The notes beneath the pieces were generated by a model. It made no database searches, was not told the origin of the DNA, and saw nothing but the letters and a program-made list of their open reading frames with translations. This document shows, piece after piece, positions 1-54,635 of a DNA stretch of 54,635 nucleotides (position 1 is its first letter; every line of letters begins with the position of its first letter). The position numbers and the translations under genes were made by a program. Origin of the DNA: a virus (lineage: Duplodnaviria > Caudoviricetes); IMG/VR virus record IMGVR_UViG_3300025543_000033, positions 1-54,635 of that record. One strand, written 5' to 3'.

Positions 1-27
1 AACCGACTGTGTCGGAAGGAGACTATT

Positions 28-312
28 GTGAAATATGATTCTCAATGTTGTGGTGTTGAAGCATCCGGCAGTATGACACGACAACCTAATGGTTATTATA
101 AAGGTGTTTGTTCAAGATGTTTAATCATTACGGAATTTAATGAACGACCAGAACAAAAGTATTTACCACCCGAACATCTATTACAACGACGATTAGACGA
201 TATCGACGACAAACTCGACAGAATAGAACAATTGGTTATGAAGTTTTGGGATGCCCCAGAGTTCGGGTTTGATGAAGTTCAAACCGATACCACTCATTCG
301 ATAGAAAAATAA
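28..312 (+). CDS. Hypothetical protein, Cys-rich N-terminus plus short coiled coil
   Basis: GTG start after GGAG; CC..CxxC; heptad-like LDDIDDKLDRIEQL. Confidence 0.7.
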   Translation: MKYDSQCCGVEASGSMTRQPNGYYKGVCSRCLIITEFNERPEQKYLPPEHLLQRRLDDIDDKLDRIEQLVMKFWDAPEFGFDEVQTDTTHSIEK

Positions 313-348
313 TTTACATTTTCAGATTTTTACTTTATACTTATTATT

Positions 349-419
349 GCGGTTATAGAATAATGTTAGTTCGGTTGACTTCCAGTCAATAGGTTCAAGT
401 TCGATTCTTGATAACCGCT
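349..419 (+). tRNA. tRNA-Gly(TCC)
   Basis: Acceptor GCGGTTA/TAACCGC, anticodon arm GTTGA-CTTCCAG-TCAAT, T arm TCAAG-TTCGATT-CTTGA; D loop lacks GG; no encoded CCA. Confidence 0.9.
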
Positions 420-448
420 CTAACAATTAAAACGAAAGTGGGTTACAA

Positions 449-697
449 ATGGCAAGACCAAAATACAGAAACAGATTATTAACTATTCCAAGTATGAGAA
501 AGAAATGTAATACTTGTGGTAGTATCAAAGAAGTTCAACACAGACTAATCGTCGTTCCTAAAGATGTTCCAAAAACCAAGAAGTTCAAAGATTATCTTGA
601 TATACCGAATGTAGTGATTGAAAACTATTGTTCCGTAGAATGTTCAGGCGATGAGTTTATTAATAACTATTCACCAGAGGACTTCTACCAAGAATAA
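449..697 (+). CDS. Hypothetical zinc-binding protein
   Basis: CNTC...CSVEC; stop overlaps the next start. Confidence 0.7.
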   Translation: MARPKYRNRLLTIPSMRKKCNTCGSIKEVQHRLIVVPKDVPKTKKFKDYLDIPNVVIENYCSVECSGDEFINNYSPEDFYQE

Positions 698-1590
698 TGA
701 GAACACCAATCAGATACGCCGGTGGGAAGTCAAGAGCGTATGATTTCATTAGTAGTTATATTCCGTTCTGGCCAAGACCTAAAACTATCGTTAGTCCTTT
801 TATCGGTGGTGGTAGTTTGGAAGTTCGTTGGGCACACGAAATGGGAATTAATGTTGTGGGTTATGATGTGTTCAATGTATTGGTGAATTATTGGCAACAT
901 CAGTTATCTAATCCAAAAGGATTGTATGATATACTGAAAGGATTAGAACCTACGAAAGAACAATATGATGAGATTAAAGATATCTTATTACATTGGGATA
1001 AGGTTCAAGAGTTATTTAAAAATTGGAAGACCGACCATTACGACAGAGAGTCAAGAGAATTAGATGACTTGTTGGGTGCAGCATATTATTGGTTTAATCA
1101 TAACTTGTCATATGGCCCAATGTTCTTAGGTTGGTTTAGTTCTATCTTTATGAAGAAAGAATCATTGTATCAGAATAGTATAGAACGAGTAAGAGATTTT
1201 AATGTACCGAACTTAGAAGTAAATTGCGGGTCATTTGATGAAACGATTGTAGCCCACACAAATGACTTTCTCTATTGTGACCCGCCTTACTTTATGGAGA
1301 AGTCCGAAGACAATAAAATGTTTAAGGCCATTTATCCTAATAGCAACTTTGCGGTACATCACAATCATTTTGACCACGAGAAACTAAGAGACTTACTACA
1401 TAGTCATAAAGGTCAATTTATTCTCAGCTATAATGATTGTGAGTGGGTTAGAGAAAATTATAAAGGCTTCGAGTTTAAAACACCAGAGTGGAATTATAGT
1501 TTCCAAGCAGGTGAAACAAGAATTGGAAAGAATAGACAAGACGGGAATCTAAAAAAAGATTCGCATGAAATACTTATAATAAAGTTATGA
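697..1590 (+). CDS. D12-class N6-adenine DNA methyltransferase (Dam-like)
   Basis: PIRYAGGKS, SPFIGGGS SAM-binding motif, YCDPPY catalytic motif, FILSYND. Confidence 0.92.
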   Translation: MRTPIRYAGGKSRAYDFISSYIPFWPRPKTIVSPFIGGGSLEVRWAHEMGINVVGYDVFNVLVNYWQHQLSNPKGLYDILKGLEPTKEQYDEIKDILLHWDKVQELFKNWKTDHYDRESRELDDLLGAAYYWFNHNLSYGPMFLGWFSSIFMKKESLYQNSIERVRDFNVPNLEVNCGSFDETIVAHTNDFLYCDPPYFMEKSEDNKMFKAIYPNSNFAVHHNHFDHEKLRDLLHSHKGQFILSYNDCEWVRENYKGFEFKTPEWNYSFQAGETRIGKNRQDGNLKKDSHEILIIKL

Positions 1591-3059
1591 AAATATTAGG
1601 AATAAACGCACTTAACCACGACGCAGCAATAACACTTATTGAAGATAATAAGATATTGTTTGCTGGTCACGCTGAACGATATAGTGGTATCAAGAACGAC
1701 CCCAACTTAAACTTGGATATGTTTTGTGATATGTGGGACTTTGGAGTACCTAAGCGTGTAGTTTGGTTTGAACGACCAATGATTAAGAAACTCAGACAAC
1801 TACGAGCAGGACAATACTCAGAAGTGTTTAGTCGTCAGAACTCACCACAACGACACTTAAACGAAATAGTCAAACCAGTATTGACCAAAGGATTACAGAT
1901 TGATGAATATGTAGACCATCACTTGTCACACGCAAGTTCTACATACTTTACTTCACCTTATGATGAAAGTGCCGTTGTAGTGATTGATGCCATTGGTGAG
2001 TTCGATACAATATCTATATGGTATGCTAATGGTGGTAAACTAACTAAACGATATAGTCAAACTTATCCGAATAGTATTGGATTGTGGTATAGTGCGATTA
2101 CACAACGACTTGGACTAAAACCACAAGAGGACGAATACATACTTATGGGTATGGCAGCTTGGGGACAAGAGAACAAAGAACTACAATCAGAACTAAGAGA
2201 GTTGTTAAAACAAAATCTACATAGGGGTTGTTTAGATTGGGATTCAGAAGTATATCCAGACGACAATACTGAACAATGGAAGTTTGATGTAGCACACAAT
2301 ACACAAGTAGTATGTGAAGAACTGATATTAGATATATTTAGTAAACTACCTTTGTTGGTTCCAGAAACCACTAATGTTTGTTATAGTGGTGGTGTCGCAT
2401 TGAATTGTGTAGCCAATAGTTTGGTTGTTGAGAAGTATCCTAATTTATGGATACTACCTAATCCAGGTGACGCTGGTTCATCATTAGGTTGTGCAGCATA
2501 TATCAACAAACAACACTTAGACTTTGATACACCTTTTTTGGGATACAACATCAAAGGTGAGTATCCGGTTAAACCAGTATTGAAAGAATTATTAAGTGGT
2601 AACATAGTTGGTGTTGCCAATGGTAGAGCAGAATATGGGCCTCGTGCATTAGGTAATCGTTCATTGTTAGCAGACCCACGAGGTAACTTTGTAAAAGACA
2701 AGATGAACGAGATTAAGAATAGACAAAAGTTCAGACCTTTCGCACCATCAGTATTGGAAGAACACGCACACGAGATATTTGATATGCCTACCAAGAAGTC
2801 TCAGTTTATGCAATATGTAGCACCTTGTAAGTATCCAGATAAGTATCCAGCGATATGTCATATCGATAATACATCACGAGTTCAAACTGTGAGTGAGAAA
2901 GATAATCCAGGTTATTACAAATTGATTAAAGAGTTTTACAAGAAGACAGGTTGTCCAATGGTATTGAATACAAGTCTTAACATCAAAGGTCAACCAATCG
3001 TCAATGATGAAAATGACGCAAAAGAATTTACAAACAAATATGGAGTTAAAGTATTTTGA
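1587..3059 (+). CDS. Carbamoyltransferase (NodU/CmcH family)
   Basis: HDAA, ERYS..K, HHLSHA, DAIGE, GGVALNC, PGDAG, EYGPRALGNRS, RPFAP, LNTSLN. Confidence 0.93.
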   Translation: MKILGINALNHDAAITLIEDNKILFAGHAERYSGIKNDPNLNLDMFCDMWDFGVPKRVVWFERPMIKKLRQLRAGQYSEVFSRQNSPQRHLNEIVKPVLTKGLQIDEYVDHHLSHASSTYFTSPYDESAVVVIDAIGEFDTISIWYANGGKLTKRYSQTYPNSIGLWYSAITQRLGLKPQEDEYILMGMAAWGQENKELQSELRELLKQNLHRGCLDWDSEVYPDDNTEQWKFDVAHNTQVVCEELILDIFSKLPLLVPETTNVCYSGGVALNCVANSLVVEKYPNLWILPNPGDAGSSLGCAAYINKQHLDFDTPFLGYNIKGEYPVKPVLKELLSGNIVGVANGRAEYGPRALGNRSLLADPRGNFVKDKMNEIKNRQKFRPFAPSVLEEHAHEIFDMPTKKSQFMQYVAPCKYPDKYPAICHIDNTSRVQTVSEKDNPGYYKLIKEFYKKTGCPMVLNTSLNIKGQPIVNDENDAKEFTNKYGVKVF

Positions 3060-3886
3060 TGAATATAGGAATTATAGGACAAGGTTATGTCGGAACCGCA
3101 ATTAAACTTGGTTTTGAAAATCACTACAATGTATTGACTTATGATAAGTTTGATTTAGCAAAATCAACACATAGTAAGATATCAGATTTAGTAGAAGAAA
3201 CTAAAGTTATATTCGTTTGTGTTCCTACACCAATGAGAAAAGACGGAACTTGTTATACAGGTATTGTAGAAGAAGTTATCCGTGAGATTAACGAAACAGC
3301 AGATGACCACATCATTGTGATTAAGTCAACTATTCCACCAGGCACTACTGATAGAATTAACAAAGAGTATACTCACTCTACCGTGATATTCAATCCAGAG
3401 TTCTTAACGGAACAAAACTTCTTGGAAGATTTTAAAAATCAAAAAAGAATTATCTTGGGTGGTGATAGAAAAGGAACTAATCAACTTAGACAAATATATT
3501 CTAAGGTGTTTCCTAATGCTACAATCGTAAAGACAGGTGCTAAACACGCTGAAATGGTAAAGTATTTTACCAATTGTTTCTTGGCAACCAAAGTATCGTT
3601 TGCTAACGAAATGTATAATGTGTGTCAACAATTAGATTTAGATTACGACAAGGTTGTAGAGTATGCAATCTATGACGAAAGATTAGGTAAGTCCCATTGG
3701 GCAGTTCCAGGTCCCGACGGAGACTTTGGATATGGTGGACATTGTTTTCCAAAAGACTTATCAGCAATCATTAATTCATTTGAAACCTATGGATTATTAG
3801 AAGCAGTAGAAGAAGTAAATAACCAAGTTCGCAACAATAGAGATTGGGAACATATGGTTGGTAGAGCAGTATTGGAGGACGAATAA
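3056..3886 (+). CDS. UDP-glucose/GDP-mannose dehydrogenase family protein (short form)
   Basis: GQGYVG Rossmann motif, CVPTP, IKSTIPPGTT, FNPEFL, GYGGHCFPKD; lacks C-terminal UDP-binding domain. Confidence 0.9.
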   Translation: MMNIGIIGQGYVGTAIKLGFENHYNVLTYDKFDLAKSTHSKISDLVEETKVIFVCVPTPMRKDGTCYTGIVEEVIREINETADDHIIVIKSTIPPGTTDRINKEYTHSTVIFNPEFLTEQNFLEDFKNQKRIILGGDRKGTNQLRQIYSKVFPNATIVKTGAKHAEMVKYFTNCFLATKVSFANEMYNVCQQLDLDYDKVVEYAIYDERLGKSHWAVPGPDGDFGYGGHCFPKDLSAIINSFETYGLLEAVEEVNNQVRNNRDWEHMVGRAVLEDE

Positions 3887-4164
3887 TGGCAGAAAAGAAA
3901 AGATATTTAATCGAGATAACTTATCACGAAACAAAGAAAGTAGAAGAAGTTGTATTGGAAACTGATGACTTAGCGTGGTCAATGAAACAATATCAAAGAA
4001 ATCGTCAACCATTTCAATGGGAGATGAAAGAGGAAAACTTACCATTGTCTTTAAGTCACAAGATGGGTAAACCATTTCCAACCGAAGAATCAGATGGACA
4101 ATTAGAAATTCCATTTCCAACTGATTGTTGTGGGATGCCAGAATATTGTAGTTGTTGTGATTAA
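3886..4164 (+). CDS. Hypothetical protein
   Basis: GGAGG RBS; translationally coupled; Cys-rich C-terminus. Confidence 0.65.
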   Translation: MAEKKRYLIEITYHETKKVEEVVLETDDLAWSMKQYQRNRQPFQWEMKEENLPLSLSHKMGKPFPTEESDGQLEIPFPTDCCGMPEYCSCCD

Positions 4165-4173
4165 AAAAAGTTC

Positions 4174-4202
4174 TTGACTTTTATATTTATTTTTCGTATG
4201 TT
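4174..4202 (+). promoter_or_regulatory. Sigma70-type promoter upstream of tRNA-Thr/Ala
   Basis: A-tract, TTGACT-17 bp-TATGTT. Confidence 0.7.
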
Positions 4203-4248
4203 ATAAATCGATACCTAAAATGTATGAGAAAGGACATACGATAGGATT

Positions 4249-4321
4249 GCTTCCATAGCACAATTGGCAGTGCATTTGATTTGTAATCAAAAGGTTACTG
4301 GTTCGAGTCCAGTTGGGAGCT
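4249..4321 (+). tRNA. tRNA-Thr(TGT)
   Basis: GCTTCCA/TGGGAGC acceptor, TTTGA-TTTGTAA-TCAAA anticodon arm, ACTGG-TTCGAGT-CCAGT T arm. Confidence 0.95.
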
Positions 4322-4334
4322 CAACTAATACTAT

Positions 4335-4405
4335 GGGGCGTTAGTTAAATGGGATAACACTGCCCTTGCACGGCGGAATCAGGAGTTCGACTCTCCTACG
4401 CTCCA
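4335..4405 (+). tRNA. tRNA-Ala(TGC)
   Basis: GGGGCGT/ACGCTCC acceptor with G3:U70, CTGCC-CTTGCAC-GGCGG, AGGAG-TTCGACT-CTCCT. Confidence 0.95.
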
Positions 4406-4409
4406 CTAT

Positions 4410-4467
4410 GAGAGAGATGTTGTTTAGTCCAGTAATGTACACTTGGCAATATCCAACACTCTCTCTC
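4410..4467 (+). other. Long imperfect hairpin after tRNA-Ala
   Basis: GAGAGAGA-TGTTG...CAACA-C-TCTCTCTC plus inner CCAGT/ACTTGG pairing. Confidence 0.6.
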
Positions 4468-4477
4468 AAAAAAAGAC

Positions 4478-4507
4478 TTGACACAAATATAAAAAAAGTG
4501 TTAAATT
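4478..4507 (+). promoter_or_regulatory. Sigma70-type promoter
   Basis: A-tract, TTGACA-18 bp-TAAATT. Confidence 0.55.
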
Positions 4508-4550
4508 CTGGTTATATTAATTGTTATACTTCTAAGGAGGTGAAAAGGAA

Positions 4551-4649
4551 ATGGAACTAATAACACCAGTAATGATATTAGGATTAGTTGTTTTACACGC
4601 TTTAATAATTGGAGTGATGAATTGGATGACTTTCTTATTTCATAATTAA
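4551..4649 (+). CDS. 32-aa single-TM peptide (not in ORF track)
   Basis: AAGGAGG/AAGGA RBS; MELITPVMILGLVVLHALIIGVMNWMTFLFHN. Confidence 0.65.
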   Translation: MELITPVMILGLVVLHALIIGVMNWMTFLFHN

Positions 4650-4655
4650 TAATAT

Positions 4656-4727
4656 GCTCGGTTCGTCTAGCGGTCAGGACATCGCCCTTTCACGGCGGAA
4701 ACACGGGTTCAATCCCCGTACCGAGTA
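4656..4727 (+). tRNA. tRNA-Glu(TTC)
   Basis: GCTCGGT/ACCGAGT, TCGCC-CTTTCAC-GGCGG, ACGGG-TTCAATC-CCCGT. Confidence 0.95.
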
Positions 4728-4748
4728 CTAACAACAAAAGGAGATGAT

Positions 4749-4874
4749 ATGTCTAAAATAGAAATAGAACACTTAAAGAAAGTGAATAGTTCTTTAGAAA
4801 GAACTGAAAATAAATTGAAAGAAATAGAAATAAAATTAAAAGAAATAACCAAAACATTGGAGAGAATATGTTAA
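4749..4874 (+). CDS. 41-aa coiled-coil protein (not in ORF track)
   Basis: AAGGAG RBS; MSKIEIEHLKKVNSSLERTENKLKEIEIKLKEITKTLERIC; overlaps groES start. Confidence 0.55.
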   Translation: MSKIEIEHLKKVNSSLERTENKLKEIEIKLKEITKTLERIC

Positions 4875-5164
4875 AACCATTTGACGCAAGAGTAGTTGTT
4901 CAGAAACCTAAACGAGAAGAACAAACTGCAAGTGGAATTATATTACCGGATACCGTATCTGAACAAACACAAACTGCACAAGGTATTGTGATATCAGTTG
5001 GTCAAGGTTCAAGAAATATGACAACCGGTGAATATATGCCAATACCAATCAACGAAGGTGATACTATCGTGTATACGAAGTTTAGTGCAACAGAAATTAA
5101 TCACGAAGGCCAAGATTATTATGTTGTAGCTGAAAGAGATATCATCGCAGTAGTTGAGAAATAA
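4868..5164 (+). CDS. groES: Co-chaperonin GroES
   Basis: LKPFDARVVV, TASGIILPD mobile loop, SVGQG, GDTIVYTKFSATE, ERDIIAVV. Confidence 0.95.
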   Translation: MLKPFDARVVVQKPKREEQTASGIILPDTVSEQTQTAQGIVISVGQGSRNMTTGEYMPIPINEGDTIVYTKFSATEINHEGQDYYVVAERDIIAVVEK

Positions 5165-5165
5165 T

Positions 5166-5237
5166 GTGGTCGTGGCAGAAAAGTAATGCGTAGGATTGCA
5201 AATCCTATTTGTGTTGGTGCGAGTCCAACCGACCACT
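5166..5237 (+). tRNA. tRNA-Cys(GCA)
   Basis: GTGGTCG/CGACCAC, TAGGA-TTGCAAA-TCCTA, GTTGG-TGCGAGT-CCAAC (atypical T loop). Confidence 0.88.
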
Positions 5238-5248
5238 CAAAAAATTAC

Positions 5249-5277
5249 TTGACATTAATAAATTAATTTTGTATATT
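5249..5277 (+). promoter_or_regulatory. Sigma70-type promoter
   Basis: TTGACA-17 bp-TATATT. Confidence 0.8.
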
Positions 5278-5296
5278 AAAAAAAATTGGAGGTTAT

Positions 5297-5422
5297 ATGA
5301 GTTTAAGATATAGAACAGAAAGATTCTTTGATAGATACAATCATCTAATGGAATTCATTAGAACGATACTTGCTATCATCACCGTTACATTACAACTTAT
5401 TATATTATCAAGATTAGTATGA
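5297..5422 (+). CDS. 41-aa protein with C-terminal TM helix (not in ORF track)
   Basis: GGAGG RBS; MSLRYRTERFFDRYNHLMEFIRTILAIITVTLQLIILSRLV; ATGA overlap with next gene. Confidence 0.65.
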   Translation: MSLRYRTERFFDRYNHLMEFIRTILAIITVTLQLIILSRLV

Positions 5423-5934
5423 TAGAGAATTGTATTAAGTGTGATAATCTAATACCAGATGAAAGAGTTCATCTTGGTTATCGTGAGTGTGTGGATTGTT
5501 CATCAGTTCAACCATATCAAGCACACGTCGTGTATCCACACAAGACAGGTGCTTATGTTCAACCCGTAACACAAGAACAAAAAGAAAACCTTAATCGTTT
5601 AGATAGACGAGCAGTCAAAACATCTAATCGTTTAGGAACATCTCGTTTGTCTGGTTATGATACATTGGTCAGAACTGATACCAAACCCGAACACAGAGAT
5701 TTACCACCACGACCAGCACCAAAATACAATCACACAAATTTTAATGATAGTTTCAAACCAACGATTAATACTTATAAGAAGAAAGGTTATATCGTAACAA
5801 TCAATTATTTGAAACAACTATTTAAGAAAAACAAAATCAATATGATTACCAAAAACAATTTAGTCAATACATTAACCACTATTCATATGATGGATAGAAA
5901 AACAAGAAAGAGATATTTGAATGGCATTACTTAG
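5419..5934 (+). CDS. Hypothetical protein with DksA/TraR-like C4 zinc finger
   Basis: CIKC..IPDER...ECVDC spacing. Confidence 0.65.
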   Translation: MIENCIKCDNLIPDERVHLGYRECVDCSSVQPYQAHVVYPHKTGAYVQPVTQEQKENLNRLDRRAVKTSNRLGTSRLSGYDTLVRTDTKPEHRDLPPRPAPKYNHTNFNDSFKPTINTYKKKGYIVTINYLKQLFKKNKINMITKNNLVNTLTTIHMMDRKTRKRYLNGIT

Positions 5935-6067
5935 CACAGGAACTTTCCGAAACGGAGCAAAGAGAACTCGTCAAGGTAAAGGAAGAAGTACAAAGTTCGG
6001 AACAAAACCACAAACACATTTAGGGTCAGTTCCAAAGAAATCATTACAACGATATAAAAAGAAATGA
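5921..6067 (+). CDS. 48-aa highly basic protein (not in ORF track)
   Basis: MALLSTGTFRNGAKRTRQGKGRSTKFGTKPQTHLGSVPKKSLQRYKKK; fills the gap, ATGA overlap with next gene. Confidence 0.6.
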   Translation: MALLSTGTFRNGAKRTRQGKGRSTKFGTKPQTHLGSVPKKSLQRYKKK

Positions 6068-6537
6068 AACCAAGTTATGTAGACTTTGATGAAAGCCGGT
6101 ATCATTGGAAATCTGATGTCGACTATCGTAAAAACCCACATCTATATAAAGTAGGTCGTGGACAACAAGGTGTATTGGTTTGTGAACCATACAAATCAGA
6201 ACTTCATATTCATTGGAGATTTAAAACACCAGAGATTGCTATGGAATCAGCCAGAACTATTTACAATATGTTTTTGGATTATTTAGAACAACAAGATTTT
6301 GTCGGAGCAGATATGGCTAAGAAATATCTACATATGGGATTTACGAGAGCCAGAAGATATTGGAATCATAGTAGTGGAAAGAAATGGACAAGAGAAAATG
6401 GTAAGTGGGAAGTATTACCGAAAGACCAATCGGTAGAAAGATTTAAATCAAGTTCTGATATATTTCAGAAGTATTGGAAGTTAGCACGAGAGAACGAACA
6501 ATATCGTGAAATGAAAAAGGAGTTTATGTGCCGTTAA
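6064..6537 (+). CDS. DUF4385 family protein
   Basis: YKVGRGQQGVLVCEPYKSE..HWRFKTPEIA, DFVGADMAKKYLHMGFTRARRY. Confidence 0.85.
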   Translation: MKPSYVDFDESRYHWKSDVDYRKNPHLYKVGRGQQGVLVCEPYKSELHIHWRFKTPEIAMESARTIYNMFLDYLEQQDFVGADMAKKYLHMGFTRARRYWNHSSGKKWTRENGKWEVLPKDQSVERFKSSSDIFQKYWKLARENEQYREMKKEFMCR

Positions 6538-7013
6538 GTAGGTGGTCATCACGACACAAGAAAACATTTGCCGAAAAGAAAAAGAAAGAGTGGGACGGAA
6601 ACTTTCGTTATCCACCTAAACCAGATAGTTATTATACTAAGACCAAAGGACATTGTCGTTGGTGTAGTAAAGTGATTACTAATGAAGACGGAACTATCAA
6701 TGAAAGAAAAAGTTGGCACGAAGATTGTGCTACCGACTATTTATTGATATATCACAGTGGAGAACAACGAGCCCAATTATGGAATCGTGATAAAGGACTT
6801 TGTAATCATTGTGGTAAGTTTAGTCTTAGTTGGCAAGCAGACCACATCAAACCTTTGGTAGAACAAAAGGGAGTTAAAGAAGAAGACTTAGATTGGGATT
6901 ATTATAAATTAGAAAATTTACAAACACTATGTAAGAAGTGTCATAGGAAAAAGACAAACGAAGAAGTAGTGTTAAAAGGTAAGGGTAAGATTAATTATAA
7001 AAAATGGAGATAA
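6528..7013 (+). CDS. HNH endonuclease
   Basis: RDKGLCNHC..ADHIKPL..NLQTLCKKCHRKKT. Confidence 0.88.
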   Translation: MPLSRWSSRHKKTFAEKKKKEWDGNFRYPPKPDSYYTKTKGHCRWCSKVITNEDGTINERKSWHEDCATDYLLIYHSGEQRAQLWNRDKGLCNHCGKFSLSWQADHIKPLVEQKGVKEEDLDWDYYKLENLQTLCKKCHRKKTNEEVVLKGKGKINYKKWR

Positions 7014-7249
7014 TGATGAGAGATGAAATAATAAAAGCATCCAGACTACACTTTCAAGCTCACATTGAGAAACACAGAATCAATGTTGAGAACTTAATGA
7101 GAAATAGTCAAGGTGTTGCCGACCATCCAGATATTATGGAAACTATTGAAAAAGAAATGGTTGAAATTGAAAAGTATCATAGTTTGTTAGAAGTTCTGAA
7201 TATATACTTTGGTGGTGGTAACAAGGAGTTGTTAAATGAAAGAACTTAA
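7004..7249 (+). CDS. Hypothetical phage protein
   Basis: ORF in coupled run; GVADHPDIMETIEKE. Confidence 0.7.
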   Translation: MEIMMRDEIIKASRLHFQAHIEKHRINVENLMRNSQGVADHPDIMETIEKEMVEIEKYHSLLEVLNIYFGGGNKELLNERT

Positions 7250-7466
7250 AGCAACCAGGGTAGTTCCAGGTGATAGGTGGCAAATCTTAGATGACCCAGA
7301 CAATAGAATTTATACTTCGTTGACTGAGTGTTTAAATGCTATCTTCCAACAAACCGGTATGACACAATTCTATATGGACGCAAGAGCAGGAGAAGTTCAC
7401 ATAGAAGACGGAGTTCAACCAAAACCAGAAATTAAAAAATTCTCTTTATACGGAGAGGAGATATAA
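7236..7466 (+). CDS. Hypothetical protein
   Basis: AAGGAG RBS, overlapping run. Confidence 0.7.
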   Translation: MKELKATRVVPGDRWQILDDPDNRIYTSLTECLNAIFQQTGMTQFYMDARAGEVHIEDGVQPKPEIKKFSLYGEEI

Positions 7467-7814
7467 TTGTATTTAGTATATAGTATTATACTATTGGTTA
7501 TAGCGAACTTTATTGCATACTTCCAACTCAATGGACAATTCTTTTTAAAAGGTTGGTATTGGAATAATGCTTGGACAACATCAATAATTGGTTTTCCAGT
7601 TGGTATGTTGTTCTTTTGGGCAACCAAGTATTCATATATGCATTATGGATTTACTTGGAATATGCGTATGATAGGATTTGGAGTAGGAACTATTATGTTT
7701 GGTATTATGAGTTGGTTAACTTTGAAAGAAGTTCCAACACTTAAAACCATTATATGTATATTGTTGGCATTAGCAATTATTTTAATTCAATTCACAAATG
7801 TAACAGACAAATGA
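7467..7814 (+). CDS. Four-TM small membrane protein, DMT/SMR-like
   Basis: TTG start after GAGGAG; four hydrophobic segments in 115 aa; LKEVPTLKT turn before TM4. Confidence 0.65.
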   Translation: MYLVYSIILLVIANFIAYFQLNGQFFLKGWYWNNAWTTSIIGFPVGMLFFWATKYSYMHYGFTWNMRMIGFGVGTIMFGIMSWLTLKEVPTLKTIICILLALAIILIQFTNVTDK

Positions 7815-8056
7815 ACAAAGAAAACATAATCACACAAATCAAAAAGAACTCAAACGAAGTTTATCGTATATCAGAAAAAGAATACGAAGGGTATCGTTTC
7901 ATTGATGTTCGTATCTATTATCAAGATAGACAAACACAAGAGTGGAAACCCACAACCAAAGGTATCAGTATTATGCCGAACAACGCAGAAGAAATCATCA
8001 ATGGTATTTTAAAAGCAATGGAAGTAATGGGTTTTACAAAAGATAAAGATGTTTAA
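7811..8056 (+). CDS. PC4/p15 (YdbC-like) ssDNA-binding protein
   Basis: IKKNSNEVYRIS..EYEGYRFIDVRIYY..WKPTTKGISI; start moved to ATG 7811. Confidence 0.88.
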   Translation: MNKENIITQIKKNSNEVYRISEKEYEGYRFIDVRIYYQDRQTQEWKPTTKGISIMPNNAEEIINGILKAMEVMGFTKDKDV

Positions 8057-8681
8057 TTATTCCAAAGAACATAATATATTATTCGTTCACATTCCAAAGA
8101 ATGCTGGTTCAACCATTAGAGATGAACTTGGTATTACTAAATCAGCACATTATCCTTTATCAGTTTTACAATCTTTTATGGACAAAGATACATTTGATAA
8201 TGCTATAAAGATAGCAGTGTTTAGGAATCCTTGGGAAAGAATGGTAAGTTGGTACCGTTATAGACAACAAAAGAATCAAGACCCTAAAGGTGTTAGTTTT
8301 TCTTATTGGTTAAGAAACGGAATAGCTCAATATAATATGGAGGCGTTCGACTTCTTACCACAAATAAAATGGGGTTGTAAATTAGATAGTTTTAAAATTT
8401 CTGAAGGATTAGATTACATTATTAATTTTGAACATCTTGATGAACAATGGAAAGAGTTATGTGATATAGAAAAAATTAATATTAAGAAACTTCCTAAAAC
8501 AAATAGTACAGGCACATATGATTATATAGAACAATACAATATATTGGAAGATGTTGTATTAGTGAGAAATATATTTAGGTCAGATGTCCATATGTTAAAT
8601 TATCATTTTGGTGAACCAAATGACTTTCCATTACTAAAAGGTAGTGAAGAAATTCTTACTTATATACATAATAATAGTTAA
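8049..8681 (+). CDS. Sulfotransferase family 2 protein
   Basis: FVHIPKNAGSTI (5'-PSB) and RNPWERMVSWY (3'-PB). Confidence 0.88.
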   Translation: MFNYSKEHNILFVHIPKNAGSTIRDELGITKSAHYPLSVLQSFMDKDTFDNAIKIAVFRNPWERMVSWYRYRQQKNQDPKGVSFSYWLRNGIAQYNMEAFDFLPQIKWGCKLDSFKISEGLDYIINFEHLDEQWKELCDIEKINIKKLPKTNSTGTYDYIEQYNILEDVVLVRNIFRSDVHMLNYHFGEPNDFPLLKGSEEILTYIHNNS

Positions 8682-8689
8682 AAAAAAGC

Positions 8690-8718
8690 TTGACATTGTC
8701 ATTTTTTATTCGTAAGTT
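8690..8718 (+). promoter_or_regulatory. Sigma70 promoter with TGACATTGTCA palindrome
   Basis: A-tract, TTGACA-17-TAAGTT; ATG 5 nt downstream. Confidence 0.8.
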
Positions 8719-8723
8719 AATAT

Positions 8724-8963
8724 ATGAAAAGAAATGAAACAGAAAATGTTATGAACTGGGAATTAGAATTAATTGGTATGAAAAGAAATGTAAGTGGTGG
8801 TCTTTGTAATAATGGAGAAGACGCCAATCTAAACTTCTTTAAAAATGAAGATGAGTTTGATGAAACTATTTATAAGTTCTTAGATGGAACTCGTGGTGAA
8901 TACAATTATAAAATCGGTCGTAAAAAAATTAACTATTTAAAAGAACAAGGAAAAATATTATAA
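8724..8963 (+). CDS. Hypothetical early protein
   Basis: ORF between two promoters. Confidence 0.7.
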   Translation: MKRNETENVMNWELELIGMKRNVSGGLCNNGEDANLNFFKNEDEFDETIYKFLDGTRGEYNYKIGRKKINYLKEQGKIL

Positions 8964-8971
8964 AAAAAAAC

Positions 8972-9000
8972 TTGACATTGTCATTTTTTATTTATAACTT
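8972..9000 (+). promoter_or_regulatory. Sigma70 promoter with TGACATTGTCA palindrome
   Basis: A9 tract, TTGACA-17-TAACTT; ATG 5 nt downstream. Confidence 0.8.
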
Positions 9001-9005
9001 GCAAT

Positions 9006-11078
9006 ATGATTAAAAATAATTATACTGACTTTTGGAACGATATTCAAGTCAACACTAATGTTGATATTGACAATAAACCAAAAGTTGACCATATCGCATT
9101 AGCAGGTTATCGTAGAGCTATTGCAAACTTTGTCAACATTGTAACTAATCGTTCTGATATCAATGTTCGTTATCAAACCAATGGTGATTCTTACACCGAC
9201 GGAAAGACCGTAACAATTGGTTCTAAGATTGACGAGAAAAGTTTTGACCACGTTGTTGGTCTGGCATTACACGAAGGTTCACACATCTTATTATCTGACT
9301 TTCGTTTCCTTAGAGAACTTAATCATCACACACCGGAAGAATTAATTATGACCGGTGAAGATTTAGGTTTCACTAAAGCTCAAACACTTAATCATCTTAA
9401 AAATATGTTGAACTATGTTGAAGATAGACGAATTGACTATTATGTCTTTACTACTTCGCCTGGTTACAAAGGTTATTACCACGCTATGTATGACAAGTAT
9501 TTCCACTCTAATGCAATTACCAAAGCATTAAAAGATAATACTTTCGGTAATGACTTAACATTAGATAATTATATGAATCGTATTATCAACTTCACTAATA
9601 AAGAATCTGACTTAGATGCTTTACCAGAGTTGAGAAATATATACAGAAAGATTTTCAGTTCAGTCAAAACTATGACTACTATGGAAGAAGCATTCGGTGT
9701 AGCACTTGGGTGTATGACTATTGTTTACAACAACATCAAACCTTTACCAAAGTCAACTGATATGAAACCAGTTGGACAAGGTGGTCAAGGTGCTGGTCAA
9801 GGTGGTGGTCAATCTAAATCAGATATGTTAAATGAAGCAGCTGACAAACTGGCTCACGGCGACTACAATGGATACCAAGAGATTATGGATAAGATTTCAG
9901 AAACTGATTGGACAAAACTCAAAGAACAAGTTTCTGATTCTACTGAAGTCAATGATACCAAGTTTCCTAACTTGACACCAAACCAAGTCAAGACTTTAGA
10001 AAACGCTTTGTCAAGACAAAAAGAATTTATGCAAGGTCGTCCACAAAAAGTCGGTAGACTTACTAAGAAAGATTCTTCTATGGTAAAGTCTATGGAAGAC
10101 TCTGGTGTGACTATAAAAGAAGTCGGTAAAGACATTGAACAAAATAGTTGGAGAAGTAATCGTAAAGATTTCACCGGTTCTACACAAGTATTGTTTGTTA
10201 AAAAAATTACTCAACAAATGATTGACGACAGAGTATTTCCAAATCTATTTTATTATGGTTATCGTTCTATTGGTTATACCGCCGACTCAATTATCGCTGG
10301 TAAAAAACTTGGAACTCTATTAGGTAAAAAATTACAAGTTCGTTCTGAATCAAGAACACTAAAAAATTCAAGATTAGATTCTGGTCGTATTGACAAAAGA
10401 TTAATCGCTGAACTTGGGTTCGGTAATTCAAAAGTTTTCTCTACGACTTTCGTAGAAAATTATAATGACGCTGTTATTCACATCTCGGTTGATGCAAGTG
10501 GTTCAATGGGTGGTGAGAAATGGAAAAACACTATGACCGCAGTTGTTGCGATTTGTAAAGCAGCTTCAATGATTAGTGGATTAGATGTAGTGGTGTCTTT
10601 CAGAACTACTCACTCTGATAGTGGTTCTATGGGTCAAAGACCATTAGTTGCTATCGGTTACGATAGTCGTGTTGATAAGTTCAGAAAGATTGAGATGTTA
10701 TGGCCAAGTATTTTTCCAGGTGGAACTACACCAGAGGGATTATGTTACGAAGCCATTATGGACGACTTTGTTCCAAGTGCTTCTAATCGTGATAGTTATT
10801 TCTTAAACTTCTCTGACGGAATGCCAATGTTCGGAAGTAGTGATTATGACTACTACGGAGAACAAGCATTACAACACACTAAAAAACAAGTCAATGAGAT
10901 TATCAAGAAAGGTATTCAAGTGTTATCTTACTTTGTCGGAGATGATGATAGAAACAACGATAACAATATGAGAGATTTTAAAAAGATGTATGGTAATGAC
11001 GCTGAGTTTGTTGATGTTACCAAAGTATCATCATTAGCAAAAACTATGAACTCATTATTCCTGGAGAAAAAAAATTAA
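9006..11078 (+). CDS. HExxH metallopeptidase-like plus vWA domain protein (CobT/NorD-like partner)
   Basis: LALHEGSH, NYVEDRRID, G/Q linker, SGRID, VDASGSM MIDAS, GGTTP, FSDGMP. Confidence 0.88.
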   Translation: MIKNNYTDFWNDIQVNTNVDIDNKPKVDHIALAGYRRAIANFVNIVTNRSDINVRYQTNGDSYTDGKTVTIGSKIDEKSFDHVVGLALHEGSHILLSDFRFLRELNHHTPEELIMTGEDLGFTKAQTLNHLKNMLNYVEDRRIDYYVFTTSPGYKGYYHAMYDKYFHSNAITKALKDNTFGNDLTLDNYMNRIINFTNKESDLDALPELRNIYRKIFSSVKTMTTMEEAFGVALGCMTIVYNNIKPLPKSTDMKPVGQGGQGAGQGGGQSKSDMLNEAADKLAHGDYNGYQEIMDKISETDWTKLKEQVSDSTEVNDTKFPNLTPNQVKTLENALSRQKEFMQGRPQKVGRLTKKDSSMVKSMEDSGVTIKEVGKDIEQNSWRSNRKDFTGSTQVLFVKKITQQMIDDRVFPNLFYYGYRSIGYTADSIIAGKKLGTLLGKKLQVRSESRTLKNSRLDSGRIDKRLIAELGFGNSKVFSTTFVENYNDAVIHISVDASGSMGGEKWKNTMTAVVAICKAASMISGLDVVVSFRTTHSDSGSMGQRPLVAIGYDSRVDKFRKIEMLWPSIFPGGTTPEGLCYEAIMDDFVPSASNRDSYFLNFSDGMPMFGSSDYDYYGEQALQHTKKQVNEIIKKGIQVLSYFVGDDDRNNDNNMRDFKKMYGNDAEFVDVTKVSSLAKTMNSLFLEKKN

Positions 11079-11086
11079 AATAATAC

Positions 11087-11115
11087 TTGACATTGTCAAA
11101 AATTATTCGTAATAT
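11087..11115 (+). promoter_or_regulatory. Sigma70 promoter with TGACATTGTCA palindrome
   Basis: TTGACA-17-TAATAT. Confidence 0.8.
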
Positions 11116-11121
11116 AGTGGT

Positions 11122-12321
11122 ATGAAAGATAAATTAATGAAAGGAAAAAATATGAACATTGTTGTGAGAGTTGAGAAGTCTGGTAACAGATACAATGCTT
11201 TTGACGCTAATGGTCAGAAGTATACTTCTCATATTACAACCGGTGCTCGTAAATCTGCTTATGACAAAGGTATGGCTTTAGAACAGCGTGTCAATAAATC
11301 TGGTAAGACTTATTGGTGGGCAGTTCCTATGTCTGAGTTCGAAGCAACTACTAAACCGGTTGTTCCAACATCTTCAGTTGATGTTCCTAATGGACATCAA
11401 GAAGTTGTAAACTTTATCCACTCATCTTATGATTTAAAACCTAAGGGTTTAATGATGACTGAGTTGAAGTGGAAATACTTAATTCGTTCTGCCGTTCGTG
11501 GTAAGAACATTTTGATGACAGGCCCTGCTGGGTGTGGTAAGACTATGGCTGCTAAGTCATTGGTCAATGCACTTGACAGACCTGACTTCTATTTCAATAT
11601 GGGTTCTACTCAAGACCCAAGAGCGACCTTGATTGGTAATGTTCACTTTGAGAAATCAAAAGGTACTTACTTCTCTGAGTCGTTATTCGTAAAAGCTATT
11701 CAGACACCAAACGCGGTAATTCTCTTGGACGAGTTATCAAGAGCACATCCTGACGCTTGGAATATTCTGATGACCGTTTTAGACCAAGGTCAGAGATATT
11801 TGAGACTTGATGAACAAGATGGTCAAGCTACTATCAATGTGGCTGAAGGTGTGACTTTTGTCGCCACCGCAAACATTGGTAATGAGTATACTTCTACTCG
11901 TGTTATGGATAAGGCGTTAATGGACAGATTCACTATTGTGGAAATGGATGTTCTTGATAACCAACAAGAGTTTGAACTTCTACAATATATGTTTCCAAAT
12001 GTTAATCCTAACAATCTATCAGCTATCGCTGAGATTGCCAACACTACTCGTGTTGAGTCTTCTTCTGAAACCGGTAAGATTGATACCGCAATTTCAACAA
12101 GAACTTCAGTTGAGATGGCTGGTCTGATGTTTGACGGATTCGGACTTGACGAAGCGGCTCAAGTTAGTGTTTATCCGCAGTTCAGTAATGACGGCGGTGT
12201 TGATAGTGAAAGAACTTTTGTAAAACAATTAGTTCAGAAATACATCAACGACGGCTCTACTGACGACTTGTTCAACGAGGACGAACTCGAAGATGAGTAT
12301 GATGAGGACTATGATTATTAG
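11122..12321 (+). CDS. MoxR/CobS/NorQ-type AAA+ ATPase
   Basis: GPAGCGKT Walker A, ILLDELSRA Walker B, ATAN, MDKALMDRF, ISTR; alternative start 11152. Confidence 0.92.
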   Translation: MKDKLMKGKNMNIVVRVEKSGNRYNAFDANGQKYTSHITTGARKSAYDKGMALEQRVNKSGKTYWWAVPMSEFEATTKPVVPTSSVDVPNGHQEVVNFIHSSYDLKPKGLMMTELKWKYLIRSAVRGKNILMTGPAGCGKTMAAKSLVNALDRPDFYFNMGSTQDPRATLIGNVHFEKSKGTYFSESLFVKAIQTPNAVILLDELSRAHPDAWNILMTVLDQGQRYLRLDEQDGQATINVAEGVTFVATANIGNEYTSTRVMDKALMDRFTIVEMDVLDNQQEFELLQYMFPNVNPNNLSAIAEIANTTRVESSSETGKIDTAISTRTSVEMAGLMFDGFGLDEAAQVSVYPQFSNDGGVDSERTFVKQLVQKYINDGSTDDLFNEDELEDEYDEDYDY

Positions 12322-12335
12322 ACACTAATGTGTCA

Positions 12336-12372
12336 GGTGGTGGGGAATTTTATTTCCTTTCGCCCCACCACC
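12336..12372 (+). terminator. GC-rich hairpin closing the vWA/AAA module (terminator or pseudoknot stem)
   Basis: GGTGGTGGGG/CCCCACCACC 10-bp stem; preceded by GACAC/GTGTC hairpin; weak U-tract. Confidence 0.55.
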
Positions 12373-12405
12373 ACTAATTAACCAAAGGAATATGGAGAAA
12401 CGACT

Positions 12406-13143
12406 ATGGACGATATATTCGTGCAAGGTGTAGTTGGTGGAGTGTTGAATAGACACAAAGGCAAAACACTTGACAGAGATAGAATAGCAACATTATCAGT
12501 TGAGATTGCCGCTATGTTGGATAGAGCAACTCAATTCACTAATGTTAAAGAACTAAACATTGACGAACAGAATAGAAATTATAATTTTATTATGGACGAA
12601 ATGTCACAAGGTGAAAGAGAACATTTATTCAATTGGCAACAAGAGGATAACAAATACATCTACGAATCACCAGACGGAAAATATGTTTTCAGAAGAAAGT
12701 TCGGAGAAGAATACTCACCGGAAACAAAAGAAGAAATCAACTTAAAGACAGGTGAACCAACAGGTAGAACTTTTGCCGATTATCCATTTAATAAAGCAAA
12801 AGATAATCCATTGTCTATTGAGATGTGGAAAGGTTATGTTCCACCAACTGGTTATGGTTTCAAATCTAAAAAAGACGAAGAAGAATATCTGAAGTATTGG
12901 ACTTGTGATATTTGTAATGAACATACTCACGAGGTTGATTATGATTATCTTGGTAATGGAACTAATCACTTGGGTTGTGAATTAAAACAAGAAGAACTAC
13001 AAGCAAAGTCTGATAAGATTATGAAACAAATTGAAGAAGATATGAAAGACTTTGAATTATATAATTCAGTATCAAATGAAAATTCATATGATTATGTAGA
13101 TATGAAAGAAGCAAAAAGAAAATCACAGGAGGACAAAGAGTAA
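12406..13143 (+). CDS. Hypothetical protein
   Basis: GGAG RBS; IYESPDG motif; CDIC..H..C. Confidence 0.7.
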   Translation: MDDIFVQGVVGGVLNRHKGKTLDRDRIATLSVEIAAMLDRATQFTNVKELNIDEQNRNYNFIMDEMSQGEREHLFNWQQEDNKYIYESPDGKYVFRRKFGEEYSPETKEEINLKTGEPTGRTFADYPFNKAKDNPLSIEMWKGYVPPTGYGFKSKKDEEEYLKYWTCDICNEHTHEVDYDYLGNGTNHLGCELKQEELQAKSDKIMKQIEEDMKDFELYNSVSNENSYDYVDMKEAKRKSQEDKE

Positions 13144-13433
13144 TGGCAAGTTATCGTAGTGAGTATGAAAATTACATTGTTGTTTCAGATAGTTGTAAAT
13201 ACCTTAGTGGAACTTATCCAGGTTTCCTTAGATTAAAAGAAATGATGTCTACATTAAATTCTATGGTATCAAAACAGACCAATACTTATACTTATAATGG
13301 AGAGGTCTATGTAAGTAAATTGACGAACGGCGAAATCAACAACATACAAAAGAGTTTAGATTATGGAACTTTTTCACCACAACTAAACAAACTAAAATAT
13401 GTTTGTGTTGATATCGGAGTTCGTGCATTCTAA
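13143..13433 (+). CDS. Hypothetical protein
   Basis: Coupled ORF with GGAGG RBS. Confidence 0.7.
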   Translation: MASYRSEYENYIVVSDSCKYLSGTYPGFLRLKEMMSTLNSMVSKQTNTYTYNGEVYVSKLTNGEINNIQKSLDYGTFSPQLNKLKYVCVDIGVRAF

Positions 13434-13443
13434 GGAGAATAAA

Positions 13444-14079
13444 ATGAAAAAGTTAATATCAGTTTGGTTGGGATTATTCCTAATCACTTGTTCACCAGAT
13501 TCAGTTGTATCAAGTCTTAATGCTCAGGAACTAAGAGATGAAGTATACATTGAAAATCAAGTGTTCAAGGTTTGGTATTCAGAAGTAAAAGAACAACCAC
13601 TAAAGTTAATCTATACTTCTACCAATAGAGTTAAAAATGTCGATAGAGGTTCTATGAATTTCTATACAGAAGATGATGTCCATACTTCTGATAATAAAGA
13701 TTACTATCGTAATGTTTGGGACAAAGGACACTTAGCACCAGCAGCTACTTATTCGGATTCTTATGAAAATTTAAAACAAACTTTTTCATATCTGAATTGT
13801 GCTTTACAAAACCAATATCTAAATCGTGGTGAGTGGAGATTACTTGAAGAACAAGAACGAGAGTGGGACGACGAACAAAATCTAATCGTTACCGTAGAAT
13901 TAATATGGGACGAGGATTTTGAAATCTTATCCACAGGTGGGCATGTTCCAACAGATATGATTAAACATATTTATTTTGAAGAAGACGGAGCGTGGAAATG
14001 CTACGCATTTGAAAATGTAAAACCAACAAAAGGTTGGGAAGAACACGAAGTTCAACACAACCATAACGAACAGGAGTAA
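13444..14079 (+). CDS. DNA/RNA non-specific endonuclease (NucA/EndoG family), predicted lipoprotein
   Basis: AAGGAG RBS at ATG 13444; MKKLISVWLGLFLITC signal; WDKGHLAPA, TFSYLN, LNRGEWRLLE. Confidence 0.88.
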   Translation: MKKLISVWLGLFLITCSPDSVVSSLNAQELRDEVYIENQVFKVWYSEVKEQPLKLIYTSTNRVKNVDRGSMNFYTEDDVHTSDNKDYYRNVWDKGHLAPAATYSDSYENLKQTFSYLNCALQNQYLNRGEWRLLEEQEREWDDEQNLIVTVELIWDEDFEILSTGGHVPTDMIKHIYFEEDGAWKCYAFENVKPTKGWEEHEVQHNHNEQE

Positions 14080-14081
14080 AA

Positions 14082-14285
14082 ATGTATTTTGAAGTACAAG
14101 TTATATTCACGGAAGAAATCCAAACTAAAAGTGGTATTCGTGAGAAACAAAGAAGAAAACACTTATTAGTTGAGTGTGATTCAGTAACGGTAGCTGAGGC
14201 TACGGTCAATAGTTACTTAAAGGATGCACCATATCCTTTTGAAGTAGTGGTAGTTAAACAATCAAAAATATCGGGAGTGATTTAA
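14082..14285 (+). CDS. DUF4494-like protein
   Basis: YFEVQV..LVECDSVTVAEA..FEV..VKQSKISGVI pattern. Confidence 0.65.
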   Translation: MYFEVQVIFTEEIQTKSGIREKQRRKHLLVECDSVTVAEATVNSYLKDAPYPFEVVVVKQSKISGVI

Positions 14286-14286
14286 A

Positions 14287-14547
14287 ATGGTAGAAGTTAA
14301 ATTCTTTAATGCAGCTTGGTGTGGCCCTTGTCAACAAATGAAACCAGGAATTGATAAACTTGTAAAAGAAGGTTATCCAATTCAAATGGTTGATGTTGAT
14401 GAGAATCCAACATTAGCTGAATCAGCAGAAGTTCGTGGGGTTCCAACCACAGCAATTTATGAAAATGGAAATCTTGTTGAGAGAATCGTCGGTTATAATG
14501 ATGCTGATTTAATCAAACGCAAGATTGATGTTTATTATAAAAAGTAG
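14287..14547 (+). CDS. trxA: Thioredoxin
   Basis: WCGPC, VDVDE, VRGVPT. Confidence 0.93.
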   Translation: MVEVKFFNAAWCGPCQQMKPGIDKLVKEGYPIQMVDVDENPTLAESAEVRGVPTTAIYENGNLVERIVGYNDADLIKRKIDVYYKK

Positions 14548-14555
14548 GAGTAGTT

Positions 14556-14723
14556 ATGGAAAAATATAAGGTTGTAGAGAACTACTCATCAACGGAAGGC
14601 ACACTTTATCAAGGTGATATCTTGAGAGAAGATAAGAACAATGTAATTGAAGGTCATATCAGATTAAAAGATGCTATGGGTAAAGTGTGGTTCGTTCCGA
14701 AAAAATATATTAAAAAAATATAG
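14556..14723 (+). CDS. 55-aa SH3-like protein (not in ORF track)
   Basis: AGGAG RBS; MEKYKVVENYSSTEGTLYQGDILREDKNNVIEGHIRLKDAMGKVWFVPKKYIKKI. Confidence 0.7.
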   Translation: MEKYKVVENYSSTEGTLYQGDILREDKNNVIEGHIRLKDAMGKVWFVPKKYIKKI

Positions 14724-14741
14724 TGTTTTTGTTAGAAACAT

Positions 14742-14750
14742 TATATTTAT
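14742..14750 (+). promoter_or_regulatory. Putative phage late promoter TATATTTAT
   Basis: Same motif recurs in several intergenic gaps; followed by hairpin 14753-14779. Confidence 0.65.
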
Positions 14751-14816
14751 ATATGATAACGCTCAAGTGAGGTTATCATTAGTTAGACTAAATAGTTAAC
14801 AAACAGGAGAAAAATA

Positions 14817-15290
14817 ATGACTAAAATAATATACAATCGTGCAATCCCTGCAATCGATAGGGATTCTTTTCTAACACCCTTTGACAGAATGTTTGACCAA
14901 ATCGTAGAAGCATCTTTTCCAGATGTTACTAAGGCGGTTGGAGTTAAACCATTTCAAGGAACAGCATATCCAAAAGTAAATGTTTACGAGTGGGACACCA
15001 AGGTTGGTGTGATTGCTGAGATTCCAGGATTGTCAAAGAAAGACTTGTCAGTAGAAGTTACAGACGGAGTCCTTACAATTAGTGGAGATAAACAAAGTAC
15101 TTTTGATGTCAAGGATGCTAAAGTTGTCAGACGAGAACTTAAACAATCATCTTTCAAAAGACAATTTGAGTTAGGTGAAGAACTTGACGGAGAAAGTATC
15201 TCAGCTAAATTTGAGGACGGAATACTATCTATTGAGATTCCAAAGAAGACACCAGAGAAACCAAAGACTAACAAAGTTAAAATATCCTAA
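14817..15290 (+). CDS. Hsp20/alpha-crystallin small heat-shock protein
   Basis: YPKVNV, AEIPG, VLTISG, FKRQF, AKFEDGILSIEIPK. Confidence 0.94.
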   Translation: MTKIIYNRAIPAIDRDSFLTPFDRMFDQIVEASFPDVTKAVGVKPFQGTAYPKVNVYEWDTKVGVIAEIPGLSKKDLSVEVTDGVLTISGDKQSTFDVKDAKVVRRELKQSSFKRQFELGEELDGESISAKFEDGILSIEIPKKTPEKPKTNKVKIS

Positions 15291-15321
15291 TTAAATAAAG
15301 GTTATCTCTATTTATAGTCAC

Positions 15322-15359
15322 GGGGTCTTGATAGTATAGAAAGAGGCTTATAAGGCCCC
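15322..15359 (+). other. Intergenic hairpin downstream of a TATTTAT motif (15309-15315)
   Basis: GGGGTCTT/AAGGCCCC outer stem. Confidence 0.5.
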
Positions 15360-15370
15360 TGCTATAAATT

Positions 15371-15928
15371 ATGGAAGATTTAAAAAAGTTACGACAACAA
15401 AAAGTTAGACAAAAATTACGATACCTTCAATTAGAATTATTGGAAACTAAAATTATTTACAAAAATTCATTGGAGCGTTTTCGTATCGACTTTTCACAAG
15501 AAGTCAACCCCGAAGAAGTAAAGAAACAGGCGGTTGAATCCAAAGACCCATATGAAGAAATCCAAACAGATGTATCGGAAGATTCATTTAAAAAAGTATA
15601 TCGTAAAGTAGCAAACAAACTTCACCCAGATAAGAAAGGTGGAGACTTGGAAAAGTTCAAACTTGCCAATCAAGCAAACAAGAACAAAGACTTTGGTGCT
15701 TTATTAGAAATGGCAGATGAATTAGAAATAGACTTTGAGTTATCCAATGAATTGATTGACGAGATGACTAAACAATGTAAAGCAGTAATTGATAATATTA
15801 CACAAATGAAAACCACAACTGCTTGGACTTGGGCACATTCCAAAGAAAGTGAACGAGAAGGTTTACGACAATATATAATGTCAACTATTATGCCTAAAAA
15901 AGATTTAACAGATAAAGAAAATGAATAA
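15371..15928 (+). CDS. J-domain (DnaJ-like) protein
   Basis: FKKVYRKVANKLHPDKKGGD.EKF. Confidence 0.85.
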   Translation: MEDLKKLRQQKVRQKLRYLQLELLETKIIYKNSLERFRIDFSQEVNPEEVKKQAVESKDPYEEIQTDVSEDSFKKVYRKVANKLHPDKKGGDLEKFKLANQANKNKDFGALLEMADELEIDFELSNELIDEMTKQCKAVIDNITQMKTTTAWTWAHSKESEREGLRQYIMSTIMPKKDLTDKENE

Positions 15929-15938
15929 AAGTCGCAGG

Positions 15939-16168
15939 TTCATTTTTCCAAAACTACTTGGTTTTTTAAGTTAGTCGTAAAGGGATGAGAGGTTTGGATA
16001 GAGCGACCAAACGAAAGTCCTAACACAAGACAGATATTACGCTATAAGTTAGGCTGGGTTGTAGACCAAAGAGTAGTGTAATACCACAAGATAGTGGATT
16101 GAGATTTGATGATATAGCATCAAGTCGGAAGAAAGTGAAATAAAAGACGGATAAGTCCGCGTGTTTTA
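15939..16168 (+). ncRNA. Candidate multi-helix non-coding RNA with RNase P-like core motifs
   Basis: About 250-nt gap with at least 6 helices, listed in findings. Confidence 0.6.
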
Positions 16169-16175
16169 TATTTAT
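16167..16175 (+). promoter_or_regulatory. Putative late promoter TATATTTAT
   Basis: Recurrent motif. Confidence 0.6.
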
Positions 16176-16197
16176 ATTAAAGGTGGAGAAAAGAATT

Positions 16198-17154
16198 ATG
16201 GAAAACTCAAAATATTTTTATATATGGATTGGATTGTCAGCCCTACTTATCGCAGGTAGTGCTGCAGCATTTTCAGTCTATGGTCTTGCTAAATTATTTA
16301 GTGGAGCATTTATATCGGTTGTGATTATGGCAAGTTCTTTGGAACTTGGTAAATTAGTTACAGCATCTTTCTTGTATCGTTATTGGAAAGTCATTAGTTG
16401 GTTTCAAAAAGTCTATATGACTTTCGCAACATTAGTTTTGATTGGGATTACATCAGCAGGTATCTTTGGATATTTGTCAAATGCATATCAAGGAGCAACA
16501 TTAGAATTTGAAAAACAATCCACAGAACTTATCGCAGTTGAAGAACGAATAGAACAATTAGAAGAAGACAAGGTATTTCTAAAAGGTGAATTAGAAGAAC
16601 AAGTTAATTCATTACCAGAAAATTATATCACGGCAAAAAGAAAACTAAGAGAAGATTATAATCCAAGAATACTTGCAATCAATGACGAGATATTGGAATA
16701 CAAAAAGACCAGAGCAGATTTAGAAATACAATTGGTATCTACGGGTGTTGATGTTGGGCCAGCAATTTATCTGGCAAGAACTTTTGGAACCGACATAGAT
16801 ACCGTGGTAAAGTTCTTTATCTTTATTTTGATATTTGTGTTTGACCCATTGGCAGTTATGTTGGTCGTGGCATACAACCAAGCACTTATATTGAGAGAAA
16901 AACAATTACCAGAAAAAAAGAAATCTTGGTGGTCAAGAATTTGGGAAATGTATGATGATAAGCATGAAGTAGACTTATCACAAGGTGCACACGAAAGTCG
17001 TGGATTTTATGCACTTCAAGAATTAGAAGAACTTGATGAAATAGCAGAACAAGAACTACCAGAACCACGAGAAGAAAACGACCCAACACCAATTGTAGAA
17101 AAAGTAGAAATAAATCCACAACCAACTGCTCGTGGTGGAGTTAGAGTAAAATGA
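16198..17154 (+). CDS. Membrane protein, 3 TM + coiled coil + TM
   Basis: AAAFSVYGL, LELGKLVTAS, TSAGIFGYLS, IFVFDPLAV; GGAG RBS favours ATG 16198. Confidence 0.8.
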   Translation: MENSKYFYIWIGLSALLIAGSAAAFSVYGLAKLFSGAFISVVIMASSLELGKLVTASFLYRYWKVISWFQKVYMTFATLVLIGITSAGIFGYLSNAYQGATLEFEKQSTELIAVEERIEQLEEDKVFLKGELEEQVNSLPENYITAKRKLREDYNPRILAINDEILEYKKTRADLEIQLVSTGVDVGPAIYLARTFGTDIDTVVKFFIFILIFVFDPLAVMLVVAYNQALILREKQLPEKKKSWWSRIWEMYDDKHEVDLSQGAHESRGFYALQELEELDEIAEQELPEPREENDPTPIVEKVEINPQPTARGGVRVK

Positions 17155-17342
17155 TATTAACAATACAACAGGAGAATGTTATGAGTAAGAAGTTTGCGTA
17201 CAAAGGAAAACTATGGAAAAAGGTTCACCAATTACAGAAACGGCTTACGAGGTCGGAACAAAATCCTGGACATTCAGAAGAAAAAGTAGAAAGAAGAAAC
17301 AGAATAATACACAAACTTTTAAATAAAATTAGAGAGAAATAA
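17151..17342 (+). CDS. Hypothetical basic protein
   Basis: AGGAG RBS suggests start at 17181. Confidence 0.55.
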   Translation: MILTIQQENVMSKKFAYKGKLWKKVHQLQKRLTRSEQNPGHSEEKVERRNRIIHKLLNKIREK

Positions 17343-17350
17343 AAAAAAAC

Positions 17351-17379
17351 TTGACTTTTTGAAAAAGGTGTATTATATT
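17351..17379 (+). promoter_or_regulatory. Sigma70-type promoter
   Basis: A9 tract, TTGACT-17-TATATT. Confidence 0.8.
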
Positions 17380-17394
17380 TAGGGTAAATAGATT

Positions 17395-17625
17395 ATGGAT
17401 ATTAGAGACATTATACAACGATTAGAAACAATAGAAGCTGAAGCACGAGATAAGAAACAATTCGAGTTAGAAGATTCTATTGGTATTCTGATTGAAGATA
17501 TCATTGAAGATGATTTAGAATTGAACAGACAAATGGCTCAAGATATTCGTAGATATGTTGATGATAAAATTGAAAACGAAATAATTAAACGAGCAATTAA
17601 AAACGGAACAATTGCTAAAGGATAA
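17395..17625 (+). CDS. Hypothetical helical protein
   Basis: First ORF after promoter. Confidence 0.7.
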   Translation: MDIRDIIQRLETIEAEARDKKQFELEDSIGILIEDIIEDDLELNRQMAQDIRRYVDDKIENEIIKRAIKNGTIAKG

Positions 17626-17630
17626 AGGTT

Positions 17631-18080
17631 ATGGATAAGTTCGAAAAAAATGGTGGTTACTACATTGACGGAGTTCGTTATATGGATTGTAAGATTACCG
17701 GAGTTCCCGTTCGTAATGTAGGTGAGAACGCCACATATGTTATTAGTGATAGAGCACTAATGTCTAAAATGTATAAGATGTTTCCAGACACTTATGAAAA
17801 TAAATCTACACAAAGAGTATCTACTGGTCGTCCGGCTGGTTGGCACTTTATGGCTGAGTTTGTTGATAAAGACGGAAAGGTATATCATAAAGGTGTTGAA
17901 CAACCAAAGTTGTTTGGAACACTCAAACCAACTAAGGTTAAACCTAAAAAGAAAGTTAAACGAAAAACCAAAGATGAAATCTTGGTTGCTCGTCATAAAG
18001 CAAAACTTAAAGCTCAAAAACAATTAAATAAAGATTTAGAAAAACAAAAGAAATTCTTAATGGGAGAAGTAGATAAATGA
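17631..18080 (+). CDS. Hypothetical protein with basic C-terminus
   Basis: GRPAGWHFMAEFVDKDG..YHKGVEQP. Confidence 0.7.
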   Translation: MDKFEKNGGYYIDGVRYMDCKITGVPVRNVGENATYVISDRALMSKMYKMFPDTYENKSTQRVSTGRPAGWHFMAEFVDKDGKVYHKGVEQPKLFGTLKPTKVKPKKKVKRKTKDEILVARHKAKLKAQKQLNKDLEKQKKFLMGEVDK

Positions 18081-18274
18081 TGCGTAAAAGATTAGAAATC
18101 GGTAAACTACTCAAGGGAGATAAAAGACTTGAGGGAGAAACATTTCAAGAATATAAAGACAGATTAAAATTAGAGAAGTCTTTATTGAATGATTACGGAC
18201 ACGGAGTATTTGTTACGACTGATGAATATCGTCAAAACAAAATAAATCCGTTCAGACGAAATAAAAACGCTTGA
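18077..18274 (+). CDS. Hypothetical protein
   Basis: Coupled ORF; RLEGETFQEYKDR. Confidence 0.65.
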   Translation: MMRKRLEIGKLLKGDKRLEGETFQEYKDRLKLEKSLLNDYGHGVFVTTDEYRQNKINPFRRNKNA

Positions 18275-18299
18275 CAAACGAAATAAAATAGGTTATATT
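18271..18299 (+). promoter_or_regulatory. Sigma70-type promoter of uvsE
   Basis: TTGACA-17-TATATT; ATG 6 nt downstream. Confidence 0.8.
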
Positions 18300-18305
18300 T
18301 AAATT

Positions 18306-19229
18306 ATGAAATTAGGTTATGCTTGTATCAATATGCAACTTAGTTATCCGACTAAGTATGGTAAACCAAAAGGAACACAACCAATCACTACTGGTCGTAG
18401 TATGATTAGACGAACCTTTGACGAGAAAGGTGTGGACTATGCGTCCGACATCACACTTGCAAACGCAAAAGACTTGAAAGAGATTATGGTTTGGAATTCT
18501 CTTAATGGGTTTAACTTCTATCGTATGACAAGTGGGTTAGCACCTTGGAAAACTGAATACGAGTGGAACGACTTAAAAGACATTGATGAGATTAAATTTT
18601 ATCTAAGGTCTGCTGGTAAGATTGCTGACAAATATGGAATTCGTGTTACATCTCACCCCGGCCCTTTCAATGTATTGGTATCACCAAACGAAAATGTAGT
18701 TCAGAATACATTTGATGATTTAATTATGCACGGAGAAATATTTGACTTTATGGGTTTATCAAGAACACCATACAACAAAATCAACATACATTGTAATGGT
18801 GTGTACGGAGATAAGATTTCAGCTATGGATAGGTTTTGTAAAAACTTTGAACGACTACCAGAGTCAGTTCAGACAAGACTTACCGTAGAGAACGACGACA
18901 AGGCAACTATGTATTCAGTAAAAGATTTAATGTATATTCACGAACGAATTGGTATACCGATTGTGTTTGATTATCATCATCACAAATTCTGCACAGGTGA
19001 TTTATCTGAACAAGAAGCATTAGAGTTGGCTATGTCTACTTGGCCAGACGATATAGTTCCGGTGGTTCATTATTCCGAATCCAAATCAGAACACGAACTC
19101 AACGAGTCAATCAAACCACAAGCACATTCAGACTTAATTAAAGAATTACCAAACACTTATGGTAATGTGGTGGACATTATGGTTGAGGCAAAACATAAAG
19201 AATTAGCTATACAGGAGTTTATAAAATGA
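18306..19229 (+). CDS. uvsE: UV DNA damage endonuclease
   Basis: LGYACIN, SHPGPFNVL, INIH, LTVENDD, VFDYHHH, VHYSES, AHSD, MVEAKHKELA. Confidence 0.95.
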   Translation: MKLGYACINMQLSYPTKYGKPKGTQPITTGRSMIRRTFDEKGVDYASDITLANAKDLKEIMVWNSLNGFNFYRMTSGLAPWKTEYEWNDLKDIDEIKFYLRSAGKIADKYGIRVTSHPGPFNVLVSPNENVVQNTFDDLIMHGEIFDFMGLSRTPYNKINIHCNGVYGDKISAMDRFCKNFERLPESVQTRLTVENDDKATMYSVKDLMYIHERIGIPIVFDYHHHKFCTGDLSEQEALELAMSTWPDDIVPVVHYSESKSEHELNESIKPQAHSDLIKELPNTYGNVVDIMVEAKHKELAIQEFIK

Positions 19230-20125
19230 GTATCAATGGTTGGATAATCCATAAAAAAGAATTAGGAGAAAACCACGAAGTCGAACGATTGGTTGAAGAA
19301 TTTCACAAACAACATATTAAGATTCGTATAGTGAATCCACAAGATGTAGATATATTTGTAAATCGTGATGATAGAAAATCTATCATTGTCGAGGGGAAAC
19401 AAGTTCCATTACCAGATTTCGTTTTACCGAGAACCGGTAGTGGAACGACTTATTTTATCAAAGCAATCATCAGACACTTAGAACGATTGGGTGTTGTTCT
19501 GATTAACGGAAGTGATGCGATTGATAATGTTAAAGACAAATTATATTCACAACAAATCTTGGGTGGTTCTAATTTACCAGTTCCAAATACAATGTTGGTT
19601 AAACATCCGATTGATGTGGACTTGGTAGAAAAGAATATGCAATATCCTTTGGTTGTGAAAACTTTAAGTGGTAGTTATGGTAGTGGAGTATTTTTAGTTC
19701 AAGACAGAAAACAATTTGTGGACTTGGTTAAAATGGCAGAACTATCTAATTCTTATTACAATATTATTATACAAGAATTTATAAAAGATTCTTATGGAAA
19801 AGATTTAAGAGTATTTGTTATCAATGGTAAAGTCGCTGGGTGTATGATGAGACAATCTACCGACGGAGACTTTCGTGCCAACTTAACTCGTGGTGGAGAA
19901 GCAATCCCTTATCAGATTGACGAAGACATTGAGTGGATTGGTGGTGAGTGTGCCAGACTTTTAGACTTGGATATAGCAGGTGTAGACTTGTTGTTCCACG
20001 AAGGTAAGTATATGATTTGTGAGGTAAATTCTGCACCAGGTTTTGAAGGTATGGAAAAATATACCAAGATAAACATCGCAGAACAAATCGTTCACTTCAT
20101 ACAGAAAAAAGTAGGTGACAAATAA
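19226..20125 (+). CDS. rimK: RimK-family ATP-grasp alpha-L-glutamate ligase
   Basis: VKDKLYSQQ, GSYGSGV, QEFI, GKDLRVFV, DFRANLTRGG, AGVDLL, EVNSAPGFEG. Confidence 0.9.
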   Translation: MSINGWIIHKKELGENHEVERLVEEFHKQHIKIRIVNPQDVDIFVNRDDRKSIIVEGKQVPLPDFVLPRTGSGTTYFIKAIIRHLERLGVVLINGSDAIDNVKDKLYSQQILGGSNLPVPNTMLVKHPIDVDLVEKNMQYPLVVKTLSGSYGSGVFLVQDRKQFVDLVKMAELSNSYYNIIIQEFIKDSYGKDLRVFVINGKVAGCMMRQSTDGDFRANLTRGGEAIPYQIDEDIEWIGGECARLLDLDIAGVDLLFHEGKYMICEVNSAPGFEGMEKYTKINIAEQIVHFIQKKVGDK

Positions 20126-20151
20126 TTATTATAAATAAAAGGACGGAAACT

Positions 20152-20691
20152 ATGAAAAAATACTTCATTATATTTTTAACATTTTTCACTATCTTTAATG
20201 GATACATTTGGATAAACTTATTCAAAGAATACCAAACATATTATATGGGTATCATTGATTCATTAGAAGATGATAGAGTTAGATTACAATTAATGATTGA
20301 TGAACACGAACACGGAGTATCTTTAGCAGGACTTGATGTTACGGTCACAATGTATCACCCAGTCAGACAACAAACCGACAGAACACCAAACATATTAGCA
20401 GACGGAACTAAGATTACCGTTCACAAAGCATCAGAATATAGATATGTTGCCGTTAGTCGTAATTTATTAAAACGCTGGGGTGGTTGGTTAGACTATGGAG
20501 ATTTTATCGTATTGACCGGAACTGACGGAAAGGACGGAGTGTATCAAGTTAAAGATACAATGAACCAAAGATTTGTAAATCGTATTGATATCTTGGAATC
20601 ACCAGGCACGAAACCATATATGTTTTCGAGTGCTAAGATTAAGAAAGCAAATTTAAACGAGGATATAAAATTTGTTACAGAAAAAAAATAA
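20152..20691 (+). CDS. 3D-domain cell-wall hydrolase-like protein with N-terminal TM anchor
   Basis: TVTMY..QTD.TP.ILADG, VAVSR, VKDTMN.RF.NRIDI. Confidence 0.75.
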   Translation: MKKYFIIFLTFFTIFNGYIWINLFKEYQTYYMGIIDSLEDDRVRLQLMIDEHEHGVSLAGLDVTVTMYHPVRQQTDRTPNILADGTKITVHKASEYRYVAVSRNLLKRWGGWLDYGDFIVLTGTDGKDGVYQVKDTMNQRFVNRIDILESPGTKPYMFSSAKIKKANLNEDIKFVTEKK

Positions 20692-20699
20692 AAAAATAC

Positions 20700-20728
20700 T
20701 TGACAAACGCTAAAAAGTTTTGTATATT
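20700..20728 (+). promoter_or_regulatory. Sigma70-type promoter
   Basis: A-tract, TTGACA-17-TATATT. Confidence 0.8.
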
Positions 20729-20754
20729 AGTATAAATAAATTAAAAAGGTTATT

Positions 20755-21909
20755 ATGAGTTTTGAGAAATTTACAGGTGTTACAGAATTTGACTTTGAAC
20801 TAAATAAACAAAAGTTCATTGAGAATTTGGATTACCTAAAAACTATGTCGGTTGAAGAATCCACTCTTTATAAGAAGTGGCAAGAGTTCAACAAAGATGT
20901 AGAAAAATCAAGACAGTGGGCAACTCAAATAGATGCCATCAGAAATAAGTTATGGACACCAACAGACATTTATAACAAAGAATTAACTATTCAAGAAATT
21001 CAAAACTTAGACCCGATTATAGAATTTACCAAAGATGCATCAGAGTGGACATTAGTTAGAAAGCTAATTCACACAATGGATTGGAATGCTAATCCAGGTC
21101 GTAATCAAAAGTATTATGTTAAAGACAGAACAACAGATAAAATACTTGGGTTAGTGTCATTAGGTAGTGATGTCACAAGTATCAAAGTTCGTGATGATTT
21201 CTTAGGTTGGAAAAAAGACGACAAGTTTAAAAATCATAAACTAAACAATACAGCTATTGCATCAACGATTGTTTGTGTTCAACCACTTGGGTTTAATATG
21301 TTGGGTGGTAAATTAATTGCATCAATGGCAACATCTTCTAATGTAAGAGAACAATGGAAAAAAGATTATGATGATTTATTAGTTGGATTAACCACAACAT
21401 CTTTGTATGGTGTTCACTCACAATACAACGGAATACCTTTGTGGAAAACATTAGGAGAATCCAATGGAAAGATTTTAATCAAACCAGATGATAGTGTTTA
21501 CTTGGTTTGGAATCAATGGTTAAAAGAAAACCATTATGAAGAACACTTGAAGGCTGTATCCAATACAGGCCCAAAACAAAATGTTATTAATAGAATTTTT
21601 AAACACTTGGAAATTAAACCAAAAGAATATGAACACGGATTTAAACGAGGTGTTTACTTTGCAGATATGTATGAAAACGGAAAAGAATTTCTAAGAAGTG
21701 AAATCGAAGAAAAAGATTTAGTTATGAAACAAAAGTATCAACAAGACACAGATTATATAAATAATTGGTGGAAACCAAAAGCAATCAAACGATATACAAA
21801 TCTATTGGAACAAAATAGAATCAAACCAGAATCATTATTTTATTCCAATATAATCGGTATGACTTGGGAAGAAGCCAAAGAAACTTATTTAAAAGAAGTC
21901 GGTAGATAA
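20755..21909 (+). CDS. DUF4338 / Druantia DruA-like protein
   Basis: PGRN...VKDRTT..ILG..SLGSDV...RD..LGW, PLGFNMLGGKLIA, TTTSLYG..SQYN, LGES.G. Confidence 0.78.
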   Translation: MSFEKFTGVTEFDFELNKQKFIENLDYLKTMSVEESTLYKKWQEFNKDVEKSRQWATQIDAIRNKLWTPTDIYNKELTIQEIQNLDPIIEFTKDASEWTLVRKLIHTMDWNANPGRNQKYYVKDRTTDKILGLVSLGSDVTSIKVRDDFLGWKKDDKFKNHKLNNTAIASTIVCVQPLGFNMLGGKLIASMATSSNVREQWKKDYDDLLVGLTTTSLYGVHSQYNGIPLWKTLGESNGKILIKPDDSVYLVWNQWLKENHYEEHLKAVSNTGPKQNVINRIFKHLEIKPKEYEHGFKRGVYFADMYENGKEFLRSEIEEKDLVMKQKYQQDTDYINNWWKPKAIKRYTNLLEQNRIKPESLFYSNIIGMTWEEAKETYLKEVGR

Positions 21910-21923
21910 TGTTAAAAAAATAC

Positions 21924-21952
21924 TTGACTTTTACAAATTTTATTATTAAATT
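21924..21952 (+). promoter_or_regulatory. Sigma70-type promoter
   Basis: TTGACT-17-TAAATT. Confidence 0.7.
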
Positions 21953-21994
21953 ATTAGACAATAAAATATTGAATATTAAAAAGGAGACTAAATA

Positions 21995-23518
21995 GTGAAA
22001 AAAACTAAATTTAAAGTAGAAGAAATTCCTAATGTAAAGGAAACTTCTAATTTAATGCCACCCGAGTGGTATAATGAAAAAGAAGGTGGTTATGTCTACC
22101 TTTGGACAAATTTAACAAATTTAAAATTAAATGAAGGCGTTACAGATGAATCTGAATTAAAGCCAGTTTACTATCTTGGTTTAGGAAGTAAAGGAAAACT
22201 TGGATACAAGGACGGAACTTATTATAGTTCTTGTAACGAGAAACAATACAAATTAGACCAGAGTAATCCTAATGTCGAATGGAGATTTGAAATTTTAGAT
22301 TTTTATGAAGAATATGAAATGGCTGAATATACAGAATCTTTTAAATTAGTGAATGTAAAAGCAGCTCAATCCCCACTTTATTACAATGGTAATAATGGAT
22401 TTGTAGAAATTAAAGAAAGTCTCACTAAAGATGTCATTCAACTAAATACAGACATTGAAGAAGCATCAAACTATTTTATGAGTTTACCGATTGACAAACG
22501 AGAAGGCTCTTACAAGGGATTTAGATTTAAAGTTGAACCTTGGTCAGTTGTTGAAAGCTTTATCCCTTATCAGTTACCAGAGCGTGAGGAAGACACTACG
22601 GTTATTGACAGCGTCGCGACAAAAGTTAGAGCGAAACGTGGAGACACAAGTTCTATCCCACCAATCTTAGTTATGAATTTAAGAGACGGTATTCAATTAG
22701 ATGACAATGGAAAGTATTTACAAGGAAATTTAAATTTTGCTGGTAATCACCGAAAAAAAGGTTGTCAAAACGAAGGAGCAACACACGCTAATGTTTTGTA
22801 TGTTCCAGATTATAGAACAGCTAACTATGGAAACATTCAAATTCAACAATTAGCTGCAGCTGACAACCCATTACCCAAAGAACCAAAAAATCCAACTGGA
22901 CAAAATGAACTTGTTAACATTGTAGTTGGAATGTGTCAAGAAAACAACATTCCAGTTTCTCACGAAGACATTGAAGATTATTTGGTATCACTTAATGTAG
23001 ACCCAAAACAACGAACAAAAGTTAAAGATTTAGCAAAAGACAAACAAAAACATCAGACAAACAACACCGTTCCAATCAAATGGAATGCAAAAGGTTGGTC
23101 AGCAGAAGCAAAACGAATCGTTGAGGCTTTAGAAACTGACACTTCAAAAGCAGTTGTTTGTTCGGTTGAAACTTTTAACATTGAGATGTTAATGAGAGTT
23201 TGGCATGAAGCTAATGAAAATCATACACCAATTACAGACTTTACTTATTTGATGTATGGTAGTAATGGCCCTGCTTGGACAATGTGGGACAATGAACCAA
23301 AAGGTAGAGCAAACGCTGACAAGTTGATTGATGCGACAAGAAATGAAGTTTATGACAAAGAAGGAAACTTGATTTCAGAAATCAAGGTACACTTTAGGAG
23401 ACTACCTGGAGAACATGCAAATGTTGGTGTTGATTACCACAACTTTTGGGACTCTTCGCGAAGAGGAAAAACTTGGTTAAAAGACGAAGGTATTACTTTA
23501 CCTAAAAAGGACAAATAA
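21995..23518 (+). CDS. GIY-YIG-like N-terminal domain fused to a ParB/Srx-like domain
   Basis: GYVYLWTN..YYLG..YYSS..FEIL..E..PLYYN; PPILV...AGNHR; GTG start after AAGGAG. Confidence 0.6.
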   Translation: MKKTKFKVEEIPNVKETSNLMPPEWYNEKEGGYVYLWTNLTNLKLNEGVTDESELKPVYYLGLGSKGKLGYKDGTYYSSCNEKQYKLDQSNPNVEWRFEILDFYEEYEMAEYTESFKLVNVKAAQSPLYYNGNNGFVEIKESLTKDVIQLNTDIEEASNYFMSLPIDKREGSYKGFRFKVEPWSVVESFIPYQLPEREEDTTVIDSVATKVRAKRGDTSSIPPILVMNLRDGIQLDDNGKYLQGNLNFAGNHRKKGCQNEGATHANVLYVPDYRTANYGNIQIQQLAAADNPLPKEPKNPTGQNELVNIVVGMCQENNIPVSHEDIEDYLVSLNVDPKQRTKVKDLAKDKQKHQTNNTVPIKWNAKGWSAEAKRIVEALETDTSKAVVCSVETFNIEMLMRVWHEANENHTPITDFTYLMYGSNGPAWTMWDNEPKGRANADKLIDATRNEVYDKEGNLISEIKVHFRRLPGEHANVGVDYHNFWDSSRRGKTWLKDEGITLPKKDK

Positions 23519-24852
23519 TGTCATTAAGTAGATTCTTATCAGATGACAAAGAATACAAGTATAAAATACTTGTCTATCCAAATATAACTTTCCAAAAAGA
23601 TTTGGAGAAAGATAGTTATGTAGTTGTGTTGGGTAATATAATTAAAGAAATGAATAAACTCAGAAATGATTTACATTGGACAATTATATCGCCGAAGTTA
23701 ATATCAAGTTTACAATTTGACAATACAGAACAATTAATTGTTCCACAACTTACATATCCTAATTCAATGCGAATGTCTTTTCCATTTAAAGAAGTTATGA
23801 CAGCGATTGATTGGACTCGTAATGATTATGATATCGTGTATAGTCATTTACCAGAACACACCGGTCAGTTAAAGAATTTACTTTACAACACAACTAATAT
23901 TTCACCAACGATAATCGGTTATACTCATTGGACTGAGTTCAAGGAAATAACAAATTACGAATATCAAGTTGGTTTAGCATTTAACATTATTGGTTTATTA
24001 CAACAAGAAAAATGTGGTATCAATACAGAAGCACAAAAACAACTCGTATTGAAAAATGCAAGGGAACATTTTAATGATGATGTCATTAAACAATTAGATG
24101 AAATTCTTGAACCACATTATCTCGGTTGGGAAACACCAAACTATGAAAAACAAACAACAGATAAAAATATAATTGTTTACAATCATAGACCACACACATA
24201 CAAAAACTATCCTTGGTTCTTACAACAAATGGATAAACTTTGGGAACAAAGACAAGACTTTGAAGTTTGGGTTCCATTAGCAGACTCAAAAGAAAAACAA
24301 TATATGACAATTGACAAGTATGATAGGTTTGGATATTTTTCTAAATTATCTTCTTGTAAAGTAGGTGTTTGTTGTAAACAAAAATATGAAGGTTGGGCAG
24401 TCTCTGCTACGGACGGAATGTCAGTTGGAGTTCCTTATATGTTTTCAGATGACGGAAGTTATCACGAGTTAGCAGATGATGCCGGAATATATTATAAAGA
24501 TTCAGATGAGTTTTTAACACTAATGAATAAAGTATTAGATGACGAAAACTTTAGAAATGAATATTCTGAAAAATCATTACAACGATTTGAGAATAGTAAA
24601 TGGGATAAACAGATTTTAAAAATTAACGATATGTTTCAAACTGCTATTGACAATTTACAAGAAAGTAAAGAAACTGATTCATACAAACAAATATTAAAAA
24701 TTATCAAAGATAAAAAGTCAGTTACCAAACGAGACATTACTGATGAACTTGGTTGGGGTATACGAATAGCATTTAATTCATATCGAAATAGATTACGAAA
24801 TGAAAAAGATATAAGATTAACAAAAAATAGATACGAGGTTATTGAACAATGA
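23518..24852 (+). CDS. GT-B glycosyltransferase with C-terminal winged-helix-like extension
   Basis: YDIVYSHLPE, IVYNHR, YEGWAVSATDGMSVGVP; C-terminal ILKIIKDKKSVTKRDITDELGW. Confidence 0.82.
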   Translation: MSLSRFLSDDKEYKYKILVYPNITFQKDLEKDSYVVVLGNIIKEMNKLRNDLHWTIISPKLISSLQFDNTEQLIVPQLTYPNSMRMSFPFKEVMTAIDWTRNDYDIVYSHLPEHTGQLKNLLYNTTNISPTIIGYTHWTEFKEITNYEYQVGLAFNIIGLLQQEKCGINTEAQKQLVLKNAREHFNDDVIKQLDEILEPHYLGWETPNYEKQTTDKNIIVYNHRPHTYKNYPWFLQQMDKLWEQRQDFEVWVPLADSKEKQYMTIDKYDRFGYFSKLSSCKVGVCCKQKYEGWAVSATDGMSVGVPYMFSDDGSYHELADDAGIYYKDSDEFLTLMNKVLDDENFRNEYSEKSLQRFENSKWDKQILKINDMFQTAIDNLQESKETDSYKQILKIIKDKKSVTKRDITDELGWGIRIAFNSYRNRLRNEKDIRLTKNRYEVIEQ

Positions 24853-25658
24853 AGCAATTAACAGAAAAACAAATTACAGATAATTGGAACGAACTTAGAA
24901 CCATTATCAACAATACATTTAGTGGTGAAAGATTAGAACGACTAAATAAAATGTATGATGACTTAGAAGACAGAATGGTCGTAGCACCAGCAAGTGCTAA
25001 GAAAGCATTTCACAATGCAATGGTTGGTGGTTATGTAGAACATATTTTGCATGTTATCAAGATGTCATTACAATTAAAGAAAGTTTGGGAATCAAACGAG
25101 GCAATGATAAACTTTACAGACGAAGAACTAATCTTTGCAGCTATGCACCACGACTTAGGAAAGATTGGAGACTTAGAAGGTAATGATTATTATATCATTC
25201 AAGAGAACGATTGGAGAGTAAAGAATATGGGAGAAATCTATACTCACAATGAAGACCTTTCATCTTATATGAATGTTACGGATAGGGCAATGTTTATTCT
25301 ACAACATTATGGAATCACTATGTCTGAATTTGAATATCTTGGATTAAAATTAGCAGACGGATTATATGAAGATGCTAATGAAAAATATCTAAAAGGTTAC
25401 AATCCGGCTTGGAGATTAAAAAGTAATATTGCTTACATTGTTCACCAAGCTGATATGATGGCTACTCATACCGAGTATGATGTTTGGCATCGTGACGATA
25501 AAAAAGAATCTGAAAAAGTAGCAATGTCAGTAAATAAAATTAAAAGTGCTGTAGATACTCAGATTGATAAAAACAACGAAGTTAAAGAAAAGTTCAATAC
25601 CAAAACCACAGATGCGAAAGATATCTTTAACGAACTATTTGGGGAGGCTAAAAAATGA
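24849..25658 (+). CDS. HD-domain phosphohydrolase
   Basis: APAS..FHN..GGYVEH, AAMHHDLGKIG, VHQAD. Confidence 0.88.
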   Translation: MKQLTEKQITDNWNELRTIINNTFSGERLERLNKMYDDLEDRMVVAPASAKKAFHNAMVGGYVEHILHVIKMSLQLKKVWESNEAMINFTDEELIFAAMHHDLGKIGDLEGNDYYIIQENDWRVKNMGEIYTHNEDLSSYMNVTDRAMFILQHYGITMSEFEYLGLKLADGLYEDANEKYLKGYNPAWRLKSNIAYIVHQADMMATHTEYDVWHRDDKKESEKVAMSVNKIKSAVDTQIDKNNEVKEKFNTKTTDAKDIFNELFGEAKK

Positions 25659-25903
25659 TATATGCATTATTAACAATTATTTGCTTGACTTTAAGTTATG
25701 TTGTGTTTAACTTAACGAGAAAAGTAGAAAGACTTGAAACTTGGGTTGAGGATTACGCACAACGAATCCAAAATACACAAGATATATTAAAAGAGATTGA
25801 CCAAAAAGGAACATTTGAAGCTGATGATGAAATCGGTGTAGTGTTTCAATCAATCAAAGAAACCGTAGACGAGTTAAACGAAATAACAGAACAGGAGATA
25901 TAA
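25655..25903 (+). CDS. N-terminal TM plus coiled-coil protein
   Basis: Hydrophobic N-terminus; FEADDEIG. Confidence 0.72.
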   Translation: MIYALLTIICLTLSYVVFNLTRKVERLETWVEDYAQRIQNTQDILKEIDQKGTFEADDEIGVVFQSIKETVDELNEITEQEI

Positions 25904-26136
25904 TGAATATTGAACGAAAGTATGATGAAAAGCATCCATTAAAAATTGCATTAGAAAACTATCTTGATAACAAGATAAGTTATAAATCATTTAAAAATAT
26001 AATGCCAAAGGTAGAACATAAGATGAACCATAATTGGATAACTTCCGGTAAGAGTTCTTTATATGATTATTTATTTTTCTCAGATGAAGGTTTGAGATTC
26101 GTCGCTGAAACTTCTAAAGAAGTGGGGGTCAACTAA
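25903..26136 (+). CDS. Hypothetical protein
   Basis: Coupled ORF with AGGAG RBS. Confidence 0.65.
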   Translation: MNIERKYDEKHPLKIALENYLDNKISYKSFKNIMPKVEHKMNHNWITSGKSSLYDYLFFSDEGLRFVAETSKEVGVN

Positions 26137-26861
26137 TGCCAAGAGTAGCAAAAAAAGGTTCAACAAGATATTACTTTAATCAAGACACAGAAGATGCAAT
26201 CATCAGACATAATAAAGAAACTCGTCCACATATGAGAGAGAGAATTTATAATGAACACATTAGAGTTCCGTTTGAGAAGTTGGCAGAAAACATTATTCAT
26301 ACATTTAAGTTTTATTACTTTGATGTTCCGAGTAATGATGTTAAACACGAGGTTGTAAGTTTTCTATATATGAATATGCATAAGTTTACCGAAGGTAAAG
26401 GTAAGGCATTTAGTTATTTCAGTATTGTTGCTAAGAACTATTTGATTCTACACAACAACAACAATTACAAAAAACTCAAACAAACACAAGATGAAGAAGT
26501 ATCTGATTACAAACGAAATGTTCAATACGAAGAAGGAAGAATAGATTTCCTTGACGGACAACGAGAGTATATGGATTTATTCGTAGAGTATTGGACTAAC
26601 AATCTAACTACCGTCTTCAAACGAAAACAAGATATTGATGTAGCTAATTCAGTATTGTATTTAATTGAACAAAGACAAAACATTGAAAACTTTAATAAGA
26701 AGGCTTTGTATATTATGATTAGAGAAATGACTAATTCCAATACACAACACATCACCAGAGTAATTAATGTTTTGAAAAAACACCATATGAATTTATATAA
26801 AAATTATTTGACTACTGGCTCAATAGAAACCAAATGGACAGGTAGTTGGGATATATTGTAG
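26136..26861 (+). CDS. Phage sigma factor (gp55-like, region 2 only)
   Basis: KLAENII..DVKHEVVSFL..KF..GKGKAFSYFSIVAKNYLI resembles sigma region 2; last gene before structural block. Confidence 0.72.
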   Translation: MPRVAKKGSTRYYFNQDTEDAIIRHNKETRPHMRERIYNEHIRVPFEKLAENIIHTFKFYYFDVPSNDVKHEVVSFLYMNMHKFTEGKGKAFSYFSIVAKNYLILHNNNNYKKLKQTQDEEVSDYKRNVQYEEGRIDFLDGQREYMDLFVEYWTNNLTTVFKRKQDIDVANSVLYLIEQRQNIENFNKKALYIMIREMTNSNTQHITRVINVLKKHHMNLYKNYLTTGSIETKWTGSWDIL

Positions 26862-26864
26862 ATG

Positions 26865-26892
26865 AAAAGGCCGATATTTCTACCGGCCTTTT
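26865..26892. terminator. Bidirectional intrinsic terminator
   Basis: AAAAGGCCG...CGGCCTTTT between convergent genes. Confidence 0.85.
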
Positions 26893-26903
26893 GTAATCCA
26901 CCT

Positions 26904-27125
26904 TTATTTGTTGAGTAATCCGAATATCACGATAAATGATAGAAATCCAGCAAATCCTGCGTCACCGAAAGAATTTACTAAACTAATCAAATTACCAACA
27001 ATGTCTATTCCTAAGAATCCCCCTACAAATACTAATTGTACGAGAACACCTAAGCCGATAATGTGATACAATAAGTCTTTAATTCCGACTATTGAATCCA
27101 ATATCAATTTCATTGCGTCTTTCAT
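26904..27125 (-). CDS. 73-aa hydrophobic membrane protein; the only credible minus-strand gene
   Basis: AAGGGGGA RBS before ATG 27125; MKDAMKLILDSIVG...DIVGNLISLVNSFGDAGFAGFLSFIVIFGLLNK; own terminator. Confidence 0.8.
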   Translation of the reverse strand: MKDAMKLILDSIVGIKDLLYHIIGLGVLVQLVFVGGFLGIDIVGNLISLVNSFGDAGFAGFLSFIVIFGLLNK

Positions 27126-27216
27126 TTTAGTTTCCCCCTTTAAATGAATAAAAGTCGGTGTAATAACCGACTTCGTATAATAACTATATAGTATTTTTAA
27201 AAAAATAAACCGATAT

Positions 27217-27256
27217 ATAAATATATATTCCCTTTTTTCCACAATCTTATATTTAT
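27217..27256. promoter_or_regulatory. Divergent TATATTTAT motifs
   Basis: Minus copy 27217-27225, plus copy 27248-27256. Confidence 0.65.
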
Positions 27257-27271
27257 TGATAGGAAAATACT

Positions 27272-27661
27272 ATGGCACACGATTACGAAATATTTGAAGG
27301 CAAAACCTTATCTGATGTGTTCAAAGACATCTATGATAATTCCAAAACCAATAAGAAACAATTAGAAGTCTTGATGAAAGAAGTGGTAGGGTTTATTAAA
27401 GACGGAGATACAGCCGTTCAGATTATTCCTATGCTCAAAGAGTATTTAGAAATCAATGTGAAGAACGACGAACAATTAGTCAAATTAGCCACAGTCGTTC
27501 AAAGAATTATGGCAGCAGAAAAAAGAGTGTCGGATAGTGGAGATGAATATGGTTTGACCGATTCAGAAAAACAGCAACTTATGGATGCTATCGAACACGA
27601 CGTTCAAGAGTTACAAATCAAAAAAGACGAAATAGACAATTCTATCAGCAGGGAAAATTAA
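27272..27661 (+). CDS. Conserved hypothetical protein heading the structural operon
   Basis: Helical ORF; VKNDEQLVKLA. Confidence 0.75.
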   Translation: MAHDYEIFEGKTLSDVFKDIYDNSKTNKKQLEVLMKEVVGFIKDGDTAVQIIPMLKEYLEINVKNDEQLVKLATVVQRIMAAEKRVSDSGDEYGLTDSEKQQLMDAIEHDVQELQIKKDEIDNSISREN

Positions 27662-29212
27662 ATGGCACAAAAAGTAGATAAGTCATTATCTAATGCACAT
27701 ATTATTTCAGGACAAGGCTATGTAACGAAAGATGAACTTAGAAAAATACTTTTAAATTTAAAAGTTAAAATGACTGAATTTGAATTAGAAGTATTTGAAG
27801 TAATGGACATTTATCGTGTTGGTAGTAGTGTTACTAAACAAGGAGCAGTCTTAGGTAGATATGTTTATTCAGAAAATGGTAAACCTACTGTTTCACAATA
27901 TTATCCACTAAATTCTAATATCATACAATATCCTTTGGTTGGTGAATTGTGGATTGGTTTTAATTATGACGGAAAACGATATTACTTATCAAGAATAAGT
28001 GATGATAATATTAATATAAATTATACAGAATTTAACAAAAGTGCTGCAACAGCAAATGATTTAAAATCTAATACTTTGTTAAATATATTAAATCCATATG
28101 ATGTCCGAGATAATGATGATTATCGACAAGGAGCTCGTTTTGTAGATATTGAACCCGATAGGGCAGAGATTAGTGAAGGAGATACTTTAGTTCAAGGAAG
28201 ATTTGGAAACTTTATTAAATTGGGTAGTAATCAAATTGGTGGAGAAGATGATTCACCTAATATACAAATCAAAAATGGTTCTTCAAATATTTTTATGACA
28301 TCTAATCAATCGATTGATTATCCAGAACCAATGTCAAAATTTCTTCCTTCTGATTTTACAGATTCACAATTTGTAGTTGATTCTGATAGATTAGTTTTAA
28401 ATGCAAAAACAGACAACATCGCGATAACTGCGATGAAAAATATTACTATCGATAGTGAAGAAGGTAATGTTTTGATTCAAGGAAAAGATGTTATTGAATT
28501 GAAACCAAAAGGTAGTCAAATCATTAACAACATAAAGTCCGGTGGAACTATATTGAATGCAACAAAAGAAGGAATACCATTTCCAGAATTAGATATGGCA
28601 GGATTTTTAAAACAAGTAATGGGAATACAACAATTTTTAAATGCAATGACTATTGGAGTTCCTAAATTATCTAATCCCTTTACATTACCTTCTGGTGTAA
28701 AAGATATCGTTAAAGGATTACGAGGTGCGAAAAATTTTATAGATGCTACAATTAACTTAGAATTTTTAAGTCAATACTTATTAGAAACAAAAACAATTCA
28801 AGAAATTAAAGATGCACTTCCGATACCGGCTGGACTTGGTGATATCATAGATGATGTTTCCAATATTACACCAGAACAAATAAAACAATTGGAAGATAAA
28901 GTTAAAGATGCAAAAGATAAACTTGACACCGCAAAAAATTTACAAAGTCAATTGTCCCAAGTTACAAATGGACAACAAGCTTTAATTGTAATTAATAATG
29001 CAGGAGATAGTGCAAAAAATATTCCTGGTGTTCAAACTATAATTGATAGAGCTCAAGCAGCTGGGGATAATGCAACAGCTTGGGAAAATACTAAAACCCA
29101 AGGTGGATTTGACCAATTTGAAGATGCCATTAGTGAGTATGAATCAACGGAATCAAATGTAAACCAAGTTAAATCTTATAAAAAATTATTTGATAAATAT
29201 AAAGAGGAGTAG
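27662..29212 (+). CDS. Putative baseplate hub/spike (gp5-like) protein
   Basis: YPLVGE OB-like region, EGDTLVQGRFGN.IKLGS, DSDRLVLNAK beta-repeat; position before gp25. Confidence 0.6.
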   Translation: MAQKVDKSLSNAHIISGQGYVTKDELRKILLNLKVKMTEFELEVFEVMDIYRVGSSVTKQGAVLGRYVYSENGKPTVSQYYPLNSNIIQYPLVGELWIGFNYDGKRYYLSRISDDNININYTEFNKSAATANDLKSNTLLNILNPYDVRDNDDYRQGARFVDIEPDRAEISEGDTLVQGRFGNFIKLGSNQIGGEDDSPNIQIKNGSSNIFMTSNQSIDYPEPMSKFLPSDFTDSQFVVDSDRLVLNAKTDNIAITAMKNITIDSEEGNVLIQGKDVIELKPKGSQIINNIKSGGTILNATKEGIPFPELDMAGFLKQVMGIQQFLNAMTIGVPKLSNPFTLPSGVKDIVKGLRGAKNFIDATINLEFLSQYLLETKTIQEIKDALPIPAGLGDIIDDVSNITPEQIKQLEDKVKDAKDKLDTAKNLQSQLSQVTNGQQALIVINNAGDSAKNIPGVQTIIDRAQAAGDNATAWENTKTQGGFDQFEDAISEYESTESNVNQVKSYKKLFDKYKEE

Positions 29213-29214
29213 TA

Positions 29215-29700
29215 ATGAAGAAAAACGAATTAGTAAAAATAATCGAATTAGTTGTTCGTAAAGAAATCAAAAAACAACTTAGTGAGATATTTATTAATGA
29301 CGAAAAAGAAATTAGTTTATCAGAAACAATTTCTAAACCAAAACCTAAACCGGTTGTAAAACAAAAACCATATAAACAATATTCAAAGAACCAAGTGTTA
29401 AATGAAGTATTGAACAACACCAAACCATTAGGTTCATCAAGAGATGAAGATTGGCCTACATTGGGTGGTGGTATATTAGGTAGTGATAATATGGCCGAAG
29501 TATTAGGTTATGGAGATTTAGGTAGAGGTCAAAATAAAGAAAAGGCACGAGAAGTCGGTGCAGTTGAAACTATTAAGAAAGCAGGAGTATCAGTAGATTC
29601 AGTTCCTGAAGATGTAGTGAATGCATTAACTCGTGATTATTCTGGATTGATGAAAGCAATCAATAACAAGAAAAAAGGTGAAGGCAATTATAGACCATAA
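29215..29700 (+). CDS. Hypothetical virion-associated protein
   Basis: LNEVLNNT, ALTRDYSGLMKA; inside baseplate operon. Confidence 0.7.
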   Translation: MKKNELVKIIELVVRKEIKKQLSEIFINDEKEISLSETISKPKPKPVVKQKPYKQYSKNQVLNEVLNNTKPLGSSRDEDWPTLGGGILGSDNMAEVLGYGDLGRGQNKEKAREVGAVETIKKAGVSVDSVPEDVVNALTRDYSGLMKAINNKKKGEGNYRP

Positions 29701-30110
29701 TGGCACGCAGTGTAAGAGAAATAGATAGAAATGAAGACAAGTATGTTGGAGTTGGTTTTCCATTAGACTATACTTTATCTGAAGGTTTTTTTAGAAAGAC
29801 CACAAAGATATTGGAACAATCAAAACATAACTTGAGAAATCTTTTATTAACCACACCAGGTGAAAGAGTATTTCAACCAGAGTTTGGTTCTCAATTAAAA
29901 TATATTGTCTTTGAACAAGGTGATGATTTATCAAACAGAGTTGAAGAAGCCATTCGTTCAGCAGTAGATAGGTTTTTACCTTATATCAATATTAATAATA
30001 TTTTTACAAATCAACTTGACAACGAAGTCAATGTTTCAATAGAATATTCAGTTCCTTTGAATCCAGAAGATATTGAAACATTAGAGTTTGATTTTAGAAT
30101 CGGAGAATAA
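29700..30110 (+). CDS. Baseplate wedge protein gp25-like
   Basis: NLRNLLLTTPGERVFQPEFGS.L..VFE. Confidence 0.92.
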   Translation: MARSVREIDRNEDKYVGVGFPLDYTLSEGFFRKTTKILEQSKHNLRNLLLTTPGERVFQPEFGSQLKYIVFEQGDDLSNRVEEAIRSAVDRFLPYININNIFTNQLDNEVNVSIEYSVPLNPEDIETLEFDFRIGE

Positions 30111-30112
30111 TA

Positions 30113-32083
30113 ATGGCAGATTTTGCAACAAATAAAAAAACAATAAAAAAAGAAGTAAATTATCTCGGTAGAGATTTTTCTGACATTAGAGAAAATCTAA
30201 TAGAGTTTGCAAAAAACTATTTTCCAAACACCTACAATGATTTCAATGAAGCATCACCAGGTATGATGTTTGTAGAAATGGCATCTTATGTGGGTGATAT
30301 TTTAAATTATTATATTGATAATCAATTTAGAGAAACATTAATTCAATATGCAGAAGAAAGAAAAAATGTTTTAGCTATCGCACAATCTTACGGATATAAA
30401 CCAAAATTGGCAACACCAGCTACGGTTGAATTAACATTTACCGTAGATGTTCCGGCAAAAGTAGTTGGTTCAGATTATCAACCTAATTTAGATTATGCCG
30501 GTAAGTTAGAAGCTAACTCTACATTTGTTTCTAACAACGGAACAGAGTTTACATTATTAGATGATGTTAATTTTAAAGTATCGAGTTCATTAGACAGAAT
30601 GGATGTTGAACTATTAGAACCTACATCTGGAAATGTTCCTACTGATTTTAGATTAACTAAAAAAGGATTAGCAATTTCTGGTATTAGAGAATCAGAAACA
30701 TTTAGTTTTACCACAGCAAAAGAATTTGATAAATTGGTTTTATCTAATGATAAAGTTACTGAAATTGTTTCAGTTGTGGATTCTAATCAAAATACTTGGT
30801 ATCAAGTTCCTTTCTTGGCACAAGACACCGTATTTGATTCCATAGAGAACACTTCATTAAATGACCCGACTTATTCTGAATATCAAAATGATACACCTTA
30901 TATGTTGAGATTAATTAAAACACCAAGAAGATTTACAACATATGTTCGTGATGATAATAAAATGGAATTAAGATTTGGTTCAGGTATTAGTGATAATGCA
31001 GATGAAGAAATTATTCCAAATCCAGATAATGTTGGTTCAAGATTAGGTGTAGGTATTTCACGATTAGACGAATCATTTGACCCAAGTAATTTTTTGAAAA
31101 CAAGAACATTCGGATTAGCACCAAGTAATACGACACTTACCGTGACTTATAATTATGGTGGAGCTATTTCACATAATGTTCCAAGTAATACAATTACATC
31201 ATTCAGTAGAAAAACTTACACTATCAACACCACAGGATTAAACTCAACTTTACAAACTGCTTCAGAAGCAAGTTTAACCGTAACTAATGAAAGACCTGCA
31301 TCAGGTGGTTCATCAACAGAAACACTTGACCAAATAAAACAGAACGCTGTAGCTTACTTTAATGCACAGAACCGAGCAGTAACCAGACAAGATTATATTA
31401 CAAGAGTTTATTCTTTACCACAAAAGTATGGAAACATTGCAAAAGCATTTATTGTTCAAGACGAACAATTAGAAACCACCGGACAATTACAAGTTATCAA
31501 TGGTGAAATCATAGATACAAGATATGCAAATTCAAATACAATTCCAAATCCTTTGGCAATGAATATGTATGTGTTGGGTTATGATGTTGATAAAAAATTA
31601 GTTCAATTAAATCAAGCAGTAAAACAAAACTTAAAAACTTATTTATCACAATACAGAATTTTAACAGATGCAATTAACATCAAAGACGGATACATTATTA
31701 ATATTGGTGTTAAGTTTAATATTATTGTTAAACGAGGATTTAATAAAAATGATGTATTGTTTAGAGCAATACAAAAAGTAAAACAATTCTTTGCACCAGA
31801 TAAATGGCAAATCAATCAACCAATTGTATTGAGTGATTTAGCATATCAAATATCATTAGTTGAAGGTGTGGTATCATTGGTTCCACCACAAACTAATAAT
31901 CCAAACAAAGATTTAATTTTAATTGAAAACAAACACAGAACTTCAGACGGATATAGTGGTAATGTTTATGATATCGGAAGTGCGTCTAAAGACGGAGTTA
32001 TCTATCCATCATTAGACCCAAGTATCTTTGAACTAAAATACCCAAACACAGATATTGAAGGTTTGGTAGTAGGAGATAGATAA
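30113..32083 (+). CDS. Baseplate wedge protein gp6/J-like
   Basis: RDFSDIRENL, YGYKP, ELRFGSG, GGSSTETLDQIK, QNRAVTRQDY. Confidence 0.9.
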   Translation: MADFATNKKTIKKEVNYLGRDFSDIRENLIEFAKNYFPNTYNDFNEASPGMMFVEMASYVGDILNYYIDNQFRETLIQYAEERKNVLAIAQSYGYKPKLATPATVELTFTVDVPAKVVGSDYQPNLDYAGKLEANSTFVSNNGTEFTLLDDVNFKVSSSLDRMDVELLEPTSGNVPTDFRLTKKGLAISGIRESETFSFTTAKEFDKLVLSNDKVTEIVSVVDSNQNTWYQVPFLAQDTVFDSIENTSLNDPTYSEYQNDTPYMLRLIKTPRRFTTYVRDDNKMELRFGSGISDNADEEIIPNPDNVGSRLGVGISRLDESFDPSNFLKTRTFGLAPSNTTLTVTYNYGGAISHNVPSNTITSFSRKTYTINTTGLNSTLQTASEASLTVTNERPASGGSSTETLDQIKQNAVAYFNAQNRAVTRQDYITRVYSLPQKYGNIAKAFIVQDEQLETTGQLQVINGEIIDTRYANSNTIPNPLAMNMYVLGYDVDKKLVQLNQAVKQNLKTYLSQYRILTDAINIKDGYIINIGVKFNIIVKRGFNKNDVLFRAIQKVKQFFAPDKWQINQPIVLSDLAYQISLVEGVVSLVPPQTNNPNKDLILIENKHRTSDGYSGNVYDIGSASKDGVIYPSLDPSIFELKYPNTDIEGLVVGDR

Positions 32084-33231
32084 TGCATTATTTTGAATTT
32101 GGAAAAAGAGATGCAACAATTTATTCCGGTGGAACAACAGCTTCTATCAACACCGGTTTAGATGAAATATTGGAAATCAATAAAGTTGTAAATGAAAATG
32201 GTTCAGTTGCAAATGTATCAAGAGTATTGATAGATTTTGATTTATCATATATTTCACAATCCGTTATTGACGGAAAGATGCCTACCACTACAAAATTTTA
32301 TTTAAATTTATTTGATGCAACTTCAGAAGAAGTTGAAGCAGAACAACCACTACACGTTTATATGGTTAGTGGTAGTTGGAAACAAGGAACAGGAAAACTT
32401 GACCACGAACCAGTAACTTCTGACGGAGTAAGTTATCAATATCGTGACCACGATGCTCAAACACCTTGGGTTACGGGCTCAGTATTGACTGACGGTGGTG
32501 CTTGGTTTACAGGTAGTCAAGGTAGTCAATACGAAGTATCAACATCTTTTGATTTAACTTTTGATAAAAAAGATGTTAGAGCAGATGTAACTGATTTAGT
32601 ATGGAATTGGATTTATTCTGGTTCTACTTTTCCAAACAATGGATTTATCGTCAAAAGAGAATCATCAGGTTCTTACTCAACAACATTTGGATATGATGCA
32701 AATGGACAAGAGGGAGATAGTAGTCGTTTAGGAAATCTAAAATACTTTTCAAGAGAAACTCATACAATTTATCCACCTAAGTTGGAAGCAGTATGGGACG
32801 ATTCAAGTTGGTCAACAGGAAGTTTATCAGCATTAAGTTCAACAGATTTAGAAAATCTAAAAGTTTATTTTAAAAACATTAGACCAGAATATCAAGAAAA
32901 CTCTATTGTAAAATTTAGAGTAGTGGGTAGAGAACTTTATCCTTCATCAAGTTTCTCAACTACACCAGGAGAATTAACAATCAAATATCTACCAAGTGCT
33001 TCAGCATATTATTCAATTAAAGATGCTGAAACTGAGGAAGTAATTGTTCCATTTGGTTCAGGTTCAAGAATTAGTTGTGATACCACAGGTAACTTCTTTA
33101 GAGTTCAAATGAATGCATTTCAAGCAGAAAGAAATTATCGTTTTATCGTGAAAGTCGTTAGTGGTAGTGGAACTCTTGATGAACAAATCAATTACTATGA
33201 TGACGGATATGAATTTAGAGTAGTGAGGTAA
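32083..33231 (+). CDS. Virion structural protein, beta-rich (DNRLRE-like)
   Basis: DATIY, NTGLDEILE, SRVLIDFD, PNNGFIVK, FSRETHTIYPPKL. Confidence 0.65.
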   Translation: MHYFEFGKRDATIYSGGTTASINTGLDEILEINKVVNENGSVANVSRVLIDFDLSYISQSVIDGKMPTTTKFYLNLFDATSEEVEAEQPLHVYMVSGSWKQGTGKLDHEPVTSDGVSYQYRDHDAQTPWVTGSVLTDGGAWFTGSQGSQYEVSTSFDLTFDKKDVRADVTDLVWNWIYSGSTFPNNGFIVKRESSGSYSTTFGYDANGQEGDSSRLGNLKYFSRETHTIYPPKLEAVWDDSSWSTGSLSALSSTDLENLKVYFKNIRPEYQENSIVKFRVVGRELYPSSSFSTTPGELTIKYLPSASAYYSIKDAETEEVIVPFGSGSRISCDTTGNFFRVQMNAFQAERNYRFIVKVVSGSGTLDEQINYYDDGYEFRVVR

Positions 33232-33235
33232 ACCG

Positions 33236-34000
33236 ATGCCATATCTTCCAAGTGATGCGGAAAAAAAATCACAAGTATATAACAACATAATTAATGCAAG
33301 TAGTATTGAGTATCAAAACAAAATTGATGACTTAAGAAAAAAACAACAACTATCAGGTTCAGTTGATGCAAATATACCACCACGAGATGAAGACGGAGTG
33401 TTGGTTTCTTTTGAAAGTGATGTTAAGGGTGTTGCATTGGAAGAATCATTTCAAGAAGTTCGTTTAGAAAATACACAAAGATTTTTTACAAAACAAGTTC
33501 CAAATGAATTTAGTTTTTTTATTCCACAAACACAAGTGTCTGAAAGTGGAGTAGAAATTTCAGAAACAACAGAAGAAGCAACAGAAGAACAAGTTCAATT
33601 TCAAATGAACAATAGAGATTATTTGATTCAAGTGATGAACGAATATTGGAACGAAGAATATACATCTGATATATCTACCAAATTATTACATTCTAAATTG
33701 TGGAAATTTTTTGAAACAGAAGCACCAGTAGGTAAAAGCCTAAGAGATTTCAACAAATCTAAAAAGAATGCAGAAGGTTGGGAACAATTTAGGTTAGAAA
33801 AAATCAATGTAGAAGTATTTAGAAATAAAGGAAAGAAAAATAAAATAGGTGGTAAAGGAAGACCAAGAGCAAATTACAGAGATTTAAAAAGAGATTTAAA
33901 TTGTTTTTGTTATGATGAAGTAATTAACAGACAACTCTATCATACAAGACGAGGACAAGAAATATGGTTAAAACTTGGATTTCCATATGTATATGGGTAA
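33236..34000 (+). CDS. Hypothetical protein in baseplate operon
   Basis: ORF continuity. Confidence 0.7.
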   Translation: MPYLPSDAEKKSQVYNNIINASSIEYQNKIDDLRKKQQLSGSVDANIPPRDEDGVLVSFESDVKGVALEESFQEVRLENTQRFFTKQVPNEFSFFIPQTQVSESGVEISETTEEATEEQVQFQMNNRDYLIQVMNEYWNEEYTSDISTKLLHSKLWKFFETEAPVGKSLRDFNKSKKNAEGWEQFRLEKINVEVFRNKGKKNKIGGKGRPRANYRDLKRDLNCFCYDEVINRQLYHTRRGQEIWLKLGFPYVYG

Positions 34001-34006
34001 CGGATA

Positions 34007-34915
34007 ATGGCTGAATTAGGATTTACAACACAAGAAATACAAAATTACGAATCACTTAAAAGAGTGTATAGTAGTTATGGTAGAGATATTGAAAACGATA
34101 TCTTAATACTTTGTGTATATTCAATTTCTGGCCAACTACTTAGTGAAACACCACTTAGTATTGATAATTTAGATTTTGAAAATGATGGAGATTTTATTGA
34201 TTTAAATATCGGACAACACCTTAGAGATTTAGGATATACTGAAGGTGAATATGATGTTGAATATAAATTTTTAAGAAGACTTGCCGGTAGAGAACAAACC
34301 GTATTAGTAGATGACAAAGGTTTGATTTGGTATGGTGGAGTTGATGAAAAGATAATCAACGGAGAAACAAGATACTTTACTAATATCGGTGATGAAAAAG
34401 ATACCAATCAAAGAAAAGAATTATTTCAAAGAGATTTAACTTATATTATTTCAGAAATCTCACCAGACAGAACAGAGTTAATTGTTGAATTGGATAAACA
34501 AATAAAAAATCCAGCGTATAAAAATAATCTAAAAGCTATGGGTGAATTATTTGAATATCGTCCACTCAAAGATGGAAATGCAGGTGCAATTAAATTTGAC
34601 TCTAAAAGTCCTTATGAATTAGAATTTGATATCAATCCAAACGATAGAGGATTCACACAAAATATGGTAGGTGGAGAAATTATTATACCAGATATGTATA
34701 AAGTGACAGGTTTTGAAGATACCACTAATGCTGACACTTATGATGATGAAAATATTGGTTCAGACTTTGTAGATGATTATGAAAATGACAATGATGTTCC
34801 AGGTTATTCAACACAAGATTTATACAATATATTGACTGATGAAGATTCATCAGACTTAGAAAAATTTTATGCAGACCAAGCTTTACAAAGTCAGGCACAA
34901 GATAGGAATTATTAA
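34007..34915 (+). CDS. Hypothetical virion protein
   Basis: ISEISPDRTEL; acidic C-terminus. Confidence 0.7.
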   Translation: MAELGFTTQEIQNYESLKRVYSSYGRDIENDILILCVYSISGQLLSETPLSIDNLDFENDGDFIDLNIGQHLRDLGYTEGEYDVEYKFLRRLAGREQTVLVDDKGLIWYGGVDEKIINGETRYFTNIGDEKDTNQRKELFQRDLTYIISEISPDRTELIVELDKQIKNPAYKNNLKAMGELFEYRPLKDGNAGAIKFDSKSPYELEFDINPNDRGFTQNMVGGEIIIPDMYKVTGFEDTTNADTYDDENIGSDFVDDYENDNDVPGYSTQDLYNILTDEDSSDLEKFYADQALQSQAQDRNY

Positions 34916-37900
34916 TGGCTAAATCTTTTCCAGATTATCAATTTGAACAATTACCAATAAATGAAGACATTTATCTTCCAGGTAATGCTGCAAATGATAT
35001 TAGAGTAGGATACAATAGTCAAACACGAGCTTCTGCTGGTGGTGGTACAACACAAATAAGTCGAACCGAAACTATAACTACAACTTCAAGTGCTCAATCT
35101 AAAATATCCAAAAGAGATTATGTTGCAAAAATTGAAGAAGTGTTAGATGCTAATCGTATTAGAGTTTCTTTATCTTACAATGACGGAGCAAACAGAACAC
35201 AACACAAAGGTGAAGATGAAGTAGCAAATAAATTTATAAACTTTCGTGTTAATTATATCAAAAATAATATCAACAGATATAAAACTTATTTAAAGATTGG
35301 TAATGATTATTATTTAATCATCAATAGTAAATTAAGTGATGATGGAAACAAAAGAGTTTTTAAATTAAAACAAGCTTTATCCGATACAATCACAACCGGA
35401 AACAGAACAATCTTTGTTGAAAAAAGATTAGAGAATTATCGTGATAGAGTTCGTTTAGTTCCATATGATGAAAGACAAACAGACGGAATATTTTTAAGAT
35501 TACCAAACTTTAATTCAGTTGATAATCCAATTAATTTTCAAGGAACAAATTATCAAAGTCAAACAGGATTACTAAGTAGTGATACTCAAGATTCAAATGA
35601 TATCGAAAGATTATTAACATCAGGTAGTTTACTAAATGTCAAACCAAATATTGATTACCAAAAAACTACAACAGATTTAACTATCGAAGATGATGATTAT
35701 GGTTTTGGAAACTTTATTAATTTCTCAAATGCAGAAACAAGAATTCGTAATTTTAAAAAGAAATTAGAATTAATTGAAGGATATAGTGCAACAAGTTCAT
35801 CATTATTAAGTGTTTCAAGCTCTGCTACAAGAATCAGTAAATTAGAAAAACAAAGACAAAGAGTTGTTAATTCTTTTGACCCGTTTGAACACTTTATGTA
35901 TTTTGAAAGTTCATCTTATGTGAGTTCATCAGCGGGACAATTCCACGATAATGATTGGCCTAAACAAACAAGTTCTAAACCATATGTACTGGCACCGACC
36001 ACAAGTTCAGAAGCATCTACTTGGTTCACTCGTCAAATTGCGAGAGCAAAAGGATACGACCAAGACAATATGAATAGTTTAAGAAATTCATTACCAGAAC
36101 ACGTTTATGCAGATACTCAAAATAATACTTTCTTAGAATTTATGGATATGGTTGGACAACAATTTGATGAAATATGGAGTTATACAAGACACTTTACTGA
36201 TGTCAATCAAAGATTTGAAAAAGCATCAGAGGGTATATCAAAAGATGTTGCAAGAGAATATGCAAAGGCTCTCGGATTAGATTTATATAGTGGAAATGAT
36301 TTATTAGTTTTACCAACATATTTGTTAGGAAAAAATACCGACGGAACAACTTTATATGAATCACCACAAGAAGAAGTTACTGAAAAGATTTGGAAACGAA
36401 TACTTGCTAACTTACCATTCTTTATTAAATCAAAAGGAACAGAAAGAGCACTTAAAGGATTATTAAATTGTTACGGAATACCAAGTTCAGTATTGAGAGT
36501 TAGAGAATATGGTGGGCCTGATAAAGGAACAAGAGTAAGTTATGAAATTAAAAGAAAGTTTACCAGAGCAACAGATTTTAAATCATCACAATATATAAAA
36601 TCAAATTGGACAACTTACAATTCATTATATCCAAACACAACAGAATTTAGATTTAGAACACCATATAGTGCCGGAACATCTGGTTCAATGGTATTGTTAC
36701 AAAAAAATAATGATTGGGCAATTCATCTACAAGACAACGGAACAACAGATGATTATGGATACTTAAGATTTAGTATTAGTGGTTCAGACGGACGAGTAAA
36801 TTATATTACTTCTTCGTTGTTACCATTTTACAATGATGATATGTGGTCAGTTATGTTGACAAGAAAATCATCAAGTGACGGAAGTGAGTTTACTGCAGAA
36901 AGTATTTATGTAAGTTCATCATTTGAATTGACTACTAAACAATATGATTCAACAAGACAACGAGTTATATTTGCAGATAGTCAAAGTATGGAAGTGACTT
37001 CTTCTACAATGAACGCATCATATACCGCAAGTGGATATGTTTATCTTGGTGGTAGTGGTAGTGCATTTGGAGACCAACTTAGTGGTTCATTAATGGAGTA
37101 TCGTTTATGGACAGAAGCATTATCACAAAGTGTTTTTGACAATCACACTTTATCACCTAAGTCATATAATGGAAATTATTATTCATCATCATATGATAGT
37201 TTGTTAGTTCGATATGCATTAGACAATGATAAGAATTTATCATCATCAGCATTCGTAACAAACATTGCACATTTACAATCTTATGAAACAGCATCACAAG
37301 AAGTCAATGGATTTACAGGAAACTTTTCACGAACATTAGTAGACCAAGAAAAATTGAGAATACCAAATGTCGGGCCTAATCGTAGAAACGCAACCAAGAT
37401 TAGAATTGAAGAAACTACTCGTGAAAGAGGTGAAGACGGAGAACTTTTACCATTAATGGTAGACAAAAGACGAGAAAGGTCTTCTGAGGATTTTGCTCCA
37501 GTAGATTCCAATAGATTGGGAATTTACTTTTCACCAACAGATATTATTAATGAAGATGTAGTTTATAGTATTGCTGATTTTAATTTTGATGATTTTATTG
37601 GTGACCCAAGAGACGAGTTCAAACCAACTTATAAAGATTTAAGAAATTTAAGAAATGAATATTTTAAACGATACTATATGACAAATAATTTTTGGGATTA
37701 TTTAAGAATCTTAGAATATTATGATAGTAGTATTTTTGATTCAATCAAACAATTAATACCAGCAAGAGCAAACACTAATGTTGGTGTGTTGATTGAACCA
37801 CACATCTTAGAGCGTTCAAAACAAGTTATTGGATTACAACCAGAATTTGATAATCAGTATTTTGAAAACGCTGGACACTTTGACCAAGGTGTTTTAGTCA

Positions 37901-38427
37901 CAAGATACATCACAGGTTCTAATGATAATTATTTTGAAGTTGGTGGTGAGTATACAACTTACAATGGATTAGTCAACTTAGCATATTTTGATACAGGTTC
38001 TTCATTAGGATTTTTAAATGTTCCGTCATTGGTTAAGTTAGACCAAATAGATAAACGAAGTGAGTTCGGTAGATTATATGCGACTGCAAGTGTAACACTC
38101 GGTGGAACAAATCTAATCTTTACCGAAACATTACAACCAAACATTACAGGTTCAAGATTTTCTGAACATAGTCAAGTAGCTGAATATTTTTATTCAAGTT
38201 CTTATAGTGCATCGGTTGGGCCAACATTAGCATATAGTTCATCATTCAAACCTTCAGATGTAGAAAGTATGGCATATTCAACACCACTATATAGAGTGTT
38301 TGTTCAAGGAACATTATTGACAAGAGATAACACAATTGACGGAGAAGAACCAGTAGTGGTTACAGAAGTTGCACCAACAGTATTAAAGACTCAAGAGTCA
38401 GAAACAACAAGACTTAAAGTAGAATAA
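34915..38427 (+). CDS. Large baseplate wedge protein (gp7-like) with LamG-like domain
   Basis: FMDMVGQQFD, NLPFFIKSKGTERALKGLLNCYGIP, SGSLMEYRLWTEALS, LIPARAN..GVLIEP. Confidence 0.7.
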   Translation: MAKSFPDYQFEQLPINEDIYLPGNAANDIRVGYNSQTRASAGGGTTQISRTETITTTSSAQSKISKRDYVAKIEEVLDANRIRVSLSYNDGANRTQHKGEDEVANKFINFRVNYIKNNINRYKTYLKIGNDYYLIINSKLSDDGNKRVFKLKQALSDTITTGNRTIFVEKRLENYRDRVRLVPYDERQTDGIFLRLPNFNSVDNPINFQGTNYQSQTGLLSSDTQDSNDIERLLTSGSLLNVKPNIDYQKTTTDLTIEDDDYGFGNFINFSNAETRIRNFKKKLELIEGYSATSSSLLSVSSSATRISKLEKQRQRVVNSFDPFEHFMYFESSSYVSSSAGQFHDNDWPKQTSSKPYVLAPTTSSEASTWFTRQIARAKGYDQDNMNSLRNSLPEHVYADTQNNTFLEFMDMVGQQFDEIWSYTRHFTDVNQRFEKASEGISKDVAREYAKALGLDLYSGNDLLVLPTYLLGKNTDGTTLYESPQEEVTEKIWKRILANLPFFIKSKGTERALKGLLNCYGIPSSVLRVREYGGPDKGTRVSYEIKRKFTRATDFKSSQYIKSNWTTYNSLYPNTTEFRFRTPYSAGTSGSMVLLQKNNDWAIHLQDNGTTDDYGYLRFSISGSDGRVNYITSSLLPFYNDDMWSVMLTRKSSSDGSEFTAESIYVSSSFELTTKQYDSTRQRVIFADSQSMEVTSSTMNASYTASGYVYLGGSGSAFGDQLSGSLMEYRLWTEALSQSVFDNHTLSPKSYNGNYYSSSYDSLLVRYALDNDKNLSSSAFVTNIAHLQSYETASQEVNGFTGNFSRTLVDQEKLRIPNVGPNRRNATKIRIEETTRERGEDGELLPLMVDKRRERSSEDFAPVDSNRLGIYFSPTDIINEDVVYSIADFNFDDFIGDPRDEFKPTYKDLRNLRNEYFKRYYMTNNFWDYLRILEYYDSSIFDSIKQLIPARANTNVGVLIEPHILERSKQVIGLQPEFDNQYFENAGHFDQGVLVTRYITGSNDNYFEVGGEYTTYNGLVNLAYFDTGSSLGFLNVPSLVKLDQIDKRSEFGRLYATASVTLGGTNLIFTETLQPNITGSRFSEHSQVAEYFYSSSYSASVGPTLAYSSSFKPSDVESMAYSTPLYRVFVQGTLLTRDNTIDGEEPVVVTEVAPTVLKTQESETTRLKVE

Positions 38428-38449
38428 CATATGGAAAATTTAACTTTCT

Positions 38450-38458
38450 TATATTTAT
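38450..38458 (+). promoter_or_regulatory. Putative late promoter TATATTTAT
   Basis: CTTATATTTATT, identical to copies at 27246 and 41265. Confidence 0.7.
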
Positions 38459-38502
38459 TATTGAAAAAGAATAGTTATATTATTTCCACAGGAGTAAAAT
38501 AA

Positions 38503-39210
38503 ATGGGATTTTTAGACAATACAAGTATAACAGTAGATGCTATCTTAACAAAAAAAGGTCGTGAACTTTTGTCAAGAGGGCAAAATGAATTTAAAATTAC
38601 AAAGTTTGCATTAGCAGACGACGAAGTAGATTACAATCTATGGGATACATCACACCCAAATGGTTCAAACTATTATGGGGCAGTGATTGAAAATATGCCT
38701 TTGTTAGAGGCTTTCGTAGATGAAAATCAATTGATGAGATATAAGTTAACTACACTTCCAAAAGAAACTGTAAAACTTCCTATCTTGGAAATACCAAGTC
38801 CTTCATTAACTTTCAATGGAGCTGGTATTACACAAACCGTAACACCTAACACAAGAAATGGAGTTGATACATCATATACATTTACATTGTTTAATTCAGA
38901 TGTAGCTAACTTAACATTGACAGGTGCAGGTTCATCAACAACTTCAACAAATCCAAACAGACCAGCACCAAGAAGAAATCTTGATTTATTTGATGAAAGT
39001 GAATTAAGTGCAATTAGAGGTGCAACAACACCAGTATTTACCAATGACTCAGAACAAAAACGTTCTATTACACTCGTTGGTAGAAGTGTGAGAGTAATCT
39101 CAAGGTCATTAACAACACAAACAAATACTAACTTGTCCGTAACTGGTAATCAGTCTGGTGCACAATTCACCATATCACTTACCGTAAATGCTGACCCATC
39201 AAAAGTTTAA
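38503..39210 (+). CDS. Baseplate/tail-collar-type structural protein
   Basis: DAILTKKGRELL..ITKFALADDEVDY. Confidence 0.7.
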   Translation: MGFLDNTSITVDAILTKKGRELLSRGQNEFKITKFALADDEVDYNLWDTSHPNGSNYYGAVIENMPLLEAFVDENQLMRYKLTTLPKETVKLPILEIPSPSLTFNGAGITQTVTPNTRNGVDTSYTFTLFNSDVANLTLTGAGSSTTSTNPNRPAPRRNLDLFDESELSAIRGATTPVFTNDSEQKRSITLVGRSVRVISRSLTTQTNTNLSVTGNQSGAQFTISLTVNADPSKV

Positions 39211-39220
39211 GGAGTAGATA

Positions 39221-40255
39221 ATGGCATTTCAAATATTTAGTCAAGACGATATCGTATCAAACCAAAAGACAACTATATCAAGTGGTTTGTGGAGTGGTGG
39301 TAGTTCTACTTTAACTTCATTTTATACTCAATCTACAAATGGAAACATAACAGGTTCATTTTTAGAACTATACAATGAAGACCCAAATCTATCAAGTTCA
39401 GCAGAAGTTCAATTTTCATTGGGATATGCTCATATTGACGGAAGTGGTTCAGCAGGAAACACCACTAAATTAACAACAGGTGGTAGACAAACTGCAGCAC
39501 TTTATAGTCAGTTTAGAAATGTTTTGTTAGCTCCTAACACAACACATTTTAATTTTACTTCTTCACCAACAGCATCAGGTGATAAAGACTTTTACTTTAT
39601 TTCGTTCCAAAGAGCAAGACAAAGAGAAAAGATTGACCCAGGTAATTGGGAATTACATTTATCAGGATTGATGCCAGCAGCTGGTAAAGATAGTAAAATA
39701 AAACTTATTGACGATAGTGGAGCAACTACAAATCCAAGTGTAAATCAAGGTGGTCGTGTCTTTAATGTTGTGAGTGGAACTATTGCAGACGGAATTGCAA
39801 CCACAGCAGCAAATGAAGTTAACGAAGGTTCATATGGATTATTTTACCCTGATTTAGGTATTATTTTATTAAACGCACCGAAGGCAGAAGTTAGTGGTGG
39901 TTTAGGAACATTTGGAAGAAGTGCAGATGCATTTGACAATAGACCACAGGCTTTCTATAACGCTATTGTTTCTGGTTCAAGTTTCCAAGCTCGTCGTGAA
40001 GAAGAAATTAGTTCAACAAATTATTTTGTTCGTGTAAATAACAAATCATTTAATTTTAGTTCTAATCCAACTTATGCAACAGCATCAGATGGTTCTTTGA
40101 CACAAGCTACTTTCTATAAAGACCCTAAAACCTTTATTACACAGGTAGGACTTTATAATGATTCAAATGAATTGTTGGCGATTGCTAAGTTATCAAAACC
40201 AATATTAAAATCATATTCAAGGGAAGCTATTATTAAAGTGAAACTTGATTTTTAG
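39221..40255 (+). CDS. Baseplate/tail structural protein
   Basis: C-terminal FITQVGLYNDSNELLAIAKLSKPI..VKLDF. Confidence 0.7.
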   Translation: MAFQIFSQDDIVSNQKTTISSGLWSGGSSTLTSFYTQSTNGNITGSFLELYNEDPNLSSSAEVQFSLGYAHIDGSGSAGNTTKLTTGGRQTAALYSQFRNVLLAPNTTHFNFTSSPTASGDKDFYFISFQRARQREKIDPGNWELHLSGLMPAAGKDSKIKLIDDSGATTNPSVNQGGRVFNVVSGTIADGIATTAANEVNEGSYGLFYPDLGIILLNAPKAEVSGGLGTFGRSADAFDNRPQAFYNAIVSGSSFQARREEEISSTNYFVRVNNKSFNFSSNPTYATASDGSLTQATFYKDPKTFITQVGLYNDSNELLAIAKLSKPILKSYSREAIIKVKLDF

Positions 40256-40264
40256 GACACTCTA

Positions 40265-41245
40265 ATGTTCAAAAATCTTGACCCACAAGACATATCAAAA
40301 AAGTCGTTTAGAACTTTCAAAAACTTCACTTTTGACAACAACGATAGTGGAAGTGGTGTGTTTGCCATTACTGCTCGTTCAGGTTCAAAATACAATTATG
40401 TAAGTTCATCAGATGTCGTAACGACAATCACAACCGGTTCAGTATCAACTAATTACTTTGCATATCCAACATATGCAATGTTACATAATTTATACTATTC
40501 ACAACACGGACGAGTATATGTTCGTTCCGGTTCACAAAACAGAAATCTACACGACTCAGCATCTATCGTTAGTGTTGCAAGAAATATTTACGGAGAACAA
40601 ATCAAACCAGGTTCAATTAAATTAACTGCAACAATCGGTGGTGTTGAATATGAATTAAATGATGACGGAGACGGAAATCTATATGATGAAGATTATTCAG
40701 CAAGCTTCTCAACATTTAAAACAAACTTTTTTAAAAGTGGTAGTTCAACAACTGCAGCAACTCTCGGTAGTGGTTCAGAAGTAGGTAATGTTTTTTACAA
40801 ACAAGGTTTAATCGTATTAACTGACACAGGTTCTTACACAAAAGATTTAACCAACTATACTTTAAAATATCAAGCACAACACACTCATTACGAATATGAA
40901 TATCGTGTAGTGGTAAAACCAAATGAATTTAACAAATCTACAAATATCAGTTTAACACCCGATAGAAGTGGAAGTCAAACAATTGCATTAGGTGCAGTAT
41001 CAATGTCAAGTTTCTTTCCACCAAGTCATTTACCAACAGGTCAAGGAACAGGTAGTTATGCATTATTTTACAATGCTGCAACCGAATCAGTAGCTTTTGT
41101 AACTGAATCTACTTTTAGACCTTATGTTTCTGATATAGGTTTGTATAGTGAAAATGGAGAATTATTGGCTCACGGAAAACTTGCTAAACCAATTAAATTA
41201 TCTAACGAATTATCTACAACTTTTGTCGTTAGATTTGATGTCTAA
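40265..41245 (+). CDS. Baseplate/tail structural protein, paralog of previous gene
   Basis: IKPGS, DDGDGNL, YVSDIGLYSENGELLAHGKLAKPI..VRFDV. Confidence 0.7.
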   Translation: MFKNLDPQDISKKSFRTFKNFTFDNNDSGSGVFAITARSGSKYNYVSSSDVVTTITTGSVSTNYFAYPTYAMLHNLYYSQHGRVYVRSGSQNRNLHDSASIVSVARNIYGEQIKPGSIKLTATIGGVEYELNDDGDGNLYDEDYSASFSTFKTNFFKSGSSTTAATLGSGSEVGNVFYKQGLIVLTDTGSYTKDLTNYTLKYQAQHTHYEYEYRVVVKPNEFNKSTNISLTPDRSGSQTIALGAVSMSSFFPPSHLPTGQGTGSYALFYNAATESVAFVTESTFRPYVSDIGLYSENGELLAHGKLAKPIKLSNELSTTFVVRFDV

Positions 41246-41266
41246 ACCCCACTTTTAACCCAATCT

Positions 41267-41275
41267 TATATTTAT
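41267..41275 (+). promoter_or_regulatory. Putative late promoter of the envelope-protein operon
   Basis: CTTATATTTATT. Confidence 0.7.
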
Positions 41276-41303
41276 TATTGACAAAAACTCAACGGAGAAC
41301 ACA

Positions 41304-44153
41304 ATGTTTCGTTCATTAAAAACAATGGTTATGTCATTAGTGATGTTTGGTTTTGCCTTTGGTCAAACACCAATCATTAGAGTAAAACAATTAGGTAGTT
41401 GGTCTACACCAGCAATGTGGTGGAAAGACTCAGTTACACAAAATTTAGATACATTTCTAGCACAAGATGTTAATAATCCAGCATACGATAATAATAATTT
41501 TGATATCTGGAGAGATAAAATCTTAGAAATGGAAGTCACATTAGATGATAATGGTGCAGATATTACTGCACTTAGATTTGATATTGCCTTTGATAACGAT
41601 TTAATCACTTGGGTAGAATCAGGTGAAACATCAATTAACGCTTGGTCACAAGGAGATTCCAAAGTTGTTAAAGGAGGTTACATTGATAGTTGGACAGAAG
41701 GTGATGAATCATCAGGTGCCGATTATTCTTTTGAAGTAGTTCATTATGCAAACACCGGTTATCAAGATTCATTAGCCGTTGGAACATCAGAAACTTTATA
41801 TGAAGAAAGTATTTCTGACAACAGATACGATTGGTTGAGAATCACTATGGTTTCTCACGGAGTTGATGCCGATTCCGACGGAACACCAGATTATACTTTT
41901 GGTAATGGTGATGGAACTCAAACACAAGTAATAAAATTATATTTTAAAATCAATGATGTCGTTGATGACTTCGCACCAAGAGCATTTAGAATACCAACAT
42001 TTTACAATGGTTCATCAGGTTATTACACTTACGCTTCTGATGATTATTTATTAGATTATAAAGTTTACATAGACGGAAATTGGGGAGATTCATATACAAG
42101 TGAAAGAACTTATAATGGTGGTGCAAGAGGAGATATCACACTTCACCCGAAACTTGTAGACATTGAAGGATATATGAGATACATTGGAGAATACGACGGA
42201 ACAAATGCATTCTCACGAAACAAATATCCATTTATGAAAGTTCGTTTTGAAGTAGATGAAACCAATCCAGATAACCTTTCTAATTGGAGAAACATAAGAG
42301 ATATTAATTATCCAACAAGTTTAACAGACGAATCTCTAAATGATGATGTTATGGGGACTTACGACGAATACGGAACATTTGCATTAGGGTATCAACATAT
42401 GAGATACTATGAACAAAATGCCGGAACAACCGGAGACCAAAAAATTCAAAATCAAGGGTTTAAAGATGTAAGTTATTGGTATTGGACATACACAGATGAT
42501 AAAGGATATTTTAATATATCGTTACCACGAAACAACAGATATCGTGTATCGTTCTGGCCACCAGACGACGGAGATGTCGTTGGAGACCACACAACTTATT
42601 TATTAGATAGAGGTGCAATCACTAATATCAATGACGCTATTGCATCATTTAATTTTCAATCCAACAAATACGAAAACTCAAATGATATTGATGTCGCAAC
42701 ACCAAGTGCATATTTAATCGGTGATGTAGACGGAGATGATGTATTCCAATTAAACGATACATATTTCTTATGGGCATACACATCAGGAGTGTTTGACAAT
42801 ACCTATACACACACCAATGGTGAAACTTATCAATCTTGGGCATCCATAGATAATTTAAAATCTAACGGAACATCAGAAACTTTAAATTATTATCAAGCAT
42901 ATGATGGAGTCACAAAAAACCAAAGACGAGAGTTCAGTATATTTGTTGATGATGATTTAGCACAAGAAACCACAACACTAACACAAGATGCTGGTGGTGT
43001 GATTTATTTAAATCCATTAATGGACGAAGTTCAAACAGGTTTGGATACATTGAGTATTAAGATTGGAGCAGGTAGTTCTACATTTGGAAATGATGTAAAC
43101 CCAGATTATTTATTTAAAACAACTGATGCTTCTAAACAAGTAGATATCATTGGAACTGATAATGATTCAGATATCGGATATTACTTTACAGGTGATATGA
43201 ATTTAACAGGTGTTAAAGTTGATTCAAGTGGAACAGCAATAACACCAACACTTGACGGAACAACATATTATCGTTGGGGTAATGGGACACCACCGAGTGA
43301 ATGGGCAAGAACTCAAGAAATGAAAAACTTCTTAGCCAAGACTGATGTGTTCTTAACTTTACCAGCAGATTCAACAGTAAAAGTTCAAGCAGGTAATCAA
43401 GTTGTAGTTCCACTAACCATTACACCAAGTGTTGATGAGATAAGTGGAGAACCTACAAAGATTGCAGGATTTGAGTTTGAAGTGAAATACAACACTAATG
43501 AACTACACTTTGTAGATGCTCAAACAGGACTTTTACCTGGCCCTTGGATGACTTATGTAAATGAAAGTGAAGTTGATGAACAAGGATACAAAACTTTATC
43601 ATTTGGTGGTATGGACAACTCACCAAACAATGCACCAAGAGATTATTACATCACAGAAGAAATGGTCGCATTACAATTAGTTTTCCAAGCAGACTTTCCA
43701 GATACCGAGTGGACAGAAGCAGATTTAACTTTTGTCGGTAAGGCAAACGCTGGTAATCCAAACGGAGATGATTTGGTAATGGAAAGAAATGACGGAAAGA
43801 TTTTAGTTTGGAATAAATATTGGGCATTCGGTGGTGGACAACCAACAGAAGACGAAATGACCTATGTTTATCCAAATCCATTTAAACAAAGAACAAACTT
43901 CCAATTCTTTATGGAACAAGAAGGTAATGTAAAGATTAGTATTTACAATATCGTAGGACAAAGAATTGGTGTCGTATTAGATGAAGTCGTAGGACAAGGT
44001 ATTCATACATTTGACTTCACAAATGAACCAAGTGTTTGGTTACCAGAAGTATCAGTTTATGAAGGATACGAAGTTCTTGAACCAGGTATTTATATCTTTG
44101 TTATGGAAACAGGTAGTAGAATTAAATCCAAGAAATTTACAGTATTAAAATAG
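41304..44153 (+). CDS. Secreted cohesin/dockerin protein with T9SS type-A sorting-like C-terminal domain
   Basis: Signal peptide ..AFG-Q; cohesin-like ITALRFDIAFDNDLI and VVVPL..IAGFEFEVKYN; dockerin-like IGDVDGDDVFQLND; CTD VYPNPF..ISIYNIVGQ..LEPGIYIF..KKFTVLK. Confidence 0.82.
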   Translation: MFRSLKTMVMSLVMFGFAFGQTPIIRVKQLGSWSTPAMWWKDSVTQNLDTFLAQDVNNPAYDNNNFDIWRDKILEMEVTLDDNGADITALRFDIAFDNDLITWVESGETSINAWSQGDSKVVKGGYIDSWTEGDESSGADYSFEVVHYANTGYQDSLAVGTSETLYEESISDNRYDWLRITMVSHGVDADSDGTPDYTFGNGDGTQTQVIKLYFKINDVVDDFAPRAFRIPTFYNGSSGYYTYASDDYLLDYKVYIDGNWGDSYTSERTYNGGARGDITLHPKLVDIEGYMRYIGEYDGTNAFSRNKYPFMKVRFEVDETNPDNLSNWRNIRDINYPTSLTDESLNDDVMGTYDEYGTFALGYQHMRYYEQNAGTTGDQKIQNQGFKDVSYWYWTYTDDKGYFNISLPRNNRYRVSFWPPDDGDVVGDHTTYLLDRGAITNINDAIASFNFQSNKYENSNDIDVATPSAYLIGDVDGDDVFQLNDTYFLWAYTSGVFDNTYTHTNGETYQSWASIDNLKSNGTSETLNYYQAYDGVTKNQRREFSIFVDDDLAQETTTLTQDAGGVIYLNPLMDEVQTGLDTLSIKIGAGSSTFGNDVNPDYLFKTTDASKQVDIIGTDNDSDIGYYFTGDMNLTGVKVDSSGTAITPTLDGTTYYRWGNGTPPSEWARTQEMKNFLAKTDVFLTLPADSTVKVQAGNQVVVPLTITPSVDEISGEPTKIAGFEFEVKYNTNELHFVDAQTGLLPGPWMTYVNESEVDEQGYKTLSFGGMDNSPNNAPRDYYITEEMVALQLVFQADFPDTEWTEADLTFVGKANAGNPNGDDLVMERNDGKILVWNKYWAFGGGQPTEDEMTYVYPNPFKQRTNFQFFMEQEGNVKISIYNIVGQRIGVVLDEVVGQGIHTFDFTNEPSVWLPEVSVYEGYEVLEPGIYIFVMETGSRIKSKKFTVLK

Positions 44154-44162
44154 GATAACATT

Positions 44163-45008
44163 ATGAAGAAATTATTAATATTATTATTAACAGGTATGTT
44201 GTTTGGACAAGCAAACAATGTCTTTACAATCAATCCAAGTATATCAAGTGCAGGACAAGGTAATACAGGTATCGGTGATTTTAATTCCGATAATCTATTT
44301 CACAATCCAGCATTTGTTGTGGATAATCAATCAGTAGATTTTTCATATGTTGCTTGGTTACCAAACTTAGTTGATGATTTAGGATACTTTAATCTACAAT
44401 ACACTTCTGGTCAATGGGGTGTAGAAGTATTTCACTTTGATTATGGTTCTCAATTAGAAGCAAATGAAGGTGGAGTAATCTTAGGTGAGTTCAATTCTAC
44501 ATCAACAAGACTTGGTGTTTCTTATGGACACGAACTTTGGAATTGGAACTTAGGATATAGATTTAATATTCTGAATCACAATTTTTATCATACCAATGGT
44601 AGTTCCAATGGATACACTTTTGATGTCGGTGCTTACAAAACATTCAACGATACAAATGTAGGTTTGGTATTGAAAAACATTGGAATACAAAAAGAATTTG
44701 AAGACGATAAAGTAACATTACCAACATCATTAGGATTAGGTGTAAAACAATCTTTTGGTGATTTTCATTTATTGTCAGACTTAACAATGTATCAAGATTA
44801 TTTAACTTATGGTTTGGGTGGTAAATATGAACTTGGATTAGCATCTTTAAAGTTCGGTATGTATTCTGAACCAGATTTTGATGTAAATTATTTTACCTTT
44901 GGGGGTGGAATCAAAACAGATTATATTAACATAGATGTAGCTTATCTATTCAACAACGATAGTGTTCACAATCAAACACTTATGTTGTCGTTTGGATTTG
45001 ACTTATAA
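44163..45008 (+). CDS. porV: PorV/PorQ-family outer-membrane beta-barrel
   Basis: Signal peptide; FTINPS..SAGQGNTG..LFHNPA..FSYVAWLPNLVDD matches PorV plug pattern; C-terminal SFGFDL. Confidence 0.75.
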   Translation: MKKLLILLLTGMLFGQANNVFTINPSISSAGQGNTGIGDFNSDNLFHNPAFVVDNQSVDFSYVAWLPNLVDDLGYFNLQYTSGQWGVEVFHFDYGSQLEANEGGVILGEFNSTSTRLGVSYGHELWNWNLGYRFNILNHNFYHTNGSSNGYTFDVGAYKTFNDTNVGLVLKNIGIQKEFEDDKVTLPTSLGLGVKQSFGDFHLLSDLTMYQDYLTYGLGGKYELGLASLKFGMYSEPDFDVNYFTFGGGIKTDYINIDVAYLFNNDSVHNQTLMLSFGFDL

Positions 45009-45019
45009 GGAGAAACAAA

Positions 45020-45424
45020 ATGGCAAAAAATCAAATAGATGCGGAATCATTGGTAGATAATCTACAAAACGCAAAGTTTGGATTATCAATTCAAAATATC
45101 GTTGCACTCGTAACTGTATTATCATCTTTAATCGCAGGTTGGTATACTTTTACAGGTCGTATTGATGCTTTGGAAGAAGTAGTTCAAGGATTTGCAGAAG
45201 CATCAGACATTGAATTAGTTGGACAAAAGTTAGACGGATTTGAAAAACAAATCGACTACCTTACAGAAAAGATTGATTCATATGAAGGTGTAGATTTATC
45301 AGATATCAAAGGTGATATTGCTGGATTAAAAGGTGATGTAAAATCTTTCAATAATGCTATCAAAGCACTTGATACCAAGATTGAAGAATTTCACGGAGAC
45401 CCATTAGCAAAGTTTAAAAAATAA
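45020..45424 (+). CDS. TM plus coiled-coil protein
   Basis: IVALVTVLSSLIAGW then heptads; ends DPLA. Confidence 0.75.
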   Translation: MAKNQIDAESLVDNLQNAKFGLSIQNIVALVTVLSSLIAGWYTFTGRIDALEEVVQGFAEASDIELVGQKLDGFEKQIDYLTEKIDSYEGVDLSDIKGDIAGLKGDVKSFNNAIKALDTKIEEFHGDPLAKFKK

Positions 45425-45561
45425 TGGACTTCTTTAAAAATAAATCAGCAAAAATTGAACTGATACAAGCAAAATTAAAACAACCAAACCTTTCATTAAA
45501 AGAAAGATTAATCTTAATGGTCAAACTAATGATGTTAGGATTTGGAAAACAAGATAGTTAG
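45424..45561 (+). CDS. 45-aa protein (not in ORF track)
   Basis: TAATG coupling; MDFFKNKSAKIELIQAKLKQPNLSLKERLILMVKLMMLGFGKQDS. Confidence 0.5.
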   Translation: MDFFKNKSAKIELIQAKLKQPNLSLKERLILMVKLMMLGFGKQDS

Positions 45562-45571
45562 GAGTAGAAAT

Positions 45572-46264
45572 ATGAAACATTTATTCAATGTGGTTTTATG
45601 TTTGTTTTTGTTAAATTGTGCAACAACTGCTCAAACCGCAAAAACAAAAGTACAATCTAAAATAGCATCATATGAGGCAGAAAAAACCTTAGATGATATT
45701 AAATGGTATGATGGGGAACCAGAAGGAATTCAGTTAATTCAGATTTCTATTCCACAGACTATCATTAATCAATACCCAGAACTTCGTGACAAAAGAGTAG
45801 GATTTGGTGTAACCAATCGTATCATTGAAGTCTTGGAAGAAGCAGGACGATTTTACTTTGTGGAAGAAAAAGACGAAGTGTTAAATAAAATCGTTCAAGA
45901 GTGGGAAAGAAGTGTTGATGGATTGTTAGACCAAGAATTAAATGTCGGAACATTTGCAACAACTAAATGGTTTGCTTATGCAGAAATCTATGATTTCGCA
46001 GTATCTTCATCAGAAGAAATTCAAAAGAGAAAAGCAAAATTAACCGATACCACAATGGTTGGTGTTCAAGTTCGTTTAGTTAATGTAGAAACCGGTAAGT
46101 ATATAACAGGTAGTGGATTAGGAACTTCATCAAAAGAAGGTGAAGGTTTATTGAAAAACCTTGATATGTCTTTTGACCAATCTACTGTTTCATTTGCAAC
46201 AACAGGTGCAGTCATTACAGCAGTGGCTAATGTGTTGAGAAGAATGGAAAAAAGAGGTTGGTAA
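45572..46264 (+). CDS. CsgG/HfaB-like lipoprotein
   Basis: AGGAG RBS at ATG 45572; LLNC lipobox; GRFYFVE, VGVQVRLVNVETGKY. Confidence 0.75.
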   Translation: MKHLFNVVLCLFLLNCATTAQTAKTKVQSKIASYEAEKTLDDIKWYDGEPEGIQLIQISIPQTIINQYPELRDKRVGFGVTNRIIEVLEEAGRFYFVEEKDEVLNKIVQEWERSVDGLLDQELNVGTFATTKWFAYAEIYDFAVSSSEEIQKRKAKLTDTTMVGVQVRLVNVETGKYITGSGLGTSSKEGEGLLKNLDMSFDQSTVSFATTGAVITAVANVLRRMEKRGW

Positions 46265-46269
46265 AATGA

Positions 46270-47256
46270 ATGAAATGGTTACTCACTATATTATTATTAG
46301 GTAGTCTTTACGGACAAGGTTTTGGATATAATTACATTGACCCTTGTAATCAACAAGCAGTCAATCTAAATTACAAAACCGAGATTACTGAAAAAGGATT
46401 TTGGGTAACTTATTATAATCAAAGAAGATTTTTTACCTTTCAACAAGTTGTTGATGGAACACTACAAAATTGGACACAACAAGTTTATAGTGATTTTGAA
46501 AAACTATTTCCTTGTGCGGTCAATGTAGCAGAAGAAGCATTGGCATCTGCCACATCATTAAATGTAGCAGGTGAATTGGAAGAAGATTCCGAAGAAGATA
46601 TATCGGCATCTGAACCAAGTTTTGTCGGTGGAGATATCGTCAATACATTTTATAGTTATGGTTTAGTTACTTCGTTGAACTCAGTTTATACTGAAGAAAA
46701 CTTTGACTTAACCAAAGAAATGAACTATACAATGAATATTACTTTGGACTTGAAAAAAGTATTAGGATTGTATGGTAGAAGTAATAAGTTTAGAGATAAA
46801 AATCAGAATGCATTTTGGAATGCAGGACTTCTCTATTATAGAACTTTTGAAGGAAGTGATTGGTTAATCACAGGTAATTACGGAAAAGTAATTCGTAATG
46901 ATATCAATGAAGTTGGACTATTGAGTTCATCTTTTGGACAAATATCTAAGTTACCTTTCTTCAATGTGAATATGATGTATGGATATCGGTATCCAATCAA
47001 GTTCAATAAAAATAGTTTAAACTTACAAACTTTCGTAAGTTATACAATTTTTAGATATTATGAAGGATTAAAAACCGATACAAAATATTTATTATTAGAA
47101 AGTCCGATATTAATTTATCCAGGCCTAAATATAGATTTTAATCTTACGAGAACTTTTAAGATTAATTTAGGTTTTTACGTTGGATACAACACTTTGGTAA
47201 ATGATTTAGGAGAACGAAACATAAGTTATTCCATAGTATTTGGAACAAACTTTTAA
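46270..47256 (+). CDS. Secreted protein with C-terminal outer-membrane beta-barrel
   Basis: Signal peptide; YNYIDPC N-terminal domain; alternating aromatic strands; ends SIVFGTNF. Confidence 0.68.
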   Translation: MKWLLTILLLGSLYGQGFGYNYIDPCNQQAVNLNYKTEITEKGFWVTYYNQRRFFTFQQVVDGTLQNWTQQVYSDFEKLFPCAVNVAEEALASATSLNVAGELEEDSEEDISASEPSFVGGDIVNTFYSYGLVTSLNSVYTEENFDLTKEMNYTMNITLDLKKVLGLYGRSNKFRDKNQNAFWNAGLLYYRTFEGSDWLITGNYGKVIRNDINEVGLLSSSFGQISKLPFFNVNMMYGYRYPIKFNKNSLNLQTFVSYTIFRYYEGLKTDTKYLLLESPILIYPGLNIDFNLTRTFKINLGFYVGYNTLVNDLGERNISYSIVFGTNF

Positions 47257-47265
47257 GGAGTAAAA

Positions 47266-47565
47266 ATGAAACGACTATTGATATTATTATTTATGATTCC
47301 ATTAATGGCACAATCCATTAATGATACTGATGAAGCTAAACAAGAGTATAAAGAATCAGTTATGGAACAAGAACAAATGCGTCAAGAAAAATTTAATAAA
47401 CAAAAAGAATTACGCAGAAAACAACAAGTTGATGAAATGATGTTGAGAATGAAAATGAAAGAAAAGAAAAGAAATCAAATCATCAAGAAAAAAATTAGAA
47501 AAGAAAGAATTAGAACATTTATTCTCGGATTGGGAATAGGATATGCAATAGGAGACAACAAATGA
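47266..47565 (+). CDS. Signal-peptide protein, charged helix, C-terminal hydrophobic GxGxG segment
   Basis: MKRLLILLFMIPLMA-Q; FILGLGIGYAIG. Confidence 0.7.
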   Translation: MKRLLILLFMIPLMAQSINDTDEAKQEYKESVMEQEQMRQEKFNKQKELRRKQQVDEMMLRMKMKEKKRNQIIKKKIRKERIRTFILGLGIGYAIGDNK

Positions 47566-48077
47566 AAAAACTATGGTCAATCATATTACTATGTGGAGTA
47601 GTATTTGCACAATTACCACAACCAACAATGGTTGGACAAGATGATTTGAAAGTTCCTACTTTGTCAATTAACAATTTTGTTAATCAAGCAGAGATTCAAG
47701 GTTTAGAAGATAGTCGTATTTTCTTAGGGATTACCAATATACTAACTGAAAATGTAATGGATTCAAGATATGAATTAGTAGACTTTGATTCAGATTTTGA
47801 ATTGACTGCACGAGTAGTTTATTTAGGTAGACCAAGAAAGTCTGCAACTATCTTAGGATTATTTAGAACAGAATCCACTACAACAGAAGTTCGTGTTGTG
47901 GTTGAACTATTGAATAGAAAAACAGGTAAAATAGTAACTGGTAATGGTATCGGAACAATAGATAAAGTAATCAGTTCCACAGGGTTTCAAATAAATGAAG
48001 ATTTACCTTTTGATAGAAGTGAACTTGGTGGAGCACTTAAAGAGGCAATAGGTAATGCAGTTCAGGACATCTTATAA
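47562..48077 (+). CDS. Second CsgG-like periplasmic protein
   Basis: Signal peptide; GITNILTE, TEVRVVVELLNRKTGKIVTGNG..FDRS parallels 45572 protein. Confidence 0.6.
   Translation: MKKLWSIILLCGVVFAQLPQPTMVGQDDLKVPTLSINNFVNQAEIQGLEDSRIFLGITNILTENVMDSRYELVDFDSDFELTARVVYLGRPRKSATILGLFRTESTTTEVRVVVELLNRKTGKIVTGNGIGTIDKVISSTGFQINEDLPFDRSELGGALKEAIGNAVQDIL

Positions 48078-54635: not shown

What the first reader, a model, noticed from the sequence alone, without database searches (positions are those of the whole stretch)
15939..16168. Structured ~200-nt RNA with a minimal RNase P-like catalytic-core topology
Seen: a closing helix TTCATTTTTCC (15939-49)/GGAAGAAAGTGAA (16127-39) and a long helix ACTACTTGGTTT/AGACCAAAGAGTAGT. 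Hairpins are GTTTGG/CCAAAC, CCAC/GTGG and GATTTGATG/CATCAAGTC. GAAAGTCCTAAC (16013-24) pairs with GTTAGGCT (16048-55) leaving a bulged U, and CGTAA (15976-80)/TTACG (16037-41) crosses it as a pseudoknot, with CAAGACAGAT between. Known: RNase P RNA has GAAAGUCC forming P4 with a bulged U, pseudoknotted with P2, a J5/15 CAAG and an AGAURRAU joining strand. GGGATGAGAGGTTTGGATAGAGCGACC also resembles the CR-III/P13 segment. Inference: a drastically reduced or rearranged RNase P-like ribozyme, or a new phage ncRNA class, in a phage carrying tRNAs. The match is imperfect: no GAG before GAAAGUCC and no P5-P15 insert.
Basis: partly seen in the sequence, partly recalled or inferred. Interest (0 to 1): 0.78.

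Follow-up and report, generated by a model that had tools for sequence, protein, structure and literature searches.

The report
Orphan pseudoknotted RNA of marine phages
The spacer holds a real, conserved, folded non-coding RNA found in many uncultured marine phages, but it is not an RNase P: it looks like a new RNA class whose job is still unknown.

Summary
The 254-nt spacer 15929-16182 between a J-domain gene and a membrane-protein gene holds a real structured RNA on the + strand. I collected 74 distinct full-length homologues, 210 to about 400 nt, from viral and marine metagenome contigs.

On 37 insert-free sequences my structure pairs 93.2% of cells, against 31-42% when partners are slid. 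25 of 35 pairs change on both sides.

The P4-like helix CCUAAC/GUUAGG is complementary but almost invariant, so it is untested. The crossing helix CGTAA/TTACG (30.8% paired) and the long helix (65.1%, no better than shuffles) are not supported. Those bases belong to other, covarying helices.

The real pseudoknot is CCUAAC/GUUAGG crossed by a 9-10 bp helix, 16036-45 with 16073-82. In 36 of 74 homologues an 80-150 nt domain sits exactly at the supposed bulged U.

No Rfam family matches, RNase P included.

The invariant loop GUUGUAGA recurs in a second hairpin in 25 of 36 insert-bearing forms.

Best reading: an orphan phage ncRNA class that presents repeated loops to an unknown partner. RNase P membership is about 3% likely.

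The parts
15935..15947 (+). 5' conserved strand (window GCAGGUUCAUUUU; group 1 GUAGAGUUUUCAUU; group 2 GUGAUUUCUUGUU). Its pairing partner is unsettled.
Evidence: Conserved in alignments A1 and A2.
15948..15961 (+). Hairpin Ha: CCAA / TTGG
   Evidence: Replaced by CCAC-UUCG-GUGG, CCAC-UUAG-GUGG and ACCC-GAAA-GGGU in other homologues. On the MAFFT alignment A2: 83.4% paired against 16-64% slid, 2 of 5 pairs change on both sides.
15992..16012 (+). Hairpin Hb: GTTTGG / CCAAAC, with loop ending GYGA. Preceded by the conserved GAGUGA-like strand 15983-15990.
   Evidence: helix 1: 93.2% paired, 3 of 6 pairs change on both sides. Variants by eye: GUCUGG/CCAGAC, GUCGG/CCGAU, GUCGU/ACGAC.
16013..16018 (+). 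Conserved A-rich joiner (A/G)AAAGU. Insertion site 1 lies right after it in 36 of 74 homologues.
   Evidence: The insert-closing helix starts at the U (UCC../..GGA; UUC../..GAA).
16019..16024 (+).
   Evidence: Complementary to 16048-53. 4 pairs are invariant in 37 of 37 sequences. Three sequences have CCUAU(U)/(A)AUAGG.
16025..16035 (+). A-rich linker L1. It is insertion site 2 in some homologues, with hairpin GAUUAUUC../..GAAUAAUC or GAAAUAGAAG/UUUCUAUUUC.
16036..16045 (+). S2 5' strand, ATTACGCTAT
   Evidence: helix 4: 9 of 9 modelled pairs change on both sides, 97.5% paired
16048..16054 (+). S1 3' strand GTTAGG, plus C16054 opposite G16017
   Evidence: helices 2-3. S1 and S2 cross, which makes an H-type pseudoknot.
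16055..16068 (+). Hairpin Hc: TGG / CCA around the 8-nt loop GUUGUAGA (16058-16065)
   Evidence: helix 5: 100% paired, UGG/CCA in 10 sequences against GAG/CUC in 27. CGGG/CCCG occurs in insert-bearing forms. The loop was required by two of my search patterns. It is also present in all 9 distinct sequences found through the protein and in 8 of 8 true elements found with a pattern that does not include it.
16073..16082 (+). S2 3' strand, GTAGTGTAAT
   Evidence: helix 4
16084..16097 (+). Variable hairpin Hd: CCAC / GTGG. Absent in some homologues.
   Evidence: helix 6: 5 of 5 pairs change on both sides. Absent in L011-, L024- and L097-type sequences.
16103..16126 (+). Hairpin He: GATTTGATG / CATCAAGTC with loop AUAUAG (UUAUAG in most of group 1)
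   Evidence: helix 7: 5 of 5 modelled pairs change on both sides, 85.8% paired. TATAG was required by the metagenome pattern, but it is also present in the protein-derived set.
16127..16160 (+). 3' conserved tail: GGAAGAAnnUGAAAUAA, then GAUnAGU and a weak GC hairpin. The likely 3' end of the RNA lies here.
   Evidence: Alignments. An RNA-library contig ends at 16146 (weak). A terminator-like site was found only on the - strand.
16165..16197 (+). Not part of the RNA: the promoter-like motif TATTTATAT and the Shine-Dalgarno of the membrane-protein gene
   Evidence: The motif TAYTTATWR has 20 of its 21 window copies on the + strand, several just upstream of genes and of tRNA-Gly.

Best explanation
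The spacer encodes a free-standing, modular structured RNA on the + strand, about 225 nt here (roughly 15935-16160) and up to about 400 nt in relatives. It belongs to an orphan class carried by a widespread lineage of uncultured marine myophage-like viruses.

Shown:
- A conserved core of hairpin Hb, then the joiner AAAAGU, then an H-type pseudoknot (S1 CCUAAC/GUUAGG crossed by the 9-10 bp S2).
- Hairpin Hc sits inside the pseudoknot's third loop.
- Hairpin He follows the pseudoknot.
- A 5' hairpin Ha, and two sites that accept extra domains.

Inferred:
- The RNA works through its sequence-invariant single-stranded parts, above all the loops of Hc (GUUGUAGA) and He (AUAUAG/UUAUAG), which share U-R-U-A-G.
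- The larger variants add a second hairpin with exactly the same GUUGUAGA loop. The simplest mechanism is therefore a scaffold or decoy that presents two or three copies of one loop motif to a partner (a protein, or another RNA's loop). The pseudoknot would fix their geometry.
- It is probably made as the tail of the upstream chaperone-gene transcript (Hsp20, small ORF, J-domain gene). A promoter-like motif separates it from the downstream gene.

It is not an RNase P RNA.
For: - Conservation: about 70-79% identity in a spacer of relatives whose flanking membrane protein is 68-82% identical.
- 74 distinct full-length homologues.
- Structure count: 93.2% of cells paired against 31-42% slid, 25 of 35 pairs changing on both sides, 0 of 500 shuffles reaching any of the five measures.
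- Strand: 101 G.U cells against 21 A.C cells, and all neighbouring genes are on +.
- No ORF of 30 aa or more lies within the spacer; one 32-aa ORF starts at 16161 and runs on into the membrane-protein gene.
- No Rfam family, tRNA or tmRNA.
- A second GUUGUAGA hairpin occurs in 25 of 36 insert-bearing variants, at a place my patterns did not select.
- Variable domains sit at fixed sites, with covarying closing helices.
- Synteny is fixed in 90 of 91 distinct elements, while the immediately adjacent gene varies: J-domain gene upstream in 25, downstream in 24; Zn-ribbon ORF downstream in 6; membrane gene directly downstream in 54. This argues against a leader dedicated to one gene.
- The promoter-like motif TAYTTATWR lies between the RNA and the next gene.
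- One contig of an RNA library covers 15808-16146 without a difference.
Against: - No function, partner or transcript end is shown.
- The RNA-library evidence is contigs only, which cannot show strand, ends or level, and DNA may be present in such libraries. In run X1 the spacer was not covered.
- Most homologues were fished with exact patterns that contain TAGGC, GGTTGTAGAC and TATAG, so the invariance of these is partly by construction. The unbiased samples are small: 9 distinct sequences and 8 elements.
- Alignment A5 was fitted to the model's structure, which favours it.
- S1 is nearly invariant, so the pseudoknot rests on complementarity plus 3 sequences with a double change.
- The 5' and 3' ends and any closing helix are unsettled.
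- Close relatives L014-L016 lack the RNA altogether, so it is dispensable for the lineage.
- The membrane-protein gene is always within one gene downstream, so a cis role is not excluded.
Confidence: 0.55

Rival explanations
1. A drastically reduced or rearranged RNase P-like ribozyme that processes the phage's tRNAs.
For: - AAAGUCC follows a hairpin, as J3/4-P4 follows P3 (that layout is recalled, not from a call).
- In insert-free forms G16017-C16054 plus CCUAAC/GUUAGG leaves a single bulged U.
- This helix is almost invariant, as a catalytic core would be.
- The contig carries 5 tRNA genes.
Against: - No RNase P, MRP or type-T model scores at E <= 10 on the window stretch or at E <= 5 on six homologous loci.
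- The P2-like helix pairs 30.8% of cells, the same as slid controls.
- The strand 5' of the P4-like 3' strand pairs downstream (S2, 9 of 9 covarying pairs), giving a different topology from P2/P4.
- Three more hairpins follow the '3' strand of P4', where RNase P has only P1.
- In 36 of 74 homologues the bulged-U position opens an 80-150 nt domain, and the U-C-C pairs with that domain's 3' end.
- The tRNA genes lie 10 kb away.
- Relatives L014-L016 lack the RNA.
Confidence: 0.03
2. A cis-acting element of the surrounding transcripts. It could be a 3'-UTR structure that ends, processes or stabilises the upstream chaperone-gene mRNA. It could also be an antitermination or translation-control element for the membrane-protein gene that always follows.
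For: - Always the same strand and the same place, at the end of the GDDRY-ORF/J-domain unit.
- The membrane-protein gene follows within at most one gene in all elements whose downstream flank is held, apart from 5 J-flanked elements in which no membrane-gene match followed, the one element without any flank match, and those cut by a contig edge.
- RNA-free relatives have a G-rich stretch followed by a run of T, a possible terminator (my reading by eye), and a small ORF at this place.
- The conserved 5' strand RUGAGUG can pair with UAYUUAU just before the next start codon in 90.8% of cells, against 33-60% slid.
Against: - That long-range pairing shows no covariation beyond shuffles (223 of 500 shuffles at least as high). 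Its 3' strand is a motif that recurs upstream of other genes and of a tRNA, so it is conserved for another reason.
- The immediately downstream gene differs between homologues.
- 210-400 nt with a pseudoknot, invariant loops and modular expansions is far more than a terminator or stabiliser needs.
- No conserved intrinsic terminator on the + strand.
Confidence: 0.27
3. A DNA-level signal (promoter array, replication or packaging site) or a short protein-coding gene, with the folds incidental.
For: A promoter-like motif does lie at the 3' edge. The region is AT-rich and conserved.
Against: - 25 of 35 pairs keep pairing through changes on both sides.
- G.U outnumbers A.C by 101 to 21, which is strand-specific and meaningless for duplex DNA.
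- No ORF of 30 aa or more lies within the spacer.
- Insertions of 80-150 nt are tolerated only at two sites, and they fold on their own.
Confidence: 0.03

Closest known systems
RNase P RNA (Rfam RF00010, RF00011, RF00373, RF00009, RF02357; accession numbers recalled)
   Same: The heptamer AAAGUCC directly 3' of a hairpin. A nearly invariant helix with one bulged U in the insert-free forms. A pseudoknotted core. Variable peripheral domains.
   Different: No covariance-model match. No P2. The pseudoknot partner lies downstream, not upstream. Helices follow the 'P4' 3' strand. The bulged-U site is an insertion site. No CR-II/III or CR-IV equivalents were identified.
Large orphan ncRNAs associated with phages (GOLLD, ROOL; named from the listing and from recall)
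   Same: Phage-borne, found by comparative genomics in metagenomes, with a conserved core plus optional domains, function unknown.
   Different: These are in Rfam and did not match. This RNA is smaller (210-400 nt), has a different architecture, and lies 10 kb from the tRNA cluster.
Candidate structured RNAs of IMG/VR viruses (Fremin and Bhatt 2023, PMC10690425; I read passages only)
   Same: Same data source (IMG/VR), same kind of evidence (covariation in viral intergenic regions). 8,495 unnamed candidates are reported.
   Different: I could not check whether this element is among them, because the lists are in supplementary files that were closed. The main text has no passage with 'RNase P', 'DnaJ' or 'heat shock'.
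Group I intron core (P3-P7 pseudoknot with P8; topology recalled)
   Same: The order S1 5' - (optional domain) - S2 5' - S1 3' - hairpin - S2 3' is the same as P3 - (P4-P6) - P7 - P3' - P8 - P7'.
   Different: No Rfam Intron_gpI match. The insert-free forms have no P4-P6 domain. The element lies between two complete ORFs, with no exon context.

Membership tests
RNase P RNA | Scores against a curated RNase P covariance model | tested here: not met
   cmscan at the gathering threshold on the whole window found 5 tRNAs only. E-value mode, E <= 10, on 15850-16260 gave no RNase P row among its 7 rows. E <= 5 on six homologous loci, 17,248 nt, gave none among its 3 rows.
RNase P RNA | P2/P4 pseudoknot: the strand 5' of the P4 3' strand pairs with a strand upstream of P3 | tested here: not met
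   CGTAA/TTACG pairs 30.8% of 182 cells, against 14-47% slid. The same 3' bases form S2 with a downstream strand, 9 of 9 pairs covarying.
RNase P RNA | Contiguous P4 with a universally kept single bulged U | tested here: not met
   Present in the 38 insert-free sequences. In 36 of 74 an 80-150 nt domain starts at that U, and U-C-C pairs with G-G-A at the domain's end (UUC with GAA in others).
RNase P RNA | P4 pairing itself (CR-I with CR-V) | tested here: inconclusive
   5 of 7 modelled pairs never vary. One pair is AU:10, UA:3, other:24.
RNase P RNA | P1 closing the molecule directly after the P4 3' strand | tested here: not met
   Hc, S2 3', Hd and He follow the S1 3' strand. The proposed closing helix pairs 64.2% of cells against 42-67% slid.
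RNase P RNA | Cleaves pre-tRNA 5' leaders | not testable with these tools
   Needs a bench assay.
tmRNA / tRNA | tRNA-like domain and tag reading frame found by ARAGORN or Rfam | tested here: not met
   ARAGORN finds 5 tRNAs at 349-5238 and nothing at 15929-16182. No Rfam tmRNA row.
Group I intron | Match to the Rfam group I model, and a P4-P6 domain | tested here: not met
   No row. The linker L1 is 10-14 nt in insert-free forms.
Cobalamin or other riboswitch | Match to an Rfam aptamer model, and a fixed downstream gene class | tested here: not met
   Only a chance-level PreQ1 row on the - strand (E 2.5, 14.4 bits against a gathering score of 39). The downstream gene varies, and a promoter-like motif intervenes.
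Orphan structured phage ncRNA (this class) | Conserved secondary structure with compensatory changes in independent contigs | tested here: met
   25 of 35 pairs with changes on both sides, 102 such cells against 19.2 +/- 3.9 in shuffles.

The most novel reading that the evidence does not exclude
A new class of large, pseudoknotted phage RNA that acts in trans by displaying two or three copies of a U-R-U-A-G loop.

The loops UUGUAGA and UUAUAGU read like anticodon loops with U33, a GUA or AUA (tyrosine) anticodon and a purine at position 37. That likeness is my own reading, untested.

The RNA could therefore be a decoy or guide for a host or phage factor that recognises such loops. Candidates are an anticodon nuclease, a tRNA-guanine transglycosylase-like enzyme or a translational repressor. 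It could also be a new ribozyme whose invariant joiner AAAAGU and S1 helix form the active site.
Probability: 0.1. Interest if true: 0.85.

Novelty: categorically new. Interest (0 to 1): 0.55.

Why it matters
Large structured RNAs with conserved pseudoknots and invariant loops are rare. Those found so far have repeatedly turned out to be ribozymes, riboswitches or RNP cores.

This one sits in a very abundant, uncultured marine phage lineage. The neighbouring membrane protein alone has at least 6,590 relatives at E <= 1e-5 among the 8,000 candidates scored.

Its modular growth, including a duplicated loop motif, gives a concrete handle for finding a partner.

Showing that it is not RNase P also matters. 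A phage RNase P RNA would have been a first, as far as one search found: no paper listed describes one. The evidence here removes that claim.

It may already be listed, unnamed, among the 8,495 IMG/VR candidates of PMC10690425. I could not check this.

Tried and rejected
- blastn of 15371-17154 against 50,697 phage records: no match.
- CM R1 against the whole genomes of Flavobacterium phage immuto and Pelagibacter phage Mosig, whose genomes hold distant relatives of the membrane protein: best E 0.0135 and 0.277, taken as chance (the first re-scored at 0.0099).
- Pattern scan of 185,579 prokaryote genomes: 15 stretches, none confirmed by the CM (best 16.4 bits, pattern region only). No host clue came from it.
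- Pattern GGTTGTAGACN{25,55}GATATAGCA in viral contigs: the 3 new loci were chance matches by eye.
- Pattern GACCAAACAAAAGTCC: the 12 new loci gave no CM hit.
- RNAalifold on a plain MAFFT alignment gave a poor structure, because the variable helices were misaligned.
- An all-against-all column scan was noisy.
- Metatranscriptomes: four runs laid, contigs only. X4 covers the RNA, X1 does not, and X7 and X8 cover only the flanks. No statement on level, ends or strand is possible.
- Hammerhead idea for CUGAUGA in the insert: rejected, because L035 has CCGAUGA with a compensating partner and there is no Rfam row.
- Cas12a-repeat mimic idea: several papers listed in the search for the 8-mer GUUGUAGA are Cas12a detection assays, by their titles and abstracts; that the 8-mer is part of a Cas12a guide repeat is recalled. 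Rejected, because no UCUAC partner strand precedes the motif in either hairpin.
- Alternative pairing CUACAA/UUGUAG: not kept in L069-type sequences (by eye).
- A single outer helix UCGU/ACGA is seen in some groups but not all (by eye).

Full report
**Setting**

The window is one IMG/VR viral contig of 54,635 nt, estimated 30% complete. All large ORFs are on the + strand. It carries a baseplate wedge protein, a CobS-like ATPase and a carbamoyltransferase, and 5 tRNA genes at 349-5238.

The finding lies in the 254-nt spacer 15929-16182. Upstream is a 185-aa ORF with a weak DnaJ match (27.1 bits against a cut-off of 27.8). Downstream is a 318-aa membrane and coiled-coil protein with no Pfam family. 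Further upstream are Hsp20, thioredoxin and a non-specific endonuclease.

- The + strand folds at -60.9 kcal/mol, z = -3.74, with 0 of 200 shuffles as good.
- The - strand gives z = -2.80.
- No ORF of 30 aa or more lies within the spacer.

**Homologues**

The membrane protein retrieved 15 viral loci.
- 12 carry a spacer 70-79% identical to this one.
- 3 (L014-L016) carry a 61-aa ORF instead.

By their names the records include marine and TARA assemblies.

After removing duplicates and one chance hit (L059, dropped), 74 distinct full-length elements remain. 38 have no insert and 36 have an insert.

Caveat: the patterns demand TAGGC..GGTTGTAGAC and TATAG, so the invariance of these blocks is partly built in. 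Two samples did not depend on the loop:
- The 9 distinct sequences found through the protein all have them.
- A scan with GACCAAACAAAAGTCC found 8 true elements, all already in the loop-based set, plus 12 chance loci that the covariance model rejected.

**Structure**

I built a 175-position covariance model of the core (R1) and realigned 37 insert-free sequences to it (A5). I then counted my structure on that alignment.
- 93.2% of 1,235 cells form standard pairs, against 31-42% when the 3' partners are slid by 1-3 columns.
- 25 of 35 pairs change on both sides.
- None of 500 shuffles reaches any of the five measures.

| Helix | Pairs changing on both sides |
|---|---|
| Hb (GTTTGG/CCAAAC) | 3 of 6 |
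| S2 (16037-45 with 16073-81, extendable by A16036-U16082) | 9 of 9 |
| Hc (16055-57 with 16066-68) | 2 of 3 |
| Hd (CCAC/GTGG) | 5 of 5 |
| He (GATTTGATG/CATCAAGTC) | 5 of 5 |

S1 (CCUAAC/GUUAGG plus G16017-C16054 across U16018) has 5 invariant pairs. One pair is AU:10, UA:3, other:24. One varies on one side only.

S1 and S2 cross, so the core is an H-type pseudoknot. An A-rich first loop (16025-35) precedes S2. Two nucleotides separate the S2 5' strand from the S1 3' strand. Hairpin Hc lies in the third loop.

A5 is fitted to the model, which favours it. By eye, however, the S2 strands are quite different sequences in different groups:
- GGAUACUAC/GUAGUAUCU
- AGUAAUAUAG/CUAUAUUGCU
- GUAAUCUUAAC/GUAAGGUUAC
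- GCACUAU/AUAGUGC

A 5' hairpin Ha (CCAA/UUGG here) is replaced by CCAC-UUCG-GUGG or ACCC-GAAA-GGGU elsewhere.

G.U cells outnumber A.C cells by 101 to 21, so the RNA is read from the + strand.

- The crossing helix CGTAA/TTACG pairs 30.8% of cells, like slid controls.
- The long helix ACTACTTGGTTT/AGACCAAAGAGTAGT pairs 65.1%. All 500 shuffles do at least as well, and a slide of +1 gives 68.6%.
- The closing helix pairs 64.2%, against 42-67% slid.

The bases of the first two belong to Ha, Hc and S2.

**Inserts**

In 36 of 74 elements an 80-150 nt domain sits between AAAGU and CCUAAC.
- UUCUGAUGA/UCAUCAGAA
- UCCCGAUGA/UCAUCGGGA
- UCC-UUG(C)G/CCAA-nn-GGA

A second site after CCUAAC takes a hairpin, either GAUUAUUC../..GAAUAAUC or GAAAUAGAAG/UUUCUAUUUC.

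25 of the 36 inserts contain a further hairpin, AAGUA-GUUGUAGA-UGCUU (or UACUU). Its 8-nt loop is identical to that of Hc. My search patterns did not select this copy.

The He loop is AUAUAG or UUAUAG. All three loops therefore share U-R-U-A-G.

**Known families**

- Rfam at gathering thresholds finds only the 5 tRNAs.
- In E-value mode, 411 nt around the finding give 7 chance-level rows: snoRNA, miRNA, and PreQ1 on the wrong strand.
- Six homologous loci, including large-insert forms, give 3 chance rows.
- No RNase P, MRP, tmRNA, intron, ribozyme or riboswitch model appears.
- ARAGORN finds nothing here.

RNase P membership therefore fails on four counts: the model match, P2, the topology after P4, and the integrity of the bulged-U helix. 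Only the pairing of the P4-like strands stays untested, because it does not vary.

**Context and likely mode of action**

Among 91 distinct elements the order is always a small 'GDDRY' ORF, [J], RNA, [J], [Zn-ribbon ORF], membrane gene, all on one strand. The one exception has no flank match and is probably the chance hit.

| Position | Neighbour | Elements |
|---|---|---|
| Immediately upstream | J-domain gene | 25 |
| Immediately upstream | GDDRY ORF | 47 |
| Immediately downstream | Membrane gene | 54 |
| Immediately downstream | J-domain gene | 24 |
| Immediately downstream | Zn-ribbon ORF | 6 |

The conserved block ATACTTATTA (TATTTATAT here, 16169-77) between the RNA and the next start codon matches the motif TAYTTATWR.
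- 20 of its 21 window copies are on the + strand, against 14.0 +/- 3.2 copies expected in total.
- Copies lie just upstream of tRNA-Gly and of the genes starting at 1587, 9006, 41304, 49265 and others.

I read this block as a promoter-like signal, not as part of the RNA. The RNA would then be the tail of the upstream unit.

One contig of an RNA library runs from 15808 to 16146 without a difference. This is only a weak hint.

Taken together, a modular RNA with a rigid pseudoknot and repeated identical loops is best explained as a trans-acting scaffold or decoy for a loop-binding partner. A cis role on neighbouring transcripts is the main rival.

**Distribution**

- No match among 50,697 phage records by DNA.
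- The membrane protein has distant relatives (28-41% identity) in jumbo Xanthomonas and Stenotrophomonas phages, Flavobacterium phage immuto and Pelagibacter phage Mosig.
- Neither of the two genomes I scanned, immuto and Mosig, has the RNA.
- It is absent from the prokaryote genome collection.

**Literature**

A full-text search listed the comparative-genomics surveys. I read passages of PMC10690425. It reports 8,495 unnamed candidates from IMG/VR and has no passage with 'RNase P', 'DnaJ' or 'heat shock'. Its supplementary lists, which might include this element, were closed.

No paper listed for 'RNase P RNA' together with phage terms describes a phage-encoded RNase P RNA (listing only).

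**Verdict**

This is a real and apparently new RNA class. The RNase P reading is rejected, and the function is open.

Noticed in passing
window 338-346, 1571-79, 8989-97, 16169-77, 27250-58, 38452-60, 41269-77, 49224-32, 50576-84: The motif TAYTTATWR (often cttaTATTTATTA) has 20 of its 21 copies on the + strand. It lies 3-60 nt upstream of gene starts and of tRNA-Gly, and in some relatives 5-7 nt before an ATG. It looks like a phage promoter, possibly giving leaderless mRNAs.
   Followed up: partly
window about 8690-8710 and 8965-8990; also 4165-4184: Sigma-70-like TTGACA/TTGACT boxes occur, with 'aaaaa(g)cTTGACAttgtca' present twice. This suggests a host with classical -35 promoters rather than a Bacteroidota-type host.
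   Followed up: no
window 16198-17154; L203 3923-5068; L204 3941-4921: The membrane and coiled-coil protein belongs to a very large marine family, with at least 6,590 relatives among the 8,000 candidates scored. Its distant relatives in Flavobacterium phage immuto and Pelagibacter phage Mosig lie next to endolysin/holin or glucosaminidase genes. This hints at a role in lysis.
   Followed up: partly
L006 2690-2735 against L004/L012 and window 15905-15930: Where the J-domain gene is missing upstream of the RNA, the last ~25 nt of its coding sequence (AAAAAACGAAAACC...) are still there as non-coding DNA. The J gene therefore seems to have been lost or moved while the RNA stayed.
   Followed up: partly
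L014, L015, L016 (about 2780-3000 of each locus): Close relatives without the RNA carry a 61-aa ORF (MTDINKKF...) at the same place. A G-rich stretch followed by T's and the same TATTTATTA motif precede it.
   Followed up: no
L004 1118-1211 and relatives (type A insert): The insert holds two copies of UCAUCAG that can each pair with CUGAUGA. Covariation in L035 favours the distal copy, but an alternative fold is possible.
   Followed up: partly
L204 8260-8598 (Pelagibacter phage Mosig record): The record annotates a phage-encoded tmRNA (SsrA) about 3.3 kb downstream of its membrane-protein homologue. It is unrelated to the RNA studied here.
   Followed up: no
window 14082-14285: A 67-aa ORF has a weak DUF4494 match (E 1.7e-4, below the cut-off). 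It sits between the endonuclease and thioredoxin genes.
   Followed up: no
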